From: Chitinophaga pinensis
GTDB taxonomy: Bacteria; Bacteroidota; Bacteroidia; Bacteroidales; GCA-2748055
DNA length: 64,000 bases
NCBI GenBank assembly: GCA_945863035.1
Contig: CAMAZH010000004.1
Span: 7,313 to 71,312, forward strand
Reading direction: 5' to 3'
Below, in pieces: positions 1 to 64,000 of this stretch. A model generated the notes under the pieces. That model did no database searches. It was given only the letters and a program-made list of their open reading frames with translations, and was not told where the DNA came from. Every line of letters begins with the position of its first letter. The stretch's first letter is position 1. Both the position numbers and the translations under genes were made by a program.

Positions 1-693
1 GAAATAAATGAAAAGCTCACCCTGACATCCGCCAACAGCATAAACCTTGCCCGCTTGTTACCCCAGAGCTTTTACTATTTCAATGCTTTCAGGCAATTGC
101 CCGCGTCGGAGAAGAAACTTGTGGTTTCGGTACCCAGCGGGAACTTTGGAAACATAACCGCTGGACTTGTTGCAAAACGAATGGGACTTCCAATATACCA
201 ATTCCTTGCTTCAACCAATTGTAACGATGTGGTTCCCGAATACCTGAAAACCGGTGTTTACAAGCCCCGGCCTTCCGTGGCTACCGTAGCCAACGCCATG
301 GACGTGGGGGATCCCAGCAATTTCGCCAGAATCCTGGATCTCTACCATCACTCCCATGAGGAAGTTAAAAAGGCTATGATCGGCTATCACTACGCGGATT
401 CAGAGATCAAAGCCTGTATCAAAAAAGTGAAAGCCGACTTCGGTTATATCCCCGATCCGCATGGGGCAACAGCATTCCTCGCTCTCTCTGAATTCCAAAA
501 AGAAAACCCCGACACTGTTGGCATCTTTCTCGAAACCGCTCACCCGGCAAAGTTCAGCGATACCGTTGAGGAAGCCCTTGGCGAACCCTTGCCGATCCCC
601 GAAAAACTTGCCGAATTCGGGAAACGTGAGAAAATCAGCAGAACGATGAGTACTTCGTACGGGGAATTTAAAAACTACCTGAGCGGACTTTAG
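1..693 (+). CDS. thrC: Threonine synthase, C-terminal part (5' truncated by window)
   Basis: Frame open from base 1 (SANSINLARLLPQ), VPSGNFGN, AMDVGDPSNF, DPHGA and LETAHPAKF motifs. Confidence 0.95.
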   Translation, partial: EINEKLTLTSANSINLARLLPQSFYYFNAFRQLPASEKKLVVSVPSGNFGNITAGLVAKRMGLPIYQFLASTNCNDVVPEYLKTGVYKPRPSVATVANAMDVGDPSNFARILDLYHHSHEEVKKAMIGYHYADSEIKACIKKVKADFGYIPDPHGATAFLALSEFQKENPDTVGIFLETAHPAKFSDTVEEALGEPLPIPEKLAEFGKREKISRTMSTSYGEFKNYLSGL

Positions 694-710
694 AACACGA
701 AACAGCCATG

Positions 711-913
711 CCCCCGGCAGGCTAAACTTTTGTGGAATTGAGGACTCGGCCCCACTCTGGCCCTCCCCCGGCAGGCTAAACTTTTGTGGAATTGAGGACT
801 CGGCCCCACCCCGGCCCCCGGCAGGCTAAACTTTCGTGGAATTGAGGACTCGGCCCCACTCTGGCCCTCCCCCGGCAGGCTAAACTTTTGTGGAATTGAG
901 GACTCGGCCCCAC
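711..913. repeat. Four direct copies of a 45-bp unit CCCCCGGCAGGCTAAACTTTYGTGGAATTGAGGACTCGGCCCCAC (REP-like array)
   Basis: Copies start at 711, 765, 815, 869; linkers alternate TCTGGCCCT / CCCGG; one T>C difference in copy 3. Confidence 0.9.
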
Positions 914-976
914 CCCGGACTCCCGCATTGCGGGACAGGCTCTCCCCCGGAGTTGACTATCGCGGGAATGGATGTA

Positions 977-1016
977 CGGCCCCTCCCCAACCCCTCCCCC
1001 TGAGTGGGAGGGAGCT
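977..1016. repeat. CCCCTCCCCAACCCCTCCCC...GGGAGGGAG REP-like palindromic element
   Basis: C-tract motif related to the array linkers, followed by a complementary GGGAGGGAG arm. Confidence 0.6.
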
Positions 1017-1062
1017 AGACTATCGCTAGTGTGGATTTTAAAAATGCATATACCGGTTTCAC

Positions 1063-1118
1063 CCACCCCGTCACGTCCTCACCCCGTCACGTCGTCACGT
1101 CCTCAACCCGTCACGTCA
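1063..1118. repeat. Octamer tandem array (TCACGTCC/TCACCCCG-type), 7 units
   Basis: 8-bp periodicity read directly; same family at 29271-29310. Confidence 0.85.
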
Positions 1119-1279
1119 CAGTAATAATGATATGTTATTGAAAAGGTTTTAACATGCTTAAAATCATATTATTCTTGTCCGGCAAAATTTGGAAATCTCT
1201 CCTTTAAAAATCAACTTTACATCACGATCCCGACACGGGATTTTTTGTTACTAAATACTTATTATTAAATTTTTCTGCT

Positions 1280-2617
1280 ATGAATGTAGATATGCTAATG
1301 AATGACCTCATCAAAAAAACTCAGGGTGAGGCCGAGTATCATCAGGCAGTGCGTGAAGTTCTCGAGTCGATTGAGGAAATTTACAACGAGAACCCACAAT
1401 TTGAGTCTGCAAAAATTATCGAACGTCTTATTGAGCCCGACAGAACCATGATGTTCAAAGTGCCTTGGGAAGATGATGAGGGGAACATTCACGTTAACCG
1501 GGGTTACAGAATACAGTTCAACAATGCCATCGGCCCGTACAAAGGCGGACTTCGTTTTCACCCGAGTGTGAACCTTAGCATTCTAAAGTTCCTGGGATTC
1601 GAGCAGATATTTAAAAACAGTCTTACCTCACTTCCTATGGGTGGTGCCAAGGGAGGATCCGATTTCGACCCAAAAGGGAAATCAAACCGCGAAATCATGC
1701 GTTTCTGCCAGTCGTTTATGCTGGAACTCTGGCGTATTATCGGTCCTGATACAGATGTACCCGCTGGTGACATCGGTGTTGGCGGTCGCGAAATCGGCTA
1801 CCTGTACGGAATGTACAGAAAACTTGCCCGTGAAAACACCGGAGTGCTTACCGGAAAGGGCCTGAACTGGGGCGGAAGTCTCGTTCGTCCTGAAGCTACC
1901 GGTTATGGTGTGGTGTATTTCGCAAAAGAAATGCTTGCAACCATAGGCCAGTCGTTCGAGGGCAAGAAAGTAGCAATATCGGGTTTCGGCAACGTGGCCT
2001 GGGGTGCAGCCATCAAAGCCACCGAACTTGGAGGTAAGGTGATCACCCTCTCGGGCCCCGACGGGTATGTCCATATCCCCGGAGGTCTCGATACCGAAAA
2101 AATCAATTATATGCTGGAGCTCAGAGCCACCAACGAGGATATCGTTAAACCCATGGCCTACGAGTTCGAGGGAGTTGAATTCGTTCAGGGCAAACACCCC
2201 TGGGAAGTGGCTTGCGATATCGCTCTGCCTTGTGCAACCCAGAACGAACTGAACAAAGAGGACGCCCTCAGCCTGATCAAAAACGGTTGCATCTGCGTTA
2301 CCGAAGGTGCAAACATGCCCTGTACACCCGAAGCAATCGAAGCGCTGCATTCGAAGAAAATCCTCTTTTCCCCGGGCAAAGCATCCAACGCCGGCGGTGT
2401 TGCCACTTCCGGACTTGAAATGGCCCAAAACTCCATGAAGATCAACTGGAGTCGCTCGGAAGTCGACGACAGGCTGCACCATATCATGACCAACATTCAC
2501 GAAAGCTGCGTAAAATACGGCACACGTCCCGATGGTTATGTGGATTATGTGAAAGGCGCGAATATCGCCGGATTCCTGAAGGTCGCCCATTCCATGATGG
2601 ATCAGGGTTTGTACTAA
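1280..2617 (+). CDS. gdhA: Glutamate dehydrogenase (hexameric family), possibly NAD-type
   Basis: GPYKGGLRFHP, GGAKGGSDFDPKG, DVPAGDIGVG, GFGNV, KASNAGGVATS; SGPDG in the cofactor loop. Confidence 0.95.
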   Translation: MNVDMLMNDLIKKTQGEAEYHQAVREVLESIEEIYNENPQFESAKIIERLIEPDRTMMFKVPWEDDEGNIHVNRGYRIQFNNAIGPYKGGLRFHPSVNLSILKFLGFEQIFKNSLTSLPMGGAKGGSDFDPKGKSNREIMRFCQSFMLELWRIIGPDTDVPAGDIGVGGREIGYLYGMYRKLARENTGVLTGKGLNWGGSLVRPEATGYGVVYFAKEMLATIGQSFEGKKVAISGFGNVAWGAAIKATELGGKVITLSGPDGYVHIPGGLDTEKINYMLELRATNEDIVKPMAYEFEGVEFVQGKHPWEVACDIALPCATQNELNKEDALSLIKNGCICVTEGANMPCTPEAIEALHSKKILFSPGKASNAGGVATSGLEMAQNSMKINWSRSEVDDRLHHIMTNIHESCVKYGTRPDGYVDYVKGANIAGFLKVAHSMMDQGLY

Positions 2618-2633
2618 AAGGCTTTTACCTAAG

Positions 2634-2716
2634 ACAAACGACCATAGTCAACAAGGGCTCGCAAGCTGAATTTCAGTTACGCTAATGCCCTTGTGGTCTG
2701 TGGTCGTTTTGTTTTT
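2634..2716 (+). terminator. Long imperfect hairpin plus U-tract after gdh, between convergent genes
   Basis: ACAAACGACCATAG/CTGTGGTCGTTTTGT, ACAAGGGC/GCCCTTGT and AGCTGA/TCAGTT nested stems, then TTTT. Confidence 0.65.
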
Positions 2717-2746
2717 GCTATAAAACCACTCTTCTCGAAAGGGTCC

Positions 2747-5728
2747 TTAAACCTTATAAACAACCCCTTTGCTCGTCTTCCCGTCGATCATTATAATCAT
2801 GGGCGTTTTAAACCGGATGTGCCTTACATACTCATCCTCAAAAAAAGCCTCCTGCCGGGTCAGATAGTCAATATCGTAAAAACCATCATTGATATATGGA
2901 TTGATGGTTAAATAACCAACCCCAAAAGAGGTAAGGTTCTGGAAAAAGTGCGTGCCCTGACTCGGATCGATGCGGTATTTTTCCAAACCCGATTCAACAA
3001 TGATGCGGGCTTCGCTTATCTGTGGCCATTTGATTGGTATCCCAAGCCAGGGATCGGACGAACCCCATCGGCCGGGTCCGATAAGCACATAATTTTTCTG
3101 CTCATCCCTGAGACTTGAGTTGATCCGCTCAACACTTCTTGCCATTCTCTCGCTATGGGCGGGATCGAATGATTCAGGTTTTATGTAAACAATATCGTGC
3201 ATCCAGTCGAACACCCCATTCCCCAGCGCCGAATTCGACAGGATAATTGTTTCTTCCTTCTTGACCTCATCGATGGCGATGGAACTGCTCTGGTCATTGT
3301 CAACAATGGGCCGAATCTGCAGGAAATGGAACACTTTCGGGGCACCCTCAGGAACATTCAGGTTAACGGCAAATTCGATCTCAATAGGCAGATTCATTTC
3401 TTTCTGCCCTATTGCCAGCAAGGTCTGCAGGATGTCGGCCAGCGGAAAGGTTTTGTGATTCAGAATATTCGAAAACGTGATAACCTTTTTTCCGTCATAG
3501 TTGTACCCGTCGCGGATAATATGATTCTGAAGATCGTACACCGATGCCACACTCCTCAGGGAATTGTCCTCCTCCGCATCTTTAATCTTCAGCCTTTGCA
3601 GATTGATGCTGTCGTCCGTTGAGGTGATAAAACTATCCGGATTCATATCCAAGGCGAAAAAAGTCTTTTGGGTATCCCTCAAAATAATTTCGGGGGAGGA
3701 TAACTGCAGAACTTTCTTGGCGTATTTTGGTGAAAAGCGGAGTGACACTCCCCCGTCAACAATGTATTTCCCCAGTCCGAAGGCAATATTGGCAATCCCA
3801 TCCTCCGCCTTTTCCGGTTTTATAGGATAAAAATTAATGGATCTAGCCACCCCTGAGAAGGTAGGGTAAAACCGGTTCTTATAACGCGAACCACTGACTT
3901 CCTGCAGGATAATGCCCATTTTCTCCTCGTCGATAACATTGGAAGTGGCGGCCATATAGGCTTTGCTCGATTTGAAATACACCGATGCGTAAACCGATTT
4001 AATAGCGTTGGTGAGCATTCGCATGGTAAGGGCATGGTCGGACTCAACCATCGGGATCATGTAGGTCGAATAAATCCCTGCGAAGGGCTGGTAATGGCTG
4101 TCCTCCAACTTGCTTGACGAGCGTATTGCCACAGGGTTTTTCATAACCGAGATGAAGGCGTACAAATCCTGATGCACCCAGCCGGGAAGCTTCGCCTTGA
4201 TAAAATGTTGAAGGATCTCCTCATCGCTCAGGTTGCTCATCCCGATTTTGTAGAGGTCGTTCGTCTCCATGTACTCGTCGAAAATGTCGGTGCTCAGCAC
4301 CACGGTACGGGGAATGGAGATTACAACATCGTCGTACTTGTTGAAAAGGCTGTAGTTTTTTATTACCGAGTTGATGAAAGCCAGGCCACGGGCTTTTCCC
4401 CCGATGGATGCGTCGCCAATCCGGGAGAACATCATGTATTCATCAAAGCTGGATTTGTCGAACTTGGCGATAATCCCCCTTCCCTTGCTTATGCGGAAGC
4501 TGGAGATAGCCTCGTAAATATACGATCGCACCTCGCCTACATTTCTGAAGTCCTCCTTGCGAAGGTATTTGAAAAGTTGGGCAACAGGGAAAATAGCCCT
4601 GGCATTGAGCCATTTGGAAAAGTCGTTTCGCGAGGCATGGTAGGCCAGCACATTGTCGGGAACTTTAAGGATCATCTGCTGAAGGGTCTGCAGATCGGTG
4701 GCCCTGGCGATTTCACGGGAGGTGTCGGGATCGCGGAACACAAACTCCCCAAACGCAAAATTGCGGATGATGTAATTCCTGACGTCAATGGAAAGGGTTT
4801 TGGAGTATTTATGCAGAAAGCCAACATTCAGCTTCTGGGCATATTTCTCATTGCTCATATCCGAAGATTGCAAAAGAAAGGGCATATAGGGGTCCTCTTC
4901 CTTTACCACCTTGCACAAGCGAAGGCCCGCCTTGGTTTTGTGATCGCGCTTGTTGTTTTCTTTAAAGCTGATATCGGAAATAATCCCAAGTATGTTGTTT
5001 TTATACCTGCTGTAAAAATCCATGGCCTCCTCATAGGTCTTTGCCAGGAGGATTTTCGGGCGGCCGCGCATCCGGAGCATTTTCTGATGCTCGTTCAGGG
5101 CTTCCTTCATAAAATCGCGCGACTGCTTCAGCACGATCTTATAAAGGAGGGGGAGATAAACCGAAGTATACCGGATGGAGTCTTCCACAAGCATGATGGC
5201 CTGAACTCCCACGTTTTCAACATCGTAGTCGGCATTCATCCGGTCTTCGATGAGCTTGATAATGGCCAGCAAAAGATCCGCGTTTCCCAGCCAGCAGAAC
5301 ACGTAATCGATAGCCGAGAGATCCTCGTTTTGCAGCTTGAGCGATACCTCGCGGTTAAAATGAGTCAAAACAACAATGGGAATATCTTTGTAACTGTCTT
5401 TTATTCTTTTGGCCAGCTGAAAGGTGTCGATATCCCCGATGTTGAGCATCTCAATGATAAGATCGATGCTTTCGCGCTCCAGTACATCAAAGGCTTCTTT
5501 TGCAGAGCTCGCTTTGATAAACCGGGGAGGATAACGCAGGTTTAAGGAAACGTATTCGTTGAAAATCTGCTCATCGATCCTACCATCCTCCTCCAGCATG
5601 TAGAAATCGTAATTGCTGCTGATAATCAATACCTGCCTGATACGCTTCTGCATCAACAACTCAAACTCCGTCATACTAAAATCCACAGTCGGATAATCCA
5701 ATCGCCTCGTTTTAAGATTTACGTCCAT
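2747..5728 (-). CDS. REC-domain + PPDK/PEP-synthase N-terminal (ATP-grasp) domain protein, paralog 1
   Basis: IMLVEDS / GIISDIS / LLQSS / FLHK receiver signature; IGGKARGL, AIRSSSKLED, FAGIY, EIEFA, LQIRP ATP-grasp motifs. Confidence 0.85.
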   Translation of the reverse strand: MDVNLKTRRLDYPTVDFSMTEFELLMQKRIRQVLIISSNYDFYMLEEDGRIDEQIFNEYVSLNLRYPPRFIKASSAKEAFDVLERESIDLIIEMLNIGDIDTFQLAKRIKDSYKDIPIVVLTHFNREVSLKLQNEDLSAIDYVFCWLGNADLLLAIIKLIEDRMNADYDVENVGVQAIMLVEDSIRYTSVYLPLLYKIVLKQSRDFMKEALNEHQKMLRMRGRPKILLAKTYEEAMDFYSRYKNNILGIISDISFKENNKRDHKTKAGLRLCKVVKEEDPYMPFLLQSSDMSNEKYAQKLNVGFLHKYSKTLSIDVRNYIIRNFAFGEFVFRDPDTSREIARATDLQTLQQMILKVPDNVLAYHASRNDFSKWLNARAIFPVAQLFKYLRKEDFRNVGEVRSYIYEAISSFRISKGRGIIAKFDKSSFDEYMMFSRIGDASIGGKARGLAFINSVIKNYSLFNKYDDVVISIPRTVVLSTDIFDEYMETNDLYKIGMSNLSDEEILQHFIKAKLPGWVHQDLYAFISVMKNPVAIRSSSKLEDSHYQPFAGIYSTYMIPMVESDHALTMRMLTNAIKSVYASVYFKSSKAYMAATSNVIDEEKMGIILQEVSGSRYKNRFYPTFSGVARSINFYPIKPEKAEDGIANIAFGLGKYIVDGGVSLRFSPKYAKKVLQLSSPEIILRDTQKTFFALDMNPDSFITSTDDSINLQRLKIKDAEEDNSLRSVASVYDLQNHIIRDGYNYDGKKVITFSNILNHKTFPLADILQTLLAIGQKEMNLPIEIEFAVNLNVPEGAPKVFHFLQIRPIVDNDQSSSIAIDEVKKEETIILSNSALGNGVFDWMHDIVYIKPESFDPAHSERMARSVERINSSLRDEQKNYVLIGPGRWGSSDPWLGIPIKWPQISEARIIVESGLEKYRIDPSQGTHFFQNLTSFGVGYLTINPYINDGFYDIDYLTRQEAFFEDEYVRHIRFKTPMIIMIDGKTSKGVVYKV

Positions 5729-5744
5729 AGTGTGTGCCCTGCAG

Positions 5745-8700
5745 TTATTTGTTTGTCTTCTTGGATGCCTTTTGAATAACGGAAATTTGTTTTTTCCCGT
5801 CCATGACGATGTTTAAGGGTTCCGGGAAAGAAACGTGTTTAAGGAAACGGGTTTCTGTAATCGTTTTTTGCCTGCTGATCTCGCTCCAGTCGATGAACTC
5901 ATTTCTGGAACTGTGCTGAATCGAGAAATACCCAATGTTCATGGATGTTACGTTATGGAAAAAGTGCGAGCCCAGCGAGGCGTCAAGTGGGAAATCTTCC
6001 AGACTGGTTTCGATGATTACTTTCGCCATGGAAATCTGTGGCCAATTTACCGGGATACCGATAAACGGGTCGCGGGTACCCCATCTCCCCGGCCCGATAA
6101 GGATGTAATTCTTTTTCTTTGCCAGCATATCCTTGTTCAGCCCTTCAATTTCGAGGGCGATTTCTTTTGTCTTTAGCTTGTCAAAACTCTCCGGCTTAAC
6201 GAAAATTATCTCAGAGATGGTTTCAATCCTGCCGTTTCCCATACTCTTCTCGGCGTAAATCAGAATGCTCTGTCGGTCTACCTGACTGAGGTCAACGGTA
6301 AAATCGCCACTGCTCTTGTGCATGGGCTTTATCTGCAACAGATAAAATGAGGGCAATCCGTTCTCGGACTTGTTGAGGTCCACGGCATATTCGATTTCAA
6401 CGGGGGAACCCAAAGCCTCCTTCCCAACGTCAAGAATGAATTCCAGGGTTTTAGCCAGCGGGATATAGTTGTATTTGAGAATGTTAGCGAAATTTAGGAT
6501 TCTCGGACCGGGCTTGGCTAATCCTGCTTCTATCCGGTCGTTTTGCGGATCGTAAACCGAAACAAGGTGCTGAATCGAATTATGATGTTCCGCCACAGAG
6601 ATGTTTAAACGCTTGAGGTTCGTGTCCGAACCATTCACAAGCATATCAGGATCCTGACAGCTCATGTCAAGGGCCACAAATTCTATCTGGGAATCCCTGA
6701 AAAGATTTTTTGCGGTGTTGACCTCCAGATCGGGATATTTTGGGGAGAACCGATAAGCTTTTTCTCCCTGTACCACATAATGGCCAAGGCCCAGGGCGGA
6801 AATGGCAAAGCCATCCTCGGGTTGCATATGCGCAACAGGGTAATAGTTGTGCGACTGGGCTGTTCCGCTTATATGGGGGTAGAAATAGCCCTCAAATTCA
6901 TTCCCAACCACTTCCTGAATCACCACCGCCATCTTTTCCTCTTCCACTTTGTAGTTAATGGCCTCAAAATAGGAGCGGGATGAGTTTGAGAAAATGCTGG
7001 CGTAAACCAGCTTGATGGCATCCGAAAGATGTTTGTACCGTAGCTTGCTGTCGTCCGAATTGTTTGGGATCAGAAATGTTTCGAATATTCCTGAAAAGGG
7101 CTGGCTTGTACTGTCCTCCAAAAGGCTTGAAGACCTTATGGCCAAGGGCCTTTTTAATACGGTAAGCAATGATTTCAGGTTTTTCTCCAAATGGTAGGAA
7201 AGTTCCCCCTTGAGGAACAAACTGCAGATTTCCTCATAGGAATAACTTCCATGAATCGCGTTGATCAGATTGTTTTTCTCAAGGAAAAGATCAAATTCAT
7301 CCGTCCCGATCAGTGATGTCCGGGGAGTTCTTGTGTTGATTCCTTTTATCAGGTCGGAGAAGTTGAGGTTGTAGATCAGCGTGTTTATAAACGCAAGTCC
7401 ACGGCCTTTACCGCCGAGAGCGCCTGTCCCGAGACTTACAATATTGCTTTCGTCGAGCAGGGCCGACTCTTCAAAGTTTACAATTCTCCCGGCATTGGTC
7501 TCGTTACGGTATTTCTTTATAACAAACTTAAGGTAATTGCGAAACTCCTGGGTATTCTTGAAATCAGTGACCTTTAGGGGAAAGATCATCTTTGCGATTT
7601 TTATTTCCCCTCGAGCCATGAGCCAAAGCGAGAAGTGGTTCCGTTTGCCGTGATAAATAAGCGATTCGTCGGGAATTGTCTCGATCTGCTTCTCGAACTC
7701 CTTGAGCGACTTGGCTTCCGCGATCTTTTTGCCCCCCGGGTCCCTGTACTCGAAATTTCCGAAGCCCAGGTGGTGGCTTATGAATCCCTTGATATCCTGC
7801 AAAAGTGTCTCCGAATTCTTGTTTATAAAGATGGATTTCAATTCATAGGCCATATGGGAGTTTTCGACCTCTGACGACTGAATAATGGTTGGCAGGCCCG
7901 GATTTATTTCCCGCACATGAGTAACCAGACTGAATCCTGCCGTTTCGTTTAAAACGCCGTTTCGGCGGAACTTTACGTCTGTGATGAGGCACAAAAGACT
8001 GTCGGAATATTTCTGAATGATTTCCTCAGCCTCCTCATAGCTTGTGGCCAGCAGTATTTTTGGCCGGGCCCGCAGCCTTAACACTTTAAAAAGCTCGTCG
8101 GTGGCAACATCATCGATAATCCTCTTGGTTTGCTCCATTACACTGCTGTACAAGAGTGGGAGGTAGCGAGAATAGTAAATTTCCGAGTCCTCCACAAGCA
8201 GGATAACCTTTACCAGGCTGATCTGGGTGTCGTTTTCAACATTAACCCAATCTTCCAAGAGCTTAATCATTGCAAAGAAAATCTTTGAGTCGCCATTCCA
8301 GGTGAAAATCTTGTCAACGTGCTCGAGGTTTTCCTTGTTTTCCTTGTACGAAGACACTTCACGGCTATTGTTGAGCAGAACATAAACAGGGATGTAGGGA
8401 TACTCTGTTTTCACCATTCGGGCAATCCGGTTGGAGGTGGGCTTATCGCTTCCAATCATCAGGATCACAAGGTCGAAATGTCGGTTGCCCAGTTGCTCAA
8501 CGGCCTCTTCATAGGTGGAAACGCCGGTTACACGGGGCATCGTTGTTAAATCGAGCTGCTGATACTCCCCCAGAATGTGCAGGGAAAACCTTCCTTCCTT
8601 CTCAATCGAGAAAGCATCGTAAAGTGTTGCTACCAGCAGTATCTCCTTGGCTTTGTAAAGCATCAGGTCGTGGAAGATATCCCTGTTGGCATTCATCTTG

Positions 8701-9224
8701 TTGAGGAATTTCTGCAACAATTTGCGGCTGTTAATGGGCTTCCCGCTCCTGAACTCCGTTATTTCGGAACGGAGTTCGTCTTTTTCCTGGGTTTTTTTCA
8801 GAATCTTGCGGGCCTCGATGGTATTGAGGTAGTTGGAGATGATGCTGGCAAGATTGTTTATGAGATTCCGTTCTTCCTTCAGGAATGGTCCCTCGTCGAT
8901 TTCGGGGAATTCCCGGAGATAAAAAATGTCGATCGACCCGGAAATATTATGAATGGTCCTGAAGTTTTGCGATTGGCAATATTCGGTTTCCCTGAAGGTT
9001 TGTGAGGTAAACAAAAGATCGCCATACCGGATTCGGGCCACAGTATGATCGGGATACTGCCAGGCTTTGGGAAGAATGAAGGTGATGCGTCGAAGAGTCT
9101 CCTCGATAAGTTTCCCCTCTTTTATAATCTGGGTAGTCTGGTTTATACAGGATAGTTCCTTAAGCCTTTCTTTTTTTTCGGCAAGCAACTTCTGTATTTC
9201 GCTATCTGAACGCGGAATATCCAT
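5745..9224 (-). CDS. GAF-like + REC + PPDK N-terminal (ATP-grasp) domain protein, paralog 2
   Basis: Collinear with paralog 1 (LGGKGRGL, AIRSSSLLED, EIEYA, LQIKP, IGPGRWG); start placed at ATG 9224 because the upstream TTG lies in a hairpin. Confidence 0.85.
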   Translation of the reverse strand: MDIPRSDSEIQKLLAEKKERLKELSCINQTTQIIKEGKLIEETLRRITFILPKAWQYPDHTVARIRYGDLLFTSQTFRETEYCQSQNFRTIHNISGSIDIFYLREFPEIDEGPFLKEERNLINNLASIISNYLNTIEARKILKKTQEKDELRSEITEFRSGKPINSRKLLQKFLNKMNANRDIFHDLMLYKAKEILLVATLYDAFSIEKEGRFSLHILGEYQQLDLTTMPRVTGVSTYEEAVEQLGNRHFDLVILMIGSDKPTSNRIARMVKTEYPYIPVYVLLNNSREVSSYKENKENLEHVDKIFTWNGDSKIFFAMIKLLEDWVNVENDTQISLVKVILLVEDSEIYYSRYLPLLYSSVMEQTKRIIDDVATDELFKVLRLRARPKILLATSYEEAEEIIQKYSDSLLCLITDVKFRRNGVLNETAGFSLVTHVREINPGLPTIIQSSEVENSHMAYELKSIFINKNSETLLQDIKGFISHHLGFGNFEYRDPGGKKIAEAKSLKEFEKQIETIPDESLIYHGKRNHFSLWLMARGEIKIAKMIFPLKVTDFKNTQEFRNYLKFVIKKYRNETNAGRIVNFEESALLDESNIVSLGTGALGGKGRGLAFINTLIYNLNFSDLIKGINTRTPRTSLIGTDEFDLFLEKNNLINAIHGSYSYEEICSLFLKGELSYHLEKNLKSLLTVLKRPLAIRSSSLLEDSTSQPFSGIFETFLIPNNSDDSKLRYKHLSDAIKLVYASIFSNSSRSYFEAINYKVEEEKMAVVIQEVVGNEFEGYFYPHISGTAQSHNYYPVAHMQPEDGFAISALGLGHYVVQGEKAYRFSPKYPDLEVNTAKNLFRDSQIEFVALDMSCQDPDMLVNGSDTNLKRLNISVAEHHNSIQHLVSVYDPQNDRIEAGLAKPGPRILNFANILKYNYIPLAKTLEFILDVGKEALGSPVEIEYAVDLNKSENGLPSFYLLQIKPMHKSSGDFTVDLSQVDRQSILIYAEKSMGNGRIETISEIIFVKPESFDKLKTKEIALEIEGLNKDMLAKKKNYILIGPGRWGTRDPFIGIPVNWPQISMAKVIIETSLEDFPLDASLGSHFFHNVTSMNIGYFSIQHSSRNEFIDWSEISRQKTITETRFLKHVSFPEPLNIVMDGKKQISVIQKASKKTNK

Positions 9225-9240
9225 AATTCCAGATTTGGGT

Positions 9241-9266
9241 TTGCACCGCCCTTTCGGGCGGCGCAA
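9241..9266 (-). other. 11-bp GC-rich hairpin with GAAA tetraloop in korB-paralog 2 spacer
   Basis: Minus strand TTGCGCCGCCC-GAAA-GGGCGGTGCAA; G.U pair works only on the coding strand; no U-tract. Confidence 0.6.
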
Positions 9267-9274
9267 GGATTAGG

Positions 9275-10315
9275 CTAGGAGCTGCTTTCGTTTATTAAAA
9301 AAGTGTTTCCGCTCTTAAGTAAATCGTCCATGCATTTGATTGGACTCTTTTCATGTGCGTGGTCCAGTTGATCGTACAGCATTTCTTCGTAAACGGGTTT
9401 GTCAACAGCTCTGATTATCCCCATGGCAACCGGGTATTCCGGCTGATCCATTTTTACTAGGTTGTAATGGATGGTTGAGTTGGTACAGCGGGCATTGTGA
9501 ATTAAAATATCTTCCTTGCTTATGCCGTCCTTACCAATGGTTACGACCTCCAATTTATTGTTTCGGTAAATCAGACCCTTTTCGTGCTCTTTGCCGAAAA
9601 TCATTGGCTCACCGTGTTTCAGATAAATCTGGTGCTCGTCCCTGACATCCTTGCCGGTAATGTTCTCGTGAACGTCGTTGTTGAATATCACGCAGTTCTG
9701 CAATACTTCAACCACGGAGGTGCCTTTATGAAGAGCAGCCTGTATAAAGACTTCCTTCATCATTTTCGGCTCCGTGTCAACAACTCTGGCAAAGAAAGCC
9801 CCCTGCGATCCCATAACAAGTTCGCCCGGATTGAAGGGCTCTTCAATTGAACCTTCGGGTGAGGTTTTTGTAACGCTACCCTTGGGTGTGGTAGGCGAAT
9901 ACTGCCCTTTCGTGAGCCCGTAAATCCTGTTGTTGAAGATCAGGATGCTCATGTTGATGTTACGGCGAATAACGTGAATAAAGTGGTTTCCGCCGATTGC
10001 CATGGAGTCGCCATCACCGGTTACAACCCAAACCGAAAGCTCAGGGTTTGCCAATTTGATGCCTGTGGCAATAGGCGCTGCCCGCCCGTGAAGGCTGTGA
10101 AAGCCATAAGTGTTTATATAGTAAGGGAATCGCGATGAACAACCGATCCCGGAAACAAAAACAACATTTTCCTTTTTCACCCCGGTTTCGGGAACCGCAT
10201 TCCTGATCGACGAGAGCACAGCATGGGCACCGCAACCGGCACACCATTTTACCGGACTATCGAGTTTGTAATCCTGGGGAATCATTACTGGCGCAAAATC
10301 TGTATTCTCTTTCAT
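9275..10315 (-). CDS. korB: 2-oxoacid:ferredoxin oxidoreductase beta subunit
   Basis: WCAGCG, SGIGCSSR, HGRA, GDGD TPP motif, YGLTKGQYSPT. Confidence 0.93.
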   Translation of the reverse strand: MKENTDFAPVMIPQDYKLDSPVKWCAGCGAHAVLSSIRNAVPETGVKKENVVFVSGIGCSSRFPYYINTYGFHSLHGRAAPIATGIKLANPELSVWVVTGDGDSMAIGGNHFIHVIRRNINMSILIFNNRIYGLTKGQYSPTTPKGSVTKTSPEGSIEEPFNPGELVMGSQGAFFARVVDTEPKMMKEVFIQAALHKGTSVVEVLQNCVIFNNDVHENITGKDVRDEHQIYLKHGEPMIFGKEHEKGLIYRNNKLEVVTIGKDGISKEDILIHNARCTNSTIHYNLVKMDQPEYPVAMGIIRAVDKPVYEEMLYDQLDHAHEKSPIKCMDDLLKSGNTFLINESSS

Positions 10316-12165
10316 TTTCCTTTGTTTTCAAGTATATCAATGAATTTTGCTTTTAATTCGGAAATCATAAAAGGCAATCCCTGTACCTTATTGTACTGCT
10401 TATACTCGTACTGCGGAAATTTCGATCGCAGATACATAGCAAACTGCCCGAGGTTTAGCTCGCATATTACACGACTCTTTGCATACTTGAGAACCTCTTC
10501 GGTATTTTTGGGTAGGGGATTGATATAAGAGAACTGAGCCAGGCTTATTGATCTTCCTTCATGCTGCAGTTCCTTGACGGCACTATAGAGCGCCCCGTAG
10601 GTCCCTCCCCAACCGATTACCAGTAAGTCGGCATCCTTTTCGCCCAGAATCTCCTGATCGGCTATGTAATTTGCTACCCTGTCTACTTTCTCCTGGCGCA
10701 AGCCGACCATTATCTGGTGGTTGTATGGGTCATGAGAAACCTCGCCGGTTTTGTCAGCTTTTTCGAGCCCTCCAACTCTGTGACGCATTCCTTCCTGACC
10801 AGGTACCGCCCACATGCGGGCTAGATTCTCAGGCTTGCGTATATAGGGCATGTAACCCTCATGGTTGTCTTTCACTTTCGGGGGATGAATCTCCGGCATG
10901 TCTTTCATTTCAGGGATGTGCCATAATTCCGACCCGTTTGCCAGATACCCATCGGTAAGCAAAATCACTGGGGTCATATGCTCCAGCGATAACTTGGCTG
11001 CCTCATAAGCAAATGAGAAACAATTGGCCGGTGTAGTGGCAGCAACGACGATTACAGGACTTTCCCCGCTTCGTCCATACAATGCCTGCAACAGATCGGC
11101 CTGTTCGGTTTTTGTAGGCAGACCGGTTGAGGGTCCTCCCCTTTGAACATTTACAATTACAATTGGCAGCTCGGTAATAACAGCAAGGCCGATTGCCTCG
11201 CCTTTAAGTGCAAGTCCGGGTCCTGAGGTGGAGGTCACCGCAAGCTTGCCCGTAAAGGAAGCACCAATCGCAGAGCAGATACCTGCGATTTCATCTTCTG
11301 CCTGAAAGGTAATGGCCCCCAGATGTTTGCGGCCGGCCAGCTCCTGAAGAACCTCTGTGGCAGGAGTGATCGGGTAGGAGCCAAGGAAAAGCCCGCAGCC
11401 CGATTTCTCGGAGGCGGCTAGAAGTCCCCAGGCAGTTGCAATATTTCCGGTGATATTCCTGAACAGCCCTTTTTTATTTTTAGCGGGATTAACCAAAAAG
11501 GTCGTCGACATTGCCTCAATCGTCTCGGCGTAGTTGTATCCCCCGCGAAGAACAGCGATATTGGCGTTGACCAGATCGGCGTTCTTCTTGAATTTTTTCT
11601 GTATGAAGTTCTCCCCAATAGTCAAATCCCGGTTAAACAACCAGAAGAGTATACCGGCAACAAACTGATTTTTTGTTTTATCGGCGGTTTTTGCATCCAA
11701 ACCAAACTCTTTTACCGTCGAACGGGTGAGGGAAGTTATGGGTGCCTTAACAATATTGTAGCCTTCCAGAGATCCGTCGTTTAAGGGATCCTCAATATAT
11801 TCGGCCTTTTTGTAATTCTTCTGGTCAAAGTTGTCTATGTCGATGATGACCGTTGCTCCAGGCTTAAGCCATTTCATGTTGGTTTTGAGAGCCGCAGGGT
11901 TCATAGCTACCAACACGTCAGCCAGATCGCCGGGTGTGGTAACATCTTTATGGCCTATATGAACCTGGTATCCCGATACGCCGGCAACGGTTCCTTGCGG
12001 GGCACGGATCTCGGAGGGATAATCGGGGAAAGTAGAAAGGTCATTACCCACAAACGCTGAGGTGTCGGAAAACTGACTTCCGGTTAACTGCATGCCATCG
12101 CCCGAATCACCTGCAAACTTAACAACAACATCCTCCAATTCGATAATTCTTGGATTTTTGCTCAT
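10312..12165 (-). CDS. korA: 2-oxoacid:ferredoxin oxidoreductase alpha (gamma-alpha fused) subunit
   Basis: AGDSGDGMQLTG, YPITPA, QAEDEIA, TSGPG, QRGGPSTGLPTK; 4-nt overlap with beta. Confidence 0.93.
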   Translation of the reverse strand: MSKNPRIIELEDVVVKFAGDSGDGMQLTGSQFSDTSAFVGNDLSTFPDYPSEIRAPQGTVAGVSGYQVHIGHKDVTTPGDLADVLVAMNPAALKTNMKWLKPGATVIIDIDNFDQKNYKKAEYIEDPLNDGSLEGYNIVKAPITSLTRSTVKEFGLDAKTADKTKNQFVAGILFWLFNRDLTIGENFIQKKFKKNADLVNANIAVLRGGYNYAETIEAMSTTFLVNPAKNKKGLFRNITGNIATAWGLLAASEKSGCGLFLGSYPITPATEVLQELAGRKHLGAITFQAEDEIAGICSAIGASFTGKLAVTSTSGPGLALKGEAIGLAVITELPIVIVNVQRGGPSTGLPTKTEQADLLQALYGRSGESPVIVVAATTPANCFSFAYEAAKLSLEHMTPVILLTDGYLANGSELWHIPEMKDMPEIHPPKVKDNHEGYMPYIRKPENLARMWAVPGQEGMRHRVGGLEKADKTGEVSHDPYNHQIMVGLRQEKVDRVANYIADQEILGEKDADLLVIGWGGTYGALYSAVKELQHEGRSISLAQFSYINPLPKNTEEVLKYAKSRVICELNLGQFAMYLRSKFPQYEYKQYNKVQGLPFMISELKAKFIDILENKGK

Positions 12166-12461
12166 AGCTGAACTAAATTATAAAATTGATTACACAACAA
12201 ATAATCGAGAATTTATGAGTTCTCGCCTTCATTTTCACCAAAAAACGACAACTTTAACACGATTCAAAGTTATCTGATTAAAAATCAAATACAAATTTAA
12301 GTTTTTAAGGAGGACATGCTTAAAAACAAAGCTGTTTTAATTAACAATTAATGATGGAAACCGTTCAGTTGAAATCACGAATAAGTGTTGCCACAAGTCA
12401 TATCCATTTTTCCGAATCGTTACAGATCATTTTTTGGGGTGCAGGTTTCAATAAAGTTCTT

Positions 12462-12469
12462 TACTTTTG
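12462..12469 (+). promoter_or_regulatory. Bacteroidota -7 box TACTTTTG upstream of gamma-CA gene
   Basis: Matches TAnnTTTG about 110 nt before the ATG. Confidence 0.55.
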
Positions 12470-12578
12470 ACGATTGGATCCGCCACGAAAGGAAAGTTTT
12501 GTTCCGCAAGACATTGTTGTTACGAGCAACATTGTATTCAGATCCGACTCAATTGTTTCATTCTTAAATTCTAAAAAT

Positions 12579-13091
12579 ATGGCCCTTATAAAATCTGTTC
12601 GAGGTTTCACACCCGTGTTTGGCGGAAACTGCTTTTTGGCCGAAAATGCAACCATTATTGGCGATGTAATTATGGGGGACGATTGCTCGGTTTGGTTTAA
12701 CACCGTTCTCAGGGGAGATGTGAACTCCATACGCATCGGGAACAAGGTGAATATTCAGGACGGAAGTGTTCTGCATACCCTGTATCAAAAATCGGTAGTG
12801 GAGATCGGCGATAATGTTTCAGTAGGGCATAATGTGATCATCCATGGGGCCTGCATAAAAAGCAACGTGCTGCTCGGTATGGGGTCGATTATTCTCGATC
12901 ATGCTGTGATCGGTGAAAACTCGATTATTGCAGCAGGTGCCGTAGTGCTTGACGGTACCATTGTTGAACCCGGCAGCATTTATGCAGGGATCCCCGCACG
13001 AAGGGTGAAAAGCATAGACCCGGAGCAAAGTCGCGAAATGATAGCGAAAATCGCGAACAATTATTTGTTTTATTCGGAGTGGTACAGGTAA
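12579..13091 (+). CDS. Gamma carbonic anhydrase family (YrdA/CaiE-like hexapeptide repeat) protein
   Basis: LRGDVN, NIQDGSVLH, VGHNVIIHG; AT-rich ATG context at 12579. Confidence 0.9.
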   Translation: MALIKSVRGFTPVFGGNCFLAENATIIGDVIMGDDCSVWFNTVLRGDVNSIRIGNKVNIQDGSVLHTLYQKSVVEIGDNVSVGHNVIIHGACIKSNVLLGMGSIILDHAVIGENSIIAAGAVVLDGTIVEPGSIYAGIPARRVKSIDPEQSREMIAKIANNYLFYSEWYR

Positions 13092-13181
13092 GGGATTTTG
13101 GGAATACCTGTCTTCCCGGCGGATTCTTGGTTTACCTGATCTATTGATCAGAACTATAAAGTTTGACGGATTTTCAATTCT

Positions 13182-13997
13182 TTAGTTTTCCTCCTTAAGA
13201 CTGACCTTGTTCAAATCAATCTTTTCACCAAAAAACATACGGGCTATGATTTCGAAATAGTCGGTATGGTCGGACACGTAAAATTCATGCCCTGAAGCTT
13301 TGTCGGTTCGAAGCAATTGCTTTTGAACCAGTTCGTCCCGAAGTTTCTCGGCAACAATTTTCGCACTGTCGATAACATTCACGTTAAAGTTGAAGAAACG
13401 GCTGATCTGGTTTTTAATGATTGGGTAGTGGGTACATCCCAGTATCAAGCTGTCGATATCCTGAAGCTCTTTCCTGGATAAGTAAGAACGCACAATAGCG
13501 TTTGAGATATCGTCAAAAATAAAACCTTCTTCGATCATTGGAACCAAAAGCGGGGTAGCAAGGGAGGAAACCTCAATGGATGGATTCAGGCTGGTTATGC
13601 CATTCTGATAGGTCCCCGAATTAATTGTGGCTTTTGTACCAATAACCCCGATATTCTTTGTCTCGATTTCACTGGTTACATAATCAATAACAGGATCAAT
13701 AACGTTCATTACCAGAGCCCTGTCGCCCGCGAACTTCTGCACCTCAAGAAAAGCATTTGCGGAAGCGGAATTGCAGGCAATGAGTATCACTTTACATCCC
13801 TTATCAAGAAGAAACTTTGTGATTCCAATGGAATAATTGATTATCGTTTCCTTTGACTTGTCGCCATAGGGCAAATGTGCTGTGTCGCCAAAATAAATCA
13901 TCCTCTCGGAAGGCAAGGCTGATCTTATTGCTGCGGCAACAGTAAGCCCGCCAACACCCGAATCGAAAAGACCAATTGGAGAATTTGCGACGGTCAT
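13182..13997 (-). CDS. murI: Glutamate racemase
   Basis: FDSGVGGLTV, PYGDKS, IACNSA, LGCTHYP. Confidence 0.96.
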   Translation of the reverse strand: MTVANSPIGLFDSGVGGLTVAAAIRSALPSERMIYFGDTAHLPYGDKSKETIINYSIGITKFLLDKGCKVILIACNSASANAFLEVQKFAGDRALVMNVIDPVIDYVTSEIETKNIGVIGTKATINSGTYQNGITSLNPSIEVSSLATPLLVPMIEEGFIFDDISNAIVRSYLSRKELQDIDSLILGCTHYPIIKNQISRFFNFNVNVIDSAKIVAEKLRDELVQKQLLRTDKASGHEFYVSDHTDYFEIIARMFFGEKIDLNKVSLKEEN

Positions 13998-14016
13998 GAT
14001 GATTGTTTTTAAAGAT

Positions 14017-14048
14017 GAAGACCATTCTGAGATTTCAAAATGGTCTTC
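14017..14048 (-). terminator. Hairpin between skp and murI (terminator or processing site)
   Basis: GAAGACCATT...AATGGTCTTC inverted repeat. Confidence 0.5.
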
Positions 14049-14068
14049 TATAGTATAAACTCAGGTTA

Positions 14069-14584
14069 TTAAGGAAGCTTAAGCTTATCCTTCACCATTG
14101 GGTAGATATCAAGACTCTTTTCGGAGACATAAATCGGATTTTTTCCGCTAACATCGAAAACATAAATCAGATCGAGTTCCTGGCCGATTTCCTTAACAGT
14201 AGCCTCAAGCTTTTTCATGATTCCTGCAAGAAGATCGGACTGAAGCTTCTGCAATTTTTCTCCTGCAAGCTGCTGAAATGCCTCAAGATTCTGCTGCATG
14301 CTCTGGAGTTCCGAAATTTTGCTCTGAAGAATCAGCGAGTCCATACCAACCTGATTTTCCATAAGCTCGTTGTACTTGCGGTTAAACTCAACCTGAAGCG
14401 TTTCTTCCTGATTGGCATATTTTTCGTTAATCTTTTTCAGACTGTCCAGTGACTGGTTGTATTCGGGCATAGCAATCAGAACATTCTGCATATTGAGATG
14501 GCCGAATTTCAAATTCTGAGCATTTACAAATGCGCCCGAGAAGGCAATGGTAATCAACAAACAAAGCACATAAAACTTTTTCAT
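14069..14584 (-). CDS. skp: OmpH/Skp periplasmic chaperone (copy 2)
   Basis: Signal peptide, KFGHLN, coiled coil, YVFD; own TACTTTTG box at 14606-14613 (minus). Confidence 0.85.
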   Translation of the reverse strand: MKKFYVLCLLITIAFSGAFVNAQNLKFGHLNMQNVLIAMPEYNQSLDSLKKINEKYANQEETLQVEFNRKYNELMENQVGMDSLILQSKISELQSMQQNLEAFQQLAGEKLQKLQSDLLAGIMKKLEATVKEIGQELDLIYVFDVSGKNPIYVSEKSLDIYPMVKDKLKLP

Positions 14585-14618
14585 TCTATCGGGTTTAAAT
14601 TTTTACAAAAGTATATAA

Positions 14619-15134
14619 TTAATTAGTATATCCTAACTTAGCCAGAACCTCGTCGCTTTTGTTGTATTTGGCGTTCTCATATAGTATTCCAGCTCCTGCG
14701 GCCGTGTCGAAAATCACCGCATAGGCACCTTCGATGGCCATTTCCTTAACCACCTTGTAAATTTCGTCCTGTATAGGTTTAACCAATTCCTGGCGTTTCT
14801 GGAAAACAGCTCCCTCAGCACCGAAGTATTTTTTCTGAAGATCTTTGATTTCCTTTTCTTTGGCCATTATTTCATCCTCTTTTTTTGTTTTCTGATCTTC
14901 CGTCAGAAGCACTTTTTCTTTTTGGAAGTCTTTGTAAATCTTATCAACCTCCTGATACTTGGTCTCGATTTCCTTCTGGTATTCCGCGGAAATTTTGTCA
15001 ACCTGTTCCTGAGCTGCCTTATAGGTTGGGATACGGTTTAGAATATATTCAGTATCGACAAAGGCAAATTTTTGTGCAAAACTGGTTCCTGCAAAAAGGA
15101 ACGCGATGATAATAAACAAAACTGACTTTTTCAT
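14619..15134 (-). CDS. skp: OmpH/Skp periplasmic chaperone (copy 1)
   Basis: AQKFAFVDTEYIL, LVKPIQDEI, IFD; downstream of bamA. Confidence 0.9.
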   Translation of the reverse strand: MKKSVLFIIIAFLFAGTSFAQKFAFVDTEYILNRIPTYKAAQEQVDKISAEYQKEIETKYQEVDKIYKDFQKEKVLLTEDQKTKKEDEIMAKEKEIKDLQKKYFGAEGAVFQKRQELVKPIQDEIYKVVKEMAIEGAYAVIFDTAAGAGILYENAKYNKSDEVLAKLGYTN

Positions 15135-15159
15135 GACGTAAAGTTTTTAATTAAACAAT

Positions 15160-17673
15160 CTAAAATTGCTGTCCGATTGTAAAGTGGAAGTTTGGGCCGC
15201 TGTTGCCGTACTGTGCATTGGGTATCTCGTCGAAGCCATAACCCCAGTCGATACCCAGTAACCCGAACATTGGGAGGAAGGCCCTTAGCCCGACTCCAAG
15301 AGAACGTTTTACAAGGAAGGGGTTGTAGTCGTCGATTGAATACCATGCATTACCGGCCTCCGCAAACACAAGCCCGAATATGGTGGCCTGTGGGTTAAGG
15401 GAGAACGGGTAACGAAGCTCCAACGTTAGTTTCTCATAAACGTTGCCCGATTTTGTGTCATTTACCCTCGGTGTTAAAGAACTATTTGAGTACCCTCTCA
15501 GAGCAATGGTTTCGTAACCGTAAATATTATACCCGGTAAGACCGTCTCCTCCCAGATCAAAGCCCTCAAACGGTGAAGGACCAATATCCTGATTGTAGAA
15601 ACCTTTGTATCCAAAATGGGCTCTTGTGTACAATACCAAATTCCCTGCCAAAGTTGTATACCAGTCGGCTTTAAATTTCCATTTGTGGTATTCCACCCAT
15701 TTATATTTCTCTTCCTGACTTGTGACGGTGCTGAAATCCTTCCCGGTAATGCGGGAGAACGGAGGGGTGAGCTGCAGTGACAAGTTGAAGGTTGATCCGT
15801 TTCTCGGGAATATGGGGGAGCTGACCGAGTTTCTGCCAAAGGTTGATGAAAAGCTCAGGTTGTTCGAATTCCCGTTTGTGAAAAGAAAATACCCTGTATA
15901 GTCTTTGAGACTGTATCGTTGGAAACTAAACTCATTGTAGAGAGTGAAAAAGTCATCCGGCCAGGTGAGTCGCTTTCCTAAACCTATCGAAGCCCCGGTC
16001 ATTTTCATATACTGATCTTTTTCCACACTGCTGTAATAGCCGTAAGAACTGTTCATCTTTGTGCGATAGAGGGAAACCGAGAATGAATTTGGTTTCTTCC
16101 CCCCAAACCAGGGTTCTATGAACGACAGGTTGTACGATTGGTAATATTTCCCATTCGATTGTGCCCTGATACTTACTGTCTGTCCATCGCCGGTTGGGAT
16201 TGGCCTCCATGATTTACCGTTGAGGATGTTGCGGGCCGAGAAGTTTGTGAATCTCAATCCCACGGTACCAACCAACATTCCGTAACCCCATCCGCCTGAT
16301 ACCTCAAACTGGTTGTTCGACTTTTCAACGAGTTTGTAGCGGATGTCAACGGTTCCGTTGGCAGGATCGGGAATGGGCTCAGGCTCGATTTGTTCCGGAT
16401 CGAAATGCCCGAGGTTTGCAAGTTCCCTTACCGTACGGATGATATCCGACTTGCTGAAAAGATCTCCGGGCTTTGTGCGAATCTCCCGGCGAATCACATG
16501 TTCGTTGGTGACCTCGTTTCCTTCAATAATAATGTTGTTAATGTTGGCAGGCTTGCCTTCGTAGACGCGCATCTCGAAATCGATGGTGTCGTTGTTGATT
16601 CTCACCTCAATAGGGCTTATGTCTGAAAAAAGGTATCCGTAATCGAGATAAAGGGAGTTTACAGCATCCTCATCGTTAAGCAATCGCTTGTCAAGCAACA
16701 CCTGATCGAACACATCCCCCTTCTTAACCCCAAGTACTTTGTTCAGGACCTCTTCAGGGTATTTTGTGGCGCCTATCCAGATGATATCCCCAAAATAGTA
16801 CTTATTTCCCTCGAAAATGTTGATGTGCAGATTTATCCTTTCCGCAGAGATCCTACTGATGGAATCACTAAGAATTTTGGCATCGCGGTAACCGTTCTCG
16901 TTGTAAAATTCCAGAAGCTTATCCTTGTCCTCTTTGAAATCATTTTTAATCATTTTGGAAGGCTTGAAAATGTTGTAATCACGCCCCTTCGTCTTTTTCA
17001 AGACTTTTCTGAGCTTCTTCTCAGGGAAAACGGTATTGCCGGTAAAAAGCACATCCTCGATCTTTACTTTCCCGTTCTTATCCACATTCGCTTCCAATTG
17101 TACCATATTAACACGGATGGAGTCGGGAATCTCCTGTATGGTAATACTGGTATTCAAAAAGCCTTTTTCCACGTAGTGTTCGCGGATAATTCTGCGAATG
17201 GTGTTCAGAATATCATCGGTAACCTGACTCCCGTTGCGGATATTCAGTTTGTCCATAAGATCCTGGGTCTCTGATTTTTTTATACCGTTAATGACGAGCT
17301 TTGTCATTCGGGGCCGCTCTTTCAGGAAAATATCAAGCCATATCTTGCCTTTTTCGATTTTTGTTGCCGTAATTTTCACATCGGAAAACAAGCCTTGGGT
17401 CCAAAATTTCTGTATCACCTTTGTTACTTCATCCCCGGGCACGGTAATTTTCTCACCAACCTGCAAGCCGGATAGACTAACAAGTACTTCTTTTTGCAGA
17501 AACTGGACCCCTGAAATGCTCACATCCGCGATCTCGTACTCCTTTGCGTTGGAATAGTCGAGAACCGGCAGTGCGTTATAGTTTATGAGAGTGTCCTTAA
17601 TAATGGTGTCCTGTGAAAAACTTTCGAAGACAATGGAAAAAAGAACAAAAAGGACAAGTGGAAATTTATACAT
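15160..17673 (-). CDS. bamA: Outer membrane protein assembly factor BamA
   Basis: POTRA repeats, LRGY lid motif, C-terminal HFTIGQQF. Confidence 0.95.
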   Translation of the reverse strand: MYKFPLVLFVLFSIVFESFSQDTIIKDTLINYNALPVLDYSNAKEYEIADVSISGVQFLQKEVLVSLSGLQVGEKITVPGDEVTKVIQKFWTQGLFSDVKITATKIEKGKIWLDIFLKERPRMTKLVINGIKKSETQDLMDKLNIRNGSQVTDDILNTIRRIIREHYVEKGFLNTSITIQEIPDSIRVNMVQLEANVDKNGKVKIEDVLFTGNTVFPEKKLRKVLKKTKGRDYNIFKPSKMIKNDFKEDKDKLLEFYNENGYRDAKILSDSISRISAERINLHINIFEGNKYYFGDIIWIGATKYPEEVLNKVLGVKKGDVFDQVLLDKRLLNDEDAVNSLYLDYGYLFSDISPIEVRINNDTIDFEMRVYEGKPANINNIIIEGNEVTNEHVIRREIRTKPGDLFSKSDIIRTVRELANLGHFDPEQIEPEPIPDPANGTVDIRYKLVEKSNNQFEVSGGWGYGMLVGTVGLRFTNFSARNILNGKSWRPIPTGDGQTVSIRAQSNGKYYQSYNLSFIEPWFGGKKPNSFSVSLYRTKMNSSYGYYSSVEKDQYMKMTGASIGLGKRLTWPDDFFTLYNEFSFQRYSLKDYTGYFLFTNGNSNNLSFSSTFGRNSVSSPIFPRNGSTFNLSLQLTPPFSRITGKDFSTVTSQEEKYKWVEYHKWKFKADWYTTLAGNLVLYTRAHFGYKGFYNQDIGPSPFEGFDLGGDGLTGYNIYGYETIALRGYSNSSLTPRVNDTKSGNVYEKLTLELRYPFSLNPQATIFGLVFAEAGNAWYSIDDYNPFLVKRSLGVGLRAFLPMFGLLGIDWGYGFDEIPNAQYGNSGPNFHFTIGQQF

Positions 17674-17678
17674 ACTGT

Positions 17679-18434
17679 TTAGTTAACTGATTCACTATTA
17701 ATTTGCTCGCTGATTTTCCCAAATCTTCTTTCTCGCTTTTGAAAATCCACGATTGCATCGAAGAAATGTTCCTTGCGAAAATCAGGCCAAAGAATGTCTG
17801 TAAAATACAATTCCGCATAGGCTATCTGCCAAAGCAGGAAATTGCTGATCCTGTATTCCCCACTCGTGCGGATAAGAAGTTCGGGATCGGGTAAATCTGC
17901 GGTTGTGAGGTATTGCGAAAATGAATCACAACCCAGCTCATTAACCTGGATTTTATTATTCTTCACATCCTGAGCCAGTTTTCTCATGGCGTTGAGAATC
18001 TCCCAACGTCCGCTGTAACTAAGAGCAAGAACGAGGTTTAGCCCATTATTATTGCGGGTTTTCTCAATTGCTGCGGATAATTGTTTTTGAACGTCTTCGG
18101 GAAGACTTTCGGTATCACCGATAATGTGGAGGGAAACATTGTTCTCCAGAAGGGAGTCGAGTTCCTTTTCGATAGTGTTTATCAGGAGCGACATGAGGGC
18201 ATTGACTTCCTCTCTGGGCCGGTTCCAGTTTTCGGTTGAAAATGCATAAAGGGTAAGATATTGAATACCCAGCTCTGAGGCTGCCTCAACGGTTTGACGA
18301 ACCGCCAGCACACCGTTCTGATGCCCGAAAATCCTCGAATTTCCTTTTCTCTGTGCCCAACGGCCATTGCCATCCATAATCACGGCTACGTGAATCGGAA
18401 GTTTCTCTTTGTTTATACTGTCAATAGTTGCCAT
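17679..18434 (-). CDS. uppS: Undecaprenyl diphosphate synthase
   Basis: IMDGNGRWA, YAFSTENW, IRTSGEYRISNFLLWQ. Confidence 0.96.
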   Translation of the reverse strand: MATIDSINKEKLPIHVAVIMDGNGRWAQRKGNSRIFGHQNGVLAVRQTVEAASELGIQYLTLYAFSTENWNRPREEVNALMSLLINTIEKELDSLLENNVSLHIIGDTESLPEDVQKQLSAAIEKTRNNNGLNLVLALSYSGRWEILNAMRKLAQDVKNNKIQVNELGCDSFSQYLTTADLPDPELLIRTSGEYRISNFLLWQIAYAELYFTDILWPDFRKEHFFDAIVDFQKRERRFGKISEQINSESVN

Positions 18435-18449
18435 AATTCAAAATTCCAT

Positions 18450-19146
18450 CTAATCATAAGCAGGGCAATCTTCCCTGAAATTGAAGATTTTATAGCTGAT
18501 AAAAATTCCTGCAAAGGTATACCAGTCTTTGTTACCAAACAAAGCTTTATTGGATTCCGTTGCAATATTTGTTTGCCCATCGATTGCGCTATCGCTAAAG
18601 GTCTTTCGCACAGACATTTCAGCCCCCGCACTCAACTTTCTTGTGAGGTTGAACTTGTATCCCATGCCAAAGGGTAAAGTTAGGTGATTTTTCGCCTCCG
18701 GTGTGCTCGAGCTCAGGAGAAAATTGTATGACAGGCCGGTGGAAAGGTAAAGCGACTGGTTCAGTTTTCGGTTGGCAGTTTTATAGGGAATAAAATTGAT
18801 CTCGTAATTGGCGGCTATGTCAATAAAAGTGGCGTCGAAACGAGCGTTTAGCGACTCAACATACGGGTCGCCATATCCGTTGGTTTCTCCCTTGAGGGAA
18901 TGGTAAATGGCGCTAAGGCGAATGGAATTGCGAGCCTCGAAATTATAGCGATAAATAGGGCCCACGGCTAATCCCGGCAGATAAAAGTTTTTATTGGGAT
19001 TCAAATCCCCCTTGTAAAAAGATGTGCCCGAGAAGATCCCGAAATCAGATTTTCTTTGTGAGTAGGACAGGGTAGGGAAAAAGAAAAACAGAGCAAGAAT
19101 AAAGGATATTCTGCTCTTATAGCTGAAATTTTTTACGGTAAAAATA
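18450..19146 (-). CDS. porG: DUF6089/PorG-type outer membrane beta-barrel (T9SS-associated); start uncertain
   Basis: Signal peptide ending SYSQ, GTSFYKGDLN, NKDWYTFAG, C-terminal CPAY; position upstream of uppS-bamA. Confidence 0.7.
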
Positions 19147-19149
19147 TCC

Positions 19150-19926
19150 TTAGCGACGATATCTCGCTGTAGACCTGAAAACAGGATACCCGCGACGGTC
19201 GGTTTGTATTTTGTAAATGGCACTAAACATACCGAAGTCGTATAGATCATTGTGCTGTGAAAATTGCGATGTGTACCCATCAATATAATCTGTTGTAGTG
19301 AACCTTCGCCCAAGTTCTACTCCGAGGGACCATTTTGAGTCGATGGTGAATTTTAATCCTAATCCTAAGGGGAAAGCAACTCCAAACTTGCTGAGATCCT
19401 CCAGAATCTTTGGCTTTCCTTCACTGTCTAACAGCACCGGATTGCTAAACGCCCCACCGATACCCCCAAAAAGATACAGGTAAACTTTCGAGTAATTGTT
19501 TACCATTCCCCTGCGGTTGAACCAAGCAGATGAACTTGTTGACCTGCTTTCAGGAATCAGATAATACTCAAACTGCAAAGAGGGCTCAAAAATTGTGGAG
19601 GTAAAAGAAAAATTTCGTCCGTCGTTCCGGGAATTCAAGTCGCTGCCCGCTAAAAACCCATAAATGAAGTTCATCTTGACAGCCATATCCCCGGATATTT
19701 TATACCTGGCACCAAATGCAAAAGAAGGCCGCGTATACTGGAGCTGAATATCCTTAAAGCCCCCTGCATTTGCGAAATCTTTTGTGCCTCCGATATCTCC
19801 GTAGAAATGAGAGGTGCCAATGCTAAAGTTCGCCTCATACCGCCTGAGCTTCCACTTTTGTGCATGGGAAGTGACAGGAATCAGTGCTGCAATAAGAAAT
19901 ATGAAGATTAGCCGTCTTATACTCAT
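19150..19926 (-). CDS. DUF6089-family outer membrane beta-barrel paralog
   Basis: Signal peptide, GTSHFYGDIG, RNFSF, TDYIDG, NDLY; TATCTTTG box at 19947-19954 (minus). Confidence 0.8.
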   Translation of the reverse strand: MSIRRLIFIFLIAALIPVTSHAQKWKLRRYEANFSIGTSHFYGDIGGTKDFANAGGFKDIQLQYTRPSFAFGARYKISGDMAVKMNFIYGFLAGSDLNSRNDGRNFSFTSTIFEPSLQFEYYLIPESRSTSSSAWFNRRGMVNNYSKVYLYLFGGIGGAFSNPVLLDSEGKPKILEDLSKFGVAFPLGLGLKFTIDSKWSLGVELGRRFTTTDYIDGYTSQFSQHNDLYDFGMFSAIYKIQTDRRGYPVFRSTARYRR

Positions 19927-20126
19927 TTCTAAATCCTTAAGATTAGCAAAGATATAAATTAATTAAAAAAAACCACTCTTTTTGTGAAATCCCATGCTGC
20001 GAATTTTAACTAATTAATAAACATAGGGCATACATGGCGTTAAATTTCAAAATAGTTGAAGCTTTGTTCTTTCAGAATTCAGCCACAAAACCCTTTTTTA
20101 TTCCCGAAAACTGCATTCGCAAACTT

Positions 20127-21008
20127 TTAATTCCTTTTGTCAACACCCCACATCAGCTTGTTCCTGAGAGTATTGTAGAAACTGGTGCTTTCAAACTTAA
20201 CCAGCTTTAGGCTGTATGGGGCTTTATCGATGTTCAGGACGGTGTCGTTTTCTACCTCGTGGGTTCTGGAATCAATAGATACAAGAAAACGGTCGGCCCT
20301 TGACTTTACCCTGAGGGTAATGGTTTTATGGTCGGGAACAATCAGCGGCCTTACACTCAGGTTGTGTGGTGCAACAGGCGAAATCACGAAGGTGCGTGAC
20401 TCCGGAAGAACAATGGGGCCGCCCACGCTCATTGAATAGGCGGTTGATCCCGTGGGAGTGGAAATGATGAGCCCGTCGGCCCAGTAGGAGTTCAGGTACT
20501 CCCCATCCAATTCAGCTATCACGCTGATCATACCTGCTCCGAATTTGTGAACCGTTATTTCGTTTAAGGCCAAATTGTACTCGTCGCGGAGAAAACTATT
20601 GCTCATAACCCGAATCAGAGACCTTTCTTCCAGAGAGTATTTCCCCTGAAACAAATCCTCAGCCGAGACGCAAATCTCATCCCTCGATATGTTGGCAAGA
20701 AAACCCAAACGCCCTGTGTTTATTCCAATTACCGGTATATCACGGTCCTTTACAATTTTCACGGTCTCCAAAAAAGTCCCGTCTCCCCCGAAAGAAAACA
20801 AGAAATCGGTTGCCGCAGGGAGGCTTTCATGGCCGCTAAAAGTTGAAAAAGCCCCTGCATTGATTACCGACTGCTGGAGAAGAAAAGCGGCGAAATCCTC
20901 GTGAATAATTATTTCAGCATTGTGCCTCCTGAAAATATCGAACAAGGAACTGATATTCCCATTAAAGTCCTCACTGAAATCCTTCCCGAAAAGGGCAATC
21001 TTTTTCAT
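20127..21008 (-). CDS. nadK: NAD kinase
   Basis: GGDGT, GINTGRLGFL, NE, DGLIISTPTGSTAY; ATG at 21008. Confidence 0.95.
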   Translation of the reverse strand: MKKIALFGKDFSEDFNGNISSLFDIFRRHNAEIIIHEDFAAFLLQQSVINAGAFSTFSGHESLPAATDFLFSFGGDGTFLETVKIVKDRDIPVIGINTGRLGFLANISRDEICVSAEDLFQGKYSLEERSLIRVMSNSFLRDEYNLALNEITVHKFGAGMISVIAELDGEYLNSYWADGLIISTPTGSTAYSMSVGGPIVLPESRTFVISPVAPHNLSVRPLIVPDHKTITLRVKSRADRFLVSIDSRTHEVENDTVLNIDKAPYSLKLVKFESTSFYNTLRNKLMWGVDKRN

Positions 21009-21036
21009 ATTTGGTTTTTTATTCTCCACTCATTCA

Positions 21037-21274
21037 AACAACAAACACCGAACAACAAACGCCGAACACCGAACGCCGAACTCCAAACGCCGAACGCCGA
21101 ACGCCGAACGCCGAACGCTGAACTCCAAACTCCGAACGCCGAACTCCAAACTCCGAACGCTGAACTCCAAACGCCGAACGCCGAACGCCGAACTCCGAAC
21201 GCCGAACTCCGAACGCCGAACTCCGAACGCCGAACGCTGAACTCCAAACTCCAAACTCCAAACTCCAAACTCCA
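21037..21274. repeat. Heptamer tandem array, 34 units (AACTCCA/AACGCCG/AACTCCG/AACGCTG variants)
   Basis: 238 bp in unbroken 7-bp register between the CBS gene stop and nadK. Confidence 0.95.
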
Positions 21275-21276
21275 AA

Positions 21277-21942
21277 CTATATATTAAGGTATCTCATAAA
21301 CAAATCATACCGGTTTTTCAACATGGCATCTCCCTCATCATCTTTCATATAGGATGCGGTGATGTTGTAATCGTACCTCTCAAAGGTCTGAATAACAGAG
21401 GATAGTTCGGTTCGGTTGATTTTTAGGGTAACATATAGCTTTGTGGAGTCGGAGGGAGTTGAAATGTAAAGGCTTAGGATTTTCGCGTCGTTTCCTTCCA
21501 CAATCTGAGCTATCTGTGATAAGGAATAGTCATTTACATTGATTTCCAGAACAATTATGCCTCCGGGCTGCTTCAGTGCCGACAGATCGGCGAAATGAAG
21601 AACCAGGTCGTTGGTGGTGATGGTTCCCAGGAACTCATTGTTTCGGGCCAAAACCGGTATGGCACTGAGCTTGAGCCGGGATGCCAGCTCTATTACCTCG
21701 TAAATATGCTGGTCTTCATACACATATGGACTGAAAAGCGAGAGTTTATGATTCCCTATAGCCTCGTTGGCCATGTTAAGGTTGTAAATATCCTTGTCTG
21801 AAATCAGGCCGAGAAACTCAAGGTTGTTCACAATCGGGAGATGCGAAATCCTGAAAATATCCATCCATGAAAGAGCCTGAGATCCACTATCCGAGGTCTT
21901 CAAGGCGGGTACAACATCCGACATTAAATCTCTTGCCAGCAT
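21277..21942 (-). CDS. CBS-pair + ACT-like (AcuB-like) protein
   Basis: HLPIV..FLGLIS, AIPVL..FLGTIT, IVEGNDAKIL; usual nadK neighbour. Confidence 0.85.
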   Translation of the reverse strand: MLARDLMSDVVPALKTSDSGSQALSWMDIFRISHLPIVNNLEFLGLISDKDIYNLNMANEAIGNHKLSLFSPYVYEDQHIYEVIELASRLKLSAIPVLARNNEFLGTITTNDLVLHFADLSALKQPGGIIVLEINVNDYSLSQIAQIVEGNDAKILSLYISTPSDSTKLYVTLKINRTELSSVIQTFERYDYNITASYMKDDEGDAMLKNRYDLFMRYLNI

Positions 21943-21983
21943 AATTATTTTATCTCCTAGTATTTATTCTCAAGGCTCTGATG

Positions 21984-21991
21984 TAAATTTG
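21984..21991 (+). promoter_or_regulatory. -7 box TAAATTTG of pdxJ
   Basis: TAnnTTTG 22 nt before the ATG. Confidence 0.6.
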
Positions 21992-22013
21992 CCGTGCACT
22001 TATTTAAAAAGTC

Positions 22014-22727
22014 ATGACCAGATTAAGCGTAAATATAAATAAAATTGCAACACTCAGGAACTCCCGGGGCGGAAATATTCCTGATGTCCTTAAGACAGCG
22101 GTCGATTGTGAGCGCTACGGTGCCGAAGGCATCACGGTTCACCCGCGGCCCGATGAGCGACACATCCGCTATCAGGATGTCAGGGATCTTAAACCACTTG
22201 TGAAGACGGAATTTAACATCGAAGGGTATCCTTCCGACAGTTTCCTTCAGCTGGTTTATGAAGTGTTGCCCGATCAGGTTACTCTGGTTCCCGATCCTCC
22301 GGGAGCCCTTACCTCCTCGGCAGGATGGGACACAATCGAAAACAAGGCCTTTCTTGTCAAAGTTATTTCCGAACTGAAATCCAAAGGGATCAGAACTTCA
22401 ATATTCATCGGTACAGAAGAGAGGATGATTCTGGCAGCGGCCGAAACAGGGACCGACAGGATTGAATTCTACACCGAGCCTTATGCCACCGAATTCCCAT
22501 CGGGACGCGAAAAAGCCATCGAGCCATTTATCAAAGCAGCTATCCTGGCAAACAGCGCTGGTTTGGGGATTAATGCGGGGCACGATCTGAGTATGGAAAA
22601 CCTTAAGTATTTTTCCGATAACATTCCCGGATTGCTCGAGGTCTCCATCGGCCATGCCCTTATCGCTGATGCCTTATATTATGGTCTCGAAAACACAATA
22701 CAAATGTATAAGCGGCAGCTTAAATGA
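22014..22727 (+). CDS. pdxJ: Pyridoxine 5'-phosphate synthase
   Basis: [38 protein letters not shown]. Confidence 0.95.
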
Positions 22728-22746
22728 TTTCTCAACTCTAAGATTC

Positions 22747-23559
22747 ATGGAATTATCGTATCGTAAAATGGGCCAGGGCCCTCCGATGATTATTCTCCAC
22801 GGTTTGTATGGTTCGTCGGACAACTGGTTTAGCATTGGCAAAGCCTTTGCCTCAAGGTTTGAGGTTTATCTTATCGATCAGAGAAATCACGGAAGTTCTC
22901 CTCATTCAAGGGAGCATAACTATATTGTCATGAGGAACGACCTTCATAATTTCATGGATCTTCACGCGATTGAAAAGGCAGTGATTATCGGCCATTCCAT
23001 GGGTGGCAAAACAGCCATGTTCTTCGCTGTTGCCTGGCCGGAAAAGGTGCAGTCGCTGGTTGTTGTCGATATTTCCCCGGCATCCTACAAATCGCTCATC
23101 CGTTCAACTCCCCAGAGCACCGACCATATGAATATCATCACGGCTATGCTGGGTGTGGATTTTTCAAAGGTAAACGACAGGGAGGATGTAAACAGGATGC
23201 TCTCTGAGTCGATTCCTTCAGAGCGTGTGCGCCAATTTCTTCTGAAAAACATTCGACGCAGTGCTGAGGGTGGGTATGAGTGGAGGCTTAATGTTCAAGC
23301 CCTTCACGATCAGTTGCCGATGATCATGGACGGACTCGATCCCAAACCTTACATGAATGGTAACGGAGTAACCGGGTTCCCGGTACTTTTTGTCAGGGCC
23401 GGACAATCGGGGTACATCGGCGTGGATGATATATCAACCATAAAAACAATTTTCCCGATGTCGGAACTGGTCACCATCCCCTCCGCCGACCATTGGATTC
23501 ATGTTCAGCAACCCGAACTGCTGATAAAAACCATCGAGTATTTTATCTTTGGCGATTAA
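22747..23559 (+). CDS. Alpha/beta hydrolase (YbfF-like esterase)
   Basis: HGLYGS, DQRNHG, GHSMGG nucleophile elbow, HWIH. Confidence 0.9.
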   Translation: MELSYRKMGQGPPMIILHGLYGSSDNWFSIGKAFASRFEVYLIDQRNHGSSPHSREHNYIVMRNDLHNFMDLHAIEKAVIIGHSMGGKTAMFFAVAWPEKVQSLVVVDISPASYKSLIRSTPQSTDHMNIITAMLGVDFSKVNDREDVNRMLSESIPSERVRQFLLKNIRRSAEGGYEWRLNVQALHDQLPMIMDGLDPKPYMNGNGVTGFPVLFVRAGQSGYIGVDDISTIKTIFPMSELVTIPSADHWIHVQQPELLIKTIEYFIFGD

Positions 23560-23596
23560 ACTCATTGCCAAAAGGATTTCGGGGAGTTGGTTGAGC

Positions 23597-24229
23597 TTAC
23601 GACAACTTCGACCCGATCAGATGGATGAACTCTTCCCTGGTTTTTACATTATTAAGGAACGCACCGGTAAATGCGGAGGTGGTGGTTACCGAATTCTGCT
23701 TCTGAATGCCCCTCATAATCATGCACAAATGCTTGGCTTCTATAACTACAGCCACTCCTATGGGATTCAGTGTGTCTTGAAGACAGTTGAGAATTTCAAC
23801 CGTTAACCTCTCCTGAACTTGCAGCCTGCGGGAATAGGCCTCCGCTACTCTGGCGATTTTGCTTAAGCCTGTAATGTAGCCGTTTGGAATATATGCAATG
23901 TGAGCTTTGCCGAAAAAGGGGAGGAGATGGTGCTCGCACAAGGAGAAAATCTCTATGTCTTTCACAATTACCATCTGCTGGTATTCTTCCTTGAACATTG
24001 CCGACTTGAGAATCTCTGCCGGATCAACACCATAGCCATGGGTAAGGAACTGCATGGCCTTGGCTACCCTTTCAGGAGTCTTTGCCAAACCCTCGCGCTC
24101 ATGGTCATCCACTAATCCCTCTAAAATATTCTTGTAGTTGTTTTGTAAAAGCAATGTCAGATCATCATTGTAACTCTCGATTTTCTCATACCCGTTTTCA
24201 CCCTCAATCAGGCTCCTGTCTTTTTTCAT
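23597..24229 (-). CDS. folE: GTP cyclohydrolase I
   Basis: [39 protein letters not shown]. Confidence 0.95.
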
Positions 24230-24308
24230 GTATCGTAATTTTAAAATTGCCGCAGAACAAACCAAAACACACTTTTTATTTCATATTACTTTGGTCCGTG
24301 GCACCGTT

Positions 24309-24719
24309 TTATCCATAATATTCAACAAAATTATTCTCTGTTTCCTGTATCTTGACACAATGCAGGTCAACGTCAATTTGCTTTAGAAAAGGTTCCATCA
24401 CTTCCCAAATGGCTATTGCAAGGTTTTCTGTTGAAACCATCCTACCCTTCATGAAATCGACTTCCAAATTGATGTTCTTGTGATCCAGCTTGCTAATTAT
24501 GTGTTCTTTGACAAGGGATCCCAATACTTTGAGGTCGACAAGGTAACCCAGTTCCTGTTTGATCTCACCTTTCACGGTAATCCATAATTCGTAATTATGC
24601 CCGTGCCAGTTGGGATTGGAGCACCCGCCATAAAAGGAGGCGTTTTTCTCCTCCGACCAGTCCGGATTGAAAAGACGGTGGGCAGCACTGAATCGTTCTC
24701 GTCTTGTAATAAAAATCAT
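24309..24719 (-). CDS. queD: 6-carboxytetrahydropterin / 6-pyruvoyltetrahydropterin synthase
   Basis: FSAAHRL, CSNPNWHGHNY, LDH, STENLA, ETEN. Confidence 0.85.
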   Translation of the reverse strand: MIFITRRERFSAAHRLFNPDWSEEKNASFYGGCSNPNWHGHNYELWITVKGEIKQELGYLVDLKVLGSLVKEHIISKLDHKNINLEVDFMKGRMVSTENLAIAIWEVMEPFLKQIDVDLHCVKIQETENNFVEYYG

Positions 24720-24757
24720 GGTTATTAAATATTTTACAAATTAAGTGTTTTTAATGC

Positions 24758-24765
24758 TATTTTTG
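24758..24765 (+). promoter_or_regulatory. -7 box TATTTTTG upstream of mqnB-mqnD-rfaD
   Basis: TAnnTTTG match in the divergent spacer. Confidence 0.45.
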
Positions 24766-24855
24766 ATCGATTTTGTTTAAAGTTATTGTATCAAGGTTTG
24801 CTGCATTTTGTTTTTTCAAGGGATTTCAGCTTTAATTCTTTAGTTTATTGGTAAT

Positions 24856-25542
24856 ATGAAAATCCTACTGGTAAGTGCCACACGCAAAGAAATCGAAGAG
24901 GTTGTTGGAACGCTGGGAAATCCAAAAAGTTTAGACCAGGGTTTTCTCAGGGGATTTGCTGGTGAGACCCTTGTTGATATCCTAATAACCGGAGTAGGGG
25001 CTTTGGCAACCGCAGAAAGCCTGAACCGCAGGTTGATGTCATCTGCCTATGATCTGGTTCTGAATGTCGGGATTTGCGGAAGTTTCAACCTTGACTATAC
25101 GCCCGGGACTGTGGTTGGCATTGTGTCGGAAATGTGGGGCGATCTGGGGGCCGAAGACCATGACGACTTTTTGGACCTATTCGATCTTGGCATGCTCAAA
25201 CGGGATGAAGCACCCTACACAGAAACTGAGCTAGTAAACCCCGGAAATGCATTGTCACCCTTTTTTTCCAGCTATCCTCAGGTAAAGGGTCTTACGGTGA
25301 ACAAAGCTCACGGGAACCGCCAAAGTATAGACCAGTGCGTAAAGAAGTATAAACCCGATGTCGAAAGCATGGAGGGGATGGCGGTTTTCAGTACCTGCAT
25401 TTCCCTGGGAGTAAATTTTCAAAGCTTGAGAAGTATATCTAATTTTGTGGAACCTCGAAACCGGTCTGCCTGGGATACCACGACAGCGATCAGGAACTTG
25501 TCGGTGGAAATAAATAAAATAATTCGTGTCATCAGAAAATAA
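24856..25542 (+). CDS. mqnB: Futalosine hydrolase
   Basis: PNP/MTAN fold: ITGVG, NVGICGSF, VESMEG, RSISNFVEPRNR..W; adjacent to mqnD. Confidence 0.85.
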   Translation: MKILLVSATRKEIEEVVGTLGNPKSLDQGFLRGFAGETLVDILITGVGALATAESLNRRLMSSAYDLVLNVGICGSFNLDYTPGTVVGIVSEMWGDLGAEDHDDFLDLFDLGMLKRDEAPYTETELVNPGNALSPFFSSYPQVKGLTVNKAHGNRQSIDQCVKKYKPDVESMEGMAVFSTCISLGVNFQSLRSISNFVEPRNRSAWDTTTAIRNLSVEINKIIRVIRK

Positions 25543-26377
25543 AATACAGCTCGCTTTTTCTACCTGTCCGAACGACACTTTTATGTTTGGTTCGCTTTTG
25601 ATGGGAATGGCTGGCTTTAACCCATCCACCCTCGACCTGGTTATGAGGGATATTGAAGAACTGAACTCCATGGCAGGGAAACACCTGACATCCATCAGCA
25701 AGATCAGCTTTGCTTCCTATCCGTTCATCGCCAGCCAATACGAGATTCTTAACTCCGGAAGCGCTGTCGGATATAAGAACGGACCACTGCTCGTCAGCCG
25801 GCACAAGATTTACCCCGATGAGGTTCAGGACCTGCACATCGCCATCCCCGGTGAACTTACAACGGCAAACCTATTATTGGGTATTCTCTTTCCCGGGGTA
25901 AAACAGAAAACAGCATTTCTTTTCTCCGATATCGAGGATGCGGTTATGGACAGGGCTTGCGATGCCGGACTCATAATTCACGAAAACCGGTTTACCTATC
26001 AGAAGAAGGGCTTGCTGAAAATTGCCGATCTGGGCGAAATGTGGGAAGAGGAATATGATTCACCTGTGCCTTTAGGGGGAATTGTTGTGAAGAGAGATCT
26101 TCCCCATGAGCAAAAGAAAAACTTTGAGATTTCCCTGGCTAACAGCATCCGAATGGCATTTGCAGATTCGAAGCCTATCTGGTCGTTTATAAAGTCAAAC
26201 GCAAAAGAAATGGACGATGAGGTGATTCAGGCACATATCGATCTGTATGTAAACGATTTTTCTATAGATTTGGGAGATAAGGGAAAACAGGCAATCCGGA
26301 TTCTTTTCCAAAAGGCCGCTGAAAGAGGACTGTTGCCTGCAATTCCTGATGAAATTTTTTTCTCCGCACAATCCTGA
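25526..26377 (+). CDS. mqnD: 1,4-dihydroxy-6-naphthoate synthase
   Basis: FSTCPNDTF, DIEELN, IIHENRFTY, PLGGI, HIDLYVN. Confidence 0.92.
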   Translation: MSSENKIQLAFSTCPNDTFMFGSLLMGMAGFNPSTLDLVMRDIEELNSMAGKHLTSISKISFASYPFIASQYEILNSGSAVGYKNGPLLVSRHKIYPDEVQDLHIAIPGELTTANLLLGILFPGVKQKTAFLFSDIEDAVMDRACDAGLIIHENRFTYQKKGLLKIADLGEMWEEEYDSPVPLGGIVVKRDLPHEQKKNFEISLANSIRMAFADSKPIWSFIKSNAKEMDDEVIQAHIDLYVNDFSIDLGDKGKQAIRILFQKAAERGLLPAIPDEIFFSAQS

Positions 26378-26428
26378 GTGTTTTTTCAGGTTTGTTTCAA
26401 GGAAGAGGCTTAAACTAAAATGTAAACA

Positions 26429-27403
26429 ATGATTATTATAACCGGAGCTGCAGGATTTATTGGGAGCAACCTGCTTCAAAAACTCAACGAAGAAGGCTTT
26501 ACCGACCTGGTTTTGGTGGATGATTTTTCCCGTAAAGAAAAGGAATCCAACTATCTGGGAAAGAAGTACACGGCACTTGTAAACCGGGAGGAATTTATTC
26601 CCTGGCTCCGCGAGAATCAGCGATTCGCCGAGTTTGTGTTTCATCTGGGAGCGCGTACCGACACTACCGAATTCGACAAAAGCATTTTCGATACGCTTAA
26701 CCTTAATTATTCAAAGTCGGTATGGAACACCTGCTCCGAATTCGGGATTCCTCTGCTATATGCTTCCTCCGCCGCAACCTATGGAGCCGGGGAACACGGT
26801 TATAGCGACTCCCACGATATTATTCCCTCTTTACAGCCATTGAATCCCTATGGCGAATCGAAGAACGACTTTGATATATGGGTTCTGAAACAACCAAAAA
26901 CACCATCCTTCTGGGCGGGACTTAAGTTCTTCAATGTATATGGTCCCGGCGAAAACCACAAAGGGCGGATGGCTTCCGTGGTGTATCATGCCTTCAGGCA
27001 AATCAGCCAAACAGGGAAGATGAAGATGTTCCGCTCCCACAACCCGGATTATAAGGATGGAGAGCAGCTGCGCGATTTTATCTATGTTAAGGATGTGGTT
27101 GAAATTATGTACTTTTTCCTTCATAACCGCAAAAAATCCGGTGTTTACAATACGGGCACTGGAAAGGCCGAAACCTTTCTGGAACTGGTAACTCAGACTT
27201 TTAACGCAATGGGTATCCCTCCGGCTATCGAGTTTGTTGATACCCCGGCAGATATTCGCGACAAATACCAGTATTTCACCCAAGCCGAGATGGCGAAACT
27301 AAGGGAAGCCGGTTATTCCAGACCCATCCGCAGTTTATCCGAAGGAGTGCCCGATTATGTAAAGAATTATTTGAGTGTTGTTTTTCAGGTAAAAAAAACC
27401 TAA
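26429..27403 (+). CDS. rfaD: ADP-L-glycero-D-manno-heptose 6-epimerase
   Basis: TGAAGFIGS, YASSAATYG, PLNPYGESK, FFNVYGP.E.HKGRMAS, YQYFTQA. Confidence 0.93.
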   Translation: MIIITGAAGFIGSNLLQKLNEEGFTDLVLVDDFSRKEKESNYLGKKYTALVNREEFIPWLRENQRFAEFVFHLGARTDTTEFDKSIFDTLNLNYSKSVWNTCSEFGIPLLYASSAATYGAGEHGYSDSHDIIPSLQPLNPYGESKNDFDIWVLKQPKTPSFWAGLKFFNVYGPGENHKGRMASVVYHAFRQISQTGKMKMFRSHNPDYKDGEQLRDFIYVKDVVEIMYFFLHNRKKSGVYNTGTGKAETFLELVTQTFNAMGIPPAIEFVDTPADIRDKYQYFTQAEMAKLREAGYSRPIRSLSEGVPDYVKNYLSVVFQVKKT

Positions 27404-27430
27404 TATTGTTTACAAATTAAAAAATCCATA

Positions 27431-29251
27431 ATGGATAAGTCTAGTCTCTACATCCAGAAGCTCATCGGTTTTTCTCTGGTTTTCCTCGCAGGAGCTTACC
27501 TCTCAAAATACATCGGCACATATTACCTGATTCCAGGATTGTTTTTCACCCTTGCTCTGCTTGTTTCACGAATCACCGGGGAAAAACCTGACTATCTTTT
27601 CGGACTTGAAAAATCGAATGATTTCCTCAACAAAAAAGCCGGGTTTTGGCTGCTCTTAAAGTGGGTTCTCATCTTTTTCGGTTTTCTTTACGATATGGTA
27701 GCATGGACCATCTATGGGGTTTACATCCTCTTTGGATTGGTTCTTGATCTCATTCTGCTTATAAAGACGATACTTTTCTGGCTTGTTCATGCCTTCCTAT
27801 GGTTCCTCAAACAATTTGTTCCGCCTTTGGTGTTCGTTTACAAAATGGCAATTTATTATCTGTTCCGCTGGAGCTGGTGGATATACAAGATCAGTTTCAA
27901 CAATTTAAGGAAGAGCATTCATGTGAATTTTTATTTCATTTCTCTCTGGGGAGCCGTTTTGATGCTCTTTGTCGTTCTGCTTTTTTATGGAGCAGGCATG
28001 CTCATGGGAATCCCGGAAATAGCTGTTGTTGGCGCTGTTTTTTCTATCCTGCCGCTAGTATGGAGCTATGGGGAGATTTCCTCCCTTCGAATGCGAAACG
28101 CCGATTCGGAAACTTATCCTCAGGCAAAACTATACTTTAAAAGCGGCTTCGATGCAGTTAGGGCTGTGCTTAATTATTTTATTGTGTTTCTGGTTCTTGC
28201 TCTTGTTGAAGTTGTGTTTAACCTTCTTGGATGGATTCCCCAGGTCGGATTCAGTTTCATGGGATTGGCCTTGAATATAAATACCTTGGCCTCATTGATC
28301 TTGCTCTTTGTTTTTGTGATTCTGCTCTTTGCCAAGCTGATCATGCCTTCCCATGTTGTTTACAATATGGGTTTCCGTCCTGACCTTGACGGAAGTATCA
28401 GCTTTCTTGGAGTTATTGGCAGACGATTTCTCCGATACATCGTTTCCTTTGTGCCGACGAGCATATTTGGCGCTGTGGTAATTGTTATTCCTGCCATAAT
28501 CGTTTTCCTGGCTGTTGTAATTACCTTGAATGTAAAGGACTCAATCCTCGATTCCCGCTTGGATATTCTAAAACAGCGAATTAGCGTAATGGAGGGATTG
28601 GAGAAATACCAAACCGGGAAGGACCTTGAAAGATTAAGATATTATAAAGCCTTTCCCAATACCATTAACTCCGGATTTGCCGGTATCAAATCCCTGAACC
28701 GAAGTGTTAAGAATCTCAACGAGAATATCCTCAGGGGAGAGGAGGCGGTTGAGAGTCTCACAATTGAGTTTTCCTCAGGAATTGATTCGCTAAATACCCG
28801 AATCGAGACTATTAATGCAAAACCCATGGCAGATAGTATTTCCCGTTCCGAACTGGTAAACCTCGAGCAAGTAAAGAAACTAAGATTGGAAACCTTCAGC
28901 ACATGGAAAGATGACGCTGAGCTTACCCTTGGAAAGATGAAAATAGACCTTGCCGATAAAAAGGGTCTGATGCTCCAGCTTCCACTTGTTTTCCTCCTTT
29001 CAATTATTTGGGTTTCTTTTTTCGGGGGATTGGTCCTTGCATTCCTGATTTCTTATCTGGGTAATGTTTATTTTGAGCTCTACAATTTTAAGGAAGACAA
29101 CAAACCTGTGTATTTTCTACAGGTGGCTTCGGAGCTGAATAAGCGCGATAGAAATCAACCCCTCTTGGGTTTCACTCTGATTGCTTTGTTTGCATTGGCT
29201 GCCGCTTATTTTTTCAGGATTCTTGGCGCGCTTGAAACCTGGCTTTTTTGA
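27431..29251 (+). CDS. Hypothetical polytopic membrane protein with coiled-coil insertion
   Basis: 606-aa ORF, about 11-13 hydrophobic segments, ~150-aa charged helical loop. Confidence 0.75.
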   Translation: MDKSSLYIQKLIGFSLVFLAGAYLSKYIGTYYLIPGLFFTLALLVSRITGEKPDYLFGLEKSNDFLNKKAGFWLLLKWVLIFFGFLYDMVAWTIYGVYILFGLVLDLILLIKTILFWLVHAFLWFLKQFVPPLVFVYKMAIYYLFRWSWWIYKISFNNLRKSIHVNFYFISLWGAVLMLFVVLLFYGAGMLMGIPEIAVVGAVFSILPLVWSYGEISSLRMRNADSETYPQAKLYFKSGFDAVRAVLNYFIVFLVLALVEVVFNLLGWIPQVGFSFMGLALNINTLASLILLFVFVILLFAKLIMPSHVVYNMGFRPDLDGSISFLGVIGRRFLRYIVSFVPTSIFGAVVIVIPAIIVFLAVVITLNVKDSILDSRLDILKQRISVMEGLEKYQTGKDLERLRYYKAFPNTINSGFAGIKSLNRSVKNLNENILRGEEAVESLTIEFSSGIDSLNTRIETINAKPMADSISRSELVNLEQVKKLRLETFSTWKDDAELTLGKMKIDLADKKGLMLQLPLVFLLSIIWVSFFGGLVLAFLISYLGNVYFELYNFKEDNKPVYFLQVASELNKRDRNQPLLGFTLIALFALAAAYFFRILGALETWLF

Positions 29252-29270
29252 GGTTGAGGCTTAGAAAAGC

Positions 29271-29310
29271 GCACGCCGTCACGCCGTCACCCCGTCACCT
29301 CGTCACGCAA
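29271..29310. repeat. Octamer tandem array (TCACGCCG/TCACCCCG-type), 5 units
   Basis: 8-bp periodicity; same family as 1063-1118. Confidence 0.8.
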
Positions 29311-29340
29311 TAAAGAAATCCGATTTTTGAGTACTTTTCT

Positions 29341-29348
29341 TATCTTTG
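29341..29348 (+). promoter_or_regulatory. -7 box TATCTTTG of CNNM gene
   Basis: TAnnTTTG 23 nt before the ATG, TTTG about 20 nt upstream. Confidence 0.65.
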
Positions 29349-29371
29349 CATGAAATTCATCCCATAATCAA

Positions 29372-30415
29372 ATGGCTCTTCTTGTTTTTTATTTGCTTCT
29401 TGCACTGTTAGTTTCATTTCTATGCTCGGTTATGGAGGCCGTCTTGCTTTCGACCCCAATGTCGTTTATCAATGTTAAGGAAGCTGAAGGACATAAATCC
29501 GCTATACTTCTCAAAAAGATAAAGGGAAACCTTGACAAGCCCCTTTCTGCAATTCTTTCGCTCAACACCATTGCCCATACTATTGGCGCTGCCGGAGTTG
29601 GTGCGCAGGCCGTTAAGGTTTTCGGTGATGCCTACATCGGGCTGGTCTCAGCTGTGCTTACCATACTTATTCTGGTGCTATCCGAGATAATTCCAAAAAC
29701 AATCGGCACTACCTACTATCGGGACCTGGCATTGGTTGCCGGCAGGATTATTAATGTAATGATTATTATTGCATATCCCCTTGTTATTGTTTCTGAGTTT
29801 ATTACCCGGTCTTTTTCCAAATCGGAAAACGATCAGACCGTGAGTCGCGAGGAAGTTTCCGCCATGGCAAACATCGGTACCAAAGAGGGCGTTTTTGAGG
29901 AAAAAGAAAACAAAATCATCCAGAACCTGATCCGCCTGAGGAATGTTAACATCGACAGTATAATGACACCCCGGGTTGTGGTTTCACTTGCTGAGGAAAA
30001 CATGAGCCTTGAGGAATTCCTCAAAAACAAGTCGTTCATGCACTACTCCAGAATTCCCGTTTATTCTGAAAACCGCGACAACATAACCGGATACATTTTC
30101 AGGCAACTGGTATTCGAGAAGCTGGCCGAGGATGAAACAGACATTTTACTGAAGGACATCCGCAGAAACATCGTTGTGGTGCATTCGCACCAGCCCGTGC
30201 TGAGCGTATGGGAACAACTTCTCGACCGTAAGGAACATATTGCCCTGGTAGTTGACGAATATGGAGGAATGGATGGAATTGTTACCATGGAGGATATCAT
30301 CGAATCCCTTCTGGGCCTCGAGATTGTTGATGAAAAAGACCATGTTCGCGATATGCAGCAATTTGCCCGCGAGCGATGGAACGAGCGAAAGGCCAAATAC
30401 AATATTCTGGAATAA
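29372..30415 (+). CDS. CNNM (DUF21) + CBS domain protein (CorB/HlyC family)
   Basis: SFLCSVMEA, SEIIPKT, IMTPR, SRIPV, VVDEYGG..GIVTMED. Confidence 0.9.
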   Translation: MALLVFYLLLALLVSFLCSVMEAVLLSTPMSFINVKEAEGHKSAILLKKIKGNLDKPLSAILSLNTIAHTIGAAGVGAQAVKVFGDAYIGLVSAVLTILILVLSEIIPKTIGTTYYRDLALVAGRIINVMIIIAYPLVIVSEFITRSFSKSENDQTVSREEVSAMANIGTKEGVFEEKENKIIQNLIRLRNVNIDSIMTPRVVVSLAEENMSLEEFLKNKSFMHYSRIPVYSENRDNITGYIFRQLVFEKLAEDETDILLKDIRRNIVVVHSHQPVLSVWEQLLDRKEHIALVVDEYGGMDGIVTMEDIIESLLGLEIVDEKDHVRDMQQFARERWNERKAKYNILE

Positions 30416-31714
30416 TCAGTTTTTCTTCACCGAATTGGCAATCTGGTACCCGATAAGCCTGTCGAATCGTGAACTGCTCCCCCTGTGATACACAAGAATC
30501 AGATAATCGTTTTCGGTCTCATAATAATTCCCTTCAGCAACCGAGGCGTCGCCACCCGACTTCCCGTTTTTAAGAAATTCGTAACGGTAATTGTAATATC
30601 CCTGTTTTAACAACAGGTTAAGCTCGTATGACCGGCTTTCGGAGTTGTAGCTCATTCGGTTTTGATCGGAGTATTCCGATCCGGTTAGGGCCCCCATGAC
30701 GTAAAAGTCCCCGTCGTCGGCCGGGTTAACAAAGGGAAGCGAGAATTTTACATAGACATAATCGGCGTCGGTATCATCATTCTGCTCCTCCTGTATCTCC
30801 ACAAAATACTTTCCGTTCAGGTCGTCTTCAAAGAAATAGCGGGAGTTTGCTTTGAGCTGATCCGGAAAAAGGGTGACATTGAAATGCCCGTTGGCGTATT
30901 CGATGCTTTTTATATACGGACTCTGGTATCTCATACTTTTAATGTCGAACCAGCGATATTCGTTCCCCGCCGGAAAAATGTTCTCCATCTGATAGTTGTA
31001 TTCCAAAACCCCACTTTTATCATACAGAGGCTTCAGGTTTAAAATGGACTGATCCCACCGGCCATTTTGCAGCACAGCTACCTTTATATCGCTGTAGGGA
31101 TTTTCGATATCGTAGGAGCCTGTCTCTATATTGAAGTTGACTTCGTGACTTGTGTTTCGGTACATCGAAAGAACCGGCCGGCCAACAGCCGCGCTCACAT
31201 TCACAAGCGCGTCGGAAACCAGGAACCTGCGCGTAAAGGCAATCTTCTCCTCGTCCATATCTTCAAAAACCATAAGGACGTAATTCCCTGATACCAGAAA
31301 ACGGAAATCATCATTTGGCAATTTGAGTTTGTAATGAACATAGCTGAAATATGTATTAAACGAAAGCGCGTAGTCGGTAATCTGTTCGGGGAGAAATCCT
31401 TCCAGATAGTCTCCCTCATTAATGTTGGATGGTGTCCAGTCAAAATTGCAATGAACGATCTTGTAATAGTAATTGGCGATGTCGTCCGAGATATCATCAA
31501 AACCCAACTCAAGGCTTAACTCGCTGTTTAGGTCGATAATCGGATAGCTGAGTTTCCAGCCATCCCTGTAGAGTTGTATGGAGTGTATACTTTCTTTGTA
31601 AACGGCATCGGTTAAAACCAAGTCGTTATTTGGATTAATTCCAAAAACCTCTGAAAAAGAAAAGAAAGTGGCAATAAAAATGAAAAGTAAAATTATCTTG
31701 CGAACTGTTTTCAT
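30416..31714 (-). CDS. DUF5103 domain protein (T9SS plug-like)
   Basis: Signal peptide, IVHCNFDW, SFNT...Y.HY, GNEYR.FD, LLKQGYYNY, EGNYYETEN. Confidence 0.75.
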   Translation of the reverse strand: MKTVRKIILLFIFIATFFSFSEVFGINPNNDLVLTDAVYKESIHSIQLYRDGWKLSYPIIDLNSELSLELGFDDISDDIANYYYKIVHCNFDWTPSNINEGDYLEGFLPEQITDYALSFNTYFSYVHYKLKLPNDDFRFLVSGNYVLMVFEDMDEEKIAFTRRFLVSDALVNVSAAVGRPVLSMYRNTSHEVNFNIETGSYDIENPYSDIKVAVLQNGRWDQSILNLKPLYDKSGVLEYNYQMENIFPAGNEYRWFDIKSMRYQSPYIKSIEYANGHFNVTLFPDQLKANSRYFFEDDLNGKYFVEIQEEQNDDTDADYVYVKFSLPFVNPADDGDFYVMGALTGSEYSDQNRMSYNSESRSYELNLLLKQGYYNYRYEFLKNGKSGGDASVAEGNYYETENDYLILVYHRGSSSRFDRLIGYQIANSVKKN

Positions 31715-31932
31715 AAAGGTTGTTATTTGTAAAACAAACGATAAAAGGCAAGCTGTGGGCCGCGATGAGTTCTTTGTTCAAAGTGTTATGCCAAAGCGGA
31801 ACTCATTTGCCTTATCTTGGGATTAATATTAATAAATCTTCTTTTGCCTTCATTCAAAGAAAGTGCCAAAGTATTTATTTATATATTTTTATAGATATCT
31901 TACTTAACAGATTGTGAATTCTCAAATTTAGC

Positions 31933-31940
31933 TATTTTTG
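31933..31940 (+). promoter_or_regulatory. -7 box TATTTTTG of nqr operon
   Basis: TAnnTTTG 32 nt before the nqrA ATG. Confidence 0.6.
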
Positions 31941-31972
31941 TGCATTAAATTATTACCAAAAAAAATTATCAA

Positions 31973-33325
31973 ATGTCCGAAATTATCAAGATCAAACGAG
32001 GTCTGGATATTAAACTTCAGGGTAAAGCTGATAAGACAGTATCACAGGATGCCATCTCAGGATTGTATGCTATCAAGCCCACCGATTTTATCGGTCTGAC
32101 TCCGAAACTCATTGTTAACGAAGGCGATCTTGTTAAAGCAGGAACGCCACTGTTTTTCGATAAGAACCGTCCCGAGGTGAAATTCGTTTCGCCGGTTTCA
32201 GGGAAAGTTGTCGAAGTGAGCAGGGGGGAGAGGCGCAAGATACTTGCAGTTATCATTGAATCAGATGGAAAGAATGATTTTCTGAAATTTGCAACTGCCT
32301 CCCCGGCTGATTTATCCCGCGAAAAAATAACAGAAGCACTTTTGGAGAGTGGAATGTGGCCTATGATAATTCAGCGGCCCTATGGGGTTATTGCCGATCC
32401 CACCAAGAAGCCGAAAGCAGTATTTATTTCAGGCTTCGATACAGCCCCTCTGGCACCGGATTTGAACTTTCTGATGAAGGATTCCGAGAAGGCGTTTCAA
32501 ACGGGTATCAATGCTCTGAAGAAATTAACGGAGGGTAAAGTTCATCTGAGCTTGCCTGCGAATTCCGAGGTTTGCCCCGCTTTTGCAAAAGCGGTCAACA
32601 TCGAAGTTCATTATTTCAGCGGCCCTCATCCGGCAGGTAATGTTGGCATACAGATTCATCATATCGATCCCTTAAACAAAGCTGAGGAAGTTTGGGTGGT
32701 GAGCCCGCAAAATGTGGCAGCAATAGGCAAGCTCTTTCTCGAAGGCGTTTTTGACAATTCGGTTACCATTGCACTTACCGGTTCAGAGGTCCTGAAGCCT
32801 TCTTACTATAAGGTGGTCCGTGGAACTTCCGTGCTGGGATTGTTCAAAGACAACCTGACCGGAAAAGAACTGCGGTATATCAGTGGCGACGTTCTCTCAG
32901 GTACCCGGATAAGCAAAGATGGCTTTTTGGGTTTTTATGATAACCAGATAAGCGTCATCCCGGAAGGGAATTATTACGATTTCCTCGGTTGGGCGCTTCC
33001 CGGACTTGACAAATACAGCACTTCGCGTTCGTTCTTCTCCTGGCTTACTCCCTCTAAAAAATATGCTCTCGATACCAACCTTAAAGGCGGGGAAAGAGCT
33101 TTTGTGATGACAGGGGAATACGAAAAAGTTTTGCCCATGGACATCTACCCTGTGATGCTTATCAAAGCAATTCTTGCTGAAGATATTGATAAAATGGAGC
33201 AGCTGGGCATCTATGAGGTGGTTGAAGAGGATATGGCACTATGCGAGTTTGTGTGTACATCCAAAACGGAAGTGCAGTCAATACTGCGCAAAGGGCTTGA
33301 TCTCATGAAAAAGGAAATGGAATAA
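31973..33325 (+). CDS. nqrA: Na+-translocating NADH:quinone reductase subunit A
   Basis: IKRGLDI, GPHPAGNVG, EEDMALCEFVCTSK. Confidence 0.96.
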   Translation: MSEIIKIKRGLDIKLQGKADKTVSQDAISGLYAIKPTDFIGLTPKLIVNEGDLVKAGTPLFFDKNRPEVKFVSPVSGKVVEVSRGERRKILAVIIESDGKNDFLKFATASPADLSREKITEALLESGMWPMIIQRPYGVIADPTKKPKAVFISGFDTAPLAPDLNFLMKDSEKAFQTGINALKKLTEGKVHLSLPANSEVCPAFAKAVNIEVHYFSGPHPAGNVGIQIHHIDPLNKAEEVWVVSPQNVAAIGKLFLEGVFDNSVTIALTGSEVLKPSYYKVVRGTSVLGLFKDNLTGKELRYISGDVLSGTRISKDGFLGFYDNQISVIPEGNYYDFLGWALPGLDKYSTSRSFFSWLTPSKKYALDTNLKGGERAFVMTGEYEKVLPMDIYPVMLIKAILAEDIDKMEQLGIYEVVEEDMALCEFVCTSKTEVQSILRKGLDLMKKEME

Positions 33326-33440
33326 CGATTCAAGGACTTATACAATATTATGAATTCTGTATGCCATCCGACAAAAATAATGTAAGCAATATTTCGATTC
33401 ATAGAAGTTCTGCAATCGCGCTAAAATAAATTTTTATATA

Positions 33441-34625
33441 ATGAAAGCATTACGCAATTATTTAAATAAGATTAAGCCTAATTTTGAGAAGGGAGGAAAG
33501 TACCAGAAGCTGCAATCTACCTTTGATGCATTCGAGTCTTTTCTTTTTGTTCCCAACAAGGTGACCAGTTCCGGCACTCATATCCGCGACGCAATGGATA
33601 TGAAACGGACCATGACCGTTGTGGTACTTGCAATGATTCCTGCACTGCTGTTCGGAATTTGGAATACCGGTTATCATCATTTTCTCTCCGTCGGTGTTGA
33701 TGCCGGTTTTTGGGAAATAGTATGGTTTGGCTTCCTCAAAGTGCTCCCCATAATTGTCGTTTCATATGTTACCGGTCTGGGGATCGAGTTCGTCTTCGCC
33801 CAAATTCGCGGACACGAGGTTAATGAAGGATTCCTGGTTTCGGGGATGCTGATACCTCTCGTTATGCCTGCCGATGTTCCCTTATGGACAGTGGCCGTAG
33901 CAACTGCTTTTGCGGTAATTATCGGAAAAGAGGTTTTTGGCGGAACCGGGATGAATATTATGAATCCGGCCCTTACCGCTCGTGCATTCCTGTTTTTTGC
34001 CTATCCCTCCAAAATGTCGGGTGACCTGGTTTGGACCGCAGGCCTTCAGGGCGGCGAGGGTGTTGTGGATGGTTTCTCAGGATCTACAATTCTTGGGCAG
34101 GCTGCAGCAAACCATACGGAATTCACCAATGGCCTTGCCGGGCACTCGTATTCAACCTGGGATATGTTTCTTGGGACAATTCCCGGATCCATTGGCGAAA
34201 CCTCGACCCTTGCTATACTTCTTGGCGCGATTGTGCTCATTTATACAGGTGTTGGAAGCTGGAAAATTATTGCCTCCGTTTTTGCCGGGGGAGCACTTAT
34301 GGGACTCCTCTTAAACATTTTTGCGGTAAACAACTATATGGCCTTACCTTTCTGGGAACATCTTATTCTTGGGGGATTTGCTTTCGGTGCGGTTTACATG
34401 GCTACTGACCCCGTTACAGCATCACAAACAGCCCGTGGGAAATGGATCTATGGATTCCTTATCGGATTTCTGGCAATCTTGATTCGGGTATTAAACCCCG
34501 CTTATCCTGAAGGAATGATGATGGCAATTTTATTTATGAACGTTTTTGCCCCGCTGATCGATCACTATGTGGTTGAGTCGAATATTAAACGCAGGTTAAA
34601 AAGAGTTAAAGTTCATGCACAATAG
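33441..34625 (+). CDS. nqrB: Na+-NQR subunit B
   Basis: DMKRTM, EGFLVSG, KEVFGGTG.N, SGST FMN site, MATDPV. Confidence 0.96.
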   Translation: MKALRNYLNKIKPNFEKGGKYQKLQSTFDAFESFLFVPNKVTSSGTHIRDAMDMKRTMTVVVLAMIPALLFGIWNTGYHHFLSVGVDAGFWEIVWFGFLKVLPIIVVSYVTGLGIEFVFAQIRGHEVNEGFLVSGMLIPLVMPADVPLWTVAVATAFAVIIGKEVFGGTGMNIMNPALTARAFLFFAYPSKMSGDLVWTAGLQGGEGVVDGFSGSTILGQAAANHTEFTNGLAGHSYSTWDMFLGTIPGSIGETSTLAILLGAIVLIYTGVGSWKIIASVFAGGALMGLLLNIFAVNNYMALPFWEHLILGGFAFGAVYMATDPVTASQTARGKWIYGFLIGFLAILIRVLNPAYPEGMMMAILFMNVFAPLIDHYVVESNIKRRLKRVKVHAQ

Positions 34626-34633
34626 ATTTTACT

Positions 34634-35371
34634 ATGAAAAATTTTAGCAATACATACATATTTATTTTCTCGTCAATAATGGTGATTCTGGTTGCTGCTG
34701 TACTTTCGTTTGTGTCTGAAGCATTGCGACCCATTCAGCAGCTGAATGTTGAAATAGAGAAAAAGCAGGATATTCTCCGCTCCGTTGGTAAAGCACTGGA
34801 TTTTGCCAGCGTACCGGATAAAAACGCATATATTCTTGATGAATACAGCAAGTACATAAAAAGCAGCGTTGTTGTTAACTCCAAGGGCGAAACGTTGGAA
34901 GGTAGAGATGCTTTCGAAATCGTGAAAAAGCTGAAGGAAGAAATGGGAAAACCATTGGAACAGCGTGGTCTTCCGATTTTTGTTTATGAAGACGAGAGCC
35001 AGGTGAAACGATTTGTGATACCCGTCAGAGGCAAAGGTCTTTGGGGCCCCATCTGGGGTTATGTTTCCCTGAACGATGATTTTAACACCATTTCGGGCGC
35101 CATCTTTGACCACAAGTCCGAGACTCCTGGCTTGGGTGCCGAGATTCGTGAGGATTGGTTTCAGAAAGAATTCTTAAACAAGAAGATTTTTAATGAAGCC
35201 GGAGAACTTGTCTCTGTTGAGGTGGTTAAAGGCGGTACCAGCGACGACAATGCCTATGGGGTGGATGCCATTTCCGGAGGCACAATTACCAGCAAGGGGC
35301 TTGAAGACATGCTCCTCGACTGTCTCTTGCCTTATGAAAGTTACTTCGAATCAAACATGAAAAAAGATTGA
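34634..35371 (+). CDS. nqrC: Na+-NQR subunit C
   Basis: GKGLWG, ETPGLG, VDAISGGTITS FMN site. Confidence 0.95.
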   Translation: MKNFSNTYIFIFSSIMVILVAAVLSFVSEALRPIQQLNVEIEKKQDILRSVGKALDFASVPDKNAYILDEYSKYIKSSVVVNSKGETLEGRDAFEIVKKLKEEMGKPLEQRGLPIFVYEDESQVKRFVIPVRGKGLWGPIWGYVSLNDDFNTISGAIFDHKSETPGLGAEIREDWFQKEFLNKKIFNEAGELVSVEVVKGGTSDDNAYGVDAISGGTITSKGLEDMLLDCLLPYESYFESNMKKD

Positions 35372-35372
35372 T

Positions 35373-36017
35373 ATGAGCGAAAAAGAATCTCTGTTCTCGA
35401 CGAAAAATTTAAAACTTCTCAGAGACCCGCTTAACGCGGATAATCCAATTACGGTCCAGGTGTTGGGAATTTGCTCTGCACTTGCGGTAACCGTAAAAAT
35501 GGAGCCTTCGGTAGTTATGGCAATTTCCGTAATGGTTGTTACCGGCTTTTCCAACCTGGTTATCTCAATGCTCCGTAATACCATTCCCCCCCGAATAAGA
35601 ATTATTGTGCAACTAGTGGTGATTGCCATGTTGGTAATTCTCGTTGACCAGATACTTCAGGCTTATGCCTATGATGTAAGCAAGCAGTTATCGGTATTTG
35701 TCGGACTGATTATTACCAATTGTATCGTAATGGGTCGACTGGAGGCTTTTGCAATGGCAAACAAACCCTGGCCTGCTTTTCTCGACGGGATAGGCAACGG
35801 TGCAGGTTACGGGGCTATCCTCGTTATCGTTTCCTTTTTCAGGGAAGTTCTGGGCTCTGGCACTGTTTGGGGCTATAAAGTAATACCGAAGTTTGTTTAC
35901 GATGCGGGTTATATGGATAATGGACTTGTCATTCTGCCCCCAATGGCTCTGATTGTTGTTGGAATTATTATCTGGGTGCAGAGGAGCAAAAACAAGAACC
36001 TGATTGATAAAAGCTAA
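35373..36017 (+). CDS. nqrD: Na+-NQR subunit D
   Basis: NPITVQVLGICSALAVT, LIITNCIVMGR. Confidence 0.96.
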   Translation: MSEKESLFSTKNLKLLRDPLNADNPITVQVLGICSALAVTVKMEPSVVMAISVMVVTGFSNLVISMLRNTIPPRIRIIVQLVVIAMLVILVDQILQAYAYDVSKQLSVFVGLIITNCIVMGRLEAFAMANKPWPAFLDGIGNGAGYGAILVIVSFFREVLGSGTVWGYKVIPKFVYDAGYMDNGLVILPPMALIVVGIIIWVQRSKNKNLIDKS

Positions 36018-36032
36018 AAAAACGATATTGAA

Positions 36033-36650
36033 ATGGAAAATCTGGTAAATATATTTGTAAAGGGGATCTTCATCGAAAATATGATTTTTGCATATTTTCT
36101 TGGAATGTGCTCCTACCTTGCTGTTTCTAAAACGGTTAAGACATCCACAGGGCTTGGGATTGCTGTAATTTTTGTGCTTGGCATAACTGTTCCTATTAAT
36201 TACCTTCTGGAATCCTACGTTCTGAAGGAGGGTGCCCTTGCATGGCTTAGCCCGCAACTTGCCGATGTGAATTTGAGCTTTCTCAGTTTCATCATGTTTA
36301 TTGCCGTTATCGCCTCCATGGTTCAACTCGTTGAGATGGTAATCGAGAAGTTCAGCCCTTCTCTGTATTCCTCCCTTGGAATTTTTCTGCCCCTTATTGC
36401 CGTTAACTGCGCAATTCTTGGAGGTTCTTTGTTTATGCAGGAAAGAGAATACGCCAGCATCGCGGAAGCCACTTCCTTCGGATTAGGATCAGGCGTGGGT
36501 TGGTTCCTCGCAATTGTCGGCATCGCTGCAATTCGCGAAAAAATTACATACTCAAATGTTCCTGCCCCTCTCAGGGGATTGGGCATTACATTTATTACAA
36601 CGGGCTTGATGGCTATTGCTTTTATGTCGTTTATGGGCATCAAATTATAA
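36033..36650 (+). CDS. nqrE: Na+-NQR subunit E
   Basis: [23 protein letters not shown]. Confidence 0.96.
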
Positions 36651-36677
36651 GTTTTACTGAAGAATAAAATAGATACG

Positions 36678-37934
36678 ATGACAATTCTTGCAGCACAATT
36701 TACAGTCATTCTGATTAGCATCGGGGTGTTCCTATTGGTTATACTGGCTTTGGTTAGTATGCTTTTGTATGCGAAGGCAAAACTTAGTCCCCAGGGCGAG
36801 GTTCAGCTAACCATCAACGACGAGAAGGTATATACCGTATCACCCGGGGCGACCATTCTTTCCACCTTGTCAAACGAGAAAATATTTCTCCCATCGGCAT
36901 GTGGTGGCGGCGGAACTTGCGGTATGTGCAAGTGTCAGGTTCTTGAGGGCGGAGGCAGTATCCTGCCTACAGAAACCAGCTTCTTTACCCGTAAGGAACA
37001 GCAAAGCCAATGGAGATTGGGATGCCAGGTTAAGATTCGAGAGGATATGAAAATCAGGATCCCTGAAGAAGTGCTGGGAATCAAGAAGTGGGAATGCACT
37101 GTCATCTCAAACAGGAATGTTGCCACATTCATAAAAGAATTTGTTGTACAACTCCCTGTAGGGGAAGAACTCCATTTTAACTCGGGGGGATATATTCAGA
37201 TCGATGTTCCAAAAGTCGAAGTAGACTTTAAGGATATGGTAGTTGAGCCTCAGTTCCAGGACGAGTGGAATAAGTTTAAGCTATGGGATCTGAAGATGAA
37301 AAACTCTGAGGAGACATTCAGAGCCTATTCCATGGCCAACCATCCTGCAGAAGGGAATATTGTTATGTTGAACATTCGTATTGCCACCCCACCCTGGGAT
37401 AGGGCTAAAGGCGGTTTCATGAAGGTGAATCCGGGTATCTGTTCGTCATACATCTTCAGCAGGAAGCCGGGAGATAAAGTAACTCTTTCCGGACCTTATG
37501 GTGAATTCTTTATTAAGAACACCGAGCGCGAAATGATTTATATCGGGGGAGGGGCCGGCATGGCGCCTTTGCGTTCCCATATTTTCCATCTCTTCCATAC
37601 GCTCAAAACAAACCGTAAAGTATCTTATTGGTACGGTGCCCGCTCAAAAAGGGAGATTTTCTATGAGGAGGAATTCAGGAAAATAGAAAAGGATTTTCCT
37701 AACTTCAAATTCAATATCGCCCTCTCAGAGCCACACCCGGATGATAACTGGAAAGGCTATACCGGGTTTATTCACCAAGTGGTTTACAACGAATACCTGA
37801 GTAAACACAATGAGCCTGAAGATATCGAATTTTACCTCTGCGGACCTCCAATGATGAACGATGCGGTTCAGGATATGCTCACAAATCTTGGCGTACCTGA
37901 AGAGATGGTCGATTTTGATGATTTCGGAGGGTAG
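36678..37934 (+). CDS. nqrF: Na+-NQR subunit F
   Basis: SACGGGGTCGMC 2Fe-2S, RAYSMAN, GGGAGMAP, CGPP, DDFGG. Confidence 0.97.
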   Translation: MTILAAQFTVILISIGVFLLVILALVSMLLYAKAKLSPQGEVQLTINDEKVYTVSPGATILSTLSNEKIFLPSACGGGGTCGMCKCQVLEGGGSILPTETSFFTRKEQQSQWRLGCQVKIREDMKIRIPEEVLGIKKWECTVISNRNVATFIKEFVVQLPVGEELHFNSGGYIQIDVPKVEVDFKDMVVEPQFQDEWNKFKLWDLKMKNSEETFRAYSMANHPAEGNIVMLNIRIATPPWDRAKGGFMKVNPGICSSYIFSRKPGDKVTLSGPYGEFFIKNTEREMIYIGGGAGMAPLRSHIFHLFHTLKTNRKVSYWYGARSKREIFYEEEFRKIEKDFPNFKFNIALSEPHPDDNWKGYTGFIHQVVYNEYLSKHNEPEDIEFYLCGPPMMNDAVQDMLTNLGVPEEMVDFDDFGG

Positions 37935-37972
37935 TTTTTCCACGATTATCAAAATCCTTACATAGGCACGGT

Positions 37973-38989
37973 ATGAACAAAGTTAAATTAATTTTAATTG
38001 TTGCCTGTTTACTGTTCAGTGCGGCCTGCAATACTTCAGTAAAAAATGGAGTGTATTTCAAGATTGCCGGTTTTGCTCAGGGTACTACCTATCATATTAC
38101 CTATGAGCTTTTCGATACTGTCGACCTCAAACCGCAGGTGGATTCCATTTTAATGGCCTTCGACCGCTCGCTCTCCTCCTACGATACAAATTCAATAATT
38201 TCAAAAATCAACCGAAATGAAGATGTCATCGTGGATGACTTGTTTATGAAGGTTTTCGTTGCTTCTGATGAAGTACATCGCTTTTCTGACGGACTTTTTG
38301 ATATAACAGTAATGCCACTGGTCAATTCCTGGGGGTTTGGCCCGGGAACCCGTCAGGAAATGGATTCCGCAAGAATCGACAGCTTACTCGAATTTGTGGG
38401 AATGGAGAAAGTGAAAATTGAAAACGGTCGTTTGGTGAAAACTGATTCCCGCATTCAAATCGATGTGAATGCCATAGCACAGGGCTACTCGGTGGATATC
38501 GTTGCCGGGTTTCTCGAAGATATGGGTTCTGTTAATTACATGGTGGAAATAGGAGGGGAGGTCCGTGCCAAAGGAGTTAACCCAACCGGAAGAATTTGGA
38601 GAATAGGAATCGACAAGCCTGAGTTTGGAAACATGATTCCCGGAGCGGATCTTGAAGCGGTTGTTGAACTTAACAACAAGTCACTCGCCACATCAGGGAA
38701 CTACAGAAAGTATTATGAGGAAAACGGGGTGAAATATACTCATTCCATCGACCCGAAAACAGGGTATCCTGCGAAGCAATCTCTTTTAAGTGCCACAATT
38801 ATTGCTGATAATTGTATGATGGCTGATGCCTATGCAACGGTTTGTATGGTTGGAGGACTTGAAAAAAGCAAGGAGATTCTGGCCTTGCATCCTGAATTGG
38901 AAGCATACCTCATTTTTGGGGACGAAAGTGGAATCTACCAATTGTATGTAACGGAGGGAATGAGCAAGAGAATAGTTACGGAGCAATAA
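37973..38989 (+). CDS. apbE: FAD:protein FMN transferase (lipoprotein)
   Basis: Lipobox SAAC, AQGTTY, AIAQG, EIGGE, ATSGNY, ADAYAT. Confidence 0.93.
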   Translation: MNKVKLILIVACLLFSAACNTSVKNGVYFKIAGFAQGTTYHITYELFDTVDLKPQVDSILMAFDRSLSSYDTNSIISKINRNEDVIVDDLFMKVFVASDEVHRFSDGLFDITVMPLVNSWGFGPGTRQEMDSARIDSLLEFVGMEKVKIENGRLVKTDSRIQIDVNAIAQGYSVDIVAGFLEDMGSVNYMVEIGGEVRAKGVNPTGRIWRIGIDKPEFGNMIPGADLEAVVELNNKSLATSGNYRKYYEENGVKYTHSIDPKTGYPAKQSLLSATIIADNCMMADAYATVCMVGGLEKSKEILALHPELEAYLIFGDESGIYQLYVTEGMSKRIVTEQ

Positions 38990-38998
38990 TTTCTGAGT

Positions 38999-39184
38999 TC
39001 ATTCTTTAACATCACTGCAAGCTCCCCCGCAACAACCCCCAACACCCTTTTCCCGAAGTTCGTCGGAAACAGCATTGCAACTACTCCCCTTAAAGACGGC
39101 TTTTTTGTCGAAAATCAACTTTATTGAAAGGGCCACGAGGGCGAATCCCACAATAACTACCGATAATAATAGTACTTTAATCAT
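38999..39184 (-). CDS. Small single-TM Cys-rich protein (NqrM-like)
   Basis: TM helix, then FKGSSC...GGCCGGAC. Confidence 0.65.
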   Translation of the reverse strand: MIKVLLLSVVIVGFALVALSIKLIFDKKAVFKGSSCNAVSDELREKGVGGCCGGACSDVKE

Positions 39185-39351
39185 TTCCTGGATATTTTAG
39201 TCTGGAACTTTTGTTTCTGTAACACTTATGGATCAACTTTTATTTTTGGTCCGATCAGTATGAGGTAAACGCATATTAGCGAATCCCTTTTAATAATTCG
39301 GTTTGCTAGTGTAACAAAAAACGAAAATGATTGTTTGCCGATGGTTGAAAT

Positions 39352-39576
39352 TTATCCCGAACATGAACCGCAGCCTTCGATGGATTCCCCTTTTAGCTTC
39401 TTGAAGCACTTGATCTCGTCGTGCTTTACGCAAGTGATTCCTAGCTTATGCATCTCTTTGTTATGCCCAACCTGATACTTGGGAAATTTTTTGTTCTTGC
39501 GAAAAAGGATGTTAAAGGCCATTCCCACAAGGGCTATACTAAGGAGGGCGACGGAAAGCAAGAGTATTTTTATCAC
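39352..39576 (-). CDS. Small single-TM Cys-rich protein, related to 38999-39184
   Basis: GTG start, MIKILLLSV TM, KFP..VGHNKEM...GITC...C...GCGSC. Confidence 0.7.
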   Translation of the reverse strand: MIKILLLSVALLSIALVGMAFNILFRKNKKFPKYQVGHNKEMHKLGITCVKHDEIKCFKKLKGESIEGCGSCSG

Positions 39577-39693
39577 TGACTGAACAATTAGTTGTTTTGA
39601 ATGTCTTATAAGGTGCGAATTTAATGTTTTATCTTTAATTTCAAGTAATCCTTAATACCTTTGGTGTTGAGTATTTCCTAAAGAACCTGACGT

Positions 39694-42117
39694 ATGCCTA
39701 ACACAAAACCCAAAGATACCAGCTTTGAAGAGTTTGTCCGCGAAGTCCTTGCCGATTTTAAGATAGCCATGGTGAGTCGCCATTGCAGTCTTCTGGCCCG
39801 AAAGGAAGTGCTTACCGGAAAAGCCAAATTCGGAATTTTTGGCGACGGGAAAGAGATTGCACAGATTGCCATGGCTAAGAGTTTTATGCCAGGCGATTGG
39901 CGATCGGGATATTACCGCGACCAAACTTTTATGTTTGCTACGGGAATCAGCAATCCTGAAGAATTTTTTGCCCAGATCTATGGAGACACAGGTCTTGATC
40001 ACAATCCAGGGAACGGTGGCCGCTCCTTCAATAATCACTTTTGTACCCGTACGCTCCGTCCCGATGGCTCCTGGCAAAATCTTGCTGAGCTTAAGAACTC
40101 GGCTGCTGATTTGTCGCCAACTGCAGGTCAGATGCCCCGGCTGGTTGGTTTGGGATATGCATCAAAGTTATTCCGGCAGAACGAGGAACTGCATAAGTAC
40201 AAAGAGTTTTCGAACAATGGCAATGAAGTTGCATTCGGAATGATTGGTGATGCCAGTACTGCAGAAGGTCCTTTTTTCGAGACGGTTAATGCCGCAGCCG
40301 TTCTGCAAATCCCTGTGGCCATTGCCGTATGGGACGATGGTTACGGTATTTCCGTAACCAAGGATCTTCAAATTGTCAAAGCAAGCGTTTCCGAGGCTCT
40401 TAAGGGCTTCGAGAAAAAGGAGGGCGAAAACGGCATCCTGATATATAAAGCATACGGTTGGGATTATGCGGGCTTATGCAAAGTATTTAAAGAGGGAATT
40501 GCAATCTGCCGGGCTGAACATATTCCCGTGCTTTTCCACATCGACGAAATGGTTCAGCCTACCGGCCACTCAACCTCCGGCTCCCACGAGCGCTATAAGA
40601 CAACCGAGCGACTTCAATGGGAAATGGACTACGACCCCATCAAAAAAATGAGGGAATGGATACTCGAAAAGGAAATTGCTACCGAACTCGAGTTGGAACG
40701 GATTGATGCCGAAGCCGAGAAAGAGGTTCGGGAAGCACGTAACCGTGCATGGAAGCACTATATTGGCCCGATTGAAAAGGAGAGAAGCGAAATACTGGCG
40801 ATCATTGAAAACCGCGGCTGCCAGTGTAAAGCCGATAAATTCGACAAAGTAGGGGCTTATGCGAGCAACCTCAAAAAAATTATTAACCCGATCCGTAAAG
40901 ACAATCTTAGCACTGCCAAACGGATTCTCCGGCATGTTTGTCTCGATTGCCCCGGGCGCCAGGAGCTGCAAAGCAAGCTGTCCGCCTGGCTGGAAGCGGA
41001 AAAGCGGAAAAATGTGGACCGGTATAATACCACTCTCTACAACGAAACCGAGCGTTCCGCATTAAAAGTAAAACCCTTGCCCCCCATGTACAGCGATGAC
41101 CCGGAAATGGTTAACGGGAGAGAGATTATTCAGGGCAACTTCGACAAGCTATTTCAGAAACTTCCGCTGTTGGTCACTTTTGGGGAAGATACGGGCAAAA
41201 TCGGCGATGTCAACAAAGCATTGGAGGGATTGCAGGATAAATACGGCGAATTGAGAATAACCGACACCGGCATACGTGAAACAACCATTCTGGGTCAGGG
41301 AATAGGTATGGCATTGCGAGGTCTCAGACCGATTGCTGAGATTCAGTATTTCGATTATCTCCTCTATGGTTTGCAGACGCTGAGCGATGATCTGGCAACA
41401 CTTCACTGGCGCACCAAGGCCGGACAGGCAGCTCCGCTGATCGTAAGAACCCGTGGACACCGACTTGAAGGCATTTGGCATTCAGGATCGCCTATGGGGA
41501 TGGTGATTAACGCCATCAGGGGAATGTATGTCTGCGTTCCACGGGATATGACCCGTGCCGCCGGTTTTTACAATACCCTTTTAGCTGCCGACGACCCGGC
41601 AATCGTTATCGAACCTTTGAATGGATACAGGCTTAAAGAAGCTCTTCCCGAGAATATCGGCGAGTTTAAAATCCCGCTGGGCGTTCCTGAAATCTTAAAG
41701 GAAGGAACCGATATTACACTCGTTACCTACGGATCGTGCGTGAGAATTGCAATAAATGCGATTGAGCAACTGGAAGAATTCGGAATAAGCGTTGAACTAA
41801 TCGACGTGCAAACCCTTTTGCCCTTTGACATCAACCATATTATCGCCAAATCGGTTAAGAAGACCAGTAAGGTTGTCTTTTTCGATGAGGATGTTCCCGG
41901 GGGAGCCACAGCTTTTATGATGCAAAAAGTGCTTGAGGAGCAAAAGGCCTTCTTCAGTCTCGATGCAGAACCTCGCACCATTTGTGCAAAGGATCACCGA
42001 CCGGCGTATGGAACCGATGGGGATTATTTCTCCAATCCCAATGCAGAAGATGTTTTCGAAACGCTTTATGGCATCATGAACGATACCAATCCCTCGAAAT
42101 TCCCTTTGCTTTATTGA
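39694..42117 (+). CDS. Fused alpha/beta E1 2-oxoacid (branched-chain-like) dehydrogenase
   Basis: GYYRD, GDAST.EG TPP motif, GEDTG, IRETTILG, EIQY.DY, HSGSP. Confidence 0.9.
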   Translation: MPNTKPKDTSFEEFVREVLADFKIAMVSRHCSLLARKEVLTGKAKFGIFGDGKEIAQIAMAKSFMPGDWRSGYYRDQTFMFATGISNPEEFFAQIYGDTGLDHNPGNGGRSFNNHFCTRTLRPDGSWQNLAELKNSAADLSPTAGQMPRLVGLGYASKLFRQNEELHKYKEFSNNGNEVAFGMIGDASTAEGPFFETVNAAAVLQIPVAIAVWDDGYGISVTKDLQIVKASVSEALKGFEKKEGENGILIYKAYGWDYAGLCKVFKEGIAICRAEHIPVLFHIDEMVQPTGHSTSGSHERYKTTERLQWEMDYDPIKKMREWILEKEIATELELERIDAEAEKEVREARNRAWKHYIGPIEKERSEILAIIENRGCQCKADKFDKVGAYASNLKKIINPIRKDNLSTAKRILRHVCLDCPGRQELQSKLSAWLEAEKRKNVDRYNTTLYNETERSALKVKPLPPMYSDDPEMVNGREIIQGNFDKLFQKLPLLVTFGEDTGKIGDVNKALEGLQDKYGELRITDTGIRETTILGQGIGMALRGLRPIAEIQYFDYLLYGLQTLSDDLATLHWRTKAGQAAPLIVRTRGHRLEGIWHSGSPMGMVINAIRGMYVCVPRDMTRAAGFYNTLLAADDPAIVIEPLNGYRLKEALPENIGEFKIPLGVPEILKEGTDITLVTYGSCVRIAINAIEQLEEFGISVELIDVQTLLPFDINHIIAKSVKKTSKVVFFDEDVPGGATAFMMQKVLEEQKAFFSLDAEPRTICAKDHRPAYGTDGDYFSNPNAEDVFETLYGIMNDTNPSKFPLLY

Positions 42118-43605
42118 TTAAACGTCAAGGCGCGACTCGTCGTAATCGACCTTTTCGGGAATCTCCCCGTCTTTATATCTCCTGATCTTATAATTAAGAC
42201 GGGCAATTGCTATGGAGACAAATGGATTGATGATATTGAAAAAGCAATAAGGTAAGTACGTCCAGGTGCTCACTCCCAGCACCTTGGATTGTGTGGCTCC
42301 GCAAGTATTCCATGGTATCAGTACGCTCGTGAGCGTTCCCCCGTCTTCCAGTGTCCTGCTAAGCAATTCCGGTTTATATCCTCGCTTTCGGTATATGTCC
42401 GCAAACATCCGTCCCGGAACCACAATAGAAATGTATTGATCCGAAGCTGTGATATTAAAGAAAATGCTGGTTGCTATGGTTGTGGCAACGAGGCTACCCG
42501 TGCTTTTGGCAAACCGGATAATCGACTGTGTAATTCTCACCAGCATTCCGGCTGATTCCATAGTTCCCCCGAAAATCATAGCTGCCATAATGAGCCATAT
42601 CGTGTTCAGCATGCCCGACATACCACTGGTAGAGAGCAGCTCATCAACCATCCCATTTTGAGTTACAACACTTACGTGTCCGTACATGGCTTGCATTACA
42701 GTGATATACGATGCCTTAAAGAAATTGTCGTGGATCCCGGAGATTTCGGCAATAAGGTGAGGCTGAAAAATAATTGCAAAGAGACCTCCAAGCAAACTGC
42801 CGGCAAGAATTGAAGGCAGGGGCGGTACTTTTTTAATTATAATTACGATAAGGGTTATAGGAACCAGGAAAAGCCAGGGGGTTATGGTGAATCGGCTTTC
42901 AATAGCTTTAATAACGGCAGGGATATCTGTTGAGGTTTCCTGAAAATCATAATTAAAGCCAATTACCAGAAAAATCAAAAGACAGAGAATCATACTTGGA
43001 GTGGTGGTAATTGCCATGTAACGGATATGGGTGAACAGATCGGTTCCTGCCATGGCGGGGGCTAGATTCGTCGTGTCGGACAGAGGCGACATTTTATCTC
43101 CGAAATACGAGCCTGAAATTACAGCGCCGGCAATAATACCTTCGTGAAGACCAAAAGTTTTACCAATACCAACCAGGGCAATGCCTATGGTTGCAACCGT
43201 AGACCATGAACTTCCGGTTGCCAGCGACACAATGGCTGTTATAACCACAGTTGCAAAGAGGAATATCGAGGGATGGAAGAGTTTCAGACCGTAACAAATC
43301 ATGGCCGGTACAACCCCGCTTATCATCCAGGTTCCTGCAAGGGCGCCGATGAGCAGAAGAATCAGTATCGATGGCATTGCAGAACCTATCGAAAGGACTA
43401 TCTTTTTCCGCACATAGGTCCATGAATAGCCAAGCCTTACAGCAATAATTCCCGCAATAGCAGCCCCAAGGGTCAGGGCTATCTGATTGGCACCGTTAAG
43501 GGTATTATCCCCAAAATAAAGAACGTTGAAAAACAACATACAGATGAGCAGCACAATGGGGATCAGCGCCTGAAGCAGGGAAGGGTTTTTTCCGGTCCTA
43601 TTCAT
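42118..43605 (-). CDS. nhaC: Na+/H+ antiporter NhaC family
   Basis: TGSSWST, SGSYFGDKMSPLSDTTNLA, LSRTLED, LIPWN. Confidence 0.92.
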   Translation of the reverse strand: MNRTGKNPSLLQALIPIVLLICMLFFNVLYFGDNTLNGANQIALTLGAAIAGIIAVRLGYSWTYVRKKIVLSIGSAMPSILILLLIGALAGTWMISGVVPAMICYGLKLFHPSIFLFATVVITAIVSLATGSSWSTVATIGIALVGIGKTFGLHEGIIAGAVISGSYFGDKMSPLSDTTNLAPAMAGTDLFTHIRYMAITTTPSMILCLLIFLVIGFNYDFQETSTDIPAVIKAIESRFTITPWLFLVPITLIVIIIKKVPPLPSILAGSLLGGLFAIIFQPHLIAEISGIHDNFFKASYITVMQAMYGHVSVVTQNGMVDELLSTSGMSGMLNTIWLIMAAMIFGGTMESAGMLVRITQSIIRFAKSTGSLVATTIATSIFFNITASDQYISIVVPGRMFADIYRKRGYKPELLSRTLEDGGTLTSVLIPWNTCGATQSKVLGVSTWTYLPYCFFNIINPFVSIAIARLNYKIRRYKDGEIPEKVDYDESRLDV

Positions 43606-43910
43606 GTTTTCAGATTCAAAGCGGGAAGATAATGATTTATTTGTTGTTTTTGCGGTTTTCGATCCGCGACGCTTTATGGTTATGTGGAAGCGAACCGGCC
43701 ATTTTGTGATTTGCGTAATCAGGAATGAGGAAAAATTCTTAAAATACAGGCAACTTTTTCTTTCAGAAAAAGGTCTTATTTTTATATCCTTAAAAAACAG
43801 TTGCCTGACAACTTTTTTATGATCTTTATCAAATAGCTGTCTTTTTTTTGAATTATTGATCTAAGGCATAGTAAATTCACATCAGTTTTAAACCGAGGAA
43901 ACCACAAGCT

Positions 43911-44498
43911 ATGAACATAAATATTGATTTCTTCAAAATTACGAACAACAAGGTTGCTTCGAAGGGAAGAGTCCTCATAGCAGAACCCTTTCTCAACGAT
44001 ACATATTTTAAGCGTTCGGTGGTTTTTATTACAGAGCATAACGAAGAAGGCTCTGTTGGATTTGTATTGAATAAACCTATTGAATTAAAGGTGCAGGATG
44101 TGATTCAGAATTTCCCGTTTATCGATTCGGGCATCAGCATCGGAGGGCCCGTTAATACCAATACTCTCCATTATATTCATACTTTGGGCGACTTGATCCC
44201 CGAAAGCATTAATGTGTTGGATAATATTTATTGGGGTGGGGATTTCGAAACTCTGAAGGATTTAATTGCCAAGGGAAAGGTAAGCAAAGATCAAGTGCGC
44301 TTTTTCCTGGGATACTCAGGTTGGGGAGCTCAGCAACTCGAAAATGAGTTAAGCGACAGCGCATGGCTGGTTGCCGAAATGAATGCCGAAATGATTATGA
44401 ATGGGGACGAGGCAGGCTTCTGGAACAAAACTCTTGAGAAAATGGATAACAAGTACCAGGTGTGGGCAAACTTCCCCGAAAACCCTGGCCTTAACTAA
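43911..44498 (+). CDS. YqgE/AlgH family protein
   Basis: F.RSV...EH..GS.G.VLN, GGPV, FFLGYSGW...QL. Confidence 0.9.
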   Translation: MNINIDFFKITNNKVASKGRVLIAEPFLNDTYFKRSVVFITEHNEEGSVGFVLNKPIELKVQDVIQNFPFIDSGISIGGPVNTNTLHYIHTLGDLIPESINVLDNIYWGGDFETLKDLIAKGKVSKDQVRFFLGYSGWGAQQLENELSDSAWLVAEMNAEMIMNGDEAGFWNKTLEKMDNKYQVWANFPENPGLN

Positions 44499-44994
44499 TC
44501 CTTCCTATTTCTTTTATTTTAGGTATGACCAGCCTCAAGTCCTGGTTTGCTTCTGTCTTTATGCTTACAAGACCAACTTTTTGTCCGGCTTCAATATCTG
44601 TTTCCCTGTCGCCGATAAAGAATGATTCTTTCACATTGACAGAAAACCTCGAAATCGCCTTCTCAATGAGCACCGTATCAGGTTTCCGACAAATGCATCG
44701 CTCGTTTTCAGGGTGGTGAGGGCAATAATAGATTTCATCGAAGAAAAGCTCGTGGGCTTTTAGCATTGCAGCCATTTTATCGTGGACCTTGTCGGCATCA
44801 TTAATGGTATATACCCTCTTGGAAATCCCTCCCTGATTCGAAATAATGATGAGAAGGTAGCCCTGCTCCTTGAGCCATTTCAAGAGTTCGATAACCCCGG
44901 GATTCAACTCGAAATCATTGGGGTCTGAAACGTAGTAATAACCTGAATCGTTGTTGATTACCCCGTCGCGGTCAAAAAATACTGCCTTATTCAT
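44491..44994 (-). CDS. gmhB: D-glycero-D-manno-heptose bisphosphate phosphatase (HAD IIIA)
   Basis: DRDGVIN, SNQGG, CPHHP....C.CRKP, IGDRETD. Confidence 0.85.
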   Translation of the reverse strand: MNKAVFFDRDGVINNDSGYYYVSDPNDFELNPGVIELLKWLKEQGYLLIIISNQGGISKRVYTINDADKVHDKMAAMLKAHELFFDEIYYCPHHPENERCICRKPDTVLIEKAISRFSVNVKESFFIGDRETDIEAGQKVGLVSIKTEANQDLRLVIPKIKEIGRIS

Positions 44995-44997
44995 AAT

Positions 44998-45615
44998 CTA
45001 CAAACCGAGTTGACTGATAAATTGGCTCACTAAGCCTGGATAAAGAAAAATGGGGTAAATTATACCATATATCGCTCCCCAGAGATGGGCATCGTGGTTG
45101 ATGTGGTCTTTGTCTTTCCGGCCCATATAGCTGGAATATCCCAGATAGAGTATACCGAAAACGATTCCCGGCATGGGCAGAATCCCGTAAAGCAGTATTT
45201 TTTCCAGAGGGGAAAAGAAAATGCTGGTGAAAAGGACCGCCGAAACAGCCCCCGACGCCCCAACCGCAATATAGTAGGGGTCTTTCCGCTTCTTCAGGTA
45301 AGTCGTTAGGCTTGAAATCACGATAGCTGAAAAATATAAGACCAAAAAACTCACGAAACCGGATTGAATATGCCCTGCGTTTTCAAGAAAGCCGAACTCC
45401 CGCTCTACATATAATCCAAATGAAAACAGAACCACCATGTTTATCAGCAGGTGAATCCAATCGGCATGCAAAAAAGCATGCGAAACAAACCTGAAAAACT
45501 CTTTGCGCTGAGCAATACGGTAGGGCGAAAAGTCGTAACGACTCATAATTACCGGGTTCTGAAATGCAATGAATGAAACAATTGCAGTGAGAATAACCAA
45601 TGTGATTGTCACCAT
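44998..45615 (-). CDS. Rhomboid family intramembrane serine protease
   Basis: FLHADW.HL..NM, GASG, HDAHLWGA. Confidence 0.92.
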   Translation of the reverse strand: MVTITLVILTAIVSFIAFQNPVIMSRYDFSPYRIAQRKEFFRFVSHAFLHADWIHLLINMVVLFSFGLYVEREFGFLENAGHIQSGFVSFLVLYFSAIVISSLTTYLKKRKDPYYIAVGASGAVSAVLFTSIFFSPLEKILLYGILPMPGIVFGILYLGYSSYMGRKDKDHINHDAHLWGAIYGIIYPIFLYPGLVSQFISQLGL

Positions 45616-45617
45616 TA

Positions 45618-46640
45618 TCAATGTAGGATTTTAAAAATTAGCTCTTTCAACAAATCTCCGGCGTCGGTCGATGCGTTTCCATACCCTTTTGATTTAATAT
45701 CGTACTCGCGCAACATCGAAATGATCTGCAACACTTTAGACGAGTTGTAATTTCTTGCCGCGTTTTCGTATTCGGAAACAAAGAAGGGATTTACTTTCAG
45801 AGTTGCAGCTACAGTGTTTCTCGATTTATCAGTTAGGCTGTGGTACACTAAGATCTTGCTGAAAAAAAGATATAGCATCGAAAGGGTGACGGCAATATTA
45901 TTGTTTTTCTGGTTTTCGGCGAAATAGTTGATGATCTGGTTGGCTTTCAGGATATCTTTCGTTCCCAGAGCGTTTTGCAGTTCAAAGTTATTGTACTCTT
46001 TGCTGATGCCAATATTTTTCTCAATGTCTTGCGAAGTAATCGTTTTGGTATTGTCGGCCAACACAATTACAAGTTTGTCGAGTTCGTTTGAAATCCTTGA
46101 AAGATCGTTGCCCAGAAACTCGGTTAGAAGAATAGCTGCTTTGGGCTCGATTTTGTAATGCCGTTTGGCAAGGTTGTTTGAAATCCATTCGGGAATCTTG
46201 TTGTCATAAAGTTTCTTGGATTCGTAATATACTGCGTTTTCCTGAAGAGACTTGTATATAACCTTCCTTTTGTCGAGGCTTTTATACTTGTAGTTAAAGA
46301 CTAAAAGGGTTGATTTCAGGGGATTCTTGATGTAATGAATCAGATCGTCGAAGTTTTTGAGCTCCTGTGCCTCTTTCACAATCACCAACTGGTAGTTTGC
46401 CATCATGGGGAAACGGCGCGCAATATTGGTTACAGCAGCGGCGTCCGCGTCCTTACCGTAGACAACGGTTTGGTTGAACGACTTCTCCGCTTCCGTTAGC
46501 ACATTTTGCATGATATATTCGGTAAGCTTATCGATATAATAAGGCTCCTCACCGCACAAAAAATAAATGGGGCGATAGATCTTATTTTTAAGATCCTTGA
46601 ATAACTGTTCAATGCTGATGCTGGTTTGAGGACTGGCCAT
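45618..46640 (-). CDS. holA: DNA polymerase III delta subunit
   Basis: YFLCGEEPYYID, FPMM, ELDKL, IGISKEYNNFEL. Confidence 0.92.
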   Translation of the reverse strand: MASPQTSISIEQLFKDLKNKIYRPIYFLCGEEPYYIDKLTEYIMQNVLTEAEKSFNQTVVYGKDADAAAVTNIARRFPMMANYQLVIVKEAQELKNFDDLIHYIKNPLKSTLLVFNYKYKSLDKRKVIYKSLQENAVYYESKKLYDNKIPEWISNNLAKRHYKIEPKAAILLTEFLGNDLSRISNELDKLVIVLADNTKTITSQDIEKNIGISKEYNNFELQNALGTKDILKANQIINYFAENQKNNNIAVTLSMLYLFFSKILVYHSLTDKSRNTVAATLKVNPFFVSEYENAARNYNSSKVLQIISMLREYDIKSKGYGNASTDAGDLLKELIFKILH

Positions 46641-46645
46641 ACTTT

Positions 46646-47419
46646 TTAGTCGAATCTCATATGTTTGACGGAAATGCCGTGGTTTTTAAGTTCCTTAAGC
46701 GAATCGACCCCGATCAGAAGGTGTTCCTTCACAAAATTTTTGCTGACCGATTTATCGCTCTCACTGGTTTTAACTCCGGAAGAGATCATCGGCTGATCCG
46801 TCACAAGCAATAGTGCGCCGGTTGGTATTTCATTTACAAATCCTACGGTGAAGATGGTTGCGGTTTCCATGTCAATTGCCATGGAGCGTGTTCCGCGAAG
46901 GTATTCCTTGAAATCCTCATCAAATTCCCATACCCTGCGATTGGTGGTGTAAACCGTTCCCGTCCAGTAGTCCCTCCCTTTGCTCCTGATGGTGGACGAA
47001 ACGGCTCTCTGGAGCTTAAATGCCGGCAAACTGGGTATTTCAGGGGGTAGGTATTCATTGGAAGTGCCTTCTCCTTTAATTGCAGCGATGGGAAGGATCA
47101 GATCGCCCAGTTCGTTTTTTCGCTTTAGTCCCCCGCATTTGCCCAGAAACAAAACTGCTTTGGGCAGAACGGCACTCAGTAAATCCATTATGGTTGCGGC
47201 GTTTGCACTGCCCATACCAAAGTTGATTATTGTAATCCCATCGGCTGTGGCGCAGGGCATGGGGACCCGCTTATTAATGACTTTTGTTTTGTAGGTGGCA
47301 CAAAACAAATCCAGATACTGACTGAAGTTGGTTAATAAAACATATTTCCCGAAGGAATCCAAACTGCATCCTGTGTACCGTGGAAGCCAATTATCAACAA
47401 TCTCCTGTTTTGTCTTCAT
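46646..47419 (-). CDS. amn: AMP nucleosidase (short Bacteroidota type)
   Basis: NWLPRYTG, LLTNF, GMGSANAAT, TNRRVWE, DMETAT. Confidence 0.9.
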   Translation of the reverse strand: MKTKQEIVDNWLPRYTGCSLDSFGKYVLLTNFSQYLDLFCATYKTKVINKRVPMPCATADGITIINFGMGSANAATIMDLLSAVLPKAVLFLGKCGGLKRKNELGDLILPIAAIKGEGTSNEYLPPEIPSLPAFKLQRAVSSTIRSKGRDYWTGTVYTTNRRVWEFDEDFKEYLRGTRSMAIDMETATIFTVGFVNEIPTGALLLVTDQPMISSGVKTSESDKSVSKNFVKEHLLIGVDSLKELKNHGISVKHMRFD

Positions 47420-47466
47420 CTTGTTACTGTTTTTTATACTTTAGCTCCCGTATTGACTCCGGTATT

Positions 47467-47934
47467 ATGAAAGCCTTAAATTTACCAACTTATTCCCTTA
47501 AAATAAAATCGGAAAACGATCTTGAGTATGTTTATGATCAGTTTCGGAAAAAATATGTTCGTTTAACACCCGAAGAATGGGTGCGACAGAATTTTTCCCA
47601 TTATCTGGTTAATGAGAAACTCTATCCCGCTTCAAGGATGATGCTTGAAAAATCCCTAAGCGTAAACAAACTTTCCAAACGTTGCGATATTCTGATTTGC
47701 AATGACAACGGGAATCCTGTGGTGATGGTCGAATGCAAATCCCCCGAAATAAAAATTGGACAGAACACCTTTGAGCAGGTTTCTATATACAACATTGCCT
47801 TTCGCGTCAAATATCTGATAATAACCAATGGCTTGCAACATTTTTGCTGCGGGGTGGATTTCGAAAGCCGCAGTGTGGATTTTCTGAGCGAGATACCTGA
47901 ATATGACAAAATCAGGAGTTCAGATTCGAACTAA
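47467..47934 (+). CDS. Stand-alone type I restriction HsdR N-terminal domain protein
   Basis: RKKYV.LTPEEWVRQ, CD...VECK (PD-D/ExK), QVSIYN, TNG. Confidence 0.85.
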   Translation: MKALNLPTYSLKIKSENDLEYVYDQFRKKYVRLTPEEWVRQNFSHYLVNEKLYPASRMMLEKSLSVNKLSKRCDILICNDNGNPVVMVECKSPEIKIGQNTFEQVSIYNIAFRVKYLIITNGLQHFCCGVDFESRSVDFLSEIPEYDKIRSSDSN

Positions 47935-48447
47935 TTGGAGGAAATACTCCGATAACCATTGTTCTCCCTTTTTTATCCAATCTTTTTTCTGCCCGGTAAT
48001 CACATAGCCCTGCTTTATAAACAGATTGAGGCTTTCCTTGTTGTCTTCGCAAATATTGCAGTACAGCTGCTTCAGCCCCAGTGTTCCAAATGCATACTCC
48101 CTGAGGCTCTCCAAAGCTTCAGTAGCAAAACCCTGATTGCGGTCCTGCTCATCACCAATGAGAATCCCAACGCCCGCTCTCTGGTTAAACGGGTCGAAAT
48201 CAAACAGGTCGATTGCGCCGATAATTGAAGCATTGGATTTCTTTTGAATAACCAGGCGAAGTTGTTTTGCTTCAAAGATATCCTGATGCGCCTGCTCCAT
48301 ATATTTTTTTAAGGTGTACTTTGAAAACGGGGTAAGCGTATTGCTTAAATGCCAAATGGCAGGGTCGTTTTCCCAGATATACAAAATATCAAGATCTTCG
48401 GGTTCAAGTGCGCGAAGCTGAATACGGGAATTCTCGAGAATCTGCAT
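47920..48447 (-). CDS. GNAT (RimJ/RimL-type) N-acetyltransferase
   Basis: LRALEPED, WEND, IDLFDFDP...RAGVGI, RNQGFA. Confidence 0.88.
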   Translation of the reverse strand: MQILENSRIQLRALEPEDLDILYIWENDPAIWHLSNTLTPFSKYTLKKYMEQAHQDIFEAKQLRLVIQKKSNASIIGAIDLFDFDPFNQRAGVGILIGDEQDRNQGFATEALESLREYAFGTLGLKQLYCNICEDNKESLNLFIKQGYVITGQKKDWIKKGEQWLSEYFLQLVRI

Positions 48448-48515
48448 AATGGACAATATTTTACGGGAGTGCAATTGAATCTTAAATAGAAACTATAAGG
48501 AAAAGTTATTCGTCT

Positions 48516-49967
48516 CTACTGATCTTCATAAAGTACGTTAAACGATTTCCCCTCAGAGGATTTGGCTTTGAAAGAGTCAGTCTTGTTATCATAGCTCACT
48601 TCAATCTTTTCATTGCTTTCACTGACTGTCAAAGTAATTGTAAATTTCTTATCGAATTTTGGATCAGTTGAAATCCGGGGAGCCGTGAAAGGAAGTATTT
48701 CCAATTTATAGATATCTTCTTTTCCGAGACCGCTATCGTCAAAAAGGGTCATGTAGGCGGTTTTCCCATTAGTTAAAGGGAAATAGCCTATGTCGTCATT
48801 AGTGGTGTTAACGGGATAGCCAAGATTGATGGCATCTTCGAATTGGTTGTATCTATTTATAAGGGAGTAAAACACATCAAATCCCCCCATGTTGAAATGC
48901 CCTTTTGAGCTAAAGAACAGGGTTTTTCCGTCACCAGACATTTGCGGGGTTTCTTCGTCAAACTCGGTGTTTATGGTCGACCCGAGGTTTTCTGCGGGTC
49001 CCCAATCACCAACTGACTGTTTTCTGGAAACAAAGATATCAAGTCCGCCAAAACTCTCGCTTCGGTTACTTGTAAAGTATAAATTTTTGCCATCGGGCGA
49101 TAGGGAGGCAAATGTTTCGTTGCTCTTTGTGTTGATGTTTTTGCTAAGGGGAATGGCTTTGCTCCAAAGATTTCCATCAAATTTGCTTACATAGATATCG
49201 CTGTTGTTGTTGTCTTGTTGTACAAGAAGCAATTCTTTGCCATCCGCGGAAAGAAAAGTTGGCCTCATATCCCCATCGGAGCCGATCTGGGGTGTGATAT
49301 TTATCGGGATGCTCCACACTCCATCGGTTTTGTGTGAGTACATGACAGCCTCATAGAATTTCTGGCTGTTCATAAACACCATGATGTTTTCATCCGACGA
49401 CAGAACAGGTGAATAATCGGATGAGGATGTGTTAACAGGAGAGCCAACATTCGTTTTGGCAAGGTTGAGAGGGGAGTCCTTAATGATTTTTGCACGCTCG
49501 CAAATTTTAATCTCGGCTTCAACAATCCTTATGTTGTATTTCTTCTCGAAATCCTTGATGCTTTTAAACCGCTCGTAACTGTCGAGCGCCTTATCGAGAT
49601 CATTGTTCATGCGGTATGCGTTGCCAAGATAAAACCAGGCATGATGCGGGGCTTTATTTTCGTCCAGGTCTTTGGGACGATACTTCATCGTGATATTCAT
49701 CACCGCCTTTTCAAGATATTCAATTGCCTTTGACTCTTGTCCCCGTATATTAAGATAGGTCATCCCGGTGCGAAAATTATAATTCGCGTTATCGGGTTGG
49801 CGTTTGGTTATCTTGAGAAAAAGAAACAAAGCTTCCTCGTATTCGCCGGTAGAAAAGAAATATTCAGCATCATCAAAAAGATCATCAATATCATCCTGAT
49901 CCTTCTGCGCATTAGCCAGGTTGAAGCTAAAAAATAGAATTCCAAGGATATAAAGTATTCTTCGCAT
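48516..49967 (-). CDS. Secreted TPR + PD40 (WD40-like) protein, no OmpA domain
   Basis: Signal peptide, TPRs, SPDGKNLYFTSNR, GGLDIF, NLGYPVNTTNDD. Confidence 0.85.
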   Translation of the reverse strand: MRRILYILGILFFSFNLANAQKDQDDIDDLFDDAEYFFSTGEYEEALFLFLKITKRQPDNANYNFRTGMTYLNIRGQESKAIEYLEKAVMNITMKYRPKDLDENKAPHHAWFYLGNAYRMNNDLDKALDSYERFKSIKDFEKKYNIRIVEAEIKICERAKIIKDSPLNLAKTNVGSPVNTSSSDYSPVLSSDENIMVFMNSQKFYEAVMYSHKTDGVWSIPINITPQIGSDGDMRPTFLSADGKELLLVQQDNNNSDIYVSKFDGNLWSKAIPLSKNINTKSNETFASLSPDGKNLYFTSNRSESFGGLDIFVSRKQSVGDWGPAENLGSTINTEFDEETPQMSGDGKTLFFSSKGHFNMGGFDVFYSLINRYNQFEDAINLGYPVNTTNDDIGYFPLTNGKTAYMTLFDDSGLGKEDIYKLEILPFTAPRISTDPKFDKKFTITLTVSESNEKIEVSYDNKTDSFKAKSSEGKSFNVLYEDQ

Positions 49968-49997
49968 AGTTTATTTGTAACCTGTACTAGATTAACA

Positions 49998-51842
49998 CTA
50001 ATTCGCCTTTAATTGTTCAGGTACAGGAACTTCCTCGATTAACAGAAGCGCTCCTCCAAGCTCAAGAATCCGGAACTCAACTCTTCTGTTAAACTTGCGG
50101 CCTTCAAGAGCATCCTTACCATCAGGGAAATTATTGATAGCGATGTTTTCGGATTCGCTGAAGCCTTTTAATTTAAGCCTGTCTGTGCTGATCCCCTTAG
50201 CGATGAGGTAATCGTTTACCGCCTTGGCACGTTTTTCGGAGAGCATCTGATTGTATGCGTAATCACCCAAAGCATCGGTGTAACCTCTGACCTCAAGGCT
50301 TAGAAGCGGGTAATCGTTAAGAGCCTTCGCCAACTCATCGAGTTTTTCTTTTGCTGTCTCAGTCAGGGAATAGCTGTCAAAACCAAAGAACACCGGCTTG
50401 ATGAAATATTTGAATGATGGGGCTTTGGGTTCTGCCACAGCAACAACTTCTTCAACAACAGGTTTCTTTTCGGGCACAACCTCGGCAACAACCTCTTCAA
50501 CAAGGGGCGTTTCCACAACAGGGGTTTCAATAACGGGCTGAACAGCGGCAACTGTCTCGTCTTGGGGTAATACCTTAATATAATAGAGGTCGCCTTCCCC
50601 AAAGCCGCTTGCATCATAAAGTGTAAGATATCCTCCCTTTTGTTGGTTGTCGGGGAAGAAAAAGAGTTCGTCGTCGGTGGTGTTTATCGGGTAAGGTAAG
50701 GCCTGCGGTGCTGACCATGATTTGTTGTCCTGCAGCTCCGAGAAAAAAACATCGTATCCTCCAATGGTTGAGTGGCCCTGGGACGAGAAGTACAAGGTTT
50801 TTCCATCTGCGCAGATAAATGGGGTTTCCTCATTGAGAGGAGTGTTGATGCTGGTACCCAAATTTACAGGGGTGGACCAATCCCCGGATTCGGAAAGTGA
50901 GGAGCTGTAAATATCCATTCCTCCTGATCCTCCAGTGCGGTTACTTGTAAAAAACAGCGTTTTACCATCGGGGGAGATGGAAGCGTGCGATTCGAAAAAT
51001 TTGGTGTTTATGTTCTTGCCCAGCGATCTGGAGGGATTCCATCGCCCCATGCTGTAGTCGCTGACAAGGATGTCGCCGTCGAAGTTGTTGATTCTTACAA
51101 GGAACAACTGCGAGCCATCGAAGGAAAGTGACGAAACATACTGGTTTCCGTCCGATTCAATCTGTGGGGTGATATTAATCGGGTTCGACCAGTTCCCGTT
51201 GATCTTTTTAACGAAAAAAGCTGCGTCATAAAATTTCTGGGCAGTCATGAAGGCCATAGAATTCTCATCCCCAGCGAGTACTCCCTGAAAGTTGTTCAAA
51301 CTGGTATTAAAACGTTTGCCCATATTTTCCTTGAAAATCGGGGATGGGTTTTTGATGGCGAGCTTAGCCCGGTTGCACGATTCAATCTGCTGGTTGGCAT
51401 ATTCGATGTCGGCAGGGCTTGGCTTAACAGCTGAGTTTATAAACGCATTGTACGATTCGATGGCTTTATCAAGCTGATTATCGATTCGGTAAGCGTTTCC
51501 AAGGTAGAGCAAGGCGTCAGCCGGCGCAAAAACCTCGTTATAGCTCCCTTCCTTATAATTTTCGGAGACATTGGTGGAGGCCTTCTCCAAATATGGGATG
51601 GCTTTTTCCTTTTGGCCGGGTATGTTCAGATAGCAAACCCCGATCCGGTAATTAATATTTGAGTTATCCTGAAAGCCTGCATTATATACTTTTTGGAAAG
51701 AAAACAAAGCTTCTGAATAATCTTCTTCCGCTAGAAAGAATTCCGCATCAAAAAAATCTTCCCTTACCAGGTCTTTTTGAGCGCTTACATAAAGAAACCC
51801 GCTAAGGATAAAGAATAAGAGAATGGATACACGTTTTTTCAT
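49998..51842 (-). CDS. TPR + PD40 + OmpA-like peptidoglycan-binding protein (PorE-like)
   Basis: Signal peptide, PD40 repeats, Val/Glu/Pro linker, FGFDS, GYTD..G...YN..LSEKRA, NRRVEF; TAAATTTG box at 51867-51874 (minus). Confidence 0.88.
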   Translation of the reverse strand: MKKRVSILLFFILSGFLYVSAQKDLVREDFFDAEFFLAEEDYSEALFSFQKVYNAGFQDNSNINYRIGVCYLNIPGQKEKAIPYLEKASTNVSENYKEGSYNEVFAPADALLYLGNAYRIDNQLDKAIESYNAFINSAVKPSPADIEYANQQIESCNRAKLAIKNPSPIFKENMGKRFNTSLNNFQGVLAGDENSMAFMTAQKFYDAAFFVKKINGNWSNPINITPQIESDGNQYVSSLSFDGSQLFLVRINNFDGDILVSDYSMGRWNPSRSLGKNINTKFFESHASISPDGKTLFFTSNRTGGSGGMDIYSSSLSESGDWSTPVNLGTSINTPLNEETPFICADGKTLYFSSQGHSTIGGYDVFFSELQDNKSWSAPQALPYPINTTDDELFFFPDNQQKGGYLTLYDASGFGEGDLYYIKVLPQDETVAAVQPVIETPVVETPLVEEVVAEVVPEKKPVVEEVVAVAEPKAPSFKYFIKPVFFGFDSYSLTETAKEKLDELAKALNDYPLLSLEVRGYTDALGDYAYNQMLSEKRAKAVNDYLIAKGISTDRLKLKGFSESENIAINNFPDGKDALEGRKFNRRVEFRILELGGALLLIEEVPVPEQLKAN

Positions 51843-52205
51843 AGTGCAGAGCTTTTGGTCAGTTACCAAATTTAGTAATTATCACGTTACAAATGAAAAA
51901 TTATCATTTTTATTATTAAAGGGCCTTGCCCGATTTGTTCATCATAAGGGTTTTTTACCGCATCCGATTTGCTTTTTTAGGGCTGTCGCTGTAAAAAATC
52001 AGACGGCTCGCATTGTTGGTTTAGTGAGAACCGGCGTTGCAAAACACTCTTTATCAATCGGATAATGCCTAGCTAACAGGACTTGCACATAACTTTAGCG
52101 CCCTGATAACATTAAGACAAGAATACTGTTGAAAAATATTATTAATATTTGTATGTTTCTTCTCAAATCTTTTTCTTTCCCTTCGTTACAAGCCTACCCA
52201 AGTCA

Positions 52206-52240
52206 AAATCAAAGGCCTGAAGAATGCCTCCAGGGATTTT
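52206..52240 (-). terminator. Probable intrinsic terminator of the 1369-aa gene
   Basis: Minus strand CCTGGAG-GCATT-CTTCAGG followed by CCTTTGATTTT. Confidence 0.45.
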
Positions 52241-52243
52241 CAT

Positions 52244-55200
52244 CTAAGCTTCTGTCTGTTCTTTCTTTTTCTTTCTGCGAAAAAGGATAATAAGGATGAT
52301 GATAATACCGGTTAAGCCAATGGCTCCGAAACCAAACAATTTTCCCTTACCGGTGGGACGTTGAACGGAGGGTCCCTGTTCCGCCAACATCTCATTGCGG
52401 GCTTTGTCTTCCCCGGAGATAAGCAATTGGAGAATTGCATTCCAGACATCTTCCATGCTGTAGCCGAATTCAGCAGCATGTTCTGCCAGATATTTCATGA
52501 GATCCTCAATGCTTCTAATCCCTTCTTTCTCAAGATCAAGCTGATCGAGTAAGCGAGCTAAGCCCACACTTGCGAACTCCCTGAGATTGGCAATGAAGTC
52601 TTCCAGTTTTGCCCTGCCCAGCACCTTATCGATTAATTTGAAAACGTCCTCTTCGGAATAACCGTTTGCCGATGCATTATTTAACAGGTATTCAATCAAA
52701 CCCGAAACGGAGGTGATACCCGTTTCCTTCAGGTCGATATTCTGAAGGAATTCTTTAAGCGCACCGTCTGAATTTTCGATTAGCTTACCGAGAAATTTAT
52801 TCAGCGAGTTATCTGCAAGATATGTCGAAAATAACTTGTTGATTTCCGAGGCCGAAAGTTTTTTGTTTGTTGCCGACTCAGCAAGAAGGTAATCATAAAG
52901 ATCAGCTGCGGATCGAAATTCCTTAACAGGAAGTTTTGTTGAGTTGAGGATTTTATTCAGTTCGCCGAGAGAACCCGATTGCAGTGCCGGAAGAATGTCT
53001 GCTAAACGGGTATCGGTGGCTTTGAGCAACAGCCGAATCATGTTCTCTTCCTTAACGACTCCTTCGGAAGCTTTTTTCAGAAGATAGGATATGAGCTCGG
53101 AGCGATCATCAATGCCGTTAGCCTTCAAGTCCAACTTTTCAAGGTACACCTTGGTTTCTGGATCTGCCAAACGGATGAGCTTTTTAAGAAGCAGCTCAAG
53201 GTCGGTTGCAGCCGTGTAATCCTCTAAAAGTTTGTAAACATCGCCTTTTGTGTAACCAAGTTGATCTGCATTATCAAGAAGATAGCGAATAAGTTCATCG
53301 AATGATTTTATTCCTTCCTTCTCCAAATCCAGGTTTTCAAGAGTTTTTTTCAGGTTTCCGTCTGAATAAAGAATCAGCCGGTCGACAACGTCTTCAAGGT
53401 CACCCGAATATGCGAGTTTTAACAATACGTTGTTGATATCGTCCTGTGTGAAGCCGTTTCTTTCTGCCTCGGATTTCAGGTAGTCGATAAACTCCTCCCT
53501 TGACCCAAAAGAATGCTCGTTAAGATTGGTCTTCTCAAGAAACGTCTTCAAATTGCCTGTTGCGAGCGCAGCCATTTTTTGACGCAGATCTTCGATTTCA
53601 GCGATTTGGTTATATGTGTATTTTTGCAGCAGACTGTCGACTTCTTCGCTGGTGTAACCTTTCAAATCTGCATTTGCATAGATATGCGAGATTAACTCTT
53701 CGGCCGTGTAAATGTTTTCCTTCTGAAGGTCGATACTTGTAAGGAAATCTTTCAGAGCTCCCTCTTCGGATAAGGCAATAAGTTTGCCCAGAACTTCCGA
53801 TGCATCCCTGCTGACGGCCAGATTTGTCAAGGCACCAAGCACTTCAGCCTCCGTAAAAGCTTTACTGCTTGCATTGCGATACAGAGAAACGGCAAAATCC
53901 TGAGGGCTGCCGGGGGTGAGAGTCGACAAATCCAACCTTTTCAGATGCGATTTGAGTTCTCCCTCATCAGCCGAATGAATCAACTTGTTGATAAACAGAT
54001 TTTGATCGTTACTGCCATTTGATCCAACAGTTGAAAGGGCTTTTACAACATCCTCACTGGTATAGTTGTTTACATTGGAGTTCCTGACCAGATAATCCAC
54101 TGCCTGGTATGGGGTGTTGATAGCATTCGATTTGGTATCAAGTGCGGAAATGACGGTTTTCAGGTTTCCTTCCGAAGCGTTTTTCAGGTGTGCGAGAAAC
54201 TCTTCAAGATCTTTTTTGCTAATCATCTCCGTATACAAGCGATCAACATCCTGGGCACTGTAACCGAGTTTCTCCGCATTATCGTAAAGGTATTTGAATA
54301 GCTCAGTTGTGTTGGTGATGCCTTCCTTTTGCAGATCCAGGTTTTGCAAAACCTCCTTTAAGCGGCCATCTGCACGGCTGGCCAAATCATTTGTCAGAGC
54401 GTTAATGTTGTCCTGGGCAGGTTCCTTCGCATCCTTTTCCAACTCCGGGTTATCATCATCTGAGACTTTAGCCGGTGCGGTCTGATTCGAATCCTTGCCA
54501 TTGTTGTAGATAACGGTTGCGGTTTTCGTAACCCGATTGCCATCGGGATCAGTGAGACTAAACTCAATTTGGTTGGTACCGGGTTTGGGTCTGAATTCAA
54601 AGCTCTGATTGCGTCTGTCGACTTTTACCGTATCGATTTTTATCAATACGGAATCGAGATATTGCTTAACCACAATCACAGATCCCTTTTCAGCTTCATA
54701 ATCGAGTTTTACTGTTTTCCCTTTTGAAACCGTAATGAGGGAATCTTTGAGTATGAGCAACTTGTTAAGTTCGTCCTGCGACAGTTTTGCCACTACGGGA
54801 ATCAACTTAATCTGTTCGCTTAGCGTAATGCCCGAATGGGGTGTGTTCGGACTTACTTCGAGTGATTTGATCAATCGTTCAAACCGTTCGCTGTCGAAAA
54901 CCATGGAGTATTTACCCGCAGGGACGCTGAAATTGAACTTGCCCTGCTCATTGGGGTGAACCATTGCCAGGGTATCGCCTGAGCTTTGGCTTATTACGTT
55001 TATTGCGATTTCCTTACCGTCGATTTTCTGTCCCGAATAATTCAAGATGCCGCTGATGTCATACCTTCTGGGGTGGTCGGCTGTATAAACCTTGTAGCGG
55101 TAGATATCGTGCCTGCCATAACCGGTTTCCTTATAAACCGGGAAATATGCGATCTCGCCATCCCTGACCGGGCAAAAGAAAATATCGTCATCGGTAGTGT

Positions 55201-56353
55201 TCACGGGATATCCCATATTCAGAGGGGAAGCCCAGGTGTTGTCGGATTTCAGGGCAGTCATGAAAACATCATACCCTCCCATGTTGTAATGTCCGTAGGA
55301 AGAATAGAAAAGTCTGCGGCCATTCTCGGTAATGAAAGGACATTCCTCGTTATATGCGGAATTGACCAACGGTCCAAGGTTTTCTGCAGGACCCCAGTCC
55401 CCGTTTTCCTGTTTTTTGGATTTATAGATATCCAAACCACCGAATCCACCCTTTCGGTTACTTGTGAAATAGAGGGTGTTGCCGTCTTTTGTGATGGAAG
55501 CGTGCGACTCCCAGTATTTTGTGTTGATGTTCTCGTTTAACTTTACCAGGGGAGTCCAGAGCCCGTTGACAAGCTTGGAACTGTATAGATTCCCAATAAA
55601 ATCGTCGTTCCTGTAAACAAAAAGGGATGTGCCGTCATAGGAAAGCCCTGTGGGATAAACGTCCCCGTCAACGCCCAGTTCGGGGGTGATGTTCCTCGGG
55701 GGAGTCCATGCACCGTTTATGTTTTCGGTATAAAAAACGGCATCGTAGAACTGTAACTTGGAGATGAACACCATTTTTGTTTCGTCACCCGAAACGGCTG
55801 GGTTTTTGTCAGCAAAGCGGGTATTAACCTGGTTGGACAGCAATTCCACATCCATATCAATCGGCTTTTTCATGAGCTTTTCTGCAGCATCGCAGGCAGC
55901 CAGCTGTTCGAGTACCAATTGATCGTCGTAAATTTCGCTATCCATCTGCGACTGAAACTTCTTATACGATTCGCGGGCTTTATCCAGTTCATTGTTAACG
56001 CGATATGCGTTTCCCAGAAAAAAAAGCGCTTCGAGAGGAGCTCCCAATTCCTTGTAATTGCTTTCCTTATATTTTGTGTTGATATTTTTTGCCGCTTTTT
56101 CGAGGTAGAACAGCGATTTGTCCTTTTCGTAGGCATTATTCAGATAACACACACCGATTTTGTAGTAAATGTTATAATTGTCGGGATAGGTCCTGTGCAT
56201 CCGCAGGTACAAGGGCAATGCCTCATCGAATTCCTCAAACAAATAGTAGGATTCGGCAGCAAGGAAGACCTGCTTCATATCCATGGTTTGCTGGCTAAAT
56301 ACCGGAAGCAGGAGGCTGAAATAGAAAAATATCAGGCTTATTGTTTTTTTCAT
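52244..56353 (-). CDS. 1369-aa secreted TPR + PD40 + beta-sandwich + 10x helical repeat protein with C-terminal TM anchor
   Basis: Signal peptide, TPR/PD40 paralogous to neighbours, FSVPAGKYSM carboxypeptidase-regulatory-like strand, ~66-aa repeats, TM + RRKKKK. Confidence 0.88.
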   Translation of the reverse strand: MKKTISLIFFYFSLLLPVFSQQTMDMKQVFLAAESYYLFEEFDEALPLYLRMHRTYPDNYNIYYKIGVCYLNNAYEKDKSLFYLEKAAKNINTKYKESNYKELGAPLEALFFLGNAYRVNNELDKARESYKKFQSQMDSEIYDDQLVLEQLAACDAAEKLMKKPIDMDVELLSNQVNTRFADKNPAVSGDETKMVFISKLQFYDAVFYTENINGAWTPPRNITPELGVDGDVYPTGLSYDGTSLFVYRNDDFIGNLYSSKLVNGLWTPLVKLNENINTKYWESHASITKDGNTLYFTSNRKGGFGGLDIYKSKKQENGDWGPAENLGPLVNSAYNEECPFITENGRRLFYSSYGHYNMGGYDVFMTALKSDNTWASPLNMGYPVNTTDDDIFFCPVRDGEIAYFPVYKETGYGRHDIYRYKVYTADHPRRYDISGILNYSGQKIDGKEIAINVISQSSGDTLAMVHPNEQGKFNFSVPAGKYSMVFDSERFERLIKSLEVSPNTPHSGITLSEQIKLIPVVAKLSQDELNKLLILKDSLITVSKGKTVKLDYEAEKGSVIVVKQYLDSVLIKIDTVKVDRRNQSFEFRPKPGTNQIEFSLTDPDGNRVTKTATVIYNNGKDSNQTAPAKVSDDDNPELEKDAKEPAQDNINALTNDLASRADGRLKEVLQNLDLQKEGITNTTELFKYLYDNAEKLGYSAQDVDRLYTEMISKKDLEEFLAHLKNASEGNLKTVISALDTKSNAINTPYQAVDYLVRNSNVNNYTSEDVVKALSTVGSNGSNDQNLFINKLIHSADEGELKSHLKRLDLSTLTPGSPQDFAVSLYRNASSKAFTEAEVLGALTNLAVSRDASEVLGKLIALSEEGALKDFLTSIDLQKENIYTAEELISHIYANADLKGYTSEEVDSLLQKYTYNQIAEIEDLRQKMAALATGNLKTFLEKTNLNEHSFGSREEFIDYLKSEAERNGFTQDDINNVLLKLAYSGDLEDVVDRLILYSDGNLKKTLENLDLEKEGIKSFDELIRYLLDNADQLGYTKGDVYKLLEDYTAATDLELLLKKLIRLADPETKVYLEKLDLKANGIDDRSELISYLLKKASEGVVKEENMIRLLLKATDTRLADILPALQSGSLGELNKILNSTKLPVKEFRSAADLYDYLLAESATNKKLSASEINKLFSTYLADNSLNKFLGKLIENSDGALKEFLQNIDLKETGITSVSGLIEYLLNNASANGYSEEDVFKLIDKVLGRAKLEDFIANLREFASVGLARLLDQLDLEKEGIRSIEDLMKYLAEHAAEFGYSMEDVWNAILQLLISGEDKARNEMLAEQGPSVQRPTGKGKLFGFGAIGLTGIIIILIILFRRKKKKEQTEA

Positions 56354-56432
56354 AATTATTGATTCACTAGTCTTTACTCCAGGTTATTGAACCGGATGCT
56401 TTTTTTAAAAAAAGAGAGCAAAACCGCATATA

Positions 56433-56440
56433 CAAATGTA
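56433..56440 (-). promoter_or_regulatory. -7 box TACATTTG of the 1369-aa gene
   Basis: TAnnTTTG on the minus strand 80 nt before the ATG. Confidence 0.5.
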
Positions 56441-56580
56441 AAAAAATATGTTATATGTTTTTGGTAATATTATGCACAGAACATTCTACCCTTGCATATT
56501 TTGACCTATCAGCAATCAATCATTGTCAAAACACGTTTTTTGTCGATTAAATATTCAAGCTTTAGGATGCTGTTTTTGAT

Positions 56581-58518
56581 TCAAGCCGAAAAAACGCTCC
56601 TCCAGAAAATCGAAAAATCAACATTCAGTTTGTAATCCCTGGCATATTCAATATTCAGTTTTTCTTTGGTGTCCTGATCCGGGTCGCGAAGACCTGCGGA
56701 AGGATCAAATATTCCCTTTTTTAATAAAGGCAAGCCGGTAAGATCTGTGCCTCCGCAATACCCCACCCATGTTTTTGACGACGCTAAAACCTGTGCCGCC
56801 TTTCCGATGTTTTTCCGGTATCCCTTTATAAAGGGGAGCAGAAAAGGCCAGGTAATCATAAACATAAACGAAACCCCAATATCGAAAAGCCTTTTGCTGC
56901 GCCTGTTGCGGCCCTTATCGATGGAGTTGAAATTTATCATGTAAAGATCACCGGCGGTATTTATTGAGTTGCTTCCGATTATACTCAGGCTTTCCGGGGG
57001 CGCAATTTTATACTCTACCGGAGTTCCTGTCACATCGGCCATAATCCGGATAATTTCGCGGGATGCCATATCTTTTGCACAGAATACGATTTCGTCGATC
57101 TTGTGGATTTTAACGATTTCTGCGAGCTGACCGGTATTTCCCAGATACGCGTAATCATCAGATGCGAGAGGTGATACAAAACCGGCAATGTCGGGAACGA
57201 TTTGTGTTTTGTGCAGCACATCGCTTACCCGCTGGGCCTCATCGCGAAACCCAACAATTATCATTCGCTTTTTCCGATTCAGGGCAAGCTCGTAATCGAT
57301 GAAACCTGCCGAGTGCAATATGAGCCTGTGGAAGACCAAGGTTAAAAGACCCCATAAGGTACCCAGAAGAATCAGCGCCCTCGAAAACCGGTAGGCTTCG
57401 GGTAAAAGGGCATAAAGCACCAGGATTATTACAGTCCCGATGAGATGACCGCTTATTACCTTCCATAATTTCACGGGTTTCTCATATCCCCCTGAATAAT
57501 AAATGGAAAGAAGCCAGATGAGAATATAGGAAGGAACCACAAACTGATAGAATGCCGGGGGATAATATTCCGACATATTGAACCTGAATTTTTCCCATAA
57601 GGGAACAAAAAACCAGAACCCGGCAAAAATAAGCAGAAAGTCTATCAGGGGTTGATAAACCCTTTTTACAAAGCGACGCAGAATGGCAAGGCCTGCCCGA
57701 AAATAAATTGCGAGGTTAATGAGTCTGGAAAAAGCCCGGGCATTCTTTTTCGAGAAGTGCTTCCGTGCGAAGATGAGCATGGCGTTGTAAAACACAATAA
57801 CATAGTTGATGCTGCCTTTTTTTGTGCTTTCTCCCTTGTAGTGTATTATGGTGGTTTTGGGGAAATAGTAGTTTTTATAACCTTCTTTTATCATCCGGTA
57901 AGAAAGGTCGATGTCCTCCCCGTACATAAAGAAATCCTCATCGAGCAGACCTGTTTTCTTCAAGGCCTCTGTGCGCAGAAACATAAAAGCTCCCGAAAGA
58001 ATTTCCACGGTATGCGTCTCATCCTGATCGAGGTACCCGAGGTGGTATTGTCCGAATATTTTCGATTTGGGAAAAATTCTCGCAAAACCGAAAATTTTGT
58101 AAAAGGCAACGGCGGGCGTTGGAAGAGCCCTTTTTGATTCGGGAAGGAATTTGCCTTTCCCGTCGATCATCTTCACCCCCAAGGCTCCGGCATCCGGGTG
58201 CTCATCCATAAAGGAGATGCACTTTTTGAAGGTGTCTTCCTCAATAACAGTGTCGGGGTTTAAAAGCAAACAATATTTTCCTTTTGCAATGCGCAGCGCC
58301 TGGTTGTTTGCCTTGCTAAAGCCCTCATTGTGCTTGTTTTCAATGAGCTTTACCCAGGGGAATTTCTCATGGATCATTGCGCAGGATCCGTCGACCGAGT
58401 TGTTGTCAACAACAAACACTTCCGCTTCAAACTGTCTGGATGCATTGGCAACTGCATGAAGGCACTGTTCCAGGAAATATTTGACGTTGTAGTTTACTAT
58501 GACAACTGAAAGATCCAT
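56581..58518 (-). CDS. GT2 glycosyltransferase fused to TM and sugar-transferase-like Rossmann domain
   Basis: VVDNNSVDGS, LLLNPD, FFMYGEDID, HYKGEST; TM block; IDEIVFC. Confidence 0.88.
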   Translation of the reverse strand: MDLSVVIVNYNVKYFLEQCLHAVANASRQFEAEVFVVDNNSVDGSCAMIHEKFPWVKLIENKHNEGFSKANNQALRIAKGKYCLLLNPDTVIEEDTFKKCISFMDEHPDAGALGVKMIDGKGKFLPESKRALPTPAVAFYKIFGFARIFPKSKIFGQYHLGYLDQDETHTVEILSGAFMFLRTEALKKTGLLDEDFFMYGEDIDLSYRMIKEGYKNYYFPKTTIIHYKGESTKKGSINYVIVFYNAMLIFARKHFSKKNARAFSRLINLAIYFRAGLAILRRFVKRVYQPLIDFLLIFAGFWFFVPLWEKFRFNMSEYYPPAFYQFVVPSYILIWLLSIYYSGGYEKPVKLWKVISGHLIGTVIILVLYALLPEAYRFSRALILLGTLWGLLTLVFHRLILHSAGFIDYELALNRKKRMIIVGFRDEAQRVSDVLHKTQIVPDIAGFVSPLASDDYAYLGNTGQLAEIVKIHKIDEIVFCAKDMASREIIRIMADVTGTPVEYKIAPPESLSIIGSNSINTAGDLYMINFNSIDKGRNRRSKRLFDIGVSFMFMITWPFLLPFIKGYRKNIGKAAQVLASSKTWVGYCGGTDLTGLPLLKKGIFDPSAGLRDPDQDTKEKLNIEYARDYKLNVDFSIFWRSVFSA

Positions 58519-58679
58519 TCGATAGCTTAGTAAAAAACCTAAAAGTAAGTAAAATATTTCTTAGTAGTTCAATTTTGACGGATTACCCCGCCCTATAGGG
58601 AGCGGGCAGAAAAATCATCATGATCCCTTTAGGGATTTTTGATAAAAACAGGTTAGTTTTTCTAATTTGTCAAAGTGGA

Positions 58680-58814
58680 ATTAGCTAATTTTCAAATACC
58701 TAATTGCCTCATTTTCAAATTATCTAATTTACTAATTTTCAAATTACTTCATTTTCAAATTACTTCATTTTCAAATTAACTAATTTTCAAATTGCCTCAT
58801 TTTCAAATTATCTC
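58680..58814. repeat. Octamer/16-mer tandem array (ATTTTCAA alternating with ATTRCYTC-type), ~17 units
   Basis: ATTTTCAA at 58688, 58711, 58735, 58751, 58767, 58783, 58799. Confidence 0.9.
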
Positions 58815-58818
58815 CGAC

Positions 58819-60057
58819 TTAAAGTCCTTCCGGCACAATGACCTGGTTGCGCAGCAGATCGTCGAAATCCTCCCTCTTGCGGATCAGGTAGTCTTTTCCC
58901 TCGTGAACCATTATTTCGGCAGGGCGGTAGCGGGAGTTATAGTTCGACGACATGGCAAAACAATAGGCTCCGGCGTTGCGGAACATAAGAATGTCGCCCT
59001 CGGAAACCTCTGTTAACTTGCGGTTCCAGCCAAAGGTATCGGTTTCGCAGATATAGCCCACCACAGTGTAAATGCGTGTTTTCCCTTCGGGTTTCGAAAC
59101 ATTGATAATATGGTGGTACGCGTCGTAGAACATGGGTCTTATAAGATGATTCAGACCGGTGTCCAATCCCGCGAAAACAGTGGCCGTTGTTTGCTTGATG
59201 ACGTTAACCCTTGCCGCGAAATAGCCCGCTTCGCTAACCAGGTATTTTCCGGGCTCGAAAACCAGAGTGAGCTTTTTGCCGTAACTTTTGCAGAACTCGT
59301 TAAACTTCTGCGACAAGCTCTCCCCTAAGGATTCAATATCGGTCTCGTAATCATCGGGTTTGTAGGGAACTTTAAATCCGCTGCCAAAATCCACATATTC
59401 CAACTCCTTGAAGTTCATTGCAGAGTTAAACAGAATCTCGGCTCCCCGTAAAAAAACATCAACGTCGAGAATATCGGATCCGGTATGCATATGGATTCCC
59501 TCAACATGCATGTTGTTAGCCTCAATTACCCGCAAAACGTGAGGGAGCTGGTGAATGGAGATCCCGAATTTCGAATCGATATGCCCGGTGGAGATTTTGT
59601 TGTTTCCTCCCCCGAGAATGTGGGGGTTGATGCGTATGCAAACAGGTACTTTATTGCCGTATTTATGACCGAACTGCTCGAGGATGGAAATGTTGTCGAT
59701 GTTGATCCTTACTCCACGTTCAACACCCATTTCAATTTCTTCGAGCGAAACACAGTTGGGAGTAAATGTAATGTCTTTAGGGTTAAAACCAGCCTGAAGC
59801 CCAAGCATCACTTCCTGTATGGAAACCGCGTCAAGTCCGGCGCCCAGCGTTTTTAATATCTTGAGGATGTTGATATTGGAAAGAGCCTTGCAAGCATAGT
59901 TGATTTTTACTTTGGAACTTTTAAAAGCCGATTTCATGCGGTTGAATTGCCGCTTGATAACCGCTGTTTCATAGATGTAAAGAGGAGAATCGTATTTTTT
60001 CACAAGATCCAGAACAGGAATCCCGTCGATCAGATAAACATTATCTTTCAATTCCAT
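58819..60057 (-). CDS. lysA: Diaminopimelate decarboxylase
   Basis: YACKA PLP lysine, SKFGI, HMHTGS, EPGKY, CETD, SNYN; TATATTTG box at 60084-60091 (minus). Confidence 0.93.
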   Translation of the reverse strand: MELKDNVYLIDGIPVLDLVKKYDSPLYIYETAVIKRQFNRMKSAFKSSKVKINYACKALSNINILKILKTLGAGLDAVSIQEVMLGLQAGFNPKDITFTPNCVSLEEIEMGVERGVRINIDNISILEQFGHKYGNKVPVCIRINPHILGGGNNKISTGHIDSKFGISIHQLPHVLRVIEANNMHVEGIHMHTGSDILDVDVFLRGAEILFNSAMNFKELEYVDFGSGFKVPYKPDDYETDIESLGESLSQKFNEFCKSYGKKLTLVFEPGKYLVSEAGYFAARVNVIKQTTATVFAGLDTGLNHLIRPMFYDAYHHIINVSKPEGKTRIYTVVGYICETDTFGWNRKLTEVSEGDILMFRNAGAYCFAMSSNYNSRYRPAEIMVHEGKDYLIRKREDFDDLLRNQVIVPEGL

Positions 60058-60127
60058 GGCAATGATGTCTTTTTTTTAATGTGCAAATATAACAGAATAA
60101 ATGTGATACTGTAAGGGCATGGCGGGC

Positions 60128-60760
60128 TTAAGGCTTTCGGCCACCCAGAGTGGACTCGAAATCCAATCGGTTAACGAGCGAACGGCCCAGCGTTATCTCA
60201 TCGGCAAATTCCAGATCGTCGCCAATGGCAAGCCCGCGGGCCAGTGTTGTGATATTTATGCCGCTCTCTTTGATTTTTCGGTAGATATAGAAGTTTGTCG
60301 TGTCGCCTTCCATGGTGGTTGGCAAGGCCAGAATGATTTCCTTTACCTTATGCTCCTTTACTTTTTTCTCGAGGGATTCGAGGTTCAGGTCGCCCGGACC
60401 AATGCCTTCCATTGGGGAGATGATACCCCCGAGAACATGATAAGCCCCACGAAACTGCTGCGTATTTTCGATCGACATAACATCCCTGATGTTTTCCACC
60501 ACACAGATTACCTCGTGTTCTCTTTTGGGATTGGAGCAGATATGACAAACGTCGGAATCGGATAGATTGTGACAGATCTTGCACTCTCTGATTTCTTTTT
60601 TTAGCCGGATTACTGCATTTCCGAACGATTCTGAGACCTCTGCATCCTGCCGGAGAAGGTACAATACGAGCCTCAGCGCTGTTTTTGTGCCAATGCCGGG
60701 TAATTTGGCGAATTCATTCACGGCTTCTTCCAACAACTTCGAGGGAAAATTCAGCGACAT
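60128..60760 (-). CDS. recR: Recombination mediator RecR
   Basis: LPGIG.KTA.RL, C4 zinc finger, ICVVE, YHVLGG, EGDTT. Confidence 0.96.
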
Positions 60761-60844
60761 ACTTTAGTTTTAAATTCTTTGCAAAAATAGCCTCAAGCAC
60801 GGGCATTCGCAATTTTTTTTATTATTCTTGCACAAATATATTTT

Positions 60845-62302
60845 ATGAGTTCACTGGGTTTGTCTCTGATCATCGTTTTTTATTTTGTTCTTCTATTGAT
60901 AATTGCCTGGATCACCGGTCGGAATGCCGATAATGCGGGCTTTTTCGTAGGTAACCGAAAATCGCCTTGGTACGTGGTTTCCTTTGGGATGATCGGTGCA
61001 TCGCTCTCGGGTGTGACATTTATTTCGGTGCCCGGTTGGGTAGGGGAGAGCCACTTTTCTTATATGCAGATGGTATTGGGTTATCTGGTCGGCTATTTTG
61101 TGATAGCCACGGTCTTAATGCCCATGTATTACCGTTTGAACCTCACTTCGATCTATACCTATCTTGAAACTCGTTTTGGTCGCTTTTCCTATAAAACCGG
61201 GGCTTCCTTTTTTCTTCTCTCGCGAAGCATCGGGGCCTCATTCAGGTTATTCCTTGTGGCAAACGTGCTTCAGATTTCCATTTTTGAAGAAGCCGGTGTC
61301 CCTTTTTGGTTTACGGTTTTGGTTACCGTGTCGCTGATCTGGCTGTTTACTTTCAGGGGAGGAATAAAAACAATCATCTGGACCGATACCATTCAGACCT
61401 TTGCCATGCTTACCGCACTGATTTTTACAATTGTGCTGATCAGCAAAAGCATGGGACTGGATCTTGCCGGACTTATAAACACAGTTTCGGTAAGTGAATA
61501 TAGCCGGATTTTTGTTTTCGACGATTGGAAAAGCCCGTACCATTTTGTGAAACAGTTTTTAGGGGGAGCATTTATTGCCATAGTAATGACCGGGCTCGAC
61601 CAGGATCTGATGCAGAAAAACCTCAGTTGCAGAAACATCAGGGATGCTCAGAAAAATATGGTCTGGCTAAGCATTTCCCTTGTGCCGGTTAACCTTCTTT
61701 TTATGAGCCTTGGAGCACTGTTGTTTATTTATGCAGCTTTTGCCGGTATTCCTATTCCCGAAAATACGGATAACCTTTATCCCCTGATAGCAACCGGGGG
61801 ATACCTTTCGGTAACAGTTGCGTTTTTCTTTATTATTGGACTTATTTCAGCAACCTACTCAAGCGCCGATTCTGCATTGACCTCCCTTACTACCTCATTT
61901 ACAATCGATATTCTCGATGCGCAAAAGAAAGGCGATCTCCGTCTCAAGAAAACCAGAAACCGGGTTCATGTCGGGTTTACAATACTTTTGGGAGTCTTGA
62001 TTCTTTTTTTCAGGCTTATTAACGACCAAAACGTAATCAAAGCCATTTTTACCATCGCGGGCTATACCTATGGACCTTTGCTGGGATTGTATTCTTTCGG
62101 ACTTTTTACTAAACGTCAGCTCAGGGATAAGTTGGTTCCGTATGTGGCTATCGCTTCGCCCCTGATCTGTGTTGTTCTCAATTATTACTCGAAAGAACTC
62201 TTTTGGGGATACAAGTTTGGATTTGAGTTGCTTATTGTGAATGGTCTTATAACATTTCTGGGACTCTTATTGCTAAGTGCCGGAAGGATAGACAAAAAGT
62301 AA
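60845..62302 (+). CDS. Sodium:solute symporter family protein
   Basis: GASLSGVTFISVPG, GGIKTIIWTD, GLDQDLMQ, SSADS. Confidence 0.9.
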   Translation: MSSLGLSLIIVFYFVLLLIIAWITGRNADNAGFFVGNRKSPWYVVSFGMIGASLSGVTFISVPGWVGESHFSYMQMVLGYLVGYFVIATVLMPMYYRLNLTSIYTYLETRFGRFSYKTGASFFLLSRSIGASFRLFLVANVLQISIFEEAGVPFWFTVLVTVSLIWLFTFRGGIKTIIWTDTIQTFAMLTALIFTIVLISKSMGLDLAGLINTVSVSEYSRIFVFDDWKSPYHFVKQFLGGAFIAIVMTGLDQDLMQKNLSCRNIRDAQKNMVWLSISLVPVNLLFMSLGALLFIYAAFAGIPIPENTDNLYPLIATGGYLSVTVAFFFIIGLISATYSSADSALTSLTTSFTIDILDAQKKGDLRLKKTRNRVHVGFTILLGVLILFFRLINDQNVIKAIFTIAGYTYGPLLGLYSFGLFTKRQLRDKLVPYVAIASPLICVVLNYYSKELFWGYKFGFELLIVNGLITFLGLLLLSAGRIDKK

Positions 62303-62303
62303 C

Positions 62304-62411
62304 TTGCTATTTAACGTTTATAGCACAGACTATTTCGACAGGGAACTGAAGAATCTTTCCAAAAAGTATCCTTCACTAAAAAATGATTTTAAAGCCCTGA
62401 TAGATTCATTT
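62304..62411 (+). pseudogene. Truncated RelE/HigB-2-type toxin N-terminal remnant
   Basis: Translation LLFNVYSTDYFDRELKNLSKKYPSLKNDFKALIDSF matches the F.RELK.L.KKYPSL..D pattern; similarity ends at the convergent gene. Confidence 0.6.
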
Positions 62412-64000
62412 TATTTCTCTTCAACGCTTTTAAAGCGAATTACACCAAAGTCGTCGAAATAAACCGGATCGGATTCGGGGTTGTACAAATAGATCAACAA
62501 TTCCTGATTTGCCAATTCGGCAGGGACAAAGAATTCTTTCACAATTTTTTCCCAACCGCTGGAGTCTCGCTCAACCATTTTGTAATCGTTATTATAGTAT
62601 GCATTAGGTGAACTTGAAGCGATTATTGTTCCTTTGGCCACTTTGGTTGTTTTCCTCCAGACTGAGATCAGAAAGTTCTCCCCTTTTTTAAGGTCTTTAA
62701 GCTTTATTGTCATTCCGTAGGGGGAGTTTGCATCCAGCTTACATGACATTTTCCCGGCATACGCGAATTCCTGGCTTTGATTTCCTGCAAACTGAAAAAG
62801 CGAGCTGTCGGAATCACTCACAAACCACTGTTGGTCAGCGCTCACTGTTTCCGCGTCGCAGAAATACCTGTCAACCGCAGAACGGTCGGGCAGGTTGAAA
62901 TTCCTTTCGCGATGCCTGAGGTCAAATATCAAAACACTGTTGTACTGCCCTGCAAGATTCCTGCAGTAACTTTGAAGATAGGTCTTGTAATAAAGTTGCT
63001 CAATTCCGTTTACGATTAAATATTTCGCTCCCTTATCGATGGACGATTGAATTCCGGCACTATCCTGGTTGTAAAAAATACGTTGACTTTTATTGAATTT
63101 GGCATCCGAATACTCTGTCCAGCCTTTCTGGTTCATTAAATAAAGTGAAACGTGACTTCCATCAGGGATAGAAATAACTGTATCGGTTGGCAAAACCCCT
63201 ATTTGCCGCAGATAGGGAGTGATGGTATAGATATCTTTTTTCTCGGGATAGTCATTCATCCAGCCTTCATAGCGGGCATTGATTTGCTGGTGTGCATAAA
63301 AAATATTGGGGAGAAGCAACAGCAAAAAACCTAGTTTAAGATACAACGAAGAAAATACTTTTTGAAACTGCTTTTTTAAAGTGTCAAACGCACCGATAAC
63401 AATAAGTATCGGTAAGATATACATATCAATTACATAATAATCATGATCTTTAAAAGTCCAGAACTGAAGCAAAACATAGACGATGGTTTGCATAAAGATA
63501 AGCGCTGCCCCAACGAGAATGATTTTGTTGTTTTTCCTGAAGAAAACAAGCATGAAAGTGGCGCAGGCCAAAAGAAAGATAAGCACAGAAAAGTGGAAAT
63601 ACTGGTCAAGCCATATCTTTCTGATGTTTTCAAGAACGCCGGCAATTCCTGCCCGGTCCAGATCCCAGATCGGGAAAATTGTGGTTGAAAAATAGGAGCA
63701 ATCGTGGGCAACATTGTAATTATGAGCGTAAAATATCCAACTCCCGATAACCAGAAAAAGGGAAAGCACGGGCAAAATAAACCACAATGGTTTGGTGAAA
63801 AGTTTTGCAGAGTTATCAAATTTCACAATCCCGGAAACGTCCAGAATAAAAATGCCCGAAATGGCAAAAACGCTGAACAAAGCGGTTACTTTGAATGATG
63901 CCGCGAGGAGAAAAATAAGTATCGAGAGGAAAAACCATTTTTGCTCTTTTTCGAAGAGGAAACGGAAAAAAAAGTACCAACCGATAATCGAGAATGCCAA
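62411..64000 (-). CDS. Polytopic membrane protein (GT-C/ArnT-like) with C-terminal carbohydrate-binding-like domain, 5' truncated
   Basis: Many TMs, HDYY loop, LYLMNQKGW, C-terminal ISVW...GWEKI...IYLYN....VYFDDF jelly-roll pattern. Confidence 0.65.
   Translation of the reverse strand: MAFSIIGWYFFFRFLFEKEQKWFFLSILIFLLAASFKVTALFSVFAISGIFILDVSGIVKFDNSAKLFTKPLWFILPVLSLFLVIGSWIFYAHNYNVAHDCSYFSTTIFPIWDLDRAGIAGVLENIRKIWLDQYFHFSVLIFLLACATFMLVFFRKNNKIILVGAALIFMQTIVYVLLQFWTFKDHDYYVIDMYILPILIVIGAFDTLKKQFQKVFSSLYLKLGFLLLLLPNIFYAHQQINARYEGWMNDYPEKKDIYTITPYLRQIGVLPTDTVISIPDGSHVSLYLMNQKGWTEYSDAKFNKSQRIFYNQDSAGIQSSIDKGAKYLIVNGIEQLYYKTYLQSYCRNLAGQYNSVLIFDLRHRERNFNLPDRSAVDRYFCDAETVSADQQWFVSDSDSSLFQFAGNQSQEFAYAGKMSCKLDANSPYGMTIKLKDLKKGENFLISVWRKTTKVAKGTIIASSSPNAYYNNDYKMVERDSSGWEKIVKEFFVPAELANQELLIYLYNPESDPVYFDDFGVIRFKSVEEK

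What the first reader, a model, noticed from the sequence alone, without database searches (positions are those of the whole stretch)
52412..54409. Ten copies of an unrecognised ~66-aa helical repeat forming a stalk above a C-terminal membrane anchor
Seen: aa ~650-1313 of the 1369-aa protein align as 10 units, consensus (D/E)G.LK..L..LDL.KEGI.S..ELI.YL..NA...GY(S/T).EDV..LL.......L..F...L...(A/S). The units are diverged at DNA level, so this is an old repeat. It replaces the OmpA domain expected after TPR-PD40-beta-sandwich and ends in a TM helix plus RRKKKK; the N-terminus is a cleavable signal peptide. Inference: an inner-membrane-anchored rod that raises a TPR/beta-propeller head across the periplasm (ruler or tether). 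I know no family matching this repeat.
Basis: partly seen in the sequence, partly recalled or inferred. Interest (0 to 1): 0.8.

Follow-up and report, generated by a model that had tools for sequence, protein, structure and literature searches.

The report
Variable helical stalk on membrane-anchored PorE-like protein
A Bacteroidales envelope protein carries ten copies of an undescribed 66-residue helical module between a PorE-like head and a membrane anchor, and its counterparts in related bacteria carry from none to twelve copies, so the module most likely acts as a spacer of adjustable length.

Summary
Gene 52244-56353 (- strand, 1369 aa) has ten tandem ~66-aa units (aa 662-1327), 17-47% identical to each other, with no repeat left at DNA level. 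Each unit is predicted as four short helices.

The unit matches no Pfam or NCBIfam model above its cut-off. It has no PDB sequence or fold match above noise.

It is rare. A profile of the unit found 193 cluster representatives among 1.84 billion. It was in 19 of 24 genomes of the window's own family, 2 of 16 other families of the order, and 0 of 400 other Bacteroidota genomes sampled.

The array lies between a PorE/CHU_0125-like head (signal peptide, TPR, PD40 propeller, two beta domains) and a single C-terminal membrane helix followed by RRKKKK. The next gene is a paralog that has an OmpA domain at that position.

The main new result concerns orthologs at the same conserved locus (GT2, A, B, C, GNAT). 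They carry 0, 4, 5, 6 or 10 units. The two zero-unit forms have a Pro/Glu/Lys-rich linker instead.

This supports a membrane-anchored spacer or tether of adjustable length. It weakens the idea of a fixed ruler. An extended shape could not be measured. I rate it a new variant of a known kind, of moderate interest.

The parts
52244..56353 (-). Gene A: 1369-aa PorE/CHU_0125-like protein with a helical-repeat stalk and a C-terminal membrane anchor
   Evidence: ORF and translation. 16 of 16 homologs of 1359-1380 aa are collinear and have 10 units.
56291..56353 (-). Signal peptide (aa 1-20/21), with cleavage before Q21/Q22
   Evidence: The sequence shows a KK n-region, a 15-aa hydrophobic core, then VFS|QQ. 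Q22 is invariant in 18 of 18 aligned orthologs. This fits the Bacteroidetes Q-rule (PMC5837995 and PMC10653852, abstracts only). No Cys, so no lipobox.
55859..56290 (-). TPR region (aa ~22-165)
   Evidence: Pfam TPR_14, TPR_2 and others, all below cut-off. Part of the NCBIfam CHU_0125_OmpA and PorE match. 66-97% identical among orthologs.
55064..55858 (-). PD40 (WD40-like) beta-propeller region (aa ~166-430)
   Evidence: Pfam PD40, E 1.6e-15, 57 bits against a cut-off of 20.9. 65-95% identical among orthologs.
54479..55063 (-). Two beta-sandwich-like domains (aa ~431-520 CRD-like; ~521-625)
   Evidence: The CHU_0125 match extends to aa 506. Weak Pfam hits NOMO_5th, DUF4369 and pulA_all-beta. 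PF13620 is listed for homolog P0013. Boundaries are inferred.
54422..54478 (-). Acidic, Pro-containing linker (aa 626-644)
   Evidence: Only 5-42% identical among orthologs, far lower than the flanking domains.
54371..54421 (-). Lead-in helix (aa 645-661), equivalent to the fourth helix of a unit
   Evidence: Aligns with the unit ends (for example q623 vs 1180-1222). Helix 6-21 of the model.
54173..54370 (-). Unit 1 (aa 662-727)
53966..54172 (-). Unit 2 (aa 728-796), diverged
53765..53965 (-). Unit 3 (aa 797-863), diverged
53561..53764 (-). Unit 4 (aa 864-931)
53363..53560 (-). Unit 5 (aa 932-997)
53165..53362 (-). Unit 6 (aa 998-1063), closest to the consensus
52967..53164 (-). Unit 7 (aa 1064-1129), diverged
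52769..52966 (-). Unit 8 (aa 1130-1195), diverged
52571..52768 (-). Unit 9 (aa 1196-1261)
52373..52570 (-). Unit 10 (aa 1262-1327). Its last helix is replaced by a juxtamembrane segment.
   Evidence: Low pLDDT after model residue 673.
52280..52339 (-). Transmembrane helix (aa 1339-1358, LFGFGAIGLTGIIIILIILF)
   Evidence: The only 19-aa window with Kyte-Doolittle mean above 1.6 (peak 2.73 at aa 1339); the next best internal window scores 1.06. Helix in the model. Hydrophobic tails ending in a basic cluster are printed for most of the 171 family proteins listed.
52247..52279 (-). Cytoplasmic basic tail RRKKKKEQTEA (aa 1359-1369)
   Evidence: Read from the sequence. The positive-inside rule is established knowledge (recalled).
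56581..58518 (-). Upstream gene: 645-aa GT2 glycosyltransferase fused to a polyprenyl glycosylphosphotransferase-like membrane region
   Evidence: Pfam Glycos_transf_2 and CoA_binding_3; NCBIfam EPS_sugtrans positions 1-278 of 445. Lies directly upstream of A in 8 of the 10 related loci examined; in the other two (L002, L019) one extra ORF lies between.
49998..51842 (-). Paralog B: TPR-PD40 head, Pro/Glu/Val-rich linker and OmpA peptidoglycan-binding domain
   Evidence: Pfam OmpA 1.3e-21 and PD40 5.3e-19. 43% identical to the A head. Downstream of A in 8 of 10 related loci.
48516..49967 (-). Paralog C: TPR-PD40 head only (483 aa), with a signal peptide and no anchor domain
   Evidence: 41% identical to the A head. 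Present in 7 of 10 related loci.
47920..48474 (-). GNAT acetyltransferase that closes the conserved block
   Evidence: Pfam Acetyltransf_3, E 1.9e-20. Syntenic in 7 of 10 related loci.

Best explanation
Gene A encodes a bitopic inner-membrane protein.

Topology (inferred from sequence): the Sec signal peptide is cleaved before Gln. The whole body lies in the periplasm. The single C-terminal helix (aa 1339-1358) sits in the inner membrane, with RRKKKK on the cytoplasmic side.

Stalk (predicted): between the anchor and a PorE/CHU_0125-like TPR + PD40-propeller head lie ten copies of a previously undescribed ~66-aa four-helix module. The module acts as a folded spacer. It holds the head at a lineage-specific distance from the inner membrane. 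In orthologs with no units, a disordered Pro/Glu/Lys-rich linker does this job.

Partners (speculative): by analogy with PorE, whose propeller contributes to binding of the outer-membrane protein PorP, the head would engage an outer-membrane or cell-wall-proximal partner. Together with paralog B (the same head on a peptidoglycan-binding OmpA domain) and paralog C (head only), A would form an envelope-bridging scaffold. This scaffold is genetically linked to a membrane glycosyltransferase and a GNAT.

Status of each step:
- Shown: the repeat, its rarity, the domain order, the conserved synteny and the 0-12 variation in unit number.
- Inferred: the topology and the spacer role.
- Speculative: the partners, and the link between inner membrane and wall or outer membrane.
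For: 1. Architecture. Signal peptide, one C-terminal membrane helix and a basic tail. A TPR/PD40 head matching CHU_0125_OmpA (E 5.4e-43) and PorE (E 2.7e-31) over aa 23-506.

2. Structure. The region is predicted all-helical, four helices per unit: mean pLDDT 78.8 for aa 640-1369 and 87.4 for aa 645-796.

3. Conserved positions. Across 388 units they are hydrophobic core positions plus Gly and S/T-x-x-E/D positions at helix starts. I read the latter as helix caps, which is an interpretation. No polar cluster suggests an active or ligand site.

4. Orthologs at the same locus (GT2, A, B, C, GNAT) differ in unit number:
- 10 units: L001, L002, L020, and L017 (split into 8 + 2)
- 6 units: L021
- 5 units: L019
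- 4 units: L018
- 0 units: L023 and L024, which have a ~70-80-aa P/E/K-rich linker before the same kind of membrane helix and basic tail.

5. Family-wide lengths. Among 69 apparently full-length family proteins, the distance from head to membrane helix is quantised in ~66-aa steps, giving 2-12 units.

6. Selection. The stalk is under purifying selection and each unit keeps its position. It is 32-90% identical among orthologs, against 5-42% for the linker and 65-97% for TPR/PD40.

7. Paralogs. The adjacent paralog B has an OmpA domain at the equivalent position.

8. Precedent. [quoted passage not shown]
Against: - No coordinates were available, so an extended shape is not demonstrated. A compact superhelical packing of the ten units is not excluded.
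- No localisation or topology experiment exists. No dedicated signal-peptide or topology predictor was available.
- Variation from 0 to 12 units shows the stalk is not essential to the protein's core role. It argues against a fixed measuring function.
- In one same-genus genome (G003) the gene is truncated to 530 aa, without stalk or anchor. In G017 it is split into two ORFs. Either the protein is dispensable there or these are assembly errors.
- A terminator-like hairpin and a ~400-bp gap separate A from B. Co-transcription with B and C is therefore not implied.
- The unit also occurs in proteins that have neither this head nor this anchor: a 2108-aa Candidatus Omnitrophus magneticus protein with 19 units, and Laminin_G_3- or GT2-containing giants. 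It is thus a general-purpose module and may have a binding role that I cannot see.
Confidence: 0.55

Rival explanations
1. The units are binding modules rather than a passive spacer. Each ~66-aa bundle would bind a partner such as a glycan chain, peptidoglycan or copies of a periplasmic protein. The array would then be a multivalent scaffold, perhaps for the product of the adjacent glycosyltransferase.
For: - Each unit keeps its position and identity among orthologs (32-90%). This is more constraint than a mere spacer needs.
- The unit occurs in unrelated large proteins with lectin-like (Laminin_G_3) or GT2 domains.
- A GT2 gene lies upstream in all 10 related loci examined.
- Weak sequence likeness of unit positions 34-63 to the UBA-like N-terminal domain of Regnase-1 (2n5j_A, E 0.0032). 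Single-unit hits to UBA_DHX29 (E 0.0044) and UBA_NBR1_C (E 0.048), each in 1 of 10 units.
Against: - The conserved positions are core or cap positions, with no conserved surface patch.
- Orthologs with zero units exist in the same gene block.
- The fold searches listed no UBA domain among the top 50. All matches were in the noise range: best Z 6.7 and 5.3, both to a designed protein.
Confidence: 0.2
2. The C-terminal hydrophobic helix plus basic cluster is a sorting signal of the exosortase/rhombosortase kind. It would be cleaved, so that the protein is released or re-attached elsewhere rather than staying anchored in the inner membrane.
For: - The shape of the tail (short Gly-containing segment, hydrophobic helix, Arg/Lys cluster at the very C-terminus) resembles such signals. 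This resemblance is recalled, not tested.
- NCBIfam GG_III-CTERM gives a faint hit (E 0.3, 11 bits against a cut-off of 22).
- A rhomboid-family gene with a sub-threshold rhombosortase hit (37.7 bits against 84) lies 7 kb away. It is syntenic in relatives.
Against: - The hit is below cut-off.
- Only 8 of 2376 ORFs of 200 aa or more in this genome end in a comparable tail. The other seven share no motif, and their tails look like those of ordinary membrane proteins. There is therefore no substrate family.
- Housekeeping genes (AMP nucleosidase, holA) lie between A and the rhomboid gene.
- No motif is conserved upstream of the helix among orthologs; the tail region is 20-65% identical.
Confidence: 0.07
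3. The loop between helices 1 and 2 (D-L-x-K-E-G-I-x-S-x-x-E-L) is a degenerate EF-hand. The stalk would then be a calcium-binding or calcium-stiffened rod.
For: - Asp, Gly, Ser/Thr and Glu fall at loop positions 1, 6, 9 and 12 as counted from memory of the EF-hand pattern.
- Pfam EF-hand_9 reaches 46.3 bits (cut-off 37) on the 19-unit Omnitrophus protein.
- The stalk is strongly acidic, with net charge -40.
Against: - The EF-hand_9 score is a sum of weak partial hits; 0 stretches pass on their own.
- EF-hand_9 does not hit the window's protein or any single unit.
- Loop positions 3 and 5 are not conserved as ligands, and the hydrophobic residue sits at position 7 instead of 8.
- The only EF-hand entry among the top 50 fold matches is a Miro EF-hand/GTPase entry (4c0j_A), with Z 4.3, within noise.
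Confidence: 0.04

Closest known systems
PorE (PGN_1296), type IX secretion component of Porphyromonas gingivalis
   Same: The head has the same domain order: signal peptide, TPR, PD40/WD40 propeller, CRD-like beta domain. NCBIfam PorE gives E 2.7e-31 over aa 97-423. It is periplasmic. The head is presumed to be a protein-interaction scaffold (PMC12773672, abstract and passages).
   Different: - PorE is an outer-membrane-associated lipoprotein ending in a peptidoglycan-binding OmpA_C-like domain that is essential for its function (PMC7192894, abstract start in the search listing; PMC12773672, abstract and passages).
- This protein has no lipobox Cys and no OmpA domain.
- It scores 108.6 bits against a cut-off of 600.
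- It ends in ten helical units plus a membrane helix.
- The genome has its own PorE elsewhere (G000:C209, 712.6 bits).
CHU_0125 family OmpA-like outer-membrane integrity protein (Cytophaga hutchinsonii 'Pal')
   Same: This is the best-scoring curated family for aa 23-506 (E 5.4e-43). It has a TPR + PD40 head and an envelope-integrity role (PMC5891637, passages).
   Different: The score is 147.4 bits against a cut-off of 620. CHU_0125 ends in an OmpA_C-like domain and is 656 aa long. No helical stalk or membrane helix is described for it.
TolA (Tol-Pal system) and PorM/GldM (type IX secretion): inner-membrane-anchored proteins with long periplasmic shafts
   Same: Functional analogy only. All have a single membrane anchor and an elongated periplasmic part that carries an interaction domain toward the wall or outer membrane. 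The gene block also combines a PD40 propeller (as in TolB) and an OmpA-like domain (as in Pal). The properties of TolA and PorM are recalled; Tol-Pal composition is from PMC5891637 passages.
   Different: The anchor here is C-terminal, not N-terminal. The stalk consists of discrete four-helix units. No sequence or fold similarity was found. No TolQR- or PorL-like motor gene was seen among the flanking genes scanned.
Spectrin-type rods (tandem helical bundles joined by continuous helices)
   Same: Tandem small helical bundles. In the two-unit model one 27-residue helix runs from one unit into the next (H56-82). In the long model units 4 and 6 show the same feature (H263-291 and H397-423).
   Different: Units are 66 aa with four helices, against ~106 aa with three helices in spectrin (recalled). 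No match appeared in the fold searches. In most units of the long model the joining helix is broken.
UBA-like three-helix domains (e.g. Regnase-1 N-terminal domain, 2n5j)
   Same: A shared local sequence pattern, G-[YF]-[ST]-x-[ED]-[DE]-[VI]-x2-L-L ... L-x3-L. The profile hit has E 0.0032 over unit positions 34-63.
   Different: The hit covers only half a unit. It is marginal and is not backed by the fold searches. Pfam UBA models hit only 1 of 10 units each.

Membership tests
PorE family (NCBIfam NF052230) | Whole-protein score at or above the curated cut-off (600 bits) | tested here: not met
   108.6 bits. The genome's true PorE scores 712.6 bits at G000:C209.
PorE family (NCBIfam NF052230) | [quoted passage not shown] | tested here: not met
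   No OmpA hit in Pfam at E<=1. Paralog B has one, E 1.3e-21.
PorE family (NCBIfam NF052230) | TPR + beta-propeller + CRD head | tested here: met
   PD40 scores 57 bits (cut-off 20.9). TPR hits are sub-threshold. The model is matched over positions 83-419 of 648.
PorE family (NCBIfam NF052230) | Lipoprotein signal peptide (lipobox Cys) | tested here: not met
   There is no Cys in aa 1-30, and the signal peptide ends VFS|QQ. That PorE is a lipoprotein is from the abstract start of PMC7192894 in the search listing.
CHU_0125 family OmpA-like protein (NCBIfam NF053607) | Score at or above 620 bits and full-length match including the OmpA region | tested here: not met
   147.4 bits. Only positions 21-500 of the 639-position model are matched.
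Any Pfam or NCBIfam family for the 66-aa unit | A hit above the curated cut-off within aa 645-1327, or consistent hits across units | tested here: not met
   The best hit in the region is DUF5333, 24.2 bits against a cut-off of 27. For single units, 12 families were each hit by 1 of 10 units, best E 0.0021. NCBIfam gave nothing in the region below E 0.07.
UBA-like domain | Compact three-helix bundle fold with the conserved loop | tested here: inconclusive
   Profile against PDB sequences: 2n5j_A, E 0.0032, covering half a unit. No UBA structure was listed in the two wide fold searches, which does not exclude the fold.
EF-hand | Canonical 12-residue loop with ligands at positions 1, 3, 5 and 12 and a hydrophobic residue at 8 (pattern recalled) | tested here: inconclusive
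   Positions 1, 6, 9 and 12 fit. Positions 3 and 5 are variable, and Ile sits at position 7. The Pfam EF-hand_9 hit occurs only as a summed score on the 19-unit protein P0015.
C-terminal sorting signals (GlyGly-CTERM / GG_III-CTERM type) | Model hit above cut-off, and a family of substrates with the same tail in the genome | tested here: not met
   NF041738 scores 11 bits against a cut-off of 22. 8 of 2376 ORFs have a comparable tail, with no shared motif.
Type IX secretion cargo (C-terminal beta-sandwich CTD) | C-terminal CTD domain | tested here: not met
   The C-terminus is helical units plus a membrane helix. No CTD family appeared in Pfam or NCBIfam.

The most novel reading that the evidence does not exclude
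The 66-aa unit is a new domain family that bacteria use as a modular periplasmic 'stilt'. By gaining or losing whole units (0, 2-8, 10, 12), lineages of one Bacteroidales family would tune how far a PorE-like head stands from the inner membrane. This would create a Tol-Pal-independent link between inner membrane, cell wall and outer membrane. Its length would track, or set, the local geometry of the envelope. If so, unit number should co-vary with periplasmic width or with the position of the peptidoglycan layer across genera.
Probability: 0.25. Interest if true: 0.7.

Novelty: new variant of a known kind. Interest (0 to 1): 0.5.

Why it matters
PorE-like TPR/propeller proteins are known as outer-membrane-associated, peptidoglycan-binding parts of the Bacteroidota envelope. 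Here the same head is attached to the inner membrane instead, through a helical module that is in no domain library searched here.

Nature has already made the deletion series. Orthologs in the same gene block have 0 to 10 units (0, 4, 5, 6, 10), and the wider family reaches 12. This gives a ready-made system for asking whether distance across the periplasm matters for an envelope scaffold.

It also adds a new small helical repeat to the catalogue of building blocks for long extracytoplasmic proteins. The same unit occurs 19 times in a Candidatus Omnitrophus magneticus protein.

The organisms are uncultured Bacteroidales known from metagenome-assembled genomes, so the immediate impact is on annotation and structural genomics rather than physiology.

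Tried and rejected
- Fold searches. Foldseek against PDB gave 0 matches at E<=0.001 for both models (best E 0.045 and 1.2). VIA-align against 48,161 chains gave best Z 6.7 and 5.3, both to a designed cage protein. This is below the level the tool itself calls noise for helical proteins. No fold assignment was made.

- ESM Atlas by features on aa 645-1330: no usable hit, and no structure held.

- Complex prediction on the A head (aa 21-432) against the B head (aa 22-432), each with its own alignment: no verdict. The score was 0.00 against a mark of 0.32, and the controls were not run. It counts neither for nor against binding.

- The search for related loci with alignment A2 failed because no stretch was conserved enough. 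Repeated with the single protein, it gave 2 loci.

- Summed Pfam hits on the 19-unit protein (EF-hand_9, DUF7070, CheR_N, DUF5333) were rejected as repeat-summation artefacts. None has a stretch that passes on its own.

- Sorting-signal idea: a genome-wide scan for similar C-terminal tails found no substrate family.

- Processive-synthase idea for the upstream GT2: I saw no QxxRW motif on reading the sequence (the motif is recalled). I did not pursue a synthase-dependent exopolysaccharide secretion model.

- Measuring the rod length: model coordinates are not exposed to the script box, so this was not possible.

- Literature: a full-text search for PD40 + TPR + inner membrane + Bacteroidetes + periplasmic + helical repeat (at least 5 of 6 terms) returned only the CHU_0125 paper. 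The PorE search listed no paper on a membrane-anchored PorE-like protein. This is no proof that none exists. Supplements were closed.
Full report
**1. The gene and the repeat**

The finding lies in one ORF, window 52244-56353 on the - strand, 1369 aa. The given coordinates correspond to aa 649-1314.

I cut the protein into 66-aa windows every 22 aa from aa 601 and BLASTed each against the whole protein. This gave 182 off-diagonal matches at E<=1e-3, the best at 9.6e-18, all in register with a period of 66-69 aa.

Ten units start at aa 662, 728, 797, 864, 932, 998, 1064, 1130, 1196 and 1262. They are 17-47% identical to each other. Units 1, 4, 6, 9 and 10 are close to the consensus. Units 2, 3, 7 and 8 are diverged but still significant. 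A 17-aa helix before unit 1 (aa 645-661) matches the last helix of a unit.

At DNA level, Tandem Repeats Finder reports nothing. Only 15-39-nt fragments recur.

**2. Structure**

AlphaFold2 with an alignment of 16 orthologs predicts aa 640-1369 as all-helical (mean pLDDT 78.8, pTM 0.48). Each unit has four helices of 9-13 residues:
- helix 1 (G-x-L-K-x2-L-x2-L)
- a 10-residue loop (D-L-x-K-E-G-I-x-S)
- helix 2 (E-L-I-x-Y-L-x2-N-A)
- an 8-residue loop ending G-Y-[ST]
- helix 3 (E-D-V-x2-L-L)
- helix 4 (L-x2-F-x3-L)

The terminal helix, model residues 703-729, covers the hydrophobic segment.

A separate model of aa 645-796 reaches pLDDT 87.4 and pTM 0.57. It joins helix 3 of unit 1 and the following helix into one 27-residue helix. 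Units 4 and 6 of the long model do the same.

High local confidence with a low pTM is what elongated multi-domain arrays usually give. That is an inference.

**3. Is the unit a known family?**

It is not in any library I could search.
- Pfam: the best hit in the region is DUF5333, 24.2 bits against a cut-off of 27.
- Units scanned singly hit 12 different families, each in 1 of 10 units, best E 0.0021.
- NCBIfam gave nothing in the region.
- A profile of the ten units against all PDB sequences gave at best E 0.0032. That hit is to the UBA-like N-terminal domain of Regnase-1 and covers half a unit.
- Foldseek against PDB found nothing at E<=0.001 for either model.
- An exhaustive structural alignment against 48,161 chains peaked at Z 6.7 and 5.3 on a designed protein. 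The tool's own guidance treats this as noise for helical proteins.
- The ESM Atlas gave no usable hit.

Across 388 units from 124 proteins, the conserved positions are hydrophobic core residues plus Gly and [ST]-x-x-[ED] positions at helix starts. I read the latter as capping boxes. I see no conserved polar cluster that would indicate catalysis or a ligand site.

**4. Distribution**

The unit profile was scored against 1.84 billion cluster representatives. It found 193 proteins at E<=1e-3, 127 at E<=1e-10 and 45 at E<=1e-30.

I examined 171 proteins (the 150 listed by that search plus earlier hits). Most have the same plan: a ~620-aa head, then units, then a hydrophobic helix and an Arg/Lys cluster. 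Many of the rest are contig fragments.

Exceptions without this head or anchor:
- a 2108-aa Candidatus Omnitrophus magneticus protein with 19 very regular units
- proteins of 1633 and 2430 aa with Laminin_G_3 domains
- a 3006-aa protein with a GT2 domain

In whole genomes the unit was found in:
- 22 of 41 close relatives including the window's genome
- 19 of 24 genomes of its own family
- 2 of 16 other families of the order
- 0 of 400 other genomes drawn evenly from the phylum at E<=1e-5

Named relatives are Bacteroidales/Bacteroidetes metagenome-assembled genomes. In the window's own 4.19-Mb genome the stalk is unique, while the head has at least eight paralogs.

**5. Context**

The head (aa 23-506) matches the NCBIfam models CHU_0125_OmpA (E 5.4e-43, 147 bits, cut-off 620) and PorE (E 2.7e-31, 109 bits, cut-off 600), and Pfam PD40. 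It is a relative of both families but a member of neither. The genome's true PorE is elsewhere (712.6 bits).

Three paralogous heads stand in tandem:
- A, this protein
- B (49998-51842), which has a head, a Pro/Glu/Val linker and an OmpA domain
- C (48516-49967), which is a head only

They are flanked upstream by a 645-aa GT2 fused to a polyprenyl glycosylphosphotransferase-like membrane region, and downstream by a GNAT.

I examined ten related loci:
- GT2 lies upstream of A in 10 of 10. It is directly adjacent in 8; in L002 and L019 one extra ORF lies between.
- B follows A in 8 of 10.
- C is present in 7 of 10.

The misses are a contig end (L018), a locus without B and C where A is split in two ORFs (L017), and a scaffold gap (L022).

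A ~400-bp gap and a weak terminator-like hairpin follow A. A may therefore be transcribed on its own.

**6. The key comparative result**

Unit number differs among orthologs that sit in the same gene block:
- 10 units in the window's genus (4 of 5 genomes), in L001, L002 and L020, and in L017 (split into 8 + 2)
- 6 in L021
- 5 in L019
- 4 in L018
- 0 in two genomes of the same family, G008 and G015

In G008 and G015, A is 727 and 704 aa long. The head is followed by a ~70-80-aa Pro/Glu/Lys-rich segment and then the same kind of membrane helix and basic tail.

Among 69 apparently full-length family proteins, the head-to-helix distance falls into steps of ~66 aa, corresponding to 2-12 units. The classes at 4, 6, 7, 10 and 12 are well populated. 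Three rows in that table (P0079, P0081, P0128) have misplaced head ends and should be ignored.

Within the ten-unit group, all 16 homologs of 1359-1380 aa keep ten units in the same order. The stalk is 32-90% identical among orthologs. That is slower-evolving than the linker (5-42%), similar to the two beta domains, and faster-evolving than TPR/PD40 (65-97%).

**7. Interpretation**

The signal peptide ends VFS|QQ, and Q22 is invariant in 18 of 18 orthologs. This fits the Bacteroidetes rule that signal peptidase I exposes an N-terminal Gln (PMC5837995 and PMC10653852, abstracts only).

There is one membrane helix, at the C-terminus, followed by RRKKKK. The simplest topology is a periplasmic body anchored in the inner membrane by its C-terminus.

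Three facts point to a spacer or tether. A folded helical array sits exactly where zero-unit orthologs have a disordered linker. It varies by whole units between genera. Its conserved residues are structural.

The same facts speak against a fixed ruler. They also show that the array is not needed for the core function of the protein.

What the head holds is unknown. In PorE the propeller contributes to binding the outer-membrane protein PorP, and the OmpA domain binds peptidoglycan (PMC12773672, abstract and passages). By analogy, A could link the inner membrane to the same kind of partner that B links to the wall. I consider this plausible but unproven.

The one complex prediction I ran gave no verdict (see Tried and rejected).

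**8. Rivals**

- A multivalent binding scaffold is the most serious rival. The unit's positional conservation and its presence in unrelated giant proteins speak for it. The zero-unit orthologs and the lack of a conserved surface speak against it.
- A cleaved sorting signal is unlikely. There is no model hit above cut-off and no family of similar tails in the genome.
- A calcium-binding EF-hand-like loop is unlikely. Only partial pattern agreement exists, and the only Pfam support is a summed score on the 19-unit protein.

**9. Verdict**

- The anchor topology, the replacement of OmpA and the absence of a known family all hold.
- 'Rod' is untested.
- 'Ruler' is weakened in favour of an adjustable tether.

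The protein is a new variant of the PorE/CHU_0125 kind. It carries an undescribed helical repeat domain that is largely confined to one uncultured Bacteroidales family. Interest is moderate.

Noticed in passing
window 56581-58518 (-): A 645-aa fusion. It has an N-terminal GT2 glycosyltransferase, then membrane helices and a CoA_binding_3 domain like the N-terminal two-thirds of WcaJ-type polyprenyl glycosylphosphotransferases, and a shortened C-terminal remnant. It lies upstream of gene A in all 10 related loci examined (directly adjacent in 8).
   Followed up: partly
window 48516-51842 (-): Two further paralogs of the TPR-PD40 head stand in tandem after gene A. One carries an OmpA domain behind a Pro/Glu/Val-rich linker (B). 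The other has no anchor domain (C). Together the three show the same head on three different attachments.
   Followed up: partly
P0015 (2108 aa, Candidatus Omnitrophus magneticus, OMAG_001741): This protein has 19 very regular copies of the same unit in another phylum. It has no TPR/PD40 head and no C-terminal membrane helix. The units are flanked by a beta-rich, Tyr/Asp-rich repeat region. It is the best hit of the unit profile (E 1.3e-249). The direction of any gene transfer is unknown.
   Followed up: partly
P0099, P0118, P0113 (profile-search hits): Two or three units each occur inside giant proteins (1633-3006 aa) that carry Laminin_G_3 lectin-like domains or a GT2 domain. The unit is therefore a mobile module, not tied to the PorE-like head.
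   Followed up: partly
L022 (G003:C38), L017 (G017:C6): In one genome of the same genus, gene A stops after 530 aa, with no second beta domain, stalk or anchor. In another genome of the family it is split into ORFs of 1197 and 167 aa (8 + 2 units). Real decay and assembly error were not distinguished.
   Followed up: no
G000:C40:4181-7396 (-), locus L011: Another long open frame (1335 aa) in the same genome combines a PorE-like head with an OmpA-like region. What fills its extra ~600 aa was not examined.
   Followed up: no
window 44998-45621 (-): A rhomboid-family protease gene with a sub-threshold rhombosortase hit (37.7 bits against a cut-off of 84). It is syntenic with the block in relatives. 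I found no evidence that it acts on gene A's C-terminus.
   Followed up: partly
G000:C209:130-2058 (+), locus L009: The genome's true PorE ortholog (712.6 bits, above the 600-bit cut-off). This indicates that a type IX secretion component is present.
   Followed up: no
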